Shown here piece by piece: positions 1-64,000 of a stretch of DNA of 64,000 nucleotides. How positions within the stretch are numbered: the stretch's first letter is position 1; each line of letters starts with the position of its first letter. This DNA is from Octopus sinensis (lineage: Eukaryota), in contig NC_043005.1 of assembly GCF_006345805.1 (NCBI RefSeq), positions 91,016,001 through 91,080,000 of the forward strand, given 5' to 3'. Both the position numbers and the translations under genes were made by a program. The notes beneath the pieces are model-generated. The model was not told where the DNA came from. It made no database searches and saw only the letters and a list, made by a program, of their open reading frames with translations.

Positions 1-1363
1 AATTTTTGCTTATTTAGAAGAAGCTGAGTAGATTCATTCATTTTTATGTCTGTTTCTCCACATTAGCATAGGTTGAATGAATATATTATTCTGGCATTGT
101 TTTACAGCCAGTTGCCCTTCCTGTCACCAACCCATACCTGTTTTACAAGTTAGGGATGTCTTATCTCGTATGTCTTTGAAGATGCAAAGTCTATAAATGA
201 CCTGTTGAGAGGGAAAAAGACAGCAACATCACTGCATGTATATGTTGGGCTTCTTTCAGTTACTCTCTTACTCTTTCTCTTTTACTTGTTTCAGTCATTT
301 GACTGTGGCCATGCTGGAGCACCACCTTTAGTCGAGCAAACTGATCCCAGCCTAGTGCTTATTCTATCGGTCTCTTTTGCCAAACCGCTAAGTTACAGGG
401 ACGTAAACACACCAACATCGGTTGTCAAGCAATGTTGGGGGGGACAAACACAGACATACAAACGTATACACACACATGCATACATATATATACATATATA
501 CGACTGACTTCTTTCAGTTTCCGTCTACCAAATCCACTCACAAGGCTTTGGTTGACCCGAGGCTATAGTAGAAGACACTTGCCCAAGGTGCCACGCAGTG
601 GGACTGAACCCAGAACCATGTGGCTGGTAAGCAAGCTACTTACCACACAGCCACTCCTGCACCTAAATCAGCCATGCCTGTCAACTAAGTCCTCTCATAA
701 TATTTTGATTGGCTCAGGACTATAACAGAAAACCTTTTCCTGTGCCATTCAATAAAACTAAACATAATACATGAGGTTCAGAAACAAACGTCTTAAACAT
801 GCAGCCATCCTGAGCCTTAATATACTGAACAAACAAAAAAAAAAAATACTAAATGAAACAAGCATTAAAACTGCACATCAAAATTGTCCCAACATAACCA
901 CACCCAACTCCAACACACTAATACCATCTAAAACACCACCACTCCTTGCAACCCCAATACAAGTGAGCCAACAATAGTCTTTATTTGGTTACTCATGGTG
1001 CTAGAAATAGCAGCCAAATCTCATTCAAATCACAGCCTACCATCTTGTATAATGTATGCTTGAGAAAAGAAAAAAAAGAGATGCATTGATAACCTGTTGA
1101 CAAAGAAAAAGACAGTAACGTCACAACATGCAAACACGTGGGCTTCTTATAGTCTCGGTCTACCAAATCCACTCACAAGGCTTTAATTGGCCCAGAACAA
1201 TAGTAGAAAATTCTTGCCCATGCCTTCTAATAAGACCGAACGTGATCCGCAAAGTACAGAAGCAAATACTTTCAATCATAGGACTTCTTCATCAAGTTTG
1301 ACTTGGGGTTAAACCACAACACCCAACCCCATTGCACCCACCATTGTCCCTATTAGAACTTAC

Positions 1364-1482
1364 CTTATCAATCTTGTTGCCTACGAGCATCTTGACCAGG
1401 TCGTGTTTAGTGGCAAAGGTTTCCAATTCATTCAGCCAGGCATCAAGTTTGCTGAATGACTGTTTACTGCACACATCATAAA
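1364..1482 (-). CDS. RAB18: Rab18 coding exon 5 ((V)YDVCSKQSFSKLDAWLNELETFATKHDLVKMLVGNKIDK); gene continues beyond position 1
   Basis: Acceptor TTTTGTTTCAG|TT, donor AAG|GTAAGT; 119 nt; G4 motif NKID; overlaps ORF 1292..1474. Confidence 0.96.
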
Positions 1483-1797
1483 CTGAAACAAAAATATGGA
1501 GAAACTGTAGAGTTCAATAAGTTAGCAATAGACAGAACCAGCCCACATTTGTGGTTAATAATAATCCTTTCTACTAAAGGCACAAGGCCTGAAATTTTGC
1601 AGGTTGGGGACTAGTTGATTACACCGACTCCACTGTTTCACTGGTACTTAATTTATCGACCCTGAAAGGATAAAAGGCAAAGTCAACCTTGGCGGAATTT
1701 GAACCCAGAACATGAAGACAGACAAAATACTGCTAAGCATTTTGCCCGGTGTACTAATCATTCTGCCAGCTCGCTATCTATTATTATTATTATTATT

Positions 1798-2323
1798 GAG
1801 TGAGAGAGCAGTGCATGCCATCAAAGTGACACTGGGGTAAAATATACGAAGCCCAGTATACCCATCATGACTACCCGTCTGATAAGGGTACACCAGGCAC
1901 ATGCATCACAACCACATGTGCGCGACATGGTGATCTCATATCAAGATAAACAGCACATGACCTTGCAGGTGGGGCCCAGTTAGAAATTTCTTCAGGTTGA
2001 GTGCCCATCCCGCTCAAAAGGTCCCTGAATAAGGGTTGTTTAAGGATGTTGAAAGAACCACCCATGTTTCCAGAGGTGAATTATTCAAACCCCAAAGAAT
2101 CCCTCTCAACACATGGCTATGATGCTCCCCCACTACTTCTGCTCGTGATCAGAGATGCACATATCGTCAGCCACTAAGGGACATGCTCAGCTGGTTAAAG
2201 TCAAACAACTGACAAGCAAATCTGTGGTATTGAGCAGAATATTTGCTGTAGCCCATCTTTTATACCAAGACAAAACAATGTACATGATAACACTTCCAAT
2301 CAGTTAAGATCAGAAGCCATGAG
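1798..2323. mobile_element. ~525-bp insertion within an (ATT)n tract; family not identified
   Basis: GC-richer block flanked on both sides by (ATT)n; absent from the duplicated copy of the same tract at 2580-2695. Confidence 0.55.
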
Positions 2324-2919
2324 ATTATTATTATTATTATTATTATCATTATTATTATTATTATAATGGTTTCAAATTTTGCCACAAGGGCAGCCATTTT
2401 TGAAAGAAGGGATAAGATGATTACAACTATACCAGTGTTTTACTGGTACTTAATTATCAATCCTGAAAAGATAAAAGACAAAGTCAACCTTGGCGGAATT
2501 TGAACCCAGAACATGAAGACAGACAAAATACTGCTAAGCATTTTGCCCGGTGTACTAATCATTCTGCCAGCTCGCTATCTATTATTATTATTATATTATT
2601 ATTATTATATTATTATTATTATTATATTATTATTATTATTATATTATTATTATTATATTATTATTATTATCATTATCATTATTATTATTATTATAATGGT
2701 TTCAAATTTTGCCACAAGGGCAGCCATTTTTGAGAGAAGGGATAAGATGATTACAACTACACCAGTGTTTTACTGGTACTTAATTTATCAATCCTGAAAA
2801 GATAAAAGACAAAGTCAACCTTGGCAGAAGTTGAATGTGAAAACAAACAAAATATTGCTAAGCATTTCACCTGGTATGCTAATGATTCTGCCAACTCACT
2901 GTCTATAATAATAATAATA

Positions 2920-3005
<86 letters not shown>

Positions 3006-3515
3006 GTTTCAAATTTTGCCACAAGGGCAGCCATTTTTGGGAGAGAGGATATCCTGGTGTGCTAACAATTCTGCCAGCTTGCTGCCTATTATAATAATAA
3101 TAATAATAATATAATAATAATAATAATAATAACAATAAAAAGCACCAACCAATCATGAACATTGCCAGCCTCCTCTGGCCCCTGTGCCAGTGGCACATAA
3201 AAAGCACACACTACACTCACAGAGTGGTTGATGTTAGGAAGGGCATCCAGCTGTAGAAACACTGCCAGATCAGACTGGAGCCTGGTGCAGCCTCCTGGCT
3301 TCCCAGACCCCGGTCGAACTGTCCAACCCATACCAGCATGGAAAAATGGACGTTAAACGATGAATAATAATAATAATAAATAATAATAATAATAATGGTG
3401 TGGCAATAGTAAATAAACCACAAGATATAACTGTCAAACCAAGACAGAATACTTTATGTAGTCATTCACACTAAAAGAAATAGCAACCAAATCTCCTCCT
3501 TAGTACACTGCTATT

Positions 3516-3741
3516 TTAAACCTATGGCATTCCGATTACTCTCTCAAATGTAAGGTTTATTTATTCACATTTAAAAAAAAAATTTATCATGTATTATCTC
3601 AAAGCTTCGAGATTTTGATGACGTAATTATTTATTGAATGATATTGTTGGGCAGGTGTGAGGGGCTAGATCTGGCCAGTTTAAACATAAACAGGTGAAAT
3701 ATTTTGGTCAGATATGGTCAGTTTAAATGCTAAAGAGTTAA
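3516..3741. mobile_element. TTAA-flanked MITE (piggyBac-like ends)
   Basis: TTAAACCTATGGCATT ... AATGCTAAAGAGTTAA imperfect inverted termini. Confidence 0.45.
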
Positions 3742-4197
3742 AAAAAAGAATGGTGTATTGGGTATGTACAAGGACAAAAGATAGGATAACCATTCCTAGA
3801 ATCCTGTTGATCATAGGTCTGCTTCATCAGGGTTGGATTGGAATAGGTATAGTATATGAAAATATTGCCATATTCTATTACAGATTATAATATATTACAA
3901 ATATCTTATGACAATCAGTTATTAAATGAGATCAAAATAAAATGGTAGCTAGTCCTATAACTAACTTTATTGGATCATTTGGACAACACAGAGGATCCAG
4001 TCTATATCTAGTGATTCAGTGGAATGATTGTTTTTTTCACTGTTTCTCCATGCTAACAAAGTTTTGTAATCAACACAGCAGGCTAATGAAATACTGAGTT
4101 GTATAGCATTGCAACTACTTTCATGAGGGAACTATACCACACTGTTGTATCTACTTAAAGCTAAGTTAACACCACCCCTATCATGCACCAATCAACA

Positions 4198-4510
4198 GGT
4201 TGTCTAGTACCCTGTCAACCACTATCCATTGGTCGTCTGGTACCTTAATCACTGACCACCAATTGTGCAGTACCCTATCAACACTGGCCAAGGATTGTGT
4301 AGTACCTTATCAAAAAATTGTGTATTACCCTATCAAAATCTGACCACTGGTTGTTTAGTATCTATACACTACTGTCTGATACTCTATAAGGCCCAGACCA
4401 CTGGCTGTCTGGTACTTTAACTACTGACTGGTGCCTGTCTGGTACTTGAATAACCACTCATAGTCTAGCACTCAATTAACAACTGAATGCTGGTTGTCAG
4501 TCACCTTATA
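4198..4510. repeat. Old degenerate ~23-33-bp tandem repeat (~11 units; GGTTGTCTAGTACCCTATCAACACTGACCACT-like)
   Basis: Recurrent TGT(C/G)T(A/G)GTAC core and GACCAC motif at roughly 30-bp spacing. Confidence 0.65.
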
Positions 4511-5259
4511 ACAAAAAAAGGTGAAGATGAAAAGATACACAATAATTCAGTCTTCATTTGTGGTGACAGAATTAAGGATTGCCATTCTTGGATAGGTATA
4601 CACAATCATTGAATACAATGTGCCCATATAATGAGGCACAGAAAGAAGGAAAAGAAAAGAAAAGAAAAGAAATTTCCACTGTTTCCATAGTTTCCTAAAA
4701 TGGACAAAAGCCAACAATGACATTTGTTTCCATAACCAGGACCCTAATTCTCAATACTCAGAGCCTTAGTAGATTTAATCTCTGTAGATAGCTGATTGGT
4801 AAAACTGATAAGTCATTTTTAGCATGTATTGCTGAGTTCAATTCCTAACAAGGAGATATATGCCTTTGTTACTCTGCCATATCCAGGGAAAGATATGTAA
4901 CATCTGTTAACACCACAACAGCTAGAGATAAAAACATACCCTGCAGAGTGCAGATTAGTGGGGAAACAAACTGTATGGAGTAGATTTAGTTGACTTTTAT
5001 TTACCCTTGAGAATATCAGAATTGTATCTAGTTAAAAGAATACAGTGAGTCTTGAATACTAGGAGAGGATTGACACCTTTTATACAAACTGGTATTTATT
5101 TTATCAACCTATGAAGGATAAAAAAGCAAAGTTGAGATCACCAGAAGTTGAATACAGAATGTAAAAGGTCATAATAAAATATCACTAGGTATTTTGTCAG
5201 AGACTCTACCAATTATAATATTGGCCAATGTAATAATGCCAAAGTTAAGAAAAGAATCT

Positions 5260-5733
5260 CTGTTCTGACCCCCTTCGGTCATGAATGACCATGGGATTGC
5301 ACCTAGAAAGTTACCCTCCAAGGCACAAGTCTGGGCAAGGTTGTTTATGGAAGACCAGCAGTTGCCCATGCATACAGGTCTCCCCTCTCCACACCACCGA
5401 TGTTATCCAAGGGAAAGTCAAAGGCCGATACAGCTTGGCACCAGTGACGTCGCAGCTCATTTATTAACGTGCAAGTGGCTGAGCACTCCACAGACACGTG
5501 TACCATTAAGGTTGGCCCTTTGAAATACAGGTACAACAGAAACAGGGAGAAAGATTGAGAGAAAGTTGTGGTGAAAGAGTACAGCAGGGTTCACCACCAC
5601 ACCCTGCCGGAGCATCGTGGAACTTTAGGCGTTTTCGCTCAATAAACACTCACAATGCCCGGTCTGGGAATCGAAACCGCAATCCTACGACCGCAAGTCC
5701 GCTGCCATAACCACTGGGCCATTGCGCCTCCAC
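5260..5733 (-). mobile_element. tRNA-derived SINE family C; related heads at 62610-62780 (-) and 17470-17700 (+)
   Basis: Minus strand GGAGGCGCAATGGCCCAGTGGTTA..GGTTTCGATTCCCAGACCGGGC with A and B boxes. Confidence 0.75.
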
Positions 5734-5788
5734 TAAGAAAAGAATAAATATCAATAAATTAAAAGGAGAAAGTGTGCAAATATCTTAC

Positions 5789-5861
5789 CAAGAATAACAC
5801 CTTGTGCACCTCTGTAATAGCTTGGAGTTAAAGTGCGAAATCTTTCTTGACCAGCAGTGTC
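5789..5861 (-). CDS. RAB18: Rab18 coding exon 4 ([24 protein letters not shown](V))
   Basis: Acceptor ATTTACAG|GAC, donor G|GTAAGA; 73 nt; G3 motif DTAGQE and Rab18-type [13 protein letters not shown]. Confidence 0.97.
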
Positions 5862-6330
5862 CTGTAAATATCACCAGGCATAGAATGTATACAATGGTTC
5901 AATAAGGAATAACTGGAAAACATCAGACAGGTATAAATAAATTCATGTAGTACAGAAGCTTGAGCCACCAACCACAAATACTATACTGATTATGCCTACA
6001 ATACATTTGATCACACGTATAAACTGCAGTGATAAATCTAATCAATCACAGACACTTTAACACACCAGCTTACCATCTTATATAAACTATGTAACTATGA
6101 TCATAAAAAATTCATCAATTTTGCACTGCACCCTCTACCTGCAGCTAGGTGAGTTGGGTCATTAAGAGTTGAACATAATAGCCATTGATACAGTATAGGA
6201 CTAGTAAGAGGACACAAACCACTGACCCCCCACCCACTGCCCTAGCCTCTTGGCTGCTATCCAATCCCTTAACAACTCATCATCCACAGCTATCTTACTA
6301 CAACTATACCGGCCTTAGCTCCCCTCAATT

Positions 6331-9300
6331 TCTGGCCCTCACTCTCTATACTTCTGGCCTTCACTCTCTATACTTCTGGCCTTCGCTCTCTATACCTCTG
6401 GCCTTCGCTCTCTATACCTCTGGCCTTCGCTCTCTATACCTCTGGCCTTCACTCTCTATACCTCTGGCCTTCACTCTCTATACCTCTGGCCTTCACTCTC
6501 TATACTTCTGGCCTTCACTCTCTATACCTCTAGCCTTCACTCTCTATACCTCTGGCCTTCACTCTCTATACCTCTGGCCTTCACTCTCTATACCTCTGGC
6601 CTTCACTCTCTATACCTCTGGCCTTCACTCTCTATACCTCTGGCCTTCACTCTCTATACCTCTGGCCTTCACTCTCTATACTTCTGGCCTTCGCTCTCTA
6701 TACTTCTGGCCTTCGCTCTCTATACCTCTGGCCTTCACTCTCTATACTTCCGGCCTTCACACTCTATACTTCCGGCCTTCACTCTCTATACTTCCGGCCT
6801 TCACTCTCTATACTTCAGGCCTTCACTCTCTATACTTCTGGCCTTCACTCTCTATACCTCTGGCCTTCACTCTCTATACCTCTGGCCTTCACTCTCTATA
6901 CTTCTGGCCTTCACTCTCTATACTTCTGGCCTTCACTCCCTATACCTCTGGCCTTCACTCTCTATACCTCTGGCCTTCACTCTCTATACTTCTGGCCTTC
7001 ACTCTCTATACCTCTAGCCTTCACTCTCTATACTTCTGGCCTCACTCTCTATACCTCTGGCCTTCACTCTCTATACCTCTGGCCTTCACCTCTATACCTC
7101 TGGCCTTCACTCTCTATACTTCTGGCTTCACTCTCTATACCTCTGGCCTTCACTCTCTATACCTCTGGCCTTCACTCTCTATACCTCTGGCCTTCGCTCT
7201 CTATACTTCAGACCTTCGCTCTCTATACTTCTGGCCTTCGCTCTCTATACTTCTGGCCTTCACTCTCTATACCTCCGGCCTTCACTCTCTATATTTCGGC
7301 CTTCACTCTATACTTCCGGCCTTCACTCTCTATACTTCTGGCTTTCACTCTCTATACCTCTGGCCTTCACTCTCTATACCTCTGGCCTTCACTCTCTATA
7401 CCTCTGGCCTTCACTCTCTATACCTCTGGCCTTCACTCTCTATACTTCTGGCCTTCACTCTCTATACTTCTGGACTTCACTCTCTATACCTCTGGCCTTC
7501 ACTCTCTATACTTCTGGCCTTCACTCTCTATACTTCTGGCCTTCACTCTCTATACCTCTGGCCTTCACTCTCTATACTTCTGGCCTTCACTCTCTATACC
7601 TCTGGCCTTCACTCTCTATACTTCTGGCCTTCACTCTCTATACTTCTGGCCTTCACTCTCTATACTTCTGGCCTTCACTCTCTATACTTCTGGCCTTCAC
7701 TCTCTATACCTCTGGCCTTCACTCTCTATACCTCTGGCCTTCACTCTCTATACCTCTGGCCTTCACTCTCTATACCTCTGGCCTTCACTCTCTATACTTC
7801 TGGCCTTCACTCTCTATACTTCTGGCCTTCACTCTCTATACTTCTGGCCTTCACTCTCTATACCTCTGGCCTTCACTCTCTATACTTCTGGCCTTCACTC
7901 TCTATACTTCTGGACTTCACTCTCTATACTTCTGGCCTTCACTCTCTATACCTCTGGCCTTCACTCTCTATACTTCTGGCCTTCACTCTCTATACCTCTG
8001 GCCTTCACTCTCTATACCTCTGGCCTTCACTCTCTATACTTCTGGCCTTCACTCTCTATACCTCTGGCCTTCACTCTCTATACTTCTAGCCTTCACTCTC
8101 TATACTTCTGGCCTTCACTCTCTATACCTCTGGCCTTCACTCTCTATACCTCTGGCCTTCACTCTCTATACCTCTGGCCTTCACTCTCTATACCTCTGGC
8201 CTTCACTCTCTATACTTCTGGCCTTCACTCTCTATACTTCTGGACTTCACTCTCTATACTTCTGGCCTTCACTCTCTATACCTCTGGCCTTCACTCTCTA
8301 TACCTCTGGCCTTCACTCTCTATACTTCTGGCCTTCACTCTCTATACCTCTGGCCTTCACTCTCTATACCTCTGGCTTCACTCTCTATAACCTCTGGCCT
8401 TCACTCTCTATACCTCTGGCCTTCACTCTCTATACCTCTGGCCTTCACTCTCTATACTTCTGGCCTTCACTCTATATACCTCTGGCCTCACTCTCTATAC
8501 TTCTGGCCTTCACTCTCTATACTTCTGGACTTCACTCTCTATACTTCTGGACTTCACTCTCTATACCTCTGCCTTCACTCTCTATACCTCTGGCCTTCAC
8601 TCTCTATATACTTCTGGCCTTCACTCTCTATACTTCTGGCCTTCACTCTCTACTTCTGGCCTTCACTCTCTATACCTCTGGCCTTCGCTCTCTATACTTC
8701 TGGCCTTCGCTCTCTATACCTCTGACCTTCACTCTCTATACCTCTGTGTTTCACTCTCTATACTTCTGGCCTTCACTCTCTATACTTCTGGCCTTCACTC
8801 TCTATACCTCTGGCCTTCACTCTCTATACCTCTGGCCTTCACTCTCTATACTTCTGGCCTTCACTCTCTATACTTCTGGCCTTCACTCTCTATACCTCTG
8901 GCCTTCACTTTCTATACCTCTGGCCTTCACTCTCTATACTTCTGGCCTTCACTCTCTATACCTCTGGCCTTCACTCTCTATACCTCTGGCCTTCACTCTC
9001 TATACCTCTGGCCTTCACTCTCTATACCTCTGGCCTTCACTCTCTATACTTCTGGCCTTCACTCTCTATACCTCTGGCCTTCACTCTCTATACCTCTGGC
9101 CTTCACTCTCTATACTTCTGGCCTTCACTCTCTATACCTCTGGCCTTCACTCTCTATACTTCTGGCCTTCACTCTCTATACTTCTGGCCTTCACTCTCTA
9201 TACCTCTGGCCTTCACTCTCTATACCTCTGGCCTTCACTCTCTATACTTTTGGCCTTCACTCTCTATACTTCTGGCCTTCACTCTCTATACCTCTGGCCT

Positions 9301-9440
9301 TCACTCTCTATACTTCTGGCCTTCACTCTCTATACTTCTGGACTTCACTCTCTATACTTCTGGCCTTCACTCTCTATACCTCTGGCCTTCACTCTCTATA
9401 CCTCTGGCCTTCACTCTCTATACCTCTGGCCTTCACTCTC
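6331..9440. repeat. 22-bp minisatellite, ~140 copies, consensus C(C/T)TCTGGCCTTCACTCTCTATA
   Basis: Directly visible tandem array; ORFs 6185..8089 and 8746..9450 have a 22-aa period (3 units). Confidence 0.98.
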
Positions 9441-9836
9441 CTCAATCTGAAACTTCTATACTTCCCATTTAAACACACTCACTTCATTCACATCTTACAT
9501 GTTATATGAAAATACTAAGTTCCACAGAATTGCATCTTTTTGGAACTTCCACACCATCCATGTCTTATCCAACACATTCAAACCTACAACAATTCATATT
9601 AAATAATCTACACTGACCTCATTCAGTTTTCCCCCTTAGATCTCTTAGGGTAATCTAAGAAGGCATTAAGCCTTGCTCTTCATATTAACAAACAAGAATC
9701 ATCTGATATAAATTTACCAGTTCTCATATTACAAAATTAACAATAGATATGCATGCTTGACAAACGTAAATAGGAGAAATAGCAAAATAGCAAACTGCAC
9801 TACTAGAAGGAAAGCCAGCATTAGTTTCTTACTCAC

Positions 9837-9898
9837 CCAGATGGCAAGCTTTGCTTTATTTCCATCCACTGCCAAAGTCTTAACTTTGAAGTCAACAC
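9837..9898 (-). CDS. RAB18: Rab18 coding exon 3 ((G)VDFKVKTLAVDGNKAKLAIW)
   Basis: Acceptor TTTTGACAG|GT, donor TGG|GTGAGT; 62 nt; RabF1/RabF2 motifs IGVDF and KLAIW. Confidence 0.96.
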
Positions 9899-10813
9899 CT
9901 GTCAAAATATGTTATTCTAGTCAGTTAAAATATCAACAGGAACAGAAGAAAGAGACTATTCAGTTAGTCTGCCTATTTGTTGATGTGTGTGTGTGTGTGT
10001 GTGTGTGATTTTTGAAGTCTATTTTCCATGTTGGCATTGGTTAAACGTGTGTGTGTGTATATATATGTGTGTGTGTGTGTGTGTGTGCATACATACATAC
10101 ACACAATTATATTGATACAAATACGTGCACGCTTGTGTGTGTGTCTTTGTAGGTGAACACAGTGTAAACTAGAAGAGTGTTCAATACAGATGTTATATCA
10201 TATTTACTGGAAGCTAAAAGCTTCATGGATCATTATTCTTGCTTCCATTTTAAAGATGATAATGATGAACAGAACAAGGAAAGAAACCATACATAAGCAA
10301 GAAAAAAGCATGCACACAATTACATTGTATATAAAACATTAAAAATGCAAACTGCTCAAGGAAATTAACAATAAAATATAAAATGTTTAATGCTGCTGAT
10401 AATGAATCATTATGATAAAGCTCATCATCATTGTTTCACATAAGTTTTCCATTGGACAGGTCATGGCAGTTCAAGTCAGCTCCTATTTAGAGTTACTTCA
10501 TTTCTAGAGAAATCAGAAGACCATGTCTTGCTCATATGTTTTCAGTTTTAGCTTTTTTCTATGGCTATAAATGTACGTGAAATGCGTAGCTGTATTTCGT
10601 CTACCGTTACATTCTGAGTTCAAATTCCGCCAAGGTCGATTTTGCCTTTCATCCTTTTGGGGTCGATAAATAAAGTACCAGTTACGCACTGGGGTCAATG
10701 TAATCAACTTAATCCCTTTGTCTGTCTTTGTTTGTCCCCTCTATGTTTAGCCCCTTGTGGGCAATAAAGAAATATATAAAAGTACATTTCATTTCCAACT
10801 TGATTTACATATA

Positions 10814-11687
10814 TACGAGATCTGATAAAAAGTATTTGGACTGTTGCCATAGTTACAAAGTTAAAGCATGCAGAGTGAAGCAGCTTAGCACAGATTGACC
10901 TTGAACTCTGTTGTACATGCACACTAAGTTTTAACATTCTAGCTCACAGCAATGCTTGGTAGGAAGGTGCGTAGCATGTGATCATCACATTGACCATGAC
11001 AGAGTAAGTTGCCATGGTGATACCTGATCAGGGGCCTACGCAAAGTTACAGAAAGTGTATGGAGAGGAGTGTATGAGCCACACACAAGTGTACAAGTGGT
11101 TCAGATGTTTCCAAGATGGCCAAAAATGTTGATATTGATGAATGTTCTGAGAGACCCGCAACCAGCATAATTGAGAAAAACATTGCAGATGTGTGTGCAG
11201 CTGAGTGGGGAACTTGTTGAATCACCAGTTGTGAGTTATCAGAGGATGTGCAGATTAGTTATGGTTCACTTGAGTCTATTATCACTGAAGATTTGGATAT
11301 GAGACATGTGTCTGCCAAGTTTGTACCAAAACTGTTTTCAGCTGACCAAATGGACACTGAGGTTTCAGTTGCACAAGATCTCTCTGATTGTGTCAAGAAC
11401 AATGAAAACTTTTTGTGTAGGCCTCTGAGTAGGTATCACCAAACTTTTGACAAAATTTGATGCAGATTCTCTACTCAACTTTGTCTGTCATGGTCAATGC
11501 GACGATCATACACTACACACTTTCCTTCCAAGCACTGCTGTAAACAGCAGAAGTGAGATAGAATTTTAAAACTTAGTGCTCATGCACAGCAGAGTTCAAG
11601 GTCAATCTTTGCCAAGCAGCTTAACTCTCCATGATTTAGCTTCATTTCTATAGCAACAGTCTGGATACTTATTGATCAGACCACATA
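10814..11687 (+). mobile_element. Internally deleted mariner element with long TIRs
   Basis: TA-flanked ~200-bp inverted ends; HTH remnants KVYGEECMSHTQVYKWF and ISYGSLESIITEDLDMRHVSAKFVPKL. Confidence 0.85.
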
Positions 11688-12009
11688 TATTTATCTATAT
11701 GTATACATACTAATATATAAATATATAATATAATTATATATTAGTATAAATTGTTACCTATATGGTTTTATTACATGCTGGTCACTTAATAAAATCATTA
11801 AAATGATTTATCTTTAATTTTGTATAAATACATATTTTTACTCCTGATCAAATTACATTCACTGTGATATCATTTTGATTGTAAAAGCATGTGGTTGAGA
11901 TATTAAACAATTAGATTTAACTAGTGTATACTTGTATGTATATAATCATGCGGATAAATGTTGTTCGTACGGGTATGTATAAATATTTGCATTTATATAC
12001 TATGGGCAT

Positions 12010-12066
12010 ATTGTACTGATGACAACAAAGGATTTCACAACCCTAAGCCAGAAATTGATCTACAAT
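12010..12066 (+). ncRNA. Degenerate hammerhead motif
   Basis: ATTGTA-CTGATGA-(28 nt, eroded stem II)-GAAA-TTG-ATC-TACAAT; 6-bp stem I intact. Confidence 0.45.
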
Positions 12067-12392
12067 TAATCGCTTTTAAAAAATTTTATTCATTTATTCA
12101 TCTGCCCGCTTACAATCTGTGCTAACAGAGTGTAGAGGTGGTTTTTAGAGCCATTTGGCATCTATTTCTAGCATGTTGGTGGGGTTTATCCACACCCTTT
12201 AATATAATTATATAATAGTATAAATTGTTATCTGTACGTTTTCATTACATGCTGGCCACTAGATAAAATTACTAAAATGGTTTTATCCTTAATTTTGTGT
12301 ACATATGTATATATATATCGCCATGTTGATTCGTTAGCTACTGCACGCATTTTTTTTCTCTCCTTCTTTCTGTGTTTTTCTCTCTCTGTGTA

Positions 12393-12430
12393 TCTTTCTG
12401 TTGAAGAGCGTAGGCTCGAAACGTTAAAGA
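12393..12430 (+). ncRNA. Variant minimal hammerhead-like motif
   Basis: TCTTT-CTGTTGA-A-GAGCGTAGGCTC-GAAAC-GTT-AAAGA; palindromic AACGTT stem III; non-canonical core (A6 to U, one extra A). Confidence 0.5.
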
Positions 12431-13141
12431 CTTGTTTTATTTATATTTCCTGAGCGCCATACTAATACAATTGTTCGTTTGTTTTCCACCTGCCTTCGTC
12501 TTTTGTTTATTTTCATAAAGCTTCCCGTTATATATATATATATATATACACAAACACACACACAGAGTGGTGAGAGACAAATGGATAGTTCAAAACATCA
12601 CTACACACAGTTCAATAGTGTGGTTTATTCTCAAATATGAAATCCTTAACATATTAGATAACATAACATAAATTCGTATTGTTATGTAACCACTCCATTT
12701 CATCAGGTGATATTCTGCCAAATAATTTGGCAAAATATGAGGGAAGAGATTTCTATAACCAAACAGAATGAAACAAGAATTTTCAACAAAGGCTGGAGAT
12801 ATTAAATTCAGTGACTAACCAAAGCAACACAATTCCAAAAGCAACTAAAGTAATCTATGCTTATCCTGGAGGGGGGTGCTCAAATGGCCATATTCAATTC
12901 AGCTAAGAGAGATCTACAACTATTTAATCTGCATGGACCACTATACTGACCAGCTGAATCACCTGGAATATTTTCTTTCAGAATAATCTGTTTAGGAAAA
13001 GACATTGTGATGCTTCTAAGTTAATTTGCCAAGATCTATATGATCCCCTCTGTATTACTATTTTATATATATATATATATATATATTAGAAATATTAAAT
13101 TTCTAAGTATATCTCAGAGAGATATGAGTGGTGGTGGAACG

Positions 13142-13515
13142 ATAGAGCGGTTGCATACTATCAACTTAATGTGACAGTCCCATAGAGGGAATTACACCAC
13201 CGTTATTTATCCCTAGGAAGCAACAATGCAAATATGTCAGCCTTGACACATTTCCTGTGTCTTTATGTTTACAAAGGGGAGACAAGCACCCCCAACAGCT
13301 AGGCCTGCATCCAGAGACATATTTCTGAGTCTTGCTCGTCGTCAGTCTGGAGTAGCATGGCCTGCTAGCTGAAGATACCTGTCTAGGCTTTGTAAGGACA
13401 CAGGAAATGTGTCACGGCCGACAGGAAGCGTTGATGCTTCCTAGGGCTAAATAGCGGTGGTGTAATTCCCTCTATGGGTCTGTCACGTTAAGTTGACAGT
13501 ATACAACTGCTCTAT
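13142..13515. mobile_element. Foldback/MITE-like element, ~170-bp inverted arms, hammerhead motif at the apex
   Basis: 13142-13315 aligns to the reverse complement of 13346-13515 along its full length; TA at both ends. Confidence 0.85.
13310..13351 (-). ncRNA. Type I minimal hammerhead ribozyme motif (sense to Rab18 intron 2)
   Basis: Minus strand reads TCCAGA-CTGACGA-CGAGCAAGACTCA-GAAA-TAT-GTC-TCTGGA: 6-bp stem I, core, GAG/CTC stem II, GUC triplet; C-A mismatch at the base of stem II. Confidence 0.7.
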
Positions 13516-14328
13516 ATATATATACACACACACACACACACATACATACATACACACACACAGGTGTGCGCGCGCACACACACACACACACACACAGAGG
13601 TTTATATATTTTCCAAGACATGTCACAGGACTATGGTTAACTAGGTATATTTCATTTTGGCATAGCTTCTATTGCTGGATGCCCTTTCTAATACTAATCA
13701 TCATAAAGAGACACTAGGTTCAATTTCTAATAACTCCATTACTAGACAAGTTGTCTTGTTTTTAGCAAAAGTATCTTCCCTACTTTATGGTGTCTCAGCT
13801 CATTCACCAGCCACTTCACACAGTGTACTGTTTGCCTTGTATTGTGACACCAGCACTGCAAAACAAAACAGCCTTCTCTAAATGAAGTTGTGGCTGTTCA
13901 TTCAAAATATACATGACCAAGAGAGTAAATAAAAAAAAATATGTATATGAATGTGATTTGTTAGACAGAGTGAAATTTTGAAAGTGTGGACTATAAAAAC
14001 TTGTGAATAAAGTATGCATTCAATTAGATTGCAAAGCAATTAAACTGTAAACGGAATATAACAATGCAAAATCATGTAAGAAAGTTATGTATAAGCATAT
14101 ATTTCTATATATGAAGAGCTTTTTTGTTGCTAGCAGTACAGAAAAGCAACATCATTGTCATCATTGAACAGCCACTTTTCCATGTTTGCATGGGTTGGAC
14201 GGTGTTTATTTCAGGCAGATTTTTCTATGACCAGATACTTTTCCTGATTCCAAGCAGGGTAATATTGGAAATAAATGACACTGAATATTGGACATTCATT
14301 TCCACCTTTAAATGATGTCAAGACAAGG

Positions 14329-14365
<37 letters not shown>

Positions 14366-14789
14366 GAACATGCTTCTTTCAGTTTCAGTCCAAATCCACT
14401 CACACAACTTTGGTCATCCCAGTCCATGGCTATCATAGAAGACACTTGACCATTGACCAAAGTGCTACGTAGTGGGATTGAAACTAAAACTATGTGGTTG
14501 GGAACCAAACTTCTTACCATACACCCACACCTGCACCTAAAAAAAGGCAAAGGTCTGATACTGTACAGCAAAATCAAATAAATACATTATGGTATTATCA
14601 ATAAGACAGCTTATAATGGTACTTGGTGGAGGGATTTACACCAAAGTTCAAATTTTAAGTTCAAGTCATAAGAACACTGGGACTGAATGAGAAGCTTTTC
14701 CCATAGACATGGCTGACAACAAAGCTTCAGCCTGGAACTTCTATGGCAATAGAAAGGGGCTCAATCCAAGACTGATAAATTGATATCGA

Positions 14790-15900
14790 ATGTATGATGC
14801 TTTTTCTCGAAGCAAATATATTTCTGAAATCGGTTACAAATTTTTTTTCTGGCTGACGAAAAGCCAATCTGATAAATCCAAGTTTGGAAATTACGTTCAG
14901 TCAATCTAATGTAAAATTATTACCTTAGTGCAATACAATAATAATTTTGCCAGGAAATTATGATCATGAAGGCAATTTTCCAATATTTTTTAACTTGTAA
15001 AGGAATAAGCAAAGTTTTTACATGCAGAATAGTTCACTTTAATGTGATTTCAGTTGAAGATTTTATGGTACTTTGTGATTTATTTGAAAATGATAAGAGA
15101 TCAAGCCAAGAAACTCTTTTGCTATGTTAGATTTCACATTTAAGCTGAACACAGGGTTATATCACAGAATTTTACATCTCCTGTTCCTGCACTTCAAGGT
15201 ATTAGATCCTGGTGGATATTGTATCTTCTCAAAGAATTCTTTGTTTTTGAGGGCTGTGTTATAATAGTGAGAGACACTTATGAATGTGGATTTATCTGCA
15301 AGTAAAGACGATATACACACAGACTAATGCTGGAGACTAAATTATACAAAATTCTAAGTGTATGGTTAGAACTCTTATTTCTCTAACAATTTGTTATTAA
15401 GCATATTCTGTAGTTTAAGCTTACTTCTATAAAGATCCAGGATGATGTCTAAAAACATTGACATTATTAAAATTAGTGTCTTCAGTAATACATAATCTTA
15501 ATTCACTAAATAGCTTTATTAGTTTCTTTCTAAATGTTTCTAGGCCATGTCTATTGATATATCTCAAAATGAATAATCCATCATCTCTATAAATACCTCT
15601 AACAGTAGGAAATTTTTTATGTAGAAGGTTTAGGATATAGATGCCTATAAGATAATACAACTGAGCCCCATAATATGAATGTCAAATAGTTCACTTCCAA
15701 TTTTCTTGACCCAGATGGAATTATCAAACAACAGTACGAAACATTCTCACATACACTATATAAATATTGGACTCACTAATCTTAGCGTTTATGAAGTCCA
15801 AAACTTTGAAAAAAGCCTTAGAGATTGTAAGATAAAAGAATGATGTAAAACTGAGTGCATTTACAATTTTGTTCATCATGGAACCCTTGAAACCATTCTG
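14790..15900 (-). mobile_element. Degenerate Penelope-like element (RT plus GIY-YIG-like remnants)
   Basis: RGIYRDDGLF in ORF 15427..15660; upstream IWVKKIGSELFDI; downstream frameshifted NP-FSLNVKSNIAKEFL and HKIFN-like segments. Confidence 0.75.
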
Positions 15901-16259
15901 AACTGATGCCCCCTAAAGGGGGGAAAGGATAATTGCATTTTTTACTCTAAGAATATTTGCTCGTCAACTATTCCTAATCCAAGGTTTGTTAAGTTAACTA
16001 ATGTCCATTTGGAGATCATAATGAAACTTAGCTTGTGATCTTAAAACACAATATATACACTGAGTGGATGTGGGGGTGGTTAGGTAGTCAACACTGCCAT
16101 CTATACTAAGTTTAGCAGCAAATTCTTTGGCTTCTATATTAATGCTTGTGTCAGCTCTGGTTTTTTTGTTTTATATATATATATATTATTATTATTAGTT
16201 ATATTATAGATAAAAGCTTGCTCTCATTCCCCATACACACATGCGTGCATGTCTCAAAG

Positions 16260-17450
16260 AAATACTAGGTGACATGGTATGTTAAGGAGGAAAAGACAGG
16301 GATCTATAGCAAAAAGGGCAATTGGAAGTTTCTAGGACATAACCTGCTATAAACAACAGACCAGATCTGTGGATGGTACAAGGTTCCAGCCAGACATAAA
16401 GGGATATGGTGATGAGATGGTACATGAAATAGAGCCATAACAGCTAAGAGGCAAGCCTGGAAAGACTGGGGTAAAAGAGGGAGCATAGAACAATATTAGG
16501 ATGCTATAAGGAAAGCTAAATATCAGATGTATGAAAATGAGAAGCTGAAAGTTTTGGAGGTCTACTAAAGTTGTATACTAAGAGTATAGAAGGCCTGAGG
16601 TGTTCTGGATAGAAAAGCAGTGCATCAGTGTGAATTGAAGGGAAAAGTAGATGAAAAGAAAAGCATGTACAAAATGATAACACACTTGCTGTCACTAACT
16701 GTGAGAAGAAAGAGACTAAAAAATTTTACTAGAAGTGTTTGTTGAATGAAAAGATTGTGTAGGAGAAAGAAGGATTACCACAAGAAAACCCAAAAGCGGA
16801 AGGTTGAGAGTTATATGGTTGATAACTATATGAAGATAAACAGCTTTTGAGTCATGTAAGCCATGTAAAGAGGTGTTGTTAGCAAGGAAAGAATTGGCAA
16901 CAAGTTCAATGAGGAAGTTAGCTTGCGGGTAAGTGTCTATCAGAACTCAGATCTCAGGTCCCTCATTTTTTTATATATTTCTGGAGGGCATAACAGATTA
17001 GAAGTAGCCATGCTCAATATGAAGTAAATGGGTGGGTAGAAATTTCATATTGTGTACCTAATGTAAACTATGGGTACACAAAAGATGCAATGAGATCTCA
17101 GGCAAAAGAGTAGACTTTGTATGTAGCAGAGGCACAAGTACAGTTTGCAGTTAAGACCATCTGTGAAATAAATCAATTTTCAAATACTTGAAAGGCTCCA
17201 TAAAAGTAGTTGATGGCGTCTGTTCCCAAGATGACAGACAGAATAAGATCAAAATGGAAAAGTTCAGGGAACCATAAGTTCAGCTGGCAACAAAAAAGAT
17301 TCTTCCCCTAAGTGAAGATCAGATTATATACTTCCAGTATATGGTGTGCAATTTTGCATGATGGAGAAACATCAGCTTTGAATACAAATGATGTGGAAAG
17401 GCTGCAAAAAAATGGAGCAAGTAAACACCACTTATGTATAGTGCTAGTGT
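16260..17450 (+). mobile_element. Highly eroded copy of the RTE-like LINE
   Basis: RAITAKRQAWKDW-like and KVVD..C..-like patches resembling the 58030-59285 family. Confidence 0.55.
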
Positions 17451-19172
17451 ATACAAGTAACATAGAATAGTGGAAGTGCATGGCTTAGTGGTTAAGGTGT
17501 TGGACTCGTGATTGTAAGATTGTGGTTTCAATCTCTAGACCAGGCAATGTGTTGTGTTCGTCATTTCACATTACTCCAGTCCACTCAGCTGGCAGAAATG
17601 AGTAATCCTGTGATGGACCAGCATCCCATCCATGTGGGGAATATATACATCATGAAACTAGGAAACCAGCCCTTGTGAGTCGGTGTGACTCAAAAAGGTA
17701 ACTTTACCATACTTTTTTTAACTTAGAATAAATAAACTGAATTTAAGAAGAATCAAGAGAGAAACTGTTCTGGCATAGATGTATCTAGGGGATGATAAAT
17801 GGATAAAAAAAAGTATCAAGGAATTCCAGTGGAAAGAAGGAACCAACAGAAAAGGTAACTGAGGAAGAAATGGGAATAAGTGGTGAAGGCTGACAAAGGA
17901 CAGTGATAAGTAGCAAGACACTGTACTGGTGAAGACCTGTCCAAGTCATGCAAGCATAAAAAAATGTGTAGAAGTGATGATGGTAATGGTGGCAGTGCTG
18001 GTAATGCTGATGGTGATGATGATCATGATGATGGTGATGTAATGATAAGACTATCAGACAGAAAAGCAAGTAAAGAATATAAACTGATTATAGAGATGTA
18101 TATTAAAAAGGGAAATAGTTTCCTTCCTTCCTTCCCCCCCCCTCTCTCTCTCTCTCTTTCTCAGCAGCTGCTGCATCAGCAACAATTGCATCCAACTTTT
18201 TATTACCTCTTTACCAATCAACATATACACTTATAATCATGTCTTTATGATCCTTTGATATTGCTTTCCCTGGCAGCTTACAACTTAGTACCTAAGAAGC
18301 TCTATCAACTTCTTTCTCTGGCTGTGTTTCAACTAATGCCTTACACGCCCTAATAAGTCATTCAACTGAAAATAAAAAGCTCATGTTCCTTAGCTTAGTC
18401 CTTTTCCCTGTAACCTTTTTTTATTAATACATAAAACTGCTGCTGCTGTTAAACCCCGGATTAGCTCTGATTGAACAGTTATATATCCAGAACTGAATTG
18501 TGTGATTTATGAACTCTATTGTGGATGGTGGATGCCAGTGCCACCTTGACTGGCTTCTGTGCCGGTGGCACATAAAAGGCACCCACTACACTCATGGAGT
18601 GGTTGGCGTTAGGAAGGGCATCCAGCTGTAGAAACATTGCCAGATCAGATTGGAGCCTGGTACAGCCTCCTGGTTCGCAGACCCAGGTCAAACCGTCCAA
18701 CCCATGCTAGCATGGAAAACGGATGTTAAATGATGATGATGATGATGATTGTGTGATTTATGGGAGATTTGGCTTGATGTTTCTTTTTATTTGTAATTAT
18801 GGAAATCCCAAGGTAAAATAATTGTCTAATAGACTGTGCAGCCAGGAGTTTAATTTATATAATTCATATAACCTTGATTAAAAACAGAAACAACTATGTA
18901 TCAAGTGCAACAGCCTGATTAGGTTTCAAATACTTGATATTCAGATTATTATTACTTTTTCAATTGTGGCAAGTAGTTTGCTATGGTAATAAATTGTCAA
19001 TGGCTAGAACTTGCAACCCAGTTTAGTTTGTCTATTAGAATGGTTTCTGTTATAAAGCTAACACCCTGAATTAAGCCAGCAATGTTAAAACTTTATATAA
19101 GCCTTTATTTTAAACTCATGGCACTTCAGGCCGAGGAGAATTATTTGCAAAACAAAGAAAGGCATCACTTAC

Positions 19173-19228
19173 CTATAGTGGAAGCTTGCTCTGGATCAAA
19201 TGTATCATCAGTAAAACGTAGCAACAGA
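19173..19228 (-). CDS. RAB18: Rab18 coding exon 2 ((S)LLLRFTDDTFDPEQASTI(G))
   Basis: Acceptor CTTCTCTTTCAG|T, donor G|GTAAGT; 56 nt; Rab switch I region; frame continuous with exons 1 and 3. Confidence 0.96.
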
Positions 19229-20199
19229 CTGAAAGAGAAGGAAAATTGTGGTTAGGAGAAAAATATTATAAATATGATCTTACAAAATTGAAGTGACTGT
19301 CTGTATGTGTCAGAAGTATAACACACATCAGCAGATCATCTAAGCAAAAGAAAGGAAGATTTGTAGTAAACTGGATAATTATGATACAGAACATCTGAAG
19401 TGGATGAGACAAAGTGTCATACTTAAAGGTATAACATGACTGGTGAGACAGAAAACCTGTAGTGATCAATAAACAATAATTATGATTTTGCAGGACAGTT
19501 AAATCTGCAATACTGTACTGACAATAAAAGCAGAGCAATTTTCATTGACTGGAAATGAACACAATTGTATGACAGCATAATTAGGGAGAAATGAGTTGAA
19601 TATGGTTTTATAAATGTGGAACCTAAATATGAATGGAAACTAAGTAAAGACCAATTGAGAATGAGTTTACATATTAGAAACATTGGTTAGTGGATTCAAA
19701 TGTGTAATGATAATGATTGTTAGGAAATAACTTAGATTAGATTTTGGTTTGTTAACACTGACAAATAAGTTGAAATAAAACACAGTCAACTGAAGACAGA
19801 TCTGCCTAGCATATACCAGTTTCAAAAGTGAACTTTAAGACAATGAATGGAAAATAGAAAATTAAAAAAAAGATGAATGTTGGAAAAAATATGAGATTAT
19901 TTTGAATACAATTATATAGAGAAAATACCATCGGTTTTAGTTTTAATAGATTGCAGATGTTAAAATAAACTGTCTACTACCAATGTCTATTCAAAATTTG
20001 GCAGGATTACACTAAAATATAGGTACACAAAGAAGAGCAAAGATCAGCGAACTCAAAACAAACTGCCATGCAGTTATGTACACAGGTCCAAAATATTTTC
20101 ACAAAATCAAAACATTTGCAGGATAATCAAAGTTATTGTAAATGATCACCACCCTATCTTATTTTATATTTCATCTTTCTCTATTCACAAAAAGAAAAA

Positions 20200-20610
20200 T
20201 AAATCACTGGTATGTGTTATAATAATGAAATTATTGTATACAGTGCTCAGGTGCACCACTTGTCAAAAGTGCATATAAAGCATATGCAGTAATGTACAAA
20301 TGTCTGGAAAGTGAACAGTGTATGAGTCAGATACATGCTTGCATGTGTATGGAGGTGAGAAAATCAGGTGTAGTGTTGGCGAATCTCAGGAAGCATGGAA
20401 GTTTTGAAGGATGCAGTGCTCCAACAACTAACAACTGATGCCGGCAGTTTGTTCAATACTTCAGCAACTCTTAGCATGAAAAAATGTTTCCGAAAGTCAT
20501 GGGAGCTGTGTTGTTTTCTGACTTTGTAAACATGTCCACGGGTGTTAGGTGGAGTTTGAAAAGGTGCTCAGAGTTATTGTTTGTAAGATGGTTAATAATT
20601 TTATAAAGAA
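20200..20610 (-). mobile_element. CR1-group LINE 3' end
   Basis: YKIINHL..NTRGHVYKVRKQHSSHDFRKHFFMLRVAEVLNKLPASVV..ASFK, a typical CR1 ORF2 C-terminus. Confidence 0.8.
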
Positions 20611-21007
20611 CCAGATCTTATAGGCGCAGGAGTGGCTGTATGGTAAGTAGCTTGCTAACCAACCACATGGTTCCGGGTTCAGTCACACTGCGTGGCATCT
20701 TGGGCAAGTGTCTTAGCACATTGGAATTTTGGTGCTTATTAATTAATTTTGAGCAGTTTGATTAATTTCTAATGGGTTTGATTAATTAAAACAGGCAGAC
20801 CCCCCCTGGCACCTGTGCAGGTGGCACGTAAAAAGCACCCACTACACTCGCGGAGTGGTTGGCGTTAGGAAGGGCATCAAGCTGTAGAAACACTGCCAGA
20901 TCAGACTGGAGCCTGGTGCAGCCTCTTGGCTTCCCAGACCCCAGTTGAACCGTCCAACCCATGCTAGCGTGGAAAACGGACGTTAAACGATGATGATGAT
21001 GATGATG

Positions 21008-21041
<34 letters not shown>

Positions 21042-21779
21042 TTGTGTGACTGTGTTTGTCCCCCTAGCATTGCTTGACAACCGATGCTGGTGTGTTTACG
21101 TCCCCATCACTTAGCGGTTCGGCAAAAGAGACTGATAGAATAAGTACTGGGCTTACAAAGAATAAGTCCCGGGGTCGATTTGCTCGACTAAAGGCGGTGC
21201 TCCAGCATGGCTGCAGTCAAATGACTGAAACAAGTAAGAGAGTAAGAGAGAGAGTTATGTCACACACAAATGGTTTCTTTTCTTTTAAACTTTAATGAAG
21301 GAAAATTGTAGATCTTGACAGCAATACAACAGTGTCAGGCATAAGAATCTGATAAAATATTTGACAATGTGCTACATCCATTACTAATAATCTTCATTAA
21401 AAATTTCCTGATAGAACCAACCAACACAACACTGACAAAATTCTGTAGCATCCTCATTCTATCAGTAAAGTTCTGTCATTTCTCCCACACTTGTTCTTCT
21501 TCTTTACATTAATGACTTAGTAAATGCCAACTCTCGCTTCATGTACACCTATATGGATGACATGGCACTTCAACCCTTTCTCTTACTCTCTCTCTTTTAC
21601 TTGTTTCAATCATTTGACTGTGGCCATGCTGGAGCACTGCCTTTAGTTGAGCAAATCGACCCCAGGACTTATTCTTTGTAAGCCTAGTACTTATTCTATC
21701 GGTCTCTTTTGTCGAACCGCTAAGTTTCGGGGACGTAAACGCACCAGCATCAGTTGTCAAGCGATGTTGAGGGAGGGGA

Positions 21780-21782
21780 CAA

Positions 21783-21819
<37 letters not shown>

Positions 21820-22313
21820 CAATGGGCTTCTTTCAGTTTCCATCTTCCAAATCCACTCAAAGGCTTTGTTCAGCCCGAGGTTATGGTAGAAGACACTTGC
21901 CCAAGGTGCCACGCAGTGGAACTGAACCCGGAACCAAGTGGTTGGTAAGCAAGCTACTTACCACACAGCCACTCTTAAGCCTATATCTCTATATAAAATT
22001 ACACAAATTACTGAATAGAGATCTCAAAAATCATCTCATAACAAAGAACTGGCAATCTGGTCACTCCAAAACTACAAACAGTACACATAAAAAAATATCA
22101 TTTATCTTTTACTTGTTTCACTCGTTAGACTGCACTCATGCAGGAGCACTGTCTTGAAGAATCTTTAGTCTCATGAATCAAACCTGCTACAGGTTTTTTT
22201 GTTAAGCCTTGTACTTATTCTATCAAACTCTTTTGCCAAACTGCTAAGTTATGGGGGACATAAACACAACCAACACTGATTATCAAGTCATGGTGGGGGA
22301 CAAACAGACACAA

Positions 22314-22348
<35 letters not shown>

Positions 22349-22860
22349 CAATGGGCTTCTTTCAGTTTCCATCTTCCAAATCCACTCAAAGGCTTTGTTC
22401 AGCCCGAGGTTATGGTAGAAGACACTTGCCCAAGGTGCCACGCAGTGGAACTGAACCCGGAACCAAGTGGTTGGTAAGCAAGCTACTTACCACACAGCCA
22501 CTCTTAAGCCTATATCTCTATATAAAATTACACAAATTACTGAATAGAGATCTCAAAAATCATCTCATAACAAAGAACTGGCAATCTGGTCACTCCAAAA
22601 CTACAAACAGTACACATAAAAAAATATCATTTATCTTTTACTTGTTTCACTCGTTAGACTGCACTCATGCAGGAGCACTGTCTTGAAGAATCTTTAGTCT
22701 CATGAATCAAACCTGCTACAGGTTTTTTTGTTAAGCCTTGTACTTATTCTATCAAACTCTTTTGCCAAACTGCTAAGTTATGGGGGACATAAACACAACC
22801 AACACTGATTATCAAGTCATGGTGGGGGACAAACAGACACAAACACACACACATATATAT
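21780..22860. repeat. Tandem duplication, 529-bp unit
   Basis: Identical 111-aa ORF translations at 21822 and 22351; unique inter-SINE sequence repeated at an offset of 529. Confidence 0.95.
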
Positions 22861-25589
22861 ATGATGGGTATCTTTCAGTTTCCATTTACCAAATCCACTC
22901 ACAAGGCTTTAGTCAGCCCAAGGTTATAGCAGAAGACACTTGCCCAAGGTGCCACACAATAGGACTGAACCTGGAACCATGTGGTTGGGAAGCAAGCTCC
23001 TTATCACACAGCCACAAAACTACATTCATACTAAAAATAAACATGCAACTAAAACCTATGCTACATACAAATGTTAAATTCTATAATCTCTGTTGAGCTC
23101 TCATAGCAAACACACCTATATTACAAAGCCAAAATTGCATCACAGAAAAATAGGTTCCTTTAAAAGTGGCACAAAATACTTCATCCTCAAATCTGTTGAT
23201 CTTTTACAAATTGTAATATTCATATTTGGAGGCCAATCACCTATGCTATATCATGGACATAAATATTATGCCCCTTAAATCAAGAGTGGGAAAATTTCAT
23301 TCACAATCAAATTTGAGACCAGCTCTAATAAAGTCTCTAAAAACCCATAAAAAAATGTTGGAACCATCTTTTATCTTTTACTTGTTTCAGTCATTTGATT
23401 GCATCCATGCTGGGGCACCACCTTGAAGGGTTTCAGTTGAACAAATCGACCTGCTGATTTTTTTTTCCCTAAGCCTAGTACTTATTCTATTGGTTATTTT
23501 TGCTGAACCGCTAAGTTATAGGGACATAAACATCCTAGCACTGATTATCAAGCGGTGGTGGAAAACAAACAAAGACACACCTACACACAAACACACACGC
23601 ACATATATATGAGCTGCTTTCAGTTTCCAACTACCAAATACACTCACAAGGTTCAAGGCTATAATAGAAGACACTTGCTCATGGTGCCATGCAGTGAGAC
23701 TAAACCAGGAGCTATGTGGTTGTGAATCAAGCTTCTTACCACACAGCTACACCTAAGAACAAAGCAATAATTAGTTTGCATATGAATGAATTAGTGACAT
23801 TAAAGGTTTATTATTTTCACAGTACAGATGAGCCCAAAAATATTCATATCTTCAATTCATCTGTGGTAGTGAAAATGGTTCTGTGCCTTTACTCTAAATG
23901 TGAATAATCTTAACAAGTCCATTATCAGAACTGAACATAAAATTAAGATTAATGGTGCTTTCTAGACATGTTGATTATTTTTCCTTAGTTACATATAAAA
24001 CCACTCTGGAAAAAAAGTATAATGAAATGTTTCCTCCCAAAATTGATAAAGGAACAAAGTATAACCTCAAGAATGAGTACATCTACATAATATTTGCATG
24101 CTTAATACTTGCAGAATGATATTTGCAAGCCACCTACTTCTCTCTCTTCCCAACCTCCCTTATCAATCATCCCTCAACACATGTTCATAATATTCACCCT
24201 CTCCCTCATTCCTTATCTCTAACTCACCCTCATGCTCTTGTAACCTATACCTACCTACACTTCCTGTTCTGTCCCCACCCACTTCATATTCTGAGGGTTC
24301 ACTCTGACATCAAATCACCACTATTTTTTTTATATCTTTCCATCTCCATTCTGTTCACTCACACCCTCTCTTCTATAATGTAAGTAGCTGCTTACCTCCC
24401 CTACAGCAAAAAAACTTGTTCTGTTCAGCCCCCTTCTCTTTCACTTTAACCCTCTCATATAGCATAAAACTGCCTCCTGGAAGGGATCTCAGTTTTGCAA
24501 ACTGCAAGGAGACCAAACTAGTGCTGGTACAACAAAAAAAAAGAAAGAAGCACAGAGTACATGTTGCAAAACGGTTGGTATTAGGAAGCATAACTAGCTG
24601 TAGAAGCCATGCCAAAGCAAAAATCAAGGTATGATGCAGTCTTCGAACCCAGTGGATCCTGCTAAGTGGTCTAACTTATGCTGCACGGAAAATTAAGATG
24701 GGACATTAACCCTTAAATGGCTGACATCATCAATTGCCATTTAATTAGAGAATAGTAGATGTCATCCATTGAAGTTTCAAAACTTTTTCATGGCTTTGGC
24801 CATTACCAATTGATACCCAAGTGTCTACTTTGTCAAATGCACGAAGCATAAGTGATCCTTATTGATGGGAGAAATCAAATCACAAATGGAAAATTTATAG
24901 TGTTGTGACTTCCCTTCATCATCAGCAGTAGATGATGATGAGGATGCTCTAGATAGAGCAGAAGAAAGTGATGCTTCAAGTATCTTTGGATGGAAATGGT
25001 GCATTGATTTTTCTCCATTTGTACTTTCTTTTGGCAACAACATGGGAATCTAAAATGAAATTATGCTCAAGCCAGATATGCAAAGGAAAGTGAATATTTT
25101 AAGGCACTTTCTGATAACGAGATTGTAAATTTTTATAGTTTTTGCCCTATTGGCTCATACATTCATGCAACATTTTCTTGTCATTTAAGGTTCCTAGGGG
25201 TTCCGTGAGAAAGAGTGAGATAAGCTAATGCTAATTTCATGATCATAATATTACTATGCATGCACAACATATTCTTGGTTATTGTAATACTCTTTTCTAC
25301 TCTAGGCAAAAGGCCCTAAAATTTTAGGGAGGGGGCCAATCGATTAGATCGACCCAGTATGCAACTGGTACTTTATCAACCCCAAAAGGATGAAAAGCAA
25401 AGTCGACCTCGGCGGAATTTGAACTCTGAACGTAAAGACAGACAAAATACTGCTAAGCATTTCACCCAGCATGCTAACGTTTCTGCCAGCTCGCCACCTT
25501 ATGGTTATTGTAATATAGACATCATCCTATCTAACCTTATTATGTTATCAAAAAATATAACAACCATATATATATATATGTAAACAACC

Positions 25590-25620
<31 letters not shown>

Positions 25621-28600
25621 AAAAGATTTGAGTGAGGTCATTGCCAGTACTGGCGCTGTGTCTGTGGCACGTAAAAAGCACGGAGTGGTTGGCGTTAGGA
25701 AGGGCATCCAGTTGTAGAAACTCTCCCAGATCAAGATTGGAGCCTTGTGTGGCCGTCTGGTTCACCAGCCCTCAGTCAAAATCGTCCAACCCATGCTAGC
25801 ATGGAAGGTGGACGTTAAATGATGATGATGATGATATTTACCATATGAAATACGATGAAAAAATATAAGAAAGATATGGTATATGATTTTTTTTTTTGTG
25901 CAGGAGTTCCTTGAGACATATAATTTATTTCAAGGGTTATGCAAGGGTAAAAAGTGTTGAGAAACACTGGTATAAAGAGTTTAAACTCTTACAGCTCTGG
26001 TCACTGACATGTGAGTAGTTTAGAGTGCTAACTTTAAACAACAATACTGACAAACCTAAAACAAGAGTATGTTATAGCACAGACCACATCCAAAATTGAA
26101 ATCACAAACAAAAGTAATTTATACAATAACTAACAAAAGATACATTTTTAGATGAAAGAAAGTAAAAAACAAACATCAATCTATCATTAGATGAAAGTGC
26201 ATGTCTTATGACTTTTTGTTCTGAAACAGCTTAGAGATATTTTAGAACCAGTTTCCAATCACATTATAGTACCTACAAAAGATGTATAATGAGCTAAAAG
26301 TTAAATATAATGGCTCAAAATTCATTGTCATATTCAAATATTAGTGTTGATAACATATGTATGAGTACATGCGTAGGCATGGAAATCTGAGCACTGTGAG
26401 TTGGAAAGACGTGTGTGTGCGTGCACACATGCATCTGTATGTGTATGTCTATGTTCAGCAAAGGAATAATTAGATTAATAAAATGTTGTGTACAGCATTA
26501 GAGAGAGGGGGGCAGGGGGAGAAATCACTCTACAATCTTTCAGAATTTGATTTTCATGAGAGCTTTATCATTTGGCAACTCTACAATTCTCAAATACAGT
26601 GTAATTATTGGATGAAGAGCTGAGCATAATTGTTTGAAAAAGTATCATTAAAGACAATGAGTCTAAAATATTAAAGGTATTGGTCAATATATGGAAAATC
26701 AATTCTACTGAGATAGATATGTAATATCTAACAGTCAATTCTCAAATTCATTGAACTCATAGAAAACAATGTTAAGGTTGCAAAACAACTGTATGATCAG
26801 GCAGGTGAAACTGTGATGAAATCTTCCTTCGTAGAAACACCAATTTCTCGGTGTTACCATACAAATAAACACATACACACATGTACAGTTGTTACAGTGA
26901 TAGTTGGTACGAAAAGCATCATGTAAGTGAATATGTTGACTATGTTGAATACCACAAACATATATAGGGTATATATATATATACGGCACCTTGCTGTACT
27001 CAAGAAGACCCATCCTCCACAGCAGAAGTGTTAATGCCATTTTGCCTGTTGAAGAGGATTGGTCTGCAAGAGCCATGTGCTGGTGCCCCGTAGAAAGCAC
27101 CTGTGCTGGTGCCACTTAATAGCACCAAGCACACTCTATAAAGTAGCTGGTGTTAGGAAAGCCATCCAACCGTAGAAACCAGGCCAAATCAGACTTGAAC
27201 CAGGTAGCAGCTGTCTTATTTGCCAGCTCTAATCAAGCCATCAAACTATTGCCAGCATGAGAAAACAGACACTAGATGATGATGATGATTATATATATAT
27301 GAATGACATTGTATAGAATTATCATCATATTGATTTGAATCACCAATGTATTAATGATTTACAAAGGACATTCAATTCAACATAAGCACATTCAGACATA
27401 ATCAATTCTACTTAATTGCAGAGGCTCACTGACTGAAATTCTTATGCAATTAAGTAGAGTATACAATTAACCGAATTTGCAAGCATGCGATAAAAACAGG
27501 ATTTCAAAACATTGTCAATCATAAGGTTTTGTGGCCATGTTACACATGTGTGAATTATACAACAAAATATTCTTTTTTAATTATAATACATTTAATGTAT
27601 TTATAATTCACTAATTTTCTTCCAAGTCGAAGCTATGTTTTTTGCAGTGTAGTTATATTTTGATATAACAATCATATTCAATTACCCATGCCAAACCAGA
27701 TTCATATGTTTCAATTATGTTTTTAACACATTCTAAATAATTCTATAACAACTAGGGTTACATGGATTAAAATTTCAGTTGGACCAATTATAGATTATGA
27801 TCAGTAATTAAAACAAAATGATGTCCATTTAGCACTTGATTCAAAATTAACCTTTTATTTTTTACAAATTTTATTGACAACAAACGTTTATTTTTACTGA
27901 ACAATTTTATTTCCCAATTAAAAGTAACATAAAATTACACCAGAATTTGAACTTCAATAATCTTTAATTCATTGAACTCGCAAGAATAACTTAACTCATT
28001 TGACATCAGCTGTTTGTAAACATGAAACACCGGTGAACTGTCATTTAACTCATGAAAGTGGAAGTTTCTATAATCTATTTAGTTATATCATATCAAACAA
28101 ATGTTCAATTTCATGTCACATTCACCAAGTTTATACTTCAAAAACATCTTATGTGATTAACTAAAATTTTATTTAGATTTTATTCTAAATGGTTGTGCTT
28201 TCGAAAGTTATAAATTAACTGAATTATGTAATTAAATAGAATCAAATATATATATAATTATCATTATCGTTTAACATCCACCTTCCATGCTGGCATGGGT
28301 TGGACAGAACAAGAGCCAGCCAGACAGCAGCCTACACCAAACTTCTGTCTGTTTTGGCAGAGTTTTTACGGCTGGGTGCCCTTCCTAACACCAAACACTC
28401 AGCAGGGTGGACTGAGTGCTTTTTATGTGACACAAGCGCAGGTAAGGTCAGTTCTGGCAAAGTTTTTACAGCTGGATGCCCTTCCAAATGTCAACCACTT
28501 TACAGTGTGGACTGAATGCTTTTATGTGGCATCAGCACTGGCAGGGTCACCAAGTAACTTGCAAGACACAGATCCTTTGAGAGGGGAGGGGGTATCGAAG

Positions 28601-30246
28601 GAGGCGAACTTGTGCCAGATGATGAAAGGTTATAGTGAGACAGAGATGGAAACAGGTGTCTTACAGTAGATGAGGTACATGGTTACCAAGCCAGAGAGAG
28701 AGAGTGAGTGATCAGAAATGAAGACAGAAACAGGTGTACTGTTGTAAAGGAGATACATGATTACCCAGCCTAAGGGAAGAGCAAGAGAAGGAGGGGAGAG
28801 AGAAAGAGAGAGAGAGAGTGGAAGAGAGCAAAAGAGTGATGGAAGAACAGGCAGTAAAAGGAGACTGATTAGAGGAAAGAAAGAAAGAGAAAGGATAGGA
28901 TAGTAGAGAAAGAGAGAGGAGACTTGCAAAAATCAGAGCAACAGAGTGGAAGGGTGACAGAAAAAGGGAGAACTAAATACGAAAAGAGAAGTAAATAAAA
29001 TAGAAATGAAGAAAGAAGAAAATAGTTATAAGAGTCTTTTTTTCTTTGCTTTTGTCTCCAGAGAGCAATGATACTTTTTTTTTTTTTTGTCAGAGCCTCT
29101 GAGATTGATGGGAAATCATACCCAACCAGAGACCTGTTCTGAATTCTTACAAAACAAATGAGTTGAGAAAACTCAGGGACCAGGTGGTGATATGAAACTG
29201 GGTGACAGATTAAGTCTTCTATGAGAAGGAATACAAAGTAGAGATAATAAGAAAAAAAATAATAAAGAGGGAATGAAAGAATGGAGAAAGAGTGAGAAAA
29301 TATGATACAGAGACTCAATGACAAAAATGTTTGAAGACAAGGAAAAGAAAGCTGAAAGAAGGGAATGGGTAGCAGAGTAAGATTCCTCAAAATCATAATT
29401 CTTGAAAGGGTATGTCAGACATGTACGTACTTTTATATCATATGAAGAGTTATTTGTGGACATGCTTAACCACACACATACACACACACACATATGTATA
29501 TATTATCATTGTTTTAACATCCACTTTTCAATGCTTGGTATTTGTTGAGGTGGATTTTCTATTAGCTGGTTGCCCTTCCTGTCATCAATCCTCACCTGTT
29601 TTCAAGCAAGGTAATATTTCCTCTTGGCCTGGTATGTTTTTCATGGAAGATTAGAAATAAAGGGCACTGCTGGTATGATGGCAACTCTCGTTTATATCAC
29701 TGGTGTGATATCAAAACAGGGAGATACACACATGTACACACATGCACAGATATGAATGACAGGCTAATTTCAGTTTCCATGAACTAAATCTACTCACAAG
29801 ACATTAGTAAGCCTAGGATAGAGTAGAAGACTCGAGCCAACAGTGCCATGTGGGGGTGACTGAATCCAAATTTATATGGTTTAGAAGTAAACTTTTAAAC
29901 CACACAGTCATGTCTGCATGTGTGAGGGGGGGTATATATATCCATCCATCTGCTCTCACTATCCCTGGGGGTGGTTATGGGTGTAGAGTCCTCAGGCATC
30001 TCTATAGAGTCCTATCAGAAGCAACTGTCATTAGATTTTCCATCAGGATTCCCAAGTGCACCAAAAGTTTAACTGACAACCTGGATAAAGCTAATCAGAA
30101 GCCTGTATGATGTTGTTCTCTTTCTGCTATAGCATTTCATTCTACCAGAGTGCTCAACAGCAACCATTTTCATCTCAGGAATGCATAAAGACATGAAATT
30201 CTGTGTAATGAAATGTGAAGTAGCCTAAGCTACTTATATATGTATA

Positions 30247-30770
30247 TCATCATCATCATCATCATCGTTTAACGTCCGTTTTCTATGCTAGCACGGGTTG
30301 GACAGTTTGACCAGGATCTGGGAAGCAAGGAGGCTGCACCAGGCTCCAGTCTGATCTGGCAGTGTTTCTACAGCTGGATGCCCTTCCTAATGCCACCAGC
30401 ACAGAAGCCAGTCAAGGCAGCACTGGCATCGGCCACGTTCGGAAGGTGCTTTTTACGTGCCGCCAGGACAGGTATCGTAACTACAATTTCCATTGACATT
30501 TATTTTGATGTTGATGTACTTGACTCAATAGGTCTCCTCAAGCACAGCAGGTCACCCTATGATCCAAGGTAAGCACAGCAGGTCGTTCAGCAAATCCAAG
30601 GTGCTTTGGATGGGCTGGGGCTATGTGAAACTGGTACAGGAAGCAGCTCAGGTCTTTGCAGTCACAGCATATCTCCAGAGATCTCGGTCTTTCATCATTG
30701 TCTCTGTGAGGTCATGCTTGACTACCTCATCCCATGTCTTCCTGGGTCTACCTCTTCCCCTGATACCTTC
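30247..30770 (-). mobile_element. 3' end of the RTE-like LINE (ORF end plus 3'UTR and (GAT)n tail); further copies near 3135, 18520, 20790, 25620, 26985, 28260, 30890, 47130, 54745, 62858
   Basis: Minus strand GRGRPRKTWDEVVKHDLTETMMKDRDLWRYAVTAKT* followed by the shared TTAGGAAGGGCATCCAGCTGTAGAAAC...ACGTTAAACGATGATGAT tail. Confidence 0.85.
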
Positions 30771-30834
<64 letters not shown>

Positions 30835-31403
30835 TTTCCTACACACTGACTTCGCTAAGAAATATCTGGTAGTACCTATGACTAACATCATCCTCAGTTA
30901 ATGTCTGCTTTCCAGGCATGGGTTGGATGATTTAACAGGAGCTGGTAAGGCTGGGATCCACACTGACCTCCATTGTTCTGGCATGGTTTCTACAGCTGGA
31001 TGCCCTTCTTAATGCCAAGCACTTTACATAGTGTACTGGGTGCTTTTTATGTAGCACTATCGCCAGTGCTTATGTGGCACCATCACAGGTGCTTTTTACA
31101 GGGTACCATTACAAGTATATTTTACATAGTACCAGCACCGGTATCAACTCTGCTGTTGTGGACAGGTCTTCCTGAGTACAGCAAGGCACCAGATGTTTCA
31201 GCGCTTTGTCATCTCCTTCATAACATACAGTATCTTCAGATTGGCCTTCAGTACTTCATCCCATGTCTTCTTGGTTTCCATCTTCCATGAGTTCCACCCA
31301 TTTTAAGTGATGGCACTTCAGTACACAAAGTTCTTCAAGACTGTGCCCCAGCATGGCCACAGTCTAATGACTAAAACAAACAAAAGATAAAGATATATAT
31401 ATA

Positions 31404-31568
31404 GGTGCAGGAGTGGCTGTGTGGTAAGTAGCTTGTTTACCAACCACATGGTTCTGGGTTCAGTCCCACTGCAAGGCACCTTGGGCAAGTGTCTTCTACT
31501 ATAGCCTCGGACCAACCAAAGCCTTGTGAGTGGATTTGGTAGACGGAAACTGAAAGAAGCCCGTCGTA

Positions 31569-31622
<54 letters not shown>

Positions 31623-31840
31623 TGCGTGTGTTTGTGTGTCAGTATTTGTCCCCCTAGCATTGCTTGACAACCAATGCTGGTGTGTTTATGTCCCCGTTAC
31701 TTAGCGGTTCGGCAAAAGAGACCGATAGAATAAGTACTGGGCTTACAAAAGAATAAGTCCCGGGGTCGAGTTGCTCAATTAAAGGCGGTGCTCCAGCATG
31801 GCTGCAGTCAAATGACTGAAACAAGTAAAAGAGTAAAGAG
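31404..31840 (+). mobile_element. tRNA-derived SINE family A (CORE-like centre, internal (TA)n/(TG)n); whole or partial copies near 262-664, 14370, 20621, 21030, 21585, 22100, 22630, 23365, 31845, 45155, 54450, 55754-56770, 59290, 61438
   Basis: A box TGGCTGTGTGG, B box GGTTCAGTCCC, CCTTGGGCAAGTG core-like motif, shared tail ending ACTGAAACAAGTAAAAGAG. Confidence 0.88.
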
Positions 31841-32902
31841 AGACATGGCTACGAAGTAAGAAGTTTGTTTCTTGACCACATGGTTCCAGGTTCAGTCCCA
31901 CAACCTGTGGGGCACCTTGAGCAAATGTCTCCTACCATATCTTCAGGCCAACCAAAGCCTTGTGAGTGGATTTGGTAGATGGAAACTGAAAGAAGCCTGT
32001 CATATATAGATATATGTATATATCTATGTGTGTATGTCTCTGTTTGCCCCCATAACCGCTTGACAATCAGTGGTGGTGTGCTTATGTCCCTGTAACTTAG
32101 CAGTTCAGCAAAAGAGACTAATGGAATAAGTACTAGGCTTCAAAAAAATAAGTCCTAGGGTCGATTTGTTTGAATAAATTCCTTCAAGGTGGTGCTCCAG
32201 CATGGCCACAGTCAAATGACTGAAACAAGTAAAAGATAAAGATATATATATATATATATAATTAAAAAGAATCACCTGAGTAATTAAACATTCCACCCAA
32301 GTGACACACATTCCAAAAGAAAACACAAACACATGCCAAAAGCATACACTGACACCTACACAGATAAATGTGTTTTGTGTATCAGTTTATACACACAGTT
32401 TCTTTAGTATTTTAGGTCAGATATATATATATATATATATACATATATATATTATGATGGACATATTTAATCAAACACTCCCATTAAAATTTAAACAAAA
32501 ATGTAAATGGTGTTATAGGATTAATGTACAAGATGTGATGGAGCCATACATGAAAAAACAATTACCTTAGGCTCACACAGTAAGTAGAACTACAACAAAA
32601 TATTCAACTAAAACATTGTAAAAACACATTATGGTTAGGTGTGAGTTTCAATATATGGTGTCTAGTCAAAACAGTTTAATATATCAGCACAGTATATATG
32701 TTGGTTAAGAGTGCTGAAATCAATGTTATTACAATCAATGTTTACTATAGGAGGTCTCAGATGTAAGTCAGCCTTGCTTTTCATCCTTGCATGAACAAAT
32801 AAAATAAGTAAACAGCAATATATTGAAAGGCATCAGGTACACTAGTCTCACAAATCTAGGAGAGCCTGCAAAAATTGTGGACCCTCTTCTTCCTCCTCTA
32901 AA

Positions 32903-33171
32903 TCTCTATGTATATAAAGCTGAAGTTGTCTGTGTATGGTAGGTTTGGTAGCCTTCAACTAACACTATCTCCTCCAAGACCCTGCGGTGCAAGTTGACCA
33001 AAATTGGACAATTTTTTTACTGCTGTGTCGCCATTTTTCGGTGTATTTCAACCAGAAAAAATGTTCACTTAAAGAGAATAACAAGCTACATAATGCAAAA
33101 TTTTTACTTTTCAAAAATTCCAATTCTAAACTGTCGAAACAAACCCGAGCAACGCCGGGTGATACTGCTAG
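32903..33171 (+). mobile_element. Non-autonomous Helitron
   Basis: 5' TC start, 3' hairpin CCCGAGCAACGCCGGG followed by CTAG, inserted between A and T. Confidence 0.85.
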
Positions 33172-33499
33172 TATTTTACTAAGATAAACCAAGTTGTATA
33201 AATAAAAAACATGTCCATGACCTAAGAGAATTCTAATGGCTTCAGGATATTAAACAAAGGTAATAAATGTAGTTAGTCATTCAAGATAATCTGGTACCCA
33301 TTCTTCCTAACATCTAAATGAAATAGAGTTGAGAATTGAGTTAACTACCCAGACACACAGTGAAATAATGAGTTCAAAGGATTTCAACACAAAACTAATG
33401 CATGTCTGTCACTTCATTTCAGAAGAAATCAACTGTGGTTAAACTAGCATGGGATGGGCTCTATCAGGTCTAAAATGAGAGAGCCTAGCAACAAGAAGC

Positions 33500-34260
33500 T
33501 GGAATTTGCTGATTTTATGTTCATGGTGGAACAGGAAAAATATTTCTGGCCAGTTTATTGCTTAAAACAGAACTATTGATTGTATCCTGGCAGCTGCCAC
33601 TCCTTCCTGGAGGCTATACAATACATTCTGCTTTCAAAGTCCTTGGACTTAGACACAAAAGAGAGTTCTAGACAGGACAGTGTAGTATTTGAATGACAAT
33701 AGGTCTCAAATGAGAGGAGTAGCAGTGCTATTGTCAAGTGACTTTCATCAGAATGTGACAGTAATCACAAAAGGAACAAAAGCCTATGAAATTTGTGCTT
33801 ACCTTGAATTATCAAGTTTTTGGACCTAAGTTAGTATCTTCAAACTATTTACAAACATGAGAGTCAGTCCATTTTTAAGTTAAACTGTTTGGTCATTTTG
33901 CTAAAAATTTGTTGGAGAGGGAACGTTTCTTTCCAACATAAATTGCACTATGGACTCAGTTTCTATAAGCTCAAGGATTTAAAAAAAAAAACATACAAAT
34001 TGATACCAAAACTGTTCCTCAAACTGTAACACATTTTTACAAATATACAAGTGACTGTGTGAAAAACAAATGCTTGAGTCTATGGCATAACCTGGCAGCT
34101 GTTGCAAGCAGTCGTACTTGCAAATCAATAGACACTGTTGTGGATCACAAGTAGCACACTATCCTGTAGATCATTTAGATTCAATGGAACCTTCATGTCT
34201 ATTACAATATACACTTCAGCACAAATATTAAAATATCCCAAATAATGCAACTGCATAATT
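33500..34260 (+). mobile_element. Helitron PIF1-family helicase remnant
   Basis: GGTGKIFL (Walker A), LPGGYTIHSAFK, VLLSSDFHQ..VITKGTKAYEICAYL..KLFTNMRV, KSIDTV..HYPV; stops and frameshifts. Confidence 0.8.
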
Positions 34261-34369
34261 TATATCAGCTTATATTAAGAAACTTATGTCATATGTTATA
34301 AAGACTATTAATTTCACTGGACATACTAAAAGAGATATGATTATACTGAGAATGCCATCTATAAACAGA

Positions 34370-35760
34370 CCAGCTACACAAACTAAAAGAAGAATAATAG
34401 ATAGAGAAATGAAGGATATGAAAGTAGAGAAAGTTTCACTGTGGATAGATTCAAGTGTCTGACAGAGTAGAGCATGCACTACTCAACTACAATGTTAATC
34501 AAATAGTATATACCATGCAAAGGCAACGAAGATGCACTAGAAAGAGAAAATTACAGTGGCATCAAGTTGATGGACCAGATTATGAAAGTTACTATGTCAC
34601 AGCACAACTGATTAGGAAAAGAATTAGCCTAGAATGAGATGAAGCTTGACTTTGTGTCAAGAGATAGTATTGATCCTCGTGAGACGGCTACAAAGGAAGT
34701 GCTTAGCTAAAAGTAAGCTGCTGTACGCAACACTTGTTAATCTGGAGAAGGTCTTTGGCAAGATTTTACACACTGATATTTGGTAGCCATGAAGGAAACA
34801 AGATAATTGGCTTGTGAAGACCAGCTGTTCATGGGTACATCTATATATGCTGACACCCTTGTTCTTAATTTCAATCTATAGTAGAATAAGAGAGGCAATT
34901 CCTGATGTGAAAAGAATTTCTTGAATTGAGAGGCCACAAATTAAACTCAGTAAAGACCTCAGCTTTAGTAAGTAGAAAAGATAAAATGGCTGTACTCAAT
35001 ACACAGAAAAAGAGTAGGTAGAAATTCCATAAGGTACACCCAGTGTTGAAACTATAGATACACAAAAGATGAAGTGGAATCACAAGCATGCTAAAAGAGG
35101 AAGTAGACTTTGTATGCACCAAATGCTCAGGATCATTAAGCATTCAGAACATGCATGAACTAGACCTTCTCAAAATCCCTTAAGGCTTCCTAAAAGTAAT
35201 TGTGACTTTCTGTTACCTAAGTGAACTAATTAGCATTGAAGGTAGGTGCTTCAAAAGCATTATAAATAGAGCAAGAACACACTAGAGAAGATCCAGAGAG
35301 CTGGATTACCTCAGCTAGTAATAAAGGGATTCTCTCCCAGATTGAAGAGCAGATTGTTTGGTGATTGAGCATGAAATGCAATGCTGTATGGTAGCAAAAT
35401 GTGGGCTCTAAATACAAAAGATTTTTGTGAAGACTAGAAAGAAATTAAACATGTGTGTGTGTAACGTTAATATTCATAAACACTAGAGTACAAATTAGTT
35501 GAGAGAAAAGCTAGGTAAAAAAAGGGAATTAAATGTAGTGTGCCAAAAAGAAGACAGCACTGATATGGGCATGTAATATATATGGACAAAGATAGTTGTA
35601 TAAAGAAGTGCAGGATGCACCAAGTGGAAGGAGGGAGAGCTAGGAAGACAAGGGATGAAGCGATGAAGACTGATCTTAGTATGCTAAACCTGAGATTTAA
35701 CTATCTGGGAATGGGCAACATGAGTTAGAGAAGAACAGCGCAAGCATGCAAAACAAACAT
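34370..35760 (+). mobile_element. Highly eroded copy of the RTE-like LINE
   Basis: VNLEKVF, FVCTKCSG, VIVTFCYLSE and GRARKTRDEAMKTDL patches collinear with 58030-59285. Confidence 0.65.
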
Positions 35761-36929
35761 TAATTTACTGGTACTGATAGAGGCTGGGTGATAGATCTGT
35801 ATTTGGGTCTCTCACACAATATGCTCTTAAGTTTGTGTCTGCTGCCTCTTTGATTATTTCTCATCTCTCTATTAGCCATCCTCACTTCCATTCATTGTAC
35901 TATGATAACTCTATAACCAAGAGTAGTGGATCTTTCTTATTAACTGTACAAGGCATGGCTACATGGATATGAAGCCCATTTCATTACCACATGGTTTTGA
36001 ATTCTATATCACTGTGCAGCTGATGGAGTAAGTGTCTAATACTGTAGTCTCAGGCTAACCAATATATTTGAGAAGATCTGGTAAACAGAGACTGTACAGA
36101 AGCCCAGTCTTGATGAATGTTAACATGTTACATGAAAATACTGAGCTACAAATGATACTGTCTGTTGATATTCCCAGTCAACAAAATTATTCTCAAGCTC
36201 TGCACTTTTGAAGACAGGCAGAATAAAAAAAATCCCTTATTTGAATAGAGGTAAAGGTTAGCCATAGCAAGGACATCCCACTATGAAACAATGCCTCTCA
36301 ACAGTTGTGAACAGTTTAACATGGGACAAAAATTCAGACCAGAGTGTCAACTTTTAATATACCCAAACATATTTAAGATGGACTGGCAAAGAATTGGATA
36401 AAATGCCTTGTGTGTATTCATGCTGACTCTGAAGGTGAACTTCATATTTCATTCTTTTTGGGGCCAATAAAAAGTATAAATCCAGCGCAGCAGATTGTTA
36501 AAGCATCAGACACTAGGTGGTATGGATAGAAGAAACTTGCAAGTTTGGACAACTGTTTCTCATCCACAAAATACTTTGCCCAGGTATGTGCATGTAGGTA
36601 TAGATATATGGCCAATGTTGGGTAACACAGGTCCAAGATCTATATTTATATATATATATATATATATATAATTAACATCTTTATAGGTGCTATATTTCAC
36701 ATCCACTTTCTCATGCTTTGAAGGGTTAGATGATACTTTACAACCACATACCCTTCCTGATGCCAACCCTTTTGGTTGCACCTTACAACATGCAAGGATA
36801 TTGTACTCACTTCTAACACCTCTGAGATTACAAAAACAGCCATTAACAATGACATTCTCGAACACCTTGAACTCCTCTCTGTCTGTCTATCTATCTCCTC
36901 ACAGACTCAAATCCACAACAAAACTTCCT

Positions 36930-37720
36930 ACCTATGGGCTCCATTCACCTTTCATCACTTGAATTAGTAGCTACCTATCAATGTACAATCACATCATATA
37001 TTGATGGAGCTCTTTCTGCCTCGCTCTCAAATCACTTTTAGTGTACCCAGGATTCAGTTTTCTTCCTCACTCCCTTTTATATACATCAACCAAGTAAACA
37101 GTTTACCCAACAATACCAACCCTTACACAGACTAGTTAGAGTAAGCATTCTTTCCTCCCAAGTTTTCTCCAACCACACACCAAACCTGCATTGGTTTCAT
37201 GAATAGAAAAAGTGGGGACCATGAGAGCAAGCAACTTTGAGTGTTACTTTTTAATAACAAAAAACTCAAGAAAACACCACTACATCATACAACCTCACTA
37301 AGCATGAGCAACACTCAGCTAAAATTCTAATGGCTACACTAAATCCTGGGAGTGAATATTATTGGGGATCTCCCTCGGGGAAAACTCATCATTAACATTA
37401 TTATAATTACATCTCAAAGACTGACCAGAAAATATTTCAGCTCCTAACAGTTGCTGACTCTCTACACAGTTCAAATGATGCTCACAAGAGGATAGTACTA
37501 TTGTTGTACATACTGACATCTTAAATTGATCACATGAGAAAGCCACTTGACTTAGACCACTAACACACATACACTCCAGCCTCACTGCATCCTATTCCCC
37601 TCACCCCACAATAACTACTATGTTCAGTCTTCTCTTCCTAGAACATAAACTCTCTGAAATCTTTTCCTTCATGTCTTTCCTGTAAGTCTCAACTTACAAC
37701 AGTTTATATGGAGCATTAAT
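36930..37720 (+). mobile_element. Eroded CR1/L2/Jockey-type RT remnant
   Basis: Frameshifted GVPQGSVL.P.LFLIYIND-like segment at ~37040-37090. Confidence 0.45.
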
Positions 37721-38749
37721 GGCATCAAGCTCACTGGTCTCAGTGGCTCTTGAAAGGTCATACCATTGCTCATTCTTTCAAATTCAACACACACTCACAC
37801 ACACTATATCTAATATATAAATGATAATTTCTGTCTGTCTTCCTATTTGTTACTATCTTAGTACCTAGACCAGCAAACTAATATTCATGAAACTTTGCAT
37901 ACATTTTACACTAACATCCAGTTCAATAATTGGCAAATTGGATTTCAATAAAAATTTACAATGTGTCCCCCATGGGCATTGGGTCAATTATATAAAATGA
38001 AAAGGTTGCAAAAAGTATTAGTATAAGGGAAAGGTAGTAACAGAGAGAGGGTGACATATCAGTGACGGCGAGAACAGCAGTGGCAATGGGACAATAACAA
38101 TAATACAGCTGTCATAAACACACAACACTGCACACATACTTCCATAAATATATAGATACAAGGCACAAACACACAGAAAGGTGGGTATGAGGAATACGTA
38201 ACTTTAAGGAGAGGGGGTAGGTAGCTTTTCTGCTATCCATCGCAAAGAAACGCTCACACACACAAACATACATACATATACTTGTCTACTATACACCATT
38301 TTAAATTCATGATTACCTGTGTGTACATTTGTAAACATGTGTCATGTTCTATAACTCTCTGTCTCTCTACTTTTGTAGGGTCTTCCCTATTGCTGTTACA
38401 TGTTGTGAGATTTTAAAATTACATCAAAATTTCCAAATTTGTTATATTGAAATAATTTTATATGTTAAATCCAATTTTGTTATTTAATTGTTCCAGAAAA
38501 ATTGCAGTAAAATGTTACTGAGGTTTAAAGTTTAATCAATTTTACTTAATCAGAAAACAGGATTTGGAAGCTGGCATTTCCTGCATGATAGCTGTCTATC
38601 ATGAAATGAAAGCAAAATCATTAGGAGCAGGAAAGTAAAGCATTATGACAACCACAGTTGTAAGAACTTCTGAAGTTTTAATGAATAAAGTCATGTGAAA
38701 TGGTTGAACAGACATGTAAATGATTTAAAAAGGAAAAAAATCCTCAACT

Positions 38750-39835
38750 GAACGTCTGTAGATCTTTTCTCACTGCTTCATCCCATATCTTCCTGGATCT
38801 ACCCCTTCCATATGCTCTCTCTACAATTAGAGATCAGTACGTCTTGATGCAACTGTCTCCATTCATATGCATTACATGGCCATACCAGTGCAGTCTTCTC
38901 TCTTGCACACTACATCTGATGCTACAGATATCCAATTTTTCTCTCAAATCACTTACACTCTGTCAAATATGCACACTGATATTACCCATTCAGCAAAACA
39001 TACTGGTTTCATTTCTTTCAAGTCTTTGCATATCCTCAATAATCACAGCCCATGATTCACTACCATGCAGCATAGCTGTTTGTACACAGGCATCATATAA
39101 TCTGCCTTTCACTTTGAGGGAGAGGATCTTCATTACCAACAGAGGTAGTAGCTCTCTGAACTTTGCCCAGCCTGTTCTTATTCTAGCAACTATGCTTTTG
39201 AAACAACCACCCCAACTTCTAACCTGGTTTCCTAAGTAACTGTCAACTACTTCAAGGGCTCCCCCTGACATATGAAGGAGTCTATTCTTTATGCATTCCT
39301 GGTGTTTAATGTCCCTGCACATCTGCCACATGTAAAGACTACCTTCTCCATTAGTTGTCCAGTGATACCGCTGCACCTCTTATGTGTCCATAGCTTGCAT
39401 TGAGTACACCATATGGGGTTTCTTCCAACACCAGGAAGGCTGTAACTCCAAAAATAAACTAACTTTGGCAATGACAACCCATCCAGCCCTTACCAGTAAG
39501 GAAAGTGGATATAAAAGGATTTGGTCTGCAAGTGCCACATGAAAGCACCTATGCTGGCAGTATGTAAAAAGCTCCAGTGCCAACATCACGTAATAGCACC
39601 CATGCCAGCGCCACATTATTGCACACATGCCAGTGCCACATAACAGCTCCTGTGCTGGTGTCAAGTAAGAAGAACCCAGCACACTCTGTGAAGTGGTTGG
39701 TGTTAGGAAGGGCATCCAGCCAGAGAAACCAGACAAAATCAGACTGAAACCTGGTGCAGCTCTCTTGCTTGCCAGCTCTGGTCAAATTGTCAAACTCATG
39801 CCAGCATGGAAAACAGACGTATTATGATGATGAGG
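38750..39835. mobile_element. Same RTE-like LINE: coding part on minus (38750-39480) joined to its 3'UTR on plus (39510-39835)
   Basis: ORFs 38990..39376 and 39289..39477 (CKLWTHKRC, KGRLYDACV, HGSESW); 3' tail ends in GAT repeats. Confidence 0.8.
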
Positions 39836-40422
39836 AGGAGGATTATATGTATGTGCGTGCAGCACTATGATATTTAAAGCTTTCTCATAACATACACATT
39901 GATTAGATTTGCTTGGGTCATGCTGAAAACAACTTGCTGCTTCCACATATAGGCATATAACAATAAGAAAACAATGTATAAAGCTTTATACATAACAACT
40001 CCTTCAGATAAGATTTTTCAGCAGATTAATTTCTAAGAAAAACTGTGGAAAATACCATGAAAAAATCCTTGTGATACATTTCAAAACTAGTGATTAGCGA
40101 ATCAAAATGTGTTTAGCATTTGTGATAAACTGGTTTTATCTTTGGGTGTGGCTTATGATTGATGATATAAATAGCACATACTATCTGTTGCCTGTCTCAA
40201 ACTAAGTGAATGTTGTTCATTGTAGAAGAAGTTGTGTTTTGTAGTTAAATTTGGATTCTGTCATTGCTTATTTTGAAGGTAATGGGACTTGGCTCATGCT
40301 AGTTGTAAATCAACAATAAGTCAACTCAGGGTTTATGTTGTGCACTGGTACACATACAGAGACATGCATACATTATGTATGTCTCTTTACATATATAGAC
40401 ATCCACATATCTGCATGTATTC

Positions 40423-40453
<31 letters not shown>

Positions 40454-42264
40454 ATATATTCTTTCACAGACACATATTCATAAACAAATACAAAATTATA
40501 TAAAATGAACTACGTGAAATAAATGGGAGAATGGCATGAATTTGGATGAATTAAAGGTTGCTTCTGTACTTTCCATTGGCCCTTTTCAGTTGTTAGACTC
40601 ATTTTTGCAATTATGTAAATGGTACTAGCCTAACATTATTCCTACCATTTTTTTTCCATATGTAAAAGTCTTCATAACTGATTAACAAGATTTTAATAAA
40701 GTATACTTCATTGATGAGGTTTAATAAACTGAAATATGTCCACAGCTGTCCCTTGCCTGCATACAAACAACAGACTTTTAGATCAGTTCAAATATGTGAG
40801 GGACATTTGACCAGCACAAAGATCATATTTGCTGCTAATTTTCCAAGGAGAACCTTTCTCACTTTTGGCAATAAGTATTGAAAAACACCAACAGTAATTT
40901 CAAGGAATCTTCTCTTGACAAAACAGTGAATGCATTTCTATCTCCTTGACTATCATCAGCATTGTGTACTGCAAAAGAGACAACTCTGAAATGACTTTGA
41001 GAAACATTTGTTTCCTTGTAGTAAATGAGCATCAAAACACAAGCTGATCACATATGATGCTGGCCCCAGCCAAATAAAATATTGCAGTGGGTGCGTGAAA
41101 GCAGTATTGTGAATAAACAAATATTCAGATTAGTTCAAATATGTGAGGAACATATTTGATCTGTACAGAGACTATCAGACGTTCCTTCTGAGTAGATAAA
41201 TTAACTTTGTAAGATTAATTCTTAAATGCTTGAAATTATTTGAAAGCCACTAACAGTTACTGTTGATTTTGCTTTTATTTTTCTCCATCTAAGACGGATT
41301 GGTGATGAGTATTATTAGTTTCATGCCTAAAGCAGAAATCAGAGTATTTAATGATGTAAGAGATGTAGAGAATTCCTGGCAATAAAATTAATATAATTTC
41401 AATTACAGCTCACAATTATTTTCACATATATTTGTTAATGCTTATTTTGTTGTTGATTTCCCAGGAAGATTTAGTGGGGGAAGGAGTTATTGATAGACAT
41501 ATACATAGACTAATACACTAAGTACAAACAGTTTACTAAGCAGAATAAATTATTTTGCCATGAGGAGCAAAAAAAACAAACGCTTGTCAGAACCCTTTTT
41601 CAGGAGAACAATTTCCTATTTGCAGTGTGGAAGATGTTTATAAATACACAAAAACTGTTAGATTCAGTTTCTGCGTGTTTTGTTTCAGCACACGATCTCA
41701 GATCAGATCACTTGCTATGCAAGTACATCTCCGTAATTTCCTATTTAAGAGTAGTAAAATAGATTTCCTTCATTTTACTTCATTCTGTGGAACTAGGAGC
41801 TAATCAGTCACATTTGGTCATATTATGTAAGTTGAAGCATATATAAATATATATAGATAGATAGATAGATAAATTAAGACAACCATTGGTTTCATGTCAG
41901 GAAAGAAATCCCTTAACAATTATCAAGCTTGTCACATGGCACATTGCTGTTTGTCTCCATCTTGGATTAAAATTTTGGATACACAAACGAAGGAACAACT
42001 TTTGAATTATTATCTCCCTTGCCTCAAATTTATATTAAATTCAATTTGATTCAAATTTTCTACATGTATGCAGGCACATCCACATACCTGCATTAATACT
42101 TTAAATGTGTGCACTTACATTTGTATTTTTATGTATGTGCACCTGGTTGCAAAGTTTCATATGTGTATCACATATTTTGGTGTCAAACTTTTTAGTGTTG
42201 CTGTAATTGTGTATACTTTGTAAGTTTGTATATAAATTCATAAATGTGTATATATATATATATT

Positions 42265-44750
42265 CAGTCTATGGATCAGAGTGTCTAGAAAAGTACAGGG
42301 TCAGCAACATGAGTGCAAATAGGCAACAACTGCATGAGCTCTGTACATTCCATAGACTGTGTGTCACCAAAACCCACTTCCAGACCAAAGCTCTACACAG
42401 AGTTTCCTGGTGTCAACCTCACAGACCACTGGCCAGATCTGACCCAGGCAAGCAGTGTATCAATGCTACAGCAACCCAGCAATTAGCCAAGGCAGATGCA
42501 TTTCTTAGGTCATTGGAGGACACCCTCCAACAGGTAATGTTCAGTAGAGATGGGACACCATCCATGGCACTGCATTGAGGGCCTTTGTGGGGAGAATGAC
42601 ACAGGACTAGTTTAGGCAAGCACAAATGAGTTCAATGCATTTATGGAGAAGCACATTGCCCTGTTGAAGCACAAACACCAACCCACTGGGGTAATGTTGT
42701 AATCATTGAGATCAGCAAGGAACAATATGTAGAAGACAGCGAGACACAGTGCAAATGACTACTGGTTACAACTATGCAAAGATATCCAACAGTCATCTGA
42801 CACAGGTAACATTCACACAATGTGTGAGGGCATCTAGAAAGCCATTGGCCTAACCCAGAGCAAGATAGCTCCACTCAAATTTATAACAGAGGAAATCATC
42901 AAGGGCAAAAGAGAAGAGTTGGAGGGATGGATGGAACATTATTTCAAATTCTACACCAAGGAAAATAACATCCTGGGCAGCACACTAGACACTGTGGAAT
43001 ACCTATCCATCACAGAGGAGCCGGATGCACTGTCAACTGCTGAAGAACCAAGTAGAGCCATTGATGGTTTGCTCACTGGAAAGACATCAGGATCAGACAG
43101 CATCCCACCAGAGGTTGTTAGGTGTGCAAAGGGAGTTCTACTCAGCCACTTGTTGAAGCTACTGTGTCAGCGCTAGGTAGAGGGAACAGTCTCACAAGAC
43201 ATAAGAGACTGTAACATTGTCACCCAATATAAGAATAAAGGGAACAGAAGCAACTACAATAGCTACCGAGGTATCTTGCTGCTAAGCATCATCGGGAAGG
43301 TCTTTACCCATGTGTTCCTGAACAGACTACAGAAAATTGTGGAGAGGGTATACCCTAAATTTCAGTGTAGTTTCAGGTCAGAATGCTCTGCTATCAACAT
43401 GATCTTTCTTCAACAGCTATAGAAGTGTTGAGAGCAAAGGCAATCACTCTACATCACCTTCAGTGACCTCATGAAGGTTTTTGACCTAGTAGAGACAGCC
43501 TGTTCCAAATCCTTGCCAAGATTGGCCATCCTCCAAGACTTCTCAGAATAGTCCAATTGTTTCATATAGATATGAAAAGTGCCATTCAATTTCATGGCTC
43601 TTCCTCTGAGGTGTTCAATATATGGAGTGGTGTGAAGCAGGGCTGTGGTGTCTTTCTCACAGTCATGCTGAAACACACATTCGGAACATCAACTAATGGT
43701 GTGTATCTCTACACCAGATCAGACAGGAAACTGTTTAATCTGTCAAGACTGAAAGCAAAATCCAGGTTTTGTCAGGAACTCAGACAAATGCTTTCCAGAT
43801 GATGCAGCACTGACAACACACGCAGAGGAGCAAATGCGGCACCTCATGAACAAACTCTCAAGGACCTACCAAGAATTCAGCCTGACCTTTAACCTAAAGA
43901 AAACCAATGTGCTGGGCCAAGGTGTCAAGTACTCCACTAACATCACCAACTACAAGTTGAAAATAGTCTACAAATTCACCCAACCCAGCTCTATCATCAC
44001 TAATAACCTCTCTTTGGACTCCAAGATCAACAGGCAACTTGGACAAGAATCCTCCACATTTGCCAGGCTGACGAAGAGAAAACTGGCTAAAAACACCAAG
44101 ATTACTGTCTGCAAGGCATGCATCCTCAGCACACTACAGCAGTGAGACAAGGAACCTCTACTACAGACAGGAGCGGTGTCTCAACATCTTTCACCTTCAT
44201 AGCCTGAGACACATTTTGGATACCAAATGAACCGACTGAGTCACCAACACTGAAGTTCTCAACTGCACCAAGATACTCAGCATATTCACCCTGCTCCAAT
44301 AGCACTATCTGCGCTGGCTCAGTAATGTATATCATATGCTGGGGAGTATGCCAAAAGAACCCCTGTATGGGAAATTGGCCAGCATCACAAAAGCATGAGG
44401 ACAATCTCATCTTCATTTCAAGGATGTCTGTAAGAGAGATATGAAATCAATAGATCTGGATCCTGACATGAGAAGAAGTCACTGATGATCACCCATAATG
44501 GAGACAAGTACTATGCAAGGGTATGGAACAAGAGGAAGAGAAACTGAAACTTGCCACCGAAGAAAAGCACACTCAAAGAAAGGAAGCTGCAGTAGTGTCA
44601 GTGGAGAGCATCCTCAAATACAGTCACTGCATACAAAACTGCCACACCTGTGTGGGCCTGTAGTCACAGCAGATGGTGTACTGCCATCAGTAGCTGACAC
44701 AAAATTCTCCAGACACAGATCCATAGTCTTTCAAGACCAACAGATGTTGT
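42265..44750 (+). mobile_element. Degenerate RTE-clade LINE (APE endonuclease plus RT)
   Basis: LCTFHRLCVTKTHFQTK (endonuclease), GSDSIPPE, YRGILLLSIIGKVF, SGVKQGC, FPDDAAL; many stops and frameshifts. Confidence 0.9.
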
Positions 44751-44859
44751 AGATATTAGCAATCTATATATCATACTTAAAACACACACATATTCTTTTA
44801 TATGTTTCAGCCCTGAGGCTGTGGCCATGCTGGGGAACTGCCAGTATACTGTTGAAAGA

Positions 44860-45073
44860 CTTCTAAACTGTGGTACATGTCTTGAGATATCGGCTCTTAT
44901 AGACGTATAGTGTTAAAAAATACCAAAATATATCAGCAGCAGACGAAATTAGTCCAGCAATGCCACCACTGCAGCTGGATGATTTTCATCTGCTTGCCGA
45001 TATATTTCTGGTTGTTTTAAAACTATACGTCTACAATTAATGCTTTCTCAAGATGAACACCACAGTTTAGAAG
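44860..45073. repeat. Imperfect ~215-bp palindrome (foldback MITE-like)
   Basis: Nested pairs CTTCTAAACTGTGG/CCACAGTTTAGAAG, TAGACGTATAG/CTATACGTCTA, TCCAGC/GCTGGA. Confidence 0.8.
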
Positions 45074-45376
45074 GCTTATGTATATCCTTTAAGAATGATA
45101 CACAGATTGCTGATATGAACTAATACTACTTCTGTTGCTAATAATGAATATGCATATATGGCTGCATGGTAAGAAGTTTGCTTTCCAGCCACATAGTTAT
45201 GGGTTCAGTTCCACTGTATGACACCATGGTTAAGTGCCTTCTACTATACCCCAGACCAACCAAAGCCTTGTGAGTGGATTTGGTAGACAAAGACTGAAAG
45301 AAGCCCATTGCATGTGTGTGTGTGTGTGATCATTAACTGAACTGTGTGGGGATGTGTGTTGTGTCTCCTCCCAACA

Positions 45377-46682
45377 TACAAGAGTTGGCTGAAAAGTTCA
45401 TAAACTGACCAAGATATTGTCCTGGAATGTGATCAAATGAAGTTTATTTTTCAACATAGTTCCCCTTGCAGTTCACACACTTCTTCCATCGGTGTTGCAG
45501 AGCTTGGGTCCCATTGCTGAAGCAGTTTTCATCCTGTTGATCAAAAAAAGTCATCAACAGCAGATATATACTATCATCAACACTGCAATACTGGTTCCTA
45601 CAAAGTGTTTTTTGATGTTGGGGAACAGATGATAGTCAGATGGGGCCACATCAGGAGAATAGAAAGGTTGATGAACCAGCTGCAAGCCACAGTCATGCAC
45701 AGCAGCCATTGAAACCAAGGACTTGTGTACTGGAGCACTGACCTGATGAAACAAGACCACTTTTGTCAGTTTTCCCAGGCATTTGATTGTGATAACCTTT
45801 CATAACTACCTCAGCAAATTGGCATAGTACTTCCCATTGATAGTGTGGCCCTTTTGAGGATAGTCAATAAACACAACGCCTTTTACATCCCAAAGATCTG
45901 AGCCCATCACCTTCCCTGCAGATGAAATGACCACGGCCTTCTTTGGAGCAGGTGAAGCAGGATTGTCACTTTGTCTCTGGTTCAAAGTGATGAATCCAAC
46001 ACTTACCCTGGGTTGGGAATCATTCAAAGAAAACAGCCAGATCTGCCTCAAACGATGTCAGATTTTCCAGTGATGTGATCAGCCAAGTGTACTTTTGATC
46101 AGGTGTCCGAAGACATGGTACCCACTGAGTAGACACATTCATTATACCAAAGTTCATTGTACAGAATATTCTCACCTCTCTCATAGGATATGTTAACAGC
46201 ATTGGCTATTTGATTTATAGTCAATCACCTGTCATCCATCACTATGTGGTGAACATGATCAATGTTAACCTCAATGGAGGAAGTTGCAGGACGTCAAGAC
46301 CTCGGGTCGTCTTCAAGACTCTCCCCCCCCTCCTAAATTCAGCTGCCCACTTTTGCACTGTTAATGAAGCTTGAGCATCATCCCTTAATGAGTAACCATG
46401 TCAGCATCAATGACGTTGGGCAGGGGGGGGGCTAAACCTTCTTTCTGTAGACACTTGTTAACATCATGATGGCATAACAACATGATGCCAAATTTTGTCC
46501 CTTTTCAAGAGAAGTTGCAACTAGATACTTTTGAAGTCGTCTATGAACAGTCAGATGTCAGTTTAGCTGGAAAAACATAATGCAGTTATTAATAAGAAGT
46601 GATGAAATTAATGCAGGCAAGATTTCACAGCTCTAGCATCATTTCATTAGCCAGCCTATGAACTTTCCAGCCCACCCTCATA
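45377..46682 (-). mobile_element. Near full-length degenerate mariner transposon
   Basis: TA-flanked TIRs (GGCTGAAAAGTTCATA / TATGAACTTTCCAGCC); motifs WVPCL, SAGKVM..WDVKGVVFIDY, YSPDVAPSDYHLF in ORF fragments. Confidence 0.9.
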
Positions 46683-46888
46683 ACATGATAGAAAATGACT
46701 GTCACTGTCATGCAAGCAAGATTAAATGTCTGAGCATGGCAAATATTATGCTGCTAAGAAACAGGTGAGGGTTAGCAACAAGAAGGGCATCCAGCTATAC
46801 AAAATCTGCTTCAGTAAAATTTATTCAACCCATTCAAGCATGGACATTAAAATGATGGTGTGTGTATGTCTCTATAAATATATATATA

Positions 46889-48479
46889 TACAGGGTGTGA
46901 TGGATAAATTGTTACCATTTTATATTTTTTATTTCGAGTATGCACATTGTTTTTGATTTTGTCAACTACACAATAGTGATTTTCTTTAGTAAATTTACTC
47001 TTTAGTATTTCAAGATTTTTTTTTTTGCAACTTTGGTAAATATATCTGCTAAAATGAGATGTCAGTGTTGTTCTCATTTTTGCATAATTTAGACAACAGT
47101 TTATTCACCACACCCTATATATATATGACTAGAGACCGAGACCTATGGAAGTATGCTGTGCGTGAGAAGACCCAGCAAGTCCAGTGAGAACAGTCAAAAT
47201 CAAACCAAATCAACATCAGTGGAAATTGCAGCTGTGGTTAAGCGAACCAACCGATCGTTTGTCCGTTGCCAGCCTCTCCTGGCCCCTGTGCCATTGGCAC
47301 ATAAAAGCACCATCCACTCGTGTCCGTTGCCAGCCTCGCCTGGCCCCCGTGCCGTTGGCACATAAAAGCACCATCCGTTTGTGTCCGTTGCCAGCCTCGC
47401 CTGGCCCCCGTGCCGGTAGCACGTAAAAGCACCATCCGTTTGTGTCCGTTGCCAGCCTCGCCTGGGCCCCGTGCCGGTGGCATGTAAAAACACCATCCGT
47501 TCGTGGCCGTTTCCCAGCTCTGTCTGGCACCTGTGCAGGTGGCACGTAAAAAGCACCCACTACACTCACGGAGTGGTTGGCGTTAGGAAGGGCATCCAGC
47601 CTTAGAAACACTGCCAAATCTGACTGGGCCTGATGAAGCCTTCCGGCTTCACAGACCCCAGTTAAACCGTCCAACCCATGCTAGCATGGAAAACGGATGC
47701 TAAATGATGATGATGATGATGATATATATATATATATATACCAAAATTACATTAAAATATCTTGAAATTCTAAAGAGTAAATTTATTCAATAAAATCGCC
47801 ATTGGCTTCAAACATGGCCTACGGATGACTTCGAATCTCCTGCAACTCTTTTGGACAGTCTCTTTGTTTAGGTTGGTGAATGCTGCCATAATCCATGCCT
47901 TCAGTTCATCTTTGGTGTTACAAGTTTTGTTGGTCTTTCACTCAACTGTGACCCACACAAAATAAGGGGGTTGCAGTTTGGGGAATTAGGTGGCCAGATG
48001 TTAGGGGTGATGTGGTCACAGAAATACTGTCTGACAACTGCATTCTCCTGCTTGTGTGGCATGGTGCAGAGTCCTGTTGCCAGACATAGGGTCTTCCAGC
48101 AACCATCCTCTTGACCAAGGGCAGCACTACCTCCTCCAGGCACTTGAAGTAGGCCTCCACGTTGAGTCTGAGGCATAACATCACAATCACTAGTGATCAC
48201 TCGACTGTTTGACTTTTATCACTCTCAGTACATGTCCTCAGATTGACACCCAAACATTCTGAAATGTTCATATCGGATCTTCCGGCACAAATGCCAAGCA
48301 GTACAGCATGTTGTTTCCAAATTTCTGGCAGAGTGAATTGTATCATGTTGCTGTTTTTCTCACAGACGGTGCTCAGCTGACCCTACTATACTGTGTAATC
48401 AACAAAATCAAAAACATACAATGTGCACGTGCACAATTCAAAATATAAAATGGCGACAATATACCCATTGCACCCTGTA
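46889..48479 (-). mobile_element. Tc1/mariner-superfamily remnant(s) with CAGGGTG termini, interrupted by a LINE 3' fragment
   Basis: TA-CAGGGTG...CACCCTG-TA ends (extra end near 47118); WQQDSAPCH and IWPPNSPNCNPL transposase motifs at ~47960-48100. Confidence 0.75.
47250..47560. repeat. Five ~61-bp tandem units inside the LINE 3'UTR
   Basis: GTCCGTTGCCAGCCTCGCCTGGCCCCCGTGCCGGTGGCACGTAAAAGCACCATCCGTTTGT-like units. Confidence 0.9.
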
Positions 48480-48920
48480 TATTAACCATCATCATTTTAA
48501 CATCCACTTATAAATATACACATATACACATGCAGATATACACATATAAATACCTCCACACACACATACATATATATATATATATGTATATATACACACA
48601 CATTTATATATAGATGTATACAAATACATATATGAACATAAGAAGTTTCTGTCAACTGACGTGATGTAATAGGTATGTAATATGAGTGCTCAGTTTAGTT
48701 TACCACTAAAACTCCGGCTTGAACTGCAACTGAAAAACGTGGTATTGAGATTGACTATTGAAGGCGGCTAGAAGTGGTTACTCCCTGAGCAAGAAGATAT
48801 AGATTAAAATACAAAATGTAAAAGCAAAACATTTGGCATCACTCGAAAGAGACGCTCTGTTTATACTCTCTATGTAGACTAATTGTTTTCTTGAATGATG
48901 CCAAATGTTTCACTTTTTCA

Positions 48921-49260
48921 TTCTTACCCTTCACGCAGAAGCGAAAGTAGGGTATTGTAATCACTCGGCTTTGTCTGTGTGTTTGCAAGATTACTGGAAA
49001 ACGGTTGAACGGATTTTCACCAAATTTAGCAGAAATACTCATTGGGTGAGTGGCTCAAGATGATGAAAATTTGGTTTGATTATCTTCAAACATATATAAA
49101 TACATAGATGTGTGTGTGAACAGTGATGGATTCGAGGGTTTCATTTATTTACATGTTGATTTCTTAATTTCACTAGAATATAAATATCTATAATAGTGAT
49201 ACTTGAAAAAAAATTTATCTGTGCGAAGGGTATGCCTCGCCCCTCCGATGCCTTTTTTTT
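48921..49260 (+). mobile_element. Helentron-associated non-autonomous element (HINE/DINE-like)
   Basis: Subterminal inverted repeats TACCCTTCACGCAG / CTGTGCGAAGGGTA, internal GTCTGTGTGT tract, T-run terminus. Confidence 0.7.
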
Positions 49261-49496
49261 ATATCCACACACACACACATACATACATTAAACAGTGACT
49301 GACATATCTGTGCTCAAATCTGCCAGAACGTATTAAGAATAGATATCCAAGTAATCATTTCAGATCTCAATATCCACAGTGCAAGTAACGATTTATTATC
49401 GGTTGACAGATACCAACACGAATCAGCAAACAATTTATTCGTTGAAATTATAAACAAAGGCATCGGCTCAGCTCTTGTTTAGTTTCAAAGGCCCAG

Positions 49497-49556
49497 GTGC
49501 TTCTGGCTGATGAGACACAACATGTCGAAACACAGACATCCCAGAATCCATTGCAT
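49497..49556 (+). ncRNA. Type I hammerhead motif (antisense to Rab18 intron 1)
   Basis: GTGC-TTCTGG-CTGATGA-GACACAACATGTC-GAAAC-ACAGAC-ATC-CCAGAA-TCCATT-GCAT; bulged stem I; stem III mismatched. Confidence 0.7.
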
Positions 49557-49834
49557 TAATGAATCAAGTGTGATAAGAATACATGGTTGTAAATAGAAGC
49601 CGTTCTCTTGTTACGTACACTTCAGCGATTAGCATATTCGCATTCGAATCTGCCGAAACTTATCAAGAATAGATATGCAAGCCATCGTTTCCTATATATT
49701 CAGACACACATACATATATATATTTTTACAAATACATACGTGTGTGTGTGTACATACATTTATATATACACATGTATACATATATATATACATAAATATA
49801 TATATATATATATATATATGACATGCGAAACTTC

Positions 49835-49876
<42 letters not shown>

Positions 49877-50722
49877 ATACATATATGCACGTACTCACAC
49901 GCGTGTGTATGAATATATATGTGTGTGTGTGTGTTGAGTTGAATTATGGATTTTAAATAATGATATAATTCAATACATAGAAAGTAAAAAGTTTACTACT
50001 TTTAACAAAGAAATATCTTAAATACTTATTTTTAAAAAATCTGTTTAAAATGCTTCTAACGTCAAAATGATGAAATCGCTCCTCGAAAGACCATCATCAA
50101 AGCAGTTCTTTCGGGTTCTGCTGGTTTTACCCTACAAGAACATTTTAATAAATCTCAAACCATTTAACACACAGTGAGCAAGAAAAACAAGTTGCGCTTT
50201 TCTTTTTCAGGTTAGTATTTGTTCTGCCAAAGAACGAGAACATATTATGAAAGTCATTCTGTTTTGTTACACCTTATCGTTTACTGCTGTGGATTATAAG
50301 GTCATCTCCAAAACTAACTTCGTAAAACAACTTGCCAAATTCACATATATTAGCAGTTACCAAGAGAACGTATCGTCTGTGTGTGTGTGCTTATTGAAGG
50401 AGAGGGGTGACTTTTACATTTCAACCCATAATAAAACAAAAAGCTTTAACGTCATTTAAAGGGGAAGGCGGGGGTCTTTGGGGAGTGCGATTAATATAAA
50501 AGTAGGAATCATTGTGTTTAATAATATACGAGGCGTTAAATTGTTCCAAGCAATGAAATTTCGAGTCTCAGAATCGTTTTGATTTATATTTAACGTTTAT
50601 TTTGTTGTTGATTTCCCAAGAAGCTTTGGTGGGAGCGAAGTTGTCAATAACGTTACCCTCTCTAAACCTCATTCACCATATATTCACTAATATAGCTGTG
50701 CGAATACCATTTGTGTGCGTAG

Positions 50723-50756
<34 letters not shown>

Positions 50757-50839
50757 GTGTGTGTGTGTATGTATGTATATATATATGCGTGTTTGGGGGC
50801 ATTTATGTATGTATTTATTATATACTTGTATTTATTTAC

Positions 50840-50910
50840 CTGGACTTTCCAACTCCACTTTCTCCAATGATGAGGATCTTAAGAGTCGTAAGAATATCTT
50901 GATCATCCAT
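50840..50910 (-). CDS. RAB18: Rab18 coding exon 1 (MDDQDILTTLKILIIGESGVGKS + 2 nt)
   Basis: ATG at 50910-50908; P-loop GESGVGKS; donor AG|GTAAAT; 71 nt, phase 2 matches the next exon. Confidence 0.96.
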
Positions 50911-51350
50911 GAGAAGCAAATGAAAAATAATCCGAAACGGTTGTACGACAACAACGACACCAACAACAACAACAACAAATCGACCCGGGCTTTCGACCAA
51001 CAGCTGATATATGATTATGGACGGATGAACAGGGGGTAAATATGCAGTCACCAAGACAAACGAACTAAAGCAGTTTAGATGAAGAGCCAAATACGAAGCG
51101 ACAAAGTTCTGGTGATTGCTTAAATATATATTTTTAAAATAAATTGGTAACAAAGAATAGTCGCTTATTATATATATATTGTATAAGTATATATATATTA
51201 ATGTTAAATATGTGTATGCGTAACTACAGCGAATGACGGAAAAATAAATGTGTTCGCCCACGACAAAAACAAAGATGGCGCTAAACTTTGTGCAAACGTC
51301 ACTATATTTTTATACCCTATCTGATGATGTAGCTACGTTTTGCAAAGCGA
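50911..51350 (-). promoter_or_regulatory. Probable Rab18 5'UTR and core promoter, with YY1-type motif AAAGATGGCG at 51271-51280
   Basis: Non-repetitive, locally CpG-retaining sequence directly upstream of the ATG; (GTT)n tract in the leader; the TSS cannot be placed from sequence alone. Confidence 0.5.
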
Positions 51351-51659
51351 TTGCGTAACTTCTCTCTCTCTCTCTCTCTTTTTCTTTCGCACTCACTCTC
51401 TTTCTCCCTCTTTCACTCACTCTTCCTCTCTCTACTACTCTCACTCGTTCGCTCTCTCTCACTCTCTCTGCATCTCTTTCACCATCTATATCTCTTTCTG
51501 CATCGCTCTCTTTATGTGTGTATATGTATGTCTGTATGTAACTGGGTTAGTTTTCTGCCTAGTCTTTCAATTTCTCCCATCTATCGTGACTAACCACGAA
51601 TGTTATGTAGTAGATTGAACAGAAGCAAACAAGCTTTTCCACACCTTTTGAACGATCTG

Positions 51660-51766
51660 AAGTGTGTATATATATGTATATATATATATATATATATAAT
51701 GTAGGTCCCGGGTTGATTCGGGGTTAACCACAGTAAATAAGGTACTCAATACATATATATACATAC

Positions 51767-51833
<67 letters not shown>

Positions 51834-52241
51834 ATATATGTATGTATATATGTATGTATATATATGTATGTATGTATGTATATATGTATGTATATAAGTA
51901 TATATGTATGTATGTATATATATATGTATATATATAATATATGTATGTATTATATATATATATATATATATGTGTATGTATAATATATATATATATGTAT
52001 GTGTGTGTATATATATATATATATATACATACATATATATATATATACACATATATGTATATATATATATGTATGTATATATGTATGTGTGTGTATATAT
52101 ATATATATATATATTATGTATATATATATATATATTATATATATATAATATATATATATGTATGTATGTATATATATATGTGTGTATGTATATATATATA
52201 TGTATATATATAATATATATATATATATATGTGTGTGTATG

Positions 52242-52273
<32 letters not shown>

Positions 52274-52275
52274 TG

Positions 52276-52306
<31 letters not shown>

Positions 52307-52352
52307 ATATATATATATATGTATGTATATATGTATATATATATATACATAC

Positions 52353-52396
<44 letters not shown>

Positions 52397-52495
52397 ATAT
52401 ATATATGTATGTATATATATATATGTATGTATGTCTGGGGAGAGTCAATACAAAAACGAAATATATATATTTATGTGTGTGTGTGTGTGTGTATT
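51660..52495. repeat. ~830-bp compound (TA)n/(TATG)n/(TG)n microsatellite upstream of Rab18
   Basis: Directly visible; source of the YIYI ORFs. Confidence 0.97.
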
Positions 52496-53222
52496 TATAA
52501 TCGGCTGTTGAGCCGATTGAAATGTGTATGACGGAGAGGGGAGCGAGAGTCAATGGAAACTAAATTTCTTTTAACTATCTTCTTTACAGTATCTAGCCTT
52601 GTACCTCATGTTTCACAAGTCAAATCCCATAAACGTTAACTTTTGCTTTAGATAAAATAAATATTTGCCATATACTGAGCCTGACTCATTCAATTATTCC
52701 CTACCCCAGACAAAATTAGCCTCTGCTTACCTGGAGAATCACGAAAAGTTTTGATGATATCTCCCTACTTCTCTATCTTTCTTTACTTTTATCTTTCCTG
52801 TTCATTTTATATCTGTGCATATTTTCTCTGCTTACTTTTCTTGATGGCACCTGAGGTATAAATTTACTCTAAACATTTTTCTGTATCAACCTAATTACGC
52901 ATATCTTTTTTCTGTAACGACCCAATTACATGTATCATTTCTCCATAGAGAATAAGAAAGCATTGATGAAACAGAAGGACTGAAAGGTGAAGAAACAGGA
53001 AACGGATAAAAGTACAATGAGCTTCTTAAAGTTTCCATCTACCAAAATTGACCCACAAGGTTTTGGAGAATTGGAAGATGAAGAATAAAAGTACAAGACA
53101 AAGAAGAATTAGAAGAAAAGAATTCGGAAGAAAACAAGGGAGGCCAAGAATAGTTAGGTGGAAGTAAAGGAGAGGAACAAAATTGGAAGAAGGAAAATGA
53201 ATTGGAAAAAGAAACAATAAAT

Positions 53223-53588
53223 GGATCTTTTCGTTTTGACCAGCAGATTTTTTAAATAATTTCTTTGTAACTAAACACTTTTAAACTTCGTATACTGGTA
53301 GAATGTGTTACATAAAACATCTTTTGTGATTGATATGACACCACCAGAAAATGTTGTTGACAAAGAACCGGAGAAATTGTATTCACCTCAATAGACGTCA
53401 TTGATTAGTTGAAATTGACGAAATGCAAGAAATTAAACAACAAATAGCTTACAAACTACAGAATTTTCTCAAGAAAGCCAAGAGAAAAAGATGTTTTATG
53501 TAACACATTCTACCAGTATACGAAGTTTAAAAGTGTTTAGTTACGAAGAAATTATTTTAAAAATCTGCCGGTCAAAGTGAAAAGATCC
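53223..53588. mobile_element. MITE with ~100-bp TIRs
   Basis: GGATCTTTTC..AAAACATCTTTT mirrored by AAAAGATGTTTT..GAAAAGATCC. Confidence 0.85.
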
Positions 53589-53868
53589 CAATAAATTAGA
53601 AGAGGAAGAATGAAAATGAAAAGGAGATGGATAATTAGAGGAAAACTGGTAGAAGATAAGAAAGAATTAAAACAGAAAAGATGTAGAGAAATATCAAACT
53701 TTGGGATGAAGTATCAGATTTTATCAAGGAGTTGAGAAGTGGCGGAATATTGTGATGTTCACATTGTTCCAAATTGTTACACTGAACCAATCAAAGTTTT
53801 TATGTGAAATATCTTGTTCTTTGGAAATGTCATAAGCAGGTTATCAAAGCAATTTTGGATATAGGTAA

Positions 53869-53986
53869 AGAATTAACCTTTACACAGTTTAAAAGACCTA
53901 CCATTTAATTTAAGTACCTTCAGTGTAATTGCAAAGTTACTTAAAAGTTAAATGGTAGGTCTTTAAACTAGGCAAAGATTAATTCT
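53869..53986. repeat. ~118-bp imperfect palindrome
   Basis: AAAGACCTACCATTTAATTTTAAGTA / TACTTAAAAGTTAAATGGTAGGTCTTT. Confidence 0.8.
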
Positions 53987-55918
53987 GTTTCAAAATATCT
54001 CGACTATGTCTTTGGTCCGAAGATAACCTATGAGTTGTGATGGGGAGGATTTTCTACCCCAACCCCACAAAATAATCTTGGTTGAGTCATAAAAAAAGAG
54101 GCAAAATTGGTATTATTGTTGAGAGTTGAAACCTTTTGGGTTTTCAAGTCCAAGTTTATGGGACATAAGTAAATCTAATGAGGAAACTTAGAGTTTGGCA
54201 CTTTCATTGAGTAGGATCGTTCTTAATGGAATAATATTGTCATGGATACTCTACATGAAAATGGCAAATGTTCAGCCAATTGTGATGATGGGAATGGCAA
54301 AATGAAAAAGGAAATGGTAGAAAAATTGGAATGAAAAGTGGGGGAAAAAAGGACAAGAAAGGAGTTGGAAGAAGGAAAAGGAGAAGAATACAAAAGAATC
54401 AGAGAAACCAGGGGATTGGAAGCTGAAGAAAGTAGGAGAAGGTAAAACTATGATGGGTTTCTTTCACTTTACATCTACCAAACCAACTCACAAGGCTTTG
54501 GTTAGCCTGGGGGCTATAGTAGAAGACACTTGCTATGCAGTGGGATGGAACCCAGAACCATGTGGTTGGGAAGCAAACTTCTTAAACATACAGCTATTAT
54601 TTTGTTGCACCAAAACACAAAATAATTATTATCTTTTAGCTCATTTTCAAGCCCCACCCTCATTATTATTTAATTAAAACCCTGATTTCTAAAATCAACA
54701 AGGAATATTATTGCTTTTTATTATTACACTGTGATTGAAAAAACATGGCAACTGAAGTGAGATCACAGCCACACACATCCAGCTCTGTTAAGAATACTCC
54801 TGATGCATCGGGCAATATGATATGCCTGAGAAGACCTGTTGAGTCAAGTAAAACCAATATCGTAGCTGGAGCCAGTGACCCTGACTGGCTCCCATGCCAC
54901 TTGTACGTAAAAAGCACCATCCGAACGTGATCAATGCCAGGTCTGCCTGACTGGCTCTTGTGCTGGTGGCACATAAAAAGCACCAACCGATTGTGACCGA
55001 TGCCAGTACCCCTTGACTGGCTCCTGTGCTGGTGGCACATAAAAAGCACCCACTACACTCTTGGAGTTGTTGGTGTTAGGAAGGGCATCCAGCTGTAGAA
55101 ATTCTGCCAGACCAGATTGGAGCCTGGTGCAGCCGCTGGCTCTCCAGACCTCAGTCAGACGTCCAACCCATGCCAGTATGGAAAACATATGTTAATCGAT
55201 GATGATGAATTAAAACCCTGCTTTCTAAAATCAACTAGGAATATTGTTGTTTTTTCTGATTTGGTTTGATTTGCTTTGCTTTAATTTACTTCAGTTTGAT
55301 TTCAATATCTGTATAAATATTTATGCATGTAACATGTTTGCAATGCAAACTAAGTATTCTCTCATTGAGGTATTCATCTTTAGAAGTATGTCCTGATTGA
55401 GCATCTTGTTTCTGGTACTGTGTTATTGTAAGGACTAAGATGCTGCAATTCTTTCACGGTCACTTACTTGATCTCAGAACAAGAAAGCAATGGCAGTAAT
55501 TGTATGATGATAATTGTTCTCAGTGTAGTTGTCAAATGACTAAAGACTTTGCTTCACCATCACAAATTCCCAGATTCAATCCTACTATGTGACATCTTCA
55601 GCAAGTATCTTTTACTATTGTCTTTGATCAACCTAAACTTTAGGAGTTAAATTGGATAGACTGAAGCTGTGTAGAAAATTGTCCAATGGATTGTAAAGGT
55701 CCAGCCTTATTAGACTGTTACACTAATTCCACTTATGAATTACATTAAGGTAAGGCGTAGGAGTGGCTGTGTGGTAAGTAGCTTGCTTACGAACCACATG
55801 GTTCCAGGTTCAGTCCCACTGCATGGCACCTTAGGCAAGTGTCTTCTACTATAGCCTCAGGCTGACCAAAGCCTTGTGAGTGGATTTGGTAGACAGAAAC
55901 TGAAAGAAGCCTGTCATA

Positions 55919-55959
<41 letters not shown>

Positions 55960-56006
55960 CAAATGAAATAAAATAAAATAAATGAAAAACATGACACAAA
56001 GGATGT

Positions 56007-56101
56007 TGCGGTACATATGTTTCGAGCTTTATAAAACAACTTATTCTTGCATCAATGCATAATCAACATAACAGATAGTTCAAAAGCCCTCTTCAGCCGC
56101 A
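56007..56101 (-). ncRNA. Type I hammerhead ribozyme motif, inverted copy of 56310-56404
   Basis: Reverse complement gives the same TGCGG-CTGAAGA-GGGCTTT...AAAGCTC-GAAAC-ATAT-GTA-CCGCA arrangement. Confidence 0.8.
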
Positions 56102-56309
56102 TGCAATTGCTACACCAAAGACTTGTATCACATTATGAAATTGGTATAGACGATTTTTTTTTTTAGTCTAATAATACCATGTACGCCTATGAAGAATTAC
56201 AAACATACTTTCCCAGTGATACTTGGTTTACCTACCATTATAAACAATGCCAAATGTTTTTTCTCAAACCTTTCATAATGTGATACAAGTCTTTGGTGTA
56301 GCAATTGTA

Positions 56310-56404
56310 TGCGGCTGAAGAGGGCTTTTGAACTATCTGTTATGTCGATTATGCATTGATGTAAGTATAAGTTGTTCTATAAAGCTCGAAACATATGTAC
56401 CGCA
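56310..56404 (+). ncRNA. Type I hammerhead ribozyme motif with long stem II
   Basis: TGCGG-CTGAAGA-GGGCTTT...AAAGCTC-GAAAC-ATAT-GTA-CCGCA; palindromic stem III ACATATGT; predicted cleavage after 56399. Confidence 0.8.
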
Positions 56405-58029
56405 ACATCCTTTGTGTCCTGTTTTTCATTTATTTTATTTCATTTGATACATATATCCTCTCACCTATGCCACTAGCTGGCATATACAGGTGCTTACATT
56501 TATCAAGTATTCACCCTAAATTTATTATATATATATATATGTATGTATGTGTGCATATATGTTTGTGTGTCTGTGTTTGTCCCCCACCAACATCGCTTGA
56601 CAACCAATGGCGGTGTGTTTATGTCCCCGTAACTTAGCAGTTCAGCAAAAGAGACTGATAGAATAAGTACTAGACTTACAAAGAATAAGTCCTGGAGTCA
56701 ATTTTCTCAACTAAAGGTGGTGCTCCAGCATGGCCACAGTCAAATGACTGAAACAAGTAAAAGAGTAAAGGAATAAAAGGGAAGCCAATGGGTAACTTGT
56801 GGTGAGTTGGGGCTTGCCTAGCTAAACATTTGAAGACTGGACCCAGTAAATTATGTGTAAGAAATGAGGGGGAAGGCAGCTGCAGTAACACAGCGGAATG
56901 CAGAGAGCATGATGAGCCAAGCAAGACATCTTGGTTATCCACAGCATTGGTCTCCATCCCCAGTTATCTTAACCTGGTCTTCCCACTGGAAGGTGGTCCC
57001 TTTCAAGGTGAGCATAGACAAGGGAATGAGGTTGACAAAGAGCAAATCTTCTTCGCTTTAAACAAAACTGCCTTACAAATTCATCAGTGATTCTTTACCC
57101 AAAATGTCTAGAACAGTCCTCATCGTTCCAACAAAGAAAGATGCATACATTAAGAGTACATGTATCTGTGAACTATTCAGTCACTTACATCAGTGCTTCT
57201 CAAGCTATCTGGTTGAAAACTTCATTCATAATTAGTCACACACATCCATACAAACAAACACAGAAATACTAAATATAAAGATTAAAACCAAACATATGCA
57301 CCCACACATCCATAATACCCTTCTCCCTTTATATCTACATGCATTTGCATAAACACATACGCACACACACATATACAGCCAGATTGAAGCTATCTCGAGT
57401 ATAACCAGCCGAAATTGCAAAGATAATCTGGAACTCAACTGAGGATAAAAACCTCTGAATGATCCGCCCTTGTATCGTCTGTTTTGTTTTCCTTTTTTTT
57501 TTCTTTTCGTATCACCTAACTGTGTTCCACACACTCCCATTTTTGTATTTTTTATCTGTGTAAGTATATATATCTAAATTTTGTATGACTCTATTGTTCT
57601 TTGTATTCTTTCCTTCTTTCCTTCTTTCTTTCAGCCCTTTCACACTTTGTTCATTCCACTCTTCATTCTTTTGTCCCCCCTCTCTCACATTTCCTGGCCT
57701 TCTCTTCATGCTCTCTTTCCCTCTTTCACTTCACTGTGTCTCTTTCATTTTTCTCTTGCCCCTCCTTAATTCTTCTATCCTTCTGCCTCTACCTCTCTCT
57801 CTTCTCTCCCCATGTGACTAGTGTTCGGCCAGGCCTGACCTTTCTTTCATGGTTGGACTACTGCCCGTGCAACATCAATATTCCTTCCTGTGCTTGTTAA
57901 ATCTTATGTCCCTCCTATAAAGCTTTACTTCTACACACGCCAGCTTAATTTAATTCGTCCTTAGTTGAAAGACACCTGTTGTTATGTCCTGTTATTTATA
58001 TTTTTGTAACATTTCTGTACAGTGAAAAA

Positions 58030-59285
58030 TTTGGTATACAGGTATGGGTTCATCAAGGCCCAATCCTCATTGCCCTCCTTTTCATCATTGTCCTCCAGCC
58101 CATAACAGAGGAATTCAAGATCCCTTGAAAACTACTATAGGCTGATGACCTTTCCCTCATAGCAGATTCCATACCAAAACTAGAAGAGAAATTCCAGGTA
58201 TGGAAGCAAAACCTGGAATCTAAGGGCCTTAAAGTTAACTTAGCAAAGACTAAGGTCCTGGTAAGCAAGAAAACAGACAGGATTTTACCCATTTCAGGTA
58301 GTTTTCTGTTTGATTTGTAGGAAAGGTGTAGGCAGGAACTCCATACAATGCATCCAGTGTAAGTTATGGACACACAAGAGGTGCAGTAGATTAATAGGAA
58401 GGTTATCAGAGAAGGCAGTGTTTGTATGTGGAAGATGCACAGGCTCCATAAAAACTATAGAGACTCGGGAAATTGATTTTCTCAAATACCCTGCTGGCTC
58501 ATTAGAGGTAGTAGATAATTTCTGCTACTTAGGGGACCAAATTAGTAGTGGGAGAGGATGTACGGAGAGTGTCATTGCTAGAATAAGAATAGGATGGAGG
58601 AAATTCAGAGAGCTGTTACTTCTGTTTATTATGAGAGTTTTTTTCTCTCTGAGTGAAAGGAAGATTATATGATGCATATATATGGATAGTAATTCTACAT
58701 GATGAATGCAGAGGGCGTGTGCAGGTTAGAGAAGAATAAGGATAGTATTCTCTGCTGGATGTGTAATATAAGAGAGAGAAGTTAGGCATAAGAAGAATTA
58801 GCTGTTGCATGCAAGACTGTGCTGGTTTGGTCATATGATACGGATGGATGCTGACTGCTCCATAAAGAAGTGTTGATCTCTCAAAGTAGATGGAACACAT
58901 GGAAGTGGGAGACCCAGGAAGACATAGGATGAAGTACAAAAGAATGACCTAAGGATACTGAACCTTTCAGGTGAGATGATAAAGAACTGAGATGCCTGGT
59001 GCCATGCTGTACTCCAAAAGACCTGTACTCTACAACAGAAGTATTAAGATTGGTCCTTCTAGTGGTGTAAATCACTTGTGGCTGTACCATGTAAAAGCAC
59101 TTGTGTGGTGCCACATAAAAGCCTCCACCACACTCTGTGAAGTGGTTGGCATTGGGAAGAGCATCCAGCCATAAAAACCAGGCCAAAACAGACTGGAACC
59201 TAATGCAGCTCTCCAGCTTGCCGGCTCTGGTCAAACCATCCAACCCATGCCAGCATGGACAAAGGATATTCAATAATTATGACGA
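58030..59285 (+). mobile_element. 5'-truncated RTE-like LINE with PHD-like finger, RT C-terminal region and 3'UTR
   Basis: VHQG..LLFIIVL, *ADDL, CLICRKGVGRNSIQCIQCKLWTHKRC..CGRC, FCYLGD, GRPRKT, then the common AAGGGCATCCAGC-type 3' tail. Confidence 0.88.
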
Positions 59286-59685
59286 TGCGTGGCTGTGTGA
59301 TAAGAAAATTACTTCTCAAATGCAAGTTTCAGGGTTCAGTCCCACAACATTGCACCTTGGGTAAGTGTCTTCTACTATAGCCTTGTGAGTAGATTTGGTA
59401 GACAGTAATTGAAAAAAAGTTCATTGCACATGTGTGTGTCACTGTCTCCTTACCTCAACATCACATGATAATCATAAACAAGCATCACTATCATGCAAAA
59501 GGTGGTCTTTGTTTCCAATATTCAGTGAAAACATGTCTGGCTTTGCAAAAATATTACCTCACTTGTAAACAGGCGAAGGTTAGCAACAGGAAAGGCATCA
59601 GACCACAGAAAATCCACCCAACCTATGCAAGATGGAAATGTGGGTGTTGAAATGATGGTGATATTGATAATGGTAATGATATAAA

Positions 59686-59920
59686 GGCGGCGAGCTGGCA
59701 GAAACGTTAGCACATCAGGTGAAATGCTTAGCGGCATGTCATCTGCCGCTACGTTCTGAGTTCAAATTCCACTGAGGCTGACTTTGCCTTTCATCCTTTC
59801 AGCGTTGATTAAATAAGTACCAGTTATGCACTGGGGTCGATATAATCGACTTAATCCGTTTGTCTGTCCTTGTTTGTCCCCTCTGTGTGTAGCCCTTTGT
59901 GGGTAGTAAAGAAATAGGTA
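59686..59920 (+). mobile_element. tRNA-derived SINE family B; copies near 1565, 2365, 2695, 5060, 10565, 25290
   Basis: GGCGGCGAGCTGGCAGAA head, B box GAGTTCAAATTCC, conserved GACTTTGCCTTTCATCCTTT..AAGTACCAG centre. Confidence 0.85.
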
Positions 59921-60529
59921 ATGATATATGGTGGTAGTAGATTTATGTTGTTTGATGATAACACAGTTGTTCAGTGAACTGAATTATCTGCTCCTGAATT
60001 AACATATACGTGGCTGAGCATTCCACAGGCACATGTATCTTTATTTGCAATTCACAGGCAATATCAACATGACACAGTTTACGTGAAGGCTGTACCTTTT
60101 GAACCATTGACATATGCAGTTTCTGACCCCAGCAATTTCAATCAGAGGTAATAGAAAATGACAGGTTCCACACAATAGGATTAAGCCTGGGACTTCATGT
60201 CTTAACTATTCTTCTACATGCATATATCATCATCATCATCATCACCACCATTAATTTAACATCCACTTCTCCATATTTGCATGGATTAGACAGAATTAAT
60301 TGAAGCAGATTTTCCACTGCTGGATGCCTATCCTGCCACTGACCTTCACCTGTTTCCAAGTAAGGTAATATTTCCCCTTGGCCAGACATGTTGCCACAGA
60401 AGATTGGAAATAAGTGATAAAGCTTGTATGACAATGCCACTTGTTAACAACTGCCACACGATGTCAAGAGAAGATAAGAAAACACACACACACATATACA
60501 TATATATATATATATTATATATATATATA

Positions 60530-60596
<67 letters not shown>

Positions 60597-60600
<4 letters not shown>

Positions 60601-61147
60601 GAAAGAATGGAGTTGAACGACGATTTAACAAAATTCCTTTATTCTTGACATATGTTTCGAAGACTGCATATTCCTAATTCCGAAGGAATAAGGGGTGCAT
60701 TATGCCGTCTTCTCATCAGGAAAGACAAAGGACTTATGTCAGCATCATGACGAACAAAAATTTTTAGATGACTGCCCATACGGAGTCCATAATGAGTGTT
60801 TCTTTAAAATATTCCGTTATAAGCAGTGACGTCAAAATTGGTTGAATGGAGAAGATTCTAAAAAGTTCAAGAGTTTAAAAAGGTTGGAAGGGAGAGTTCT
60901 AAGAATAGGAAGGTGATAGGGTGCAAGTCTTATGTATGGTGATGTGTTGTTGTTTGCTAATGCTAATGAGATTGTGCCTATGTGTGTGTATGTATATAAC
61001 TGCATTCATGTCTATGTGTGTGCGTGATTGTGTGTGTGGGGGGATAGATGCCAAATACAACTAGTGATGACGTGACAGGTTTGTGTCTGTGTGTTTGATT
61101 GTGCTTGAATTTTGTTGAATCGTCGTTCAACTCCATTCTTTCATTTA
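60597..61147. mobile_element. Element with ~40-bp inverted ends (60597-60636 / 61107-61147) between (TA)n tracts; carries a hammerhead motif
   Basis: AAATGAAAGAATGGAGTTGAACGACGATTTAACAAAATTC versus GAATTTTGTTGAATCGTCGTTCAACTCCATTCTTTCATTT. Confidence 0.65.
60642..60724 (-). ncRNA. Type I hammerhead motif with long stem II and imperfect stem I
   Basis: Minus strand TTTC-CTGATGA-GAAGACGGCATA...TATGCAGTCTTC-GAAAC-ATAT-GTC-AAGAA; C-A mismatch at the first stem I pair. Confidence 0.7.
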
Positions 61148-61307
61148 TTTATAGTAAAAAAAGCACACAAATTTCCACACGAAAGCACGTGATCTCTGCC
61201 CTTGGCATGTAGCTTCAACCGTGTTTTCTGACGTGAATTTGCTACCCAGGTATTGGTTAACCGAATTATCCATACTGGGATAATTCATTCAACTACTTAA
61301 ATATATG

Positions 61308-61373
<66 letters not shown>

Positions 61374-61387
61374 AGATATATATATAT

Positions 61388-61429
<42 letters not shown>

Positions 61430-64000
61430 CACACATAGGTGTAGGAGTAGCTGTGTGGTAAGTAGCTTGCTTACGAACGACATGGTTCTGGGTTCAGTCC
61501 CACTGCATGGCACCTTAGGCAAGTATCTTCTACTATAGCCTCGGCTGACCAAAGCTTTGTGAGTGGATTTGGTAGACGGAAACTGAAAGAAGCCCATCAT
61601 ATATATGTTTATATACGTGTGTGTGTGTTTGTGTGTCAGTGTTTGTCCCCGCACCATCACTTGACAACCGATGCTAGTGTGTTTACGTCCCCAAAACTTA
61701 GCGGTTCGGCAAAAGAGACCGATAGAATAAGTACTAGGCTTACAAAGAATAAGTCCTGGGGTCGATTTGCTTGACTAAAGTCAGTGCTCCAGCATGGCCA
61801 CAGTCAAATGACTGAAACAAGTAAAAGAGTGAAGAGAGACACATGCATATATATGTGTGTGTGAGTGTATAATATATATGGATGGAGCCTTGTATCTCCT
61901 CTACAGCAACTTTTCTTGTCCTTTTATCAATCTTTTAGTCTTTCAACACCTGGCGCAAAACCATATCCTTCAATACTGCACCACCTCTCTATCTAGGGTT
62001 CTTGTCTTGTGAGTTATTTGATGATCTCACTAGTGCTGGTATCATATAGAAAGTACCAGTACACTCTATAAGGTTGTTGGTGAAGGGCATCCCACTGTAC
62101 AAACCATATCAAAGCAAATACTGGCACTCAAATCAAACTTCTGGCTCATCAGATCCCGAAAGTTGGAAACAATTATCAGATGGAGAAAACTGCAATATTT
62201 TGGCCATGTTATCAGCACCCAAAACATCTGTGCCTTTTCCACAAGAGCTGGAAGAACAGAAAATATTGCGAGAAACAAAGGACACTGACAGGGTGTCTGC
62301 AGCACGTCACCAGTGTGTAGTGAGGATTGGCTGTGTCTGAGGCTCTCTCAACCTTCATTGATGAGGATGGGGGTATTGATTCCTTCATTCATTCATATAG
62401 TGTATGTGTGTACATATATATGTATATATTATGTATATGTACGTATATATGCATATATTATGTGTGTGTACATATATATATATATCACGTGATCACGTGA
62501 CCAACCAGACCATCAGATGTTGTTATACATTTCTGGTCACCATGCGTTCGCATAGTTTTAGCCTTCGAATGACGCCACCCCCACTGGCTAAGCGAGCAGG
62601 CCAACAGAAGAAAGAGTGGGAGAAAGAGTGGTGAATGAGTACAGCAGGGATCACCACACCCTGCCAGAGCCTCATGGAGCTTTTAGGTGTTTTCGCTCAA
62701 TAAACACTCACAACGCCCGGTCTGGGAATCGAAACTGCGAGTCATCCGCTGCCCTAACCACTGGGTTATTGCGCTTCCACATATATATATATATATATAT
62801 ATATATACGCGAGAAGTTGAGGTTATATATAATGGCACCATCATATATATATATATATCATCATCTTCATCGTCATTTAACGTCTGCTTTCCATGCTAGC
62901 ATGGGTTGGACGGTTTGACTGTGGGCTGGCGAACCAGATGGCTGCATCAGGCTCCAGTCTTGATCTGGCAGAGTTTCTACAGCAGGATGCCCTTCCTAAC
63001 GCCAACTACTCTGAGAGTGTAGTGGGTGCTTTTACGTGCGACCAGCATGGGGGCCAGTCAGGCGGTACTGGCAACGATCTCGCTCGAATTTTTTACACAT
63101 GGCAATGGCACAAGTTCCAGTAAGGTGATACTGGTAACGATCCCGCTCGCATGGTGCCTCCTACATGCCACCAGCACAGAAGCCAGTTAGCCGCTCTGGC
63201 AATGATCACGCTCAGATGGTGCTCATAGCACCCTACTAGCATAGGGCACAAGTGCCAGTAAGGTGAAGCTGGCAACGATCACACTCGAATGGTGCCTTTT
63301 ATGTGCCACTGGCACGGAAGCCAGTTAGCCGCTCTGGCAACGATGACGCTCGTATGGTGCTCGTGCCCGTCATCGAATTTCACTTTGATTTTGATTTGGA
63401 TTTCACTTGCCTCAACAGGTCTTCGTAAGCAGAGTTTAGTGTCCAAAGAAGAAAGAGGTACGCACAAATGTGCTGGTTATGCCCCTGGCACAGGCCATGA
63501 GGTTATGGTCTCATTTGGCTTGCCGATATATATATATATATATATATATACACATCTTTCTTTATGTGATTGTTTAATAGTGGTTTTTCTCTAAATTTTA
63601 TACATATATTATATATTGTGAAATTTGATTTCAAATTGTTAAATTGAATTTTTCCCTGTAAGTTTTGGAATTATATATATATATATATATATTGTGTGTC
63701 TGGGTGTCTTTCCTGTCACTAACTTTTTTTTATTTGTTTTCCAGTCGTATCTGGTGCCTCTGATTTCTGAATTCACATTTAGTCGATAAAATACACATCA
63801 GTAATATATTCGAAACAATCCAATTGACAATGATCTAAGCCTTTTAATGTTATTTTGGGATTTTTTTTATTTTTCGCTTTTCATTTTATTTTCATTTATT
63901 TATTGTTAATGTAAACGATTCATTCTTGTTACATTGCCTAGAACAAATATATGAGAGAGAGTAACATTTGACGTAAAGAGGGAAAAACTCGAATTCGAAG

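What the first reader, a model, noticed from the sequence alone, without database searches (positions are those of the whole stretch)
13142..13515. Rod-like foldback element with a hammerhead ribozyme at its apex, sense in Rab18 intron 2
Seen: the ~374-bp element is one long imperfect hairpin whose innermost stem (TCCAGA/TCTGGA) is stem I of a hammerhead on the minus strand (CUGACGA, GAG/CUC, GAAA, GUC; predicted cut between 13316 and 13315). Established: minimal type I hammerheads accompany Penelope-like elements and retrozymes, usually in direct or tandem repeats, while TA-flanked TIR elements are normally ribozyme-free DNA MITEs. Inference: this may be an undescribed non-autonomous family combining MITE-like architecture with a self-cleaving RNA in a viroid-like rod. 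It is co-oriented with the Rab18 pre-mRNA, so it could cut the intron. The C-A mismatch in stem II and U-G in stem III may have inactivated this copy.
Basis: partly seen in the sequence, partly recalled or inferred. Interest (0 to 1): 0.8.

Follow-up and report, generated by a model that had tools for sequence, protein, structure and literature searches.

The report
Inverted hammerhead retrozyme targeted by LINEs
The hairpin is one copy of a short, non-coding, Penelope-type jumping element that carries a minimal hammerhead ribozyme and was likely folded back when a second, inverted partial copy was joined to it during insertion; this copy probably no longer cuts itself, but most sampled copies of a separate LINE-type element sit just upstream of this family's ribozymes.

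Summary
The rod (z = -25) and the minus-strand hammerhead in intron 2 of a Rab18-like gene are real; the MITE/viroid reading is not supported. The element is a copy of a 349-nt, head-to-tail, non-coding repeat with the marks of Penelope-like elements (PLE): fixed 3' end, optional ~57-nt tail, 5' truncation, 9-14-bp target duplications. Of 95 copies picked by the ribozyme alone, 31 have a 5' inverted arm with scattered junctions, and only 4 form this in-register rod. The family ribozyme is genuine (covarying stems, palindromic stem III); this copy has a rare C15.2-to-U change, is single, and is probably inactive. No autonomous PLE partner was found. Unexpected side result: an ORF1-only L1/Tx1-type element lies 20-37 nt upstream of the hammerhead core, or of a duplicate of that site, in 32 of 39 and 24 of 30 sampled copies, across at least three diverged hammerhead families, with target duplications and tandem re-insertions; some LINE-plus-repeat composites carry PLE-type inversions. 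I found no paper on this targeting (Repbase/Dfam not searchable). The scan holds no note on this sequence; one note on another genome read a different hammerhead repeat as a dead PLE copy.

The parts
13085..13143 (-). Optional PLE-type tail (repeat-unit positions 1-57), present at this end only
   Evidence: 88% identity to positions 1-57 of a natural unit; 30 of 95 family insertions end at this tail and 53 end just before it
13144..13395 (-). 5'-truncated sense copy of the 349-nt unit (positions 99-349), carrying the hammerhead
   Evidence: L001 1621-1872, 88%
13393..13513 (+). Inverted, more deeply truncated second copy (positions 229-349); forms the outer arm of the foldback. Joined through a 3-nt microhomology, 6 nt off the exact stem register
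13267..13395 (-). Extended stem I: a hairpin of about 45 bp intrinsic to the unit, capped by the hammerhead
   Evidence: also forms in a unit without inversion
13310..13351 (-). Minimal type I hammerhead; predicted cut between 13316 and 13315; rare U at position 15.2 (13321) breaks the stem III palindrome
   Evidence: duplex energy -0.8 against -4.6 kcal/mol
13064..13086 (.). (TA)n run at the tail end; likely insertion target
13514..13597 (.). (TA)n then (CA)n run at the inverted-arm end; no unique target duplication can be read
9899..19172 (-). Host intron 2 of a Rab GTPase gene (Rab18 by recalled motifs); the element is about 3.2 kb upstream of the 3' splice site

Best explanation
The element is a decayed copy of a non-coding, hammerhead-bearing 349-nt repeat that was likely mobilised by a Penelope-like retrotransposon enzyme, and its rod shape likely arose when two reverse-transcribed copies were joined head to head at one insertion site. 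Shown: unit structure, fixed 3' ends with an optional tail, 5' truncation, variable inversion, variable-length AT-rich target duplications, family-wide ribozyme covariation. Inferred: a PLE RT/GIY-YIG dimer cut the (TA)n site and primed both DNA ends, each at one of two internal start sites (with or without tail); the two cDNAs stopped early and were joined. Because the unit has a ~45-bp hairpin around the ribozyme, cDNAs that stop in opposite arms of it are complementary and can anneal in register, which leaves one ribozyme at the apex of a near-perfect rod. In source copies the ribozyme would cut tandem transcripts as a dimer through the palindromic stem III; this single copy, with a broken palindrome, is predicted not to cut the Rab18 pre-mRNA.
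For: Family of at least 155 exact ribozyme matches, control 0; 3300 first-look candidates for the whole element. Head-to-tail units in 10 of 95 insertions, 83 of 95 ending at unit position 341-349 or at the tail, 31 of 95 with an inverted arm, tail on one side only in 27 of those 31. Among 18 rod-like copies none was scored with a tail on both sides (8 right, 8 left, 2 neither). Target duplications in 17 of 81 insertions against 1.95 on average in shuffled flank pairs. The two arms of one insertion share subfamily alleles in 157 of 179 comparisons (98 expected; 27 insertions). 11 of 22 junctions among the best whole-element hits fall on one exact register (sum 325) although the query itself is off by 6. 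Stem pairs covary (88.5% paired, 9 double changes, 0 of 500 shuffles as high, 16 copies); stem III is a perfect palindrome in 147 of 194 hammerheads, in at least six different sequences. A sister family with at least 300 exact matches has the same layout. Published PLE anatomy: PMC8557442; two RT start sites, both-strand extension and predicted dimer: PMC11167929; single minimal hammerheads do not cleave: PMC4209133.
Against: No autonomous PLE sharing this repeat was found: loci around three PLE protein queries (110 loci) showed no ORF continuous with the unit; the genome holds many PLE families and only the best hits were read. In copies not chosen for the ribozyme the 12 core bases are barely more conserved than other columns (0.95 against mean 0.91, P about 0.06), as expected of neutral decay but no sign of selection on copies. 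Two near-identical loci (L166/L167) may be one insertion counted twice. The two-cDNA step is inferred from one in vitro study of a different PLE.
Confidence: 0.87

Rival explanations
1. A MITE-like DNA element whose long terminal inverted repeats enclose a captured hammerhead and which spreads as a whole rod.
For: At least 18 full rods exist in the genome; this copy is flanked by TA runs.
Against: 64 of 95 copies have no inverted arm; only 4 of 31 inversions are in register; tail side differs between rods and target duplications are 9-14 bp and variable; rods carry different ribozyme subtypes; one-armed, 5'-truncated and tandem copies cannot arise by cut-and-paste.
Confidence: 0.03
2. A viroid-like rod RNA: the hairpin is transcribed, self-cleaves, circularises and replicates as RNA.
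For: Very stable rod; other animal retrozymes make circular RNAs (PMC7229834, passages).
Against: One ribozyme, one polarity, so no unit-length release; the true repeat unit is branched; the copy differs from its relatives by 10-15%, like an old insertion.
Confidence: 0.02
3. The copy is a host-used intronic ribozyme that cuts the Rab18 pre-mRNA.
For: Co-oriented with the gene; all 12 core bases and GUC are intact; the cleavage-compatible fold costs only 2.3 kcal/mol; a PLE protein can assist a minimal hammerhead (PMC11167929).
Against: Orientation is a coin toss for one insertion; the copy has lost the stem III palindrome (duplex -0.8 against -4.6 kcal/mol) and has no partner ribozyme of its family in the window.
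Confidence: 0.04
4. The copies are truncated pseudo-LTR ends of an autonomous PLE rather than a separately amplified non-autonomous unit.
For: Most PLE insertions are 5'-truncated to one terminal repeat (bioRxiv 10.64898/2026.07.22.740005).
Against: Wherever copies extend upstream of the ribozyme they run through a non-coding linker into the tail of the previous unit, never into a GIY-YIG frame, in all loci read.
Confidence: 0.04

Closest known systems
Non-LTR retrozymes of animals / non-autonomous Penelope-like elements (Cervera & de la Pena 2020, PMC7229834; Li et al. 2026, bioRxiv 10.64898/2026.07.22.740005)
   Same: Non-coding unit of about 350 nt with a type I hammerhead, in dispersed single copies and short head-to-tail arrays.
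   Different: Ribozyme is the minimal PLE type, not the canonical loop-loop type; arrays are short (2-3 units seen); about a third of insertions carry a PLE-type 5' inversion; circular RNA not shown here.
Canonical EN+ PLE insertion units, Penelope/Poseidon, Neptune, Naiad (Craig et al. 2021, PMC8557442; Frangieh et al. 2024, PMC11167929)
   Same: 5' truncation, partial tandems, inverted 5' copy, optional one-sided tail, AT-rich and microsatellite targets, hammerhead in the terminal repeat.
   Different: No RT/endonuclease frame; tail about 57 nt rather than 30-40 nt; the autonomous partner is not identified.
Minimal hammerheads of metazoan PLEs (Cervera & de la Pena 2014, PMC4209133)
   Same: Conserved core, short palindromic helix III, predicted dimer activity, pairs of motifs on opposite strands within a few hundred bases.
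   Different: Helix I is continued by a stem of about 45 bp; helix II is short (3-4 bp).
Target-specific Tx1-clade LINEs and their passengers: Tx1L into Tx1D, Tx1-Mar and SINEU-3 into Mariner-N4_AMi (Kojima 2015, PMC4494074)
   Same: For the side finding: preference for one site in another mobile element, target duplications, tandem re-insertion, likely transcription from the target.
   Different: Target is a retroelement's ribozyme region, hit at a similar distance in several families whose sequence at the nick differs; the specific element encodes only an ORF1-like protein.

Membership tests
Minimal type I hammerhead (PLE type) | CUGANGA, GAAA and NUH core in type I order | tested here: met
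   Window copy; family
Minimal type I hammerhead (PLE type) | Stems I and II kept by compensatory changes | tested here: met
   16 copies, 9 double changes, 0 of 500 shuffles; related copies inflate this; 194 motifs from this and sister families
Minimal type I hammerhead (PLE type) | Short palindromic stem III for dimer formation (family) | tested here: met
   147 of 194 perfect palindromes
Minimal type I hammerhead (PLE type) | Palindromic stem III in the window copy | tested here: not met
   U at 13321; 4 such matches genome-wide; duplex -0.8 kcal/mol
Minimal type I hammerhead (PLE type) | Self-cleavage | not testable with these tools
   Needs in vitro transcription
Rfam hammerhead families | Match to a curated covariance model | tested here: not met
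   No hammerhead hit at E <= 10 in window 12000-15000 or E <= 5 in four other loci
Non-autonomous PLE / non-LTR retrozyme | Head-to-tail non-coding units, each with a hammerhead | tested here: met
   349-nt unit; 10 of 95 tandem; L072 and L168 hold 2 and 3 ribozymes about 351-355 nt apart
Non-autonomous PLE / non-LTR retrozyme | 5' truncation, fixed 3' end, optional tail, 5' inverted copy | tested here: met
   83 of 95, 31 of 95, tail one-sided in 27 of 31
Non-autonomous PLE / non-LTR retrozyme | AT-rich or microsatellite targets with variable-length duplications | tested here: met
   17 of 81 with a duplication (shuffled 1.95); 30 of 81 next to a dinucleotide run (no control run)
Non-autonomous PLE / non-LTR retrozyme | Homology to the pseudo-LTR of an autonomous PLE | tested here: inconclusive
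   None found in 110 PLE loci from three protein queries; many families unsampled
Non-autonomous PLE / non-LTR retrozyme | Circular RNA monomers | not testable with these tools
   Only contigs of runs not on record as RNA
MITE | Both terminal inverted repeats in nearly all copies, fixed interior | tested here: not met
   64 of 95 lack an inverted arm; junction sums range from about -7 to 536
MITE | Fixed-length target duplication | tested here: not met
   About 9-14 bp, variable
Viroid-like rod RNA | Rod-shaped unit with ribozymes that release it, usually in both polarities | tested here: not met
   One ribozyme in the rod; unit folds branched
Target-specific L1/Tx1 retrotransposon (side finding, element B) | More than 20% of copies flanked by one target type (Kojima's criterion, PMC4494074) | tested here: met
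   32 of 39 and 24 of 30 (classed by eye, 14 by a strict pattern)
Target-specific L1/Tx1 retrotransposon (side finding, element B) | Target sequence on both sides with a duplication; independent insertions | tested here: met
   duplications of about 9-25 bp, many distinct junctions, a truncated copy with its own 19-bp duplication (L246), off-target copies with 15-20-bp duplications
Target-specific L1/Tx1 retrotransposon (side finding, element B) | Own APE endonuclease and RT | tested here: not met
   About 1.65 kb, zinc-knuckle ORF1 only; it must borrow ORF2
Target-specific L1/Tx1 retrotransposon (side finding, element A) | APE + RT ORF2 and more than 20% target preference | tested here: not met
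   APE and RT present, but only 3 of 25 non-seed copies lie in hammerhead repeats
Tx1 clade | RT phylogeny with named Tx1 elements | not tested
   Only a homology search: nearest relatives unnamed (37-49%), named ones about 35%

The most novel reading that the evidence does not exclude
A LINE-derived hyperparasite homes to hammerhead ribozymes: the ORF1-only L1/Tx1-type element inserts 20-37 nt upstream of the catalytic core in several diverged retrozyme families, is transcribed from the host repeat, has its read-through RNA trimmed by the host ribozyme 50-70 nt past its own 3' end, uses that target-matched tail to find the next ribozyme, and also rides for free on PLE retrotransposition. The site preference and the hitch-hiking are supported here; the use of ribozyme cleavage is not tested.
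Probability: 0.2. Interest if true: 0.8.

Novelty: new variant of a known kind. Interest (0 to 1): 0.45.

Why it matters
The flagged hairpin itself is ordinary once placed: a new member of the PLE-derived retrozymes, and a caution that such inversions look like MITEs to TIR-based annotation. Two things go beyond that. First, the family gives genomic support for how PLE inverted ends form, a question named as open in PMC8557442: one-sided tails and in-register joins fit priming of both DNA ends from two start sites. Second, a LINE-type element that prefers the ribozyme-proximal site of several retrozyme families extends the known target list of L1/Tx1 elements and offers a direct test of whether a sequence, a hairpin or a ribozyme-cut RNA tail guides insertion.

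Tried and rejected
Rfam: no hammerhead match for the window or four other loci. Autonomous partner: PLE frames near family copies (L006, L050, L121, L127, L130, L138) are separate insertions, cut off by microsatellites or other repeats; three protein searches gave no PLE continuous with the unit; the two endonuclease fragments scanned had no Pfam hit. L060 looked like a longer unit but is a local duplication with flanks. Expression: no RNA holder listed; contigs of two runs guessed to be RNA lay on the family but none matched this copy, and contigs cannot show ends, strand or level, so nothing is concluded. Core-versus-arm conservation was significant only when pattern-selected copies were included (P = 0.001), which is circular; without them P about 0.06 and 0.32. 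One search used a reference with a damaged ribozyme and its region means were superseded. One search used a mis-numbered structure and was replaced. The tree of element B is mostly unresolved and my automatic target labels misfiled five copies, so its group statistics are not used. One search left out 14 pattern hits already held, four of them rods; one search corrects the architecture counts, while the duplication and microsatellite counts stay on 81. Literature searches for LINE/Tx1 targeting of hammerhead or Penelope repeats and for this family found no description; two cephalopod repeat papers contain no occurrence of 'ribozyme'.

Full report
Observation. The minus strand of 13142-13515 folds as a single imperfect hairpin (-237.7 kcal/mol; 100 shuffles -102.7 +/- 5.4; z = -25), and the apex holds a type I hammerhead core exactly as described, with the predicted cut between 13316 and 13315. 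The host gene is on the same strand; exons 2 and 3 lie at 19228-19173 and 9898-9837, so this is intron 2. I call the gene Rab18 from recalled peptide motifs. No Rfam hammerhead model matches, which is unsurprising for a minimal motif with an open helix I (my inference).

The family. The element belongs to a dispersed family in the 2.7-Gb genome G000: 3300 first-look candidates, 40 scored, and 155 exact matches to a 28-nt core-plus-stem-II pattern, control 0. Mapping all fetched loci on a natural full-length unit (L050, 349 nt) shows one repeat unit: tail (1-57), linker, a hairpin of about 45 bp capped by the ribozyme, and a distal part ending sharply at 349. The unit folds as a branched RNA (z = -6.5). 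The window copy is a sense copy of positions 99-349 plus the tail (to 13085), preceded by an inverted copy of 229-349. So the element is longer than flagged and asymmetric.

Architecture in a sample chosen by the ribozyme alone. Of the 155 pattern matches 100 were listed; these are 97 insertions, of which I held 95. Of these, 53 end at unit position 341-349 and 30 at the end of the tail; 10 are head-to-tail tandems; 31 have an adjacent inverted arm; the tail is on one side only in 27 of the 31, on both in 1, on neither in 3; and only 4 of the 31 junctions are in the register that makes a rod with the ribozyme at its tip (L166 and L167 may be one locus duplicated; L075 is a further inversion split by a later insertion). 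On the 81 insertions, 17 have a flanking duplication (shuffled pairs 1.95, maximum 5), mostly 9-14 bp and AT-rich, and 30 abut a dinucleotide run. In 27 inverted insertions the two arms share subfamily alleles in 157 of 179 comparisons (98 expected). This is not how a MITE behaves. It is the anatomy that Craig et al. give for PLE insertions: 5' truncation, partial tandems, an inverted 5'-truncated copy, and a tail often at one end (PMC8557442; passages and section 15 read).

How the rod likely forms. Frangieh et al. showed that a purified PLE protein cuts AT-rich DNA on both strands, extends both, starts reverse transcription at two internal sites that delimit the tail, and is predicted to be a dimer (PMC11167929; parts 1-2 of 4 read). 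Two cDNAs growing from the two DNA ends and joined after early stops explain the inversion and the one-sided tail. cDNAs stopping in opposite arms of the long stem around the ribozyme are complementary, so they can anneal in register. Among the 22 junctions in the best whole-element hits, 11 have exactly the same register (sum 325), though the query has 331 and would have favoured its own. The window copy is such a join near the base of the stem, slipped by 6 nt at a 3-nt microhomology. These steps are inferred.

The ribozyme. In the family it is real. On 16 copies 88.5% of cells pair, with 9 double changes (0 of 500 shuffles; relatedness inflates this). Across 194 motifs of this and sister families stem I swaps A-U/G-C, G-C/C-G and C-G/U-A, and stem III is a perfect palindrome in 147, in at least six sequences. 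Cervera and de la Pena describe such motifs as dimer-dependent, with no detectable cleavage of a single motif (PMC4209133; parts 1-2 of 4 read); 8 of 9 frog retrozyme dimers did not cleave in vitro (bioRxiv 10.64898/2026.07.22.740005; parts 1-3 of 5 read). The C.A at the base of stem II is the majority state (127 of 194). The U at 15.2 is rare (4 genome matches) and cuts the predicted dimer helix from -4.6 to -0.8 kcal/mol. Against selection on individual copies: core bases are only slightly more conserved than the rest in copies not chosen for them (P about 0.06). The window copy is alone in the window and probably inactive.

What was not found. No autonomous PLE shares the unit among 110 loci around three PLE protein queries. 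Expression could not be judged. A sister family (at least 300 exact matches) has the same layout and inversions.

Side finding. In 9 of the 81 insertions an L1/Tx1-type sequence ending in AATAAAG abuts unit position 117-132. Family A is a 5.4-kb element with APE and RT domains; two copies have target on both sides with 16- and 17-bp duplications, but only 3 of 25 non-seed copies lie in hammerhead repeats. Family B is about 1.65 kb and encodes only a zinc-knuckle ORF1-like protein. Queried with B's own 3' end, which holds no target sequence, the 39 non-seed hits divide into 27 with a hammerhead core 20-31 nt downstream, 3 tandem members followed by a duplicate of the target, 2 in a sister-family target that has lost the core, and 7 unrelated. 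In 30 loci taken in coordinate order from 167 matches to B's last 17 nt, 20 have an intact or decayed core within about 37 nt (14 by a strict pattern, 6 by eye; one is a seed), 4 a duplicated or truncated target, 6 nothing related. Targets belong to at least three diverged hammerhead families whose sequence at the insertion point differs. Independence is shown by many distinct junctions, target on both flanks of full-length copies, a truncated copy with its own 19-bp duplication, tandem re-insertions, and off-target copies with 15-20-bp duplications. Hitch-hiking also occurs and inflates the counts: several composites lack upstream target, and L180, L234 and L241 show a PLE-type inverted arm on a LINE-plus-repeat composite. 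In several full-length B copies the 5' flank differs from the 3' target yet ends the same way, which suggests that B RNA carries target sequence from its donor site; this is inferred. Tx1-clade elements that prefer other transposons are known (PMC4494074, passages), so this is a new target type, not a new principle. My searches found no report of it; Repbase, Dfam, subscription journals and the supplements of the cited papers were not seen and may hold these families.

Verdict. The flagged element is a new member of a known kind (non-autonomous PLE / retrozyme with a standard 5' inversion; confidence 0.87). The hammerhead-proximal LINE targeting lifts the whole to a new variant of a known kind. 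Interest 0.45.

Noticed in passing
window 12317-12530, + strand (antisense to the Rab gene, same intron): A second, unrelated repeat in TA runs with a hammerhead-like motif whose core reads CUGUUGA; 97% identical over 231 nt to a copy in L050 that lies about 600 nt downstream of a GIY-YIG-like frame, and variants with CUGUGGA occur in L006 and L325. Likely the terminal repeat of another PLE family with an altered catalytic core.
   Followed up: partly
L245-L280, L395-L424, L163, L147: ORF1-only L1/Tx1-type element B inserted 20-37 nt upstream of hammerhead cores in several families, with target duplications and tandem arrays (L249, L260, L264, L279).
   Followed up: yes
L180 (G000:C11:54171000-54180999): A 5-kb LINE fragment plus the 3' part of the repeat carries an inverted repeat arm with tail at its 5' end, as if the whole composite was copied by the PLE machinery.
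   Followed up: partly
L365-L394: Sister hammerhead repeat family, at least 300 exact ribozyme matches, same tail-linker-long stem layout; L388 is an inversion joined right at the ribozyme.
   Followed up: partly
L299 2780-3467: A third related foldback repeat sharing the tail sequence, inserted in a PLE frame.
   Followed up: no
L315-L334: Several PLE families with open frames of 800-1120 codons (RT plus C-terminal endonuclease), some with near-identical copies, so probably recently active.
   Followed up: no
L205, L207, L214: Family A LINE copies inserted head-on into the 3' region of another copy of their own family.
   Followed up: no
runs X15, X16, X17: The repeat family is also held by runs labelled as other organisms (C, D), so it predates or crosses a species split.
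   Followed up: partly
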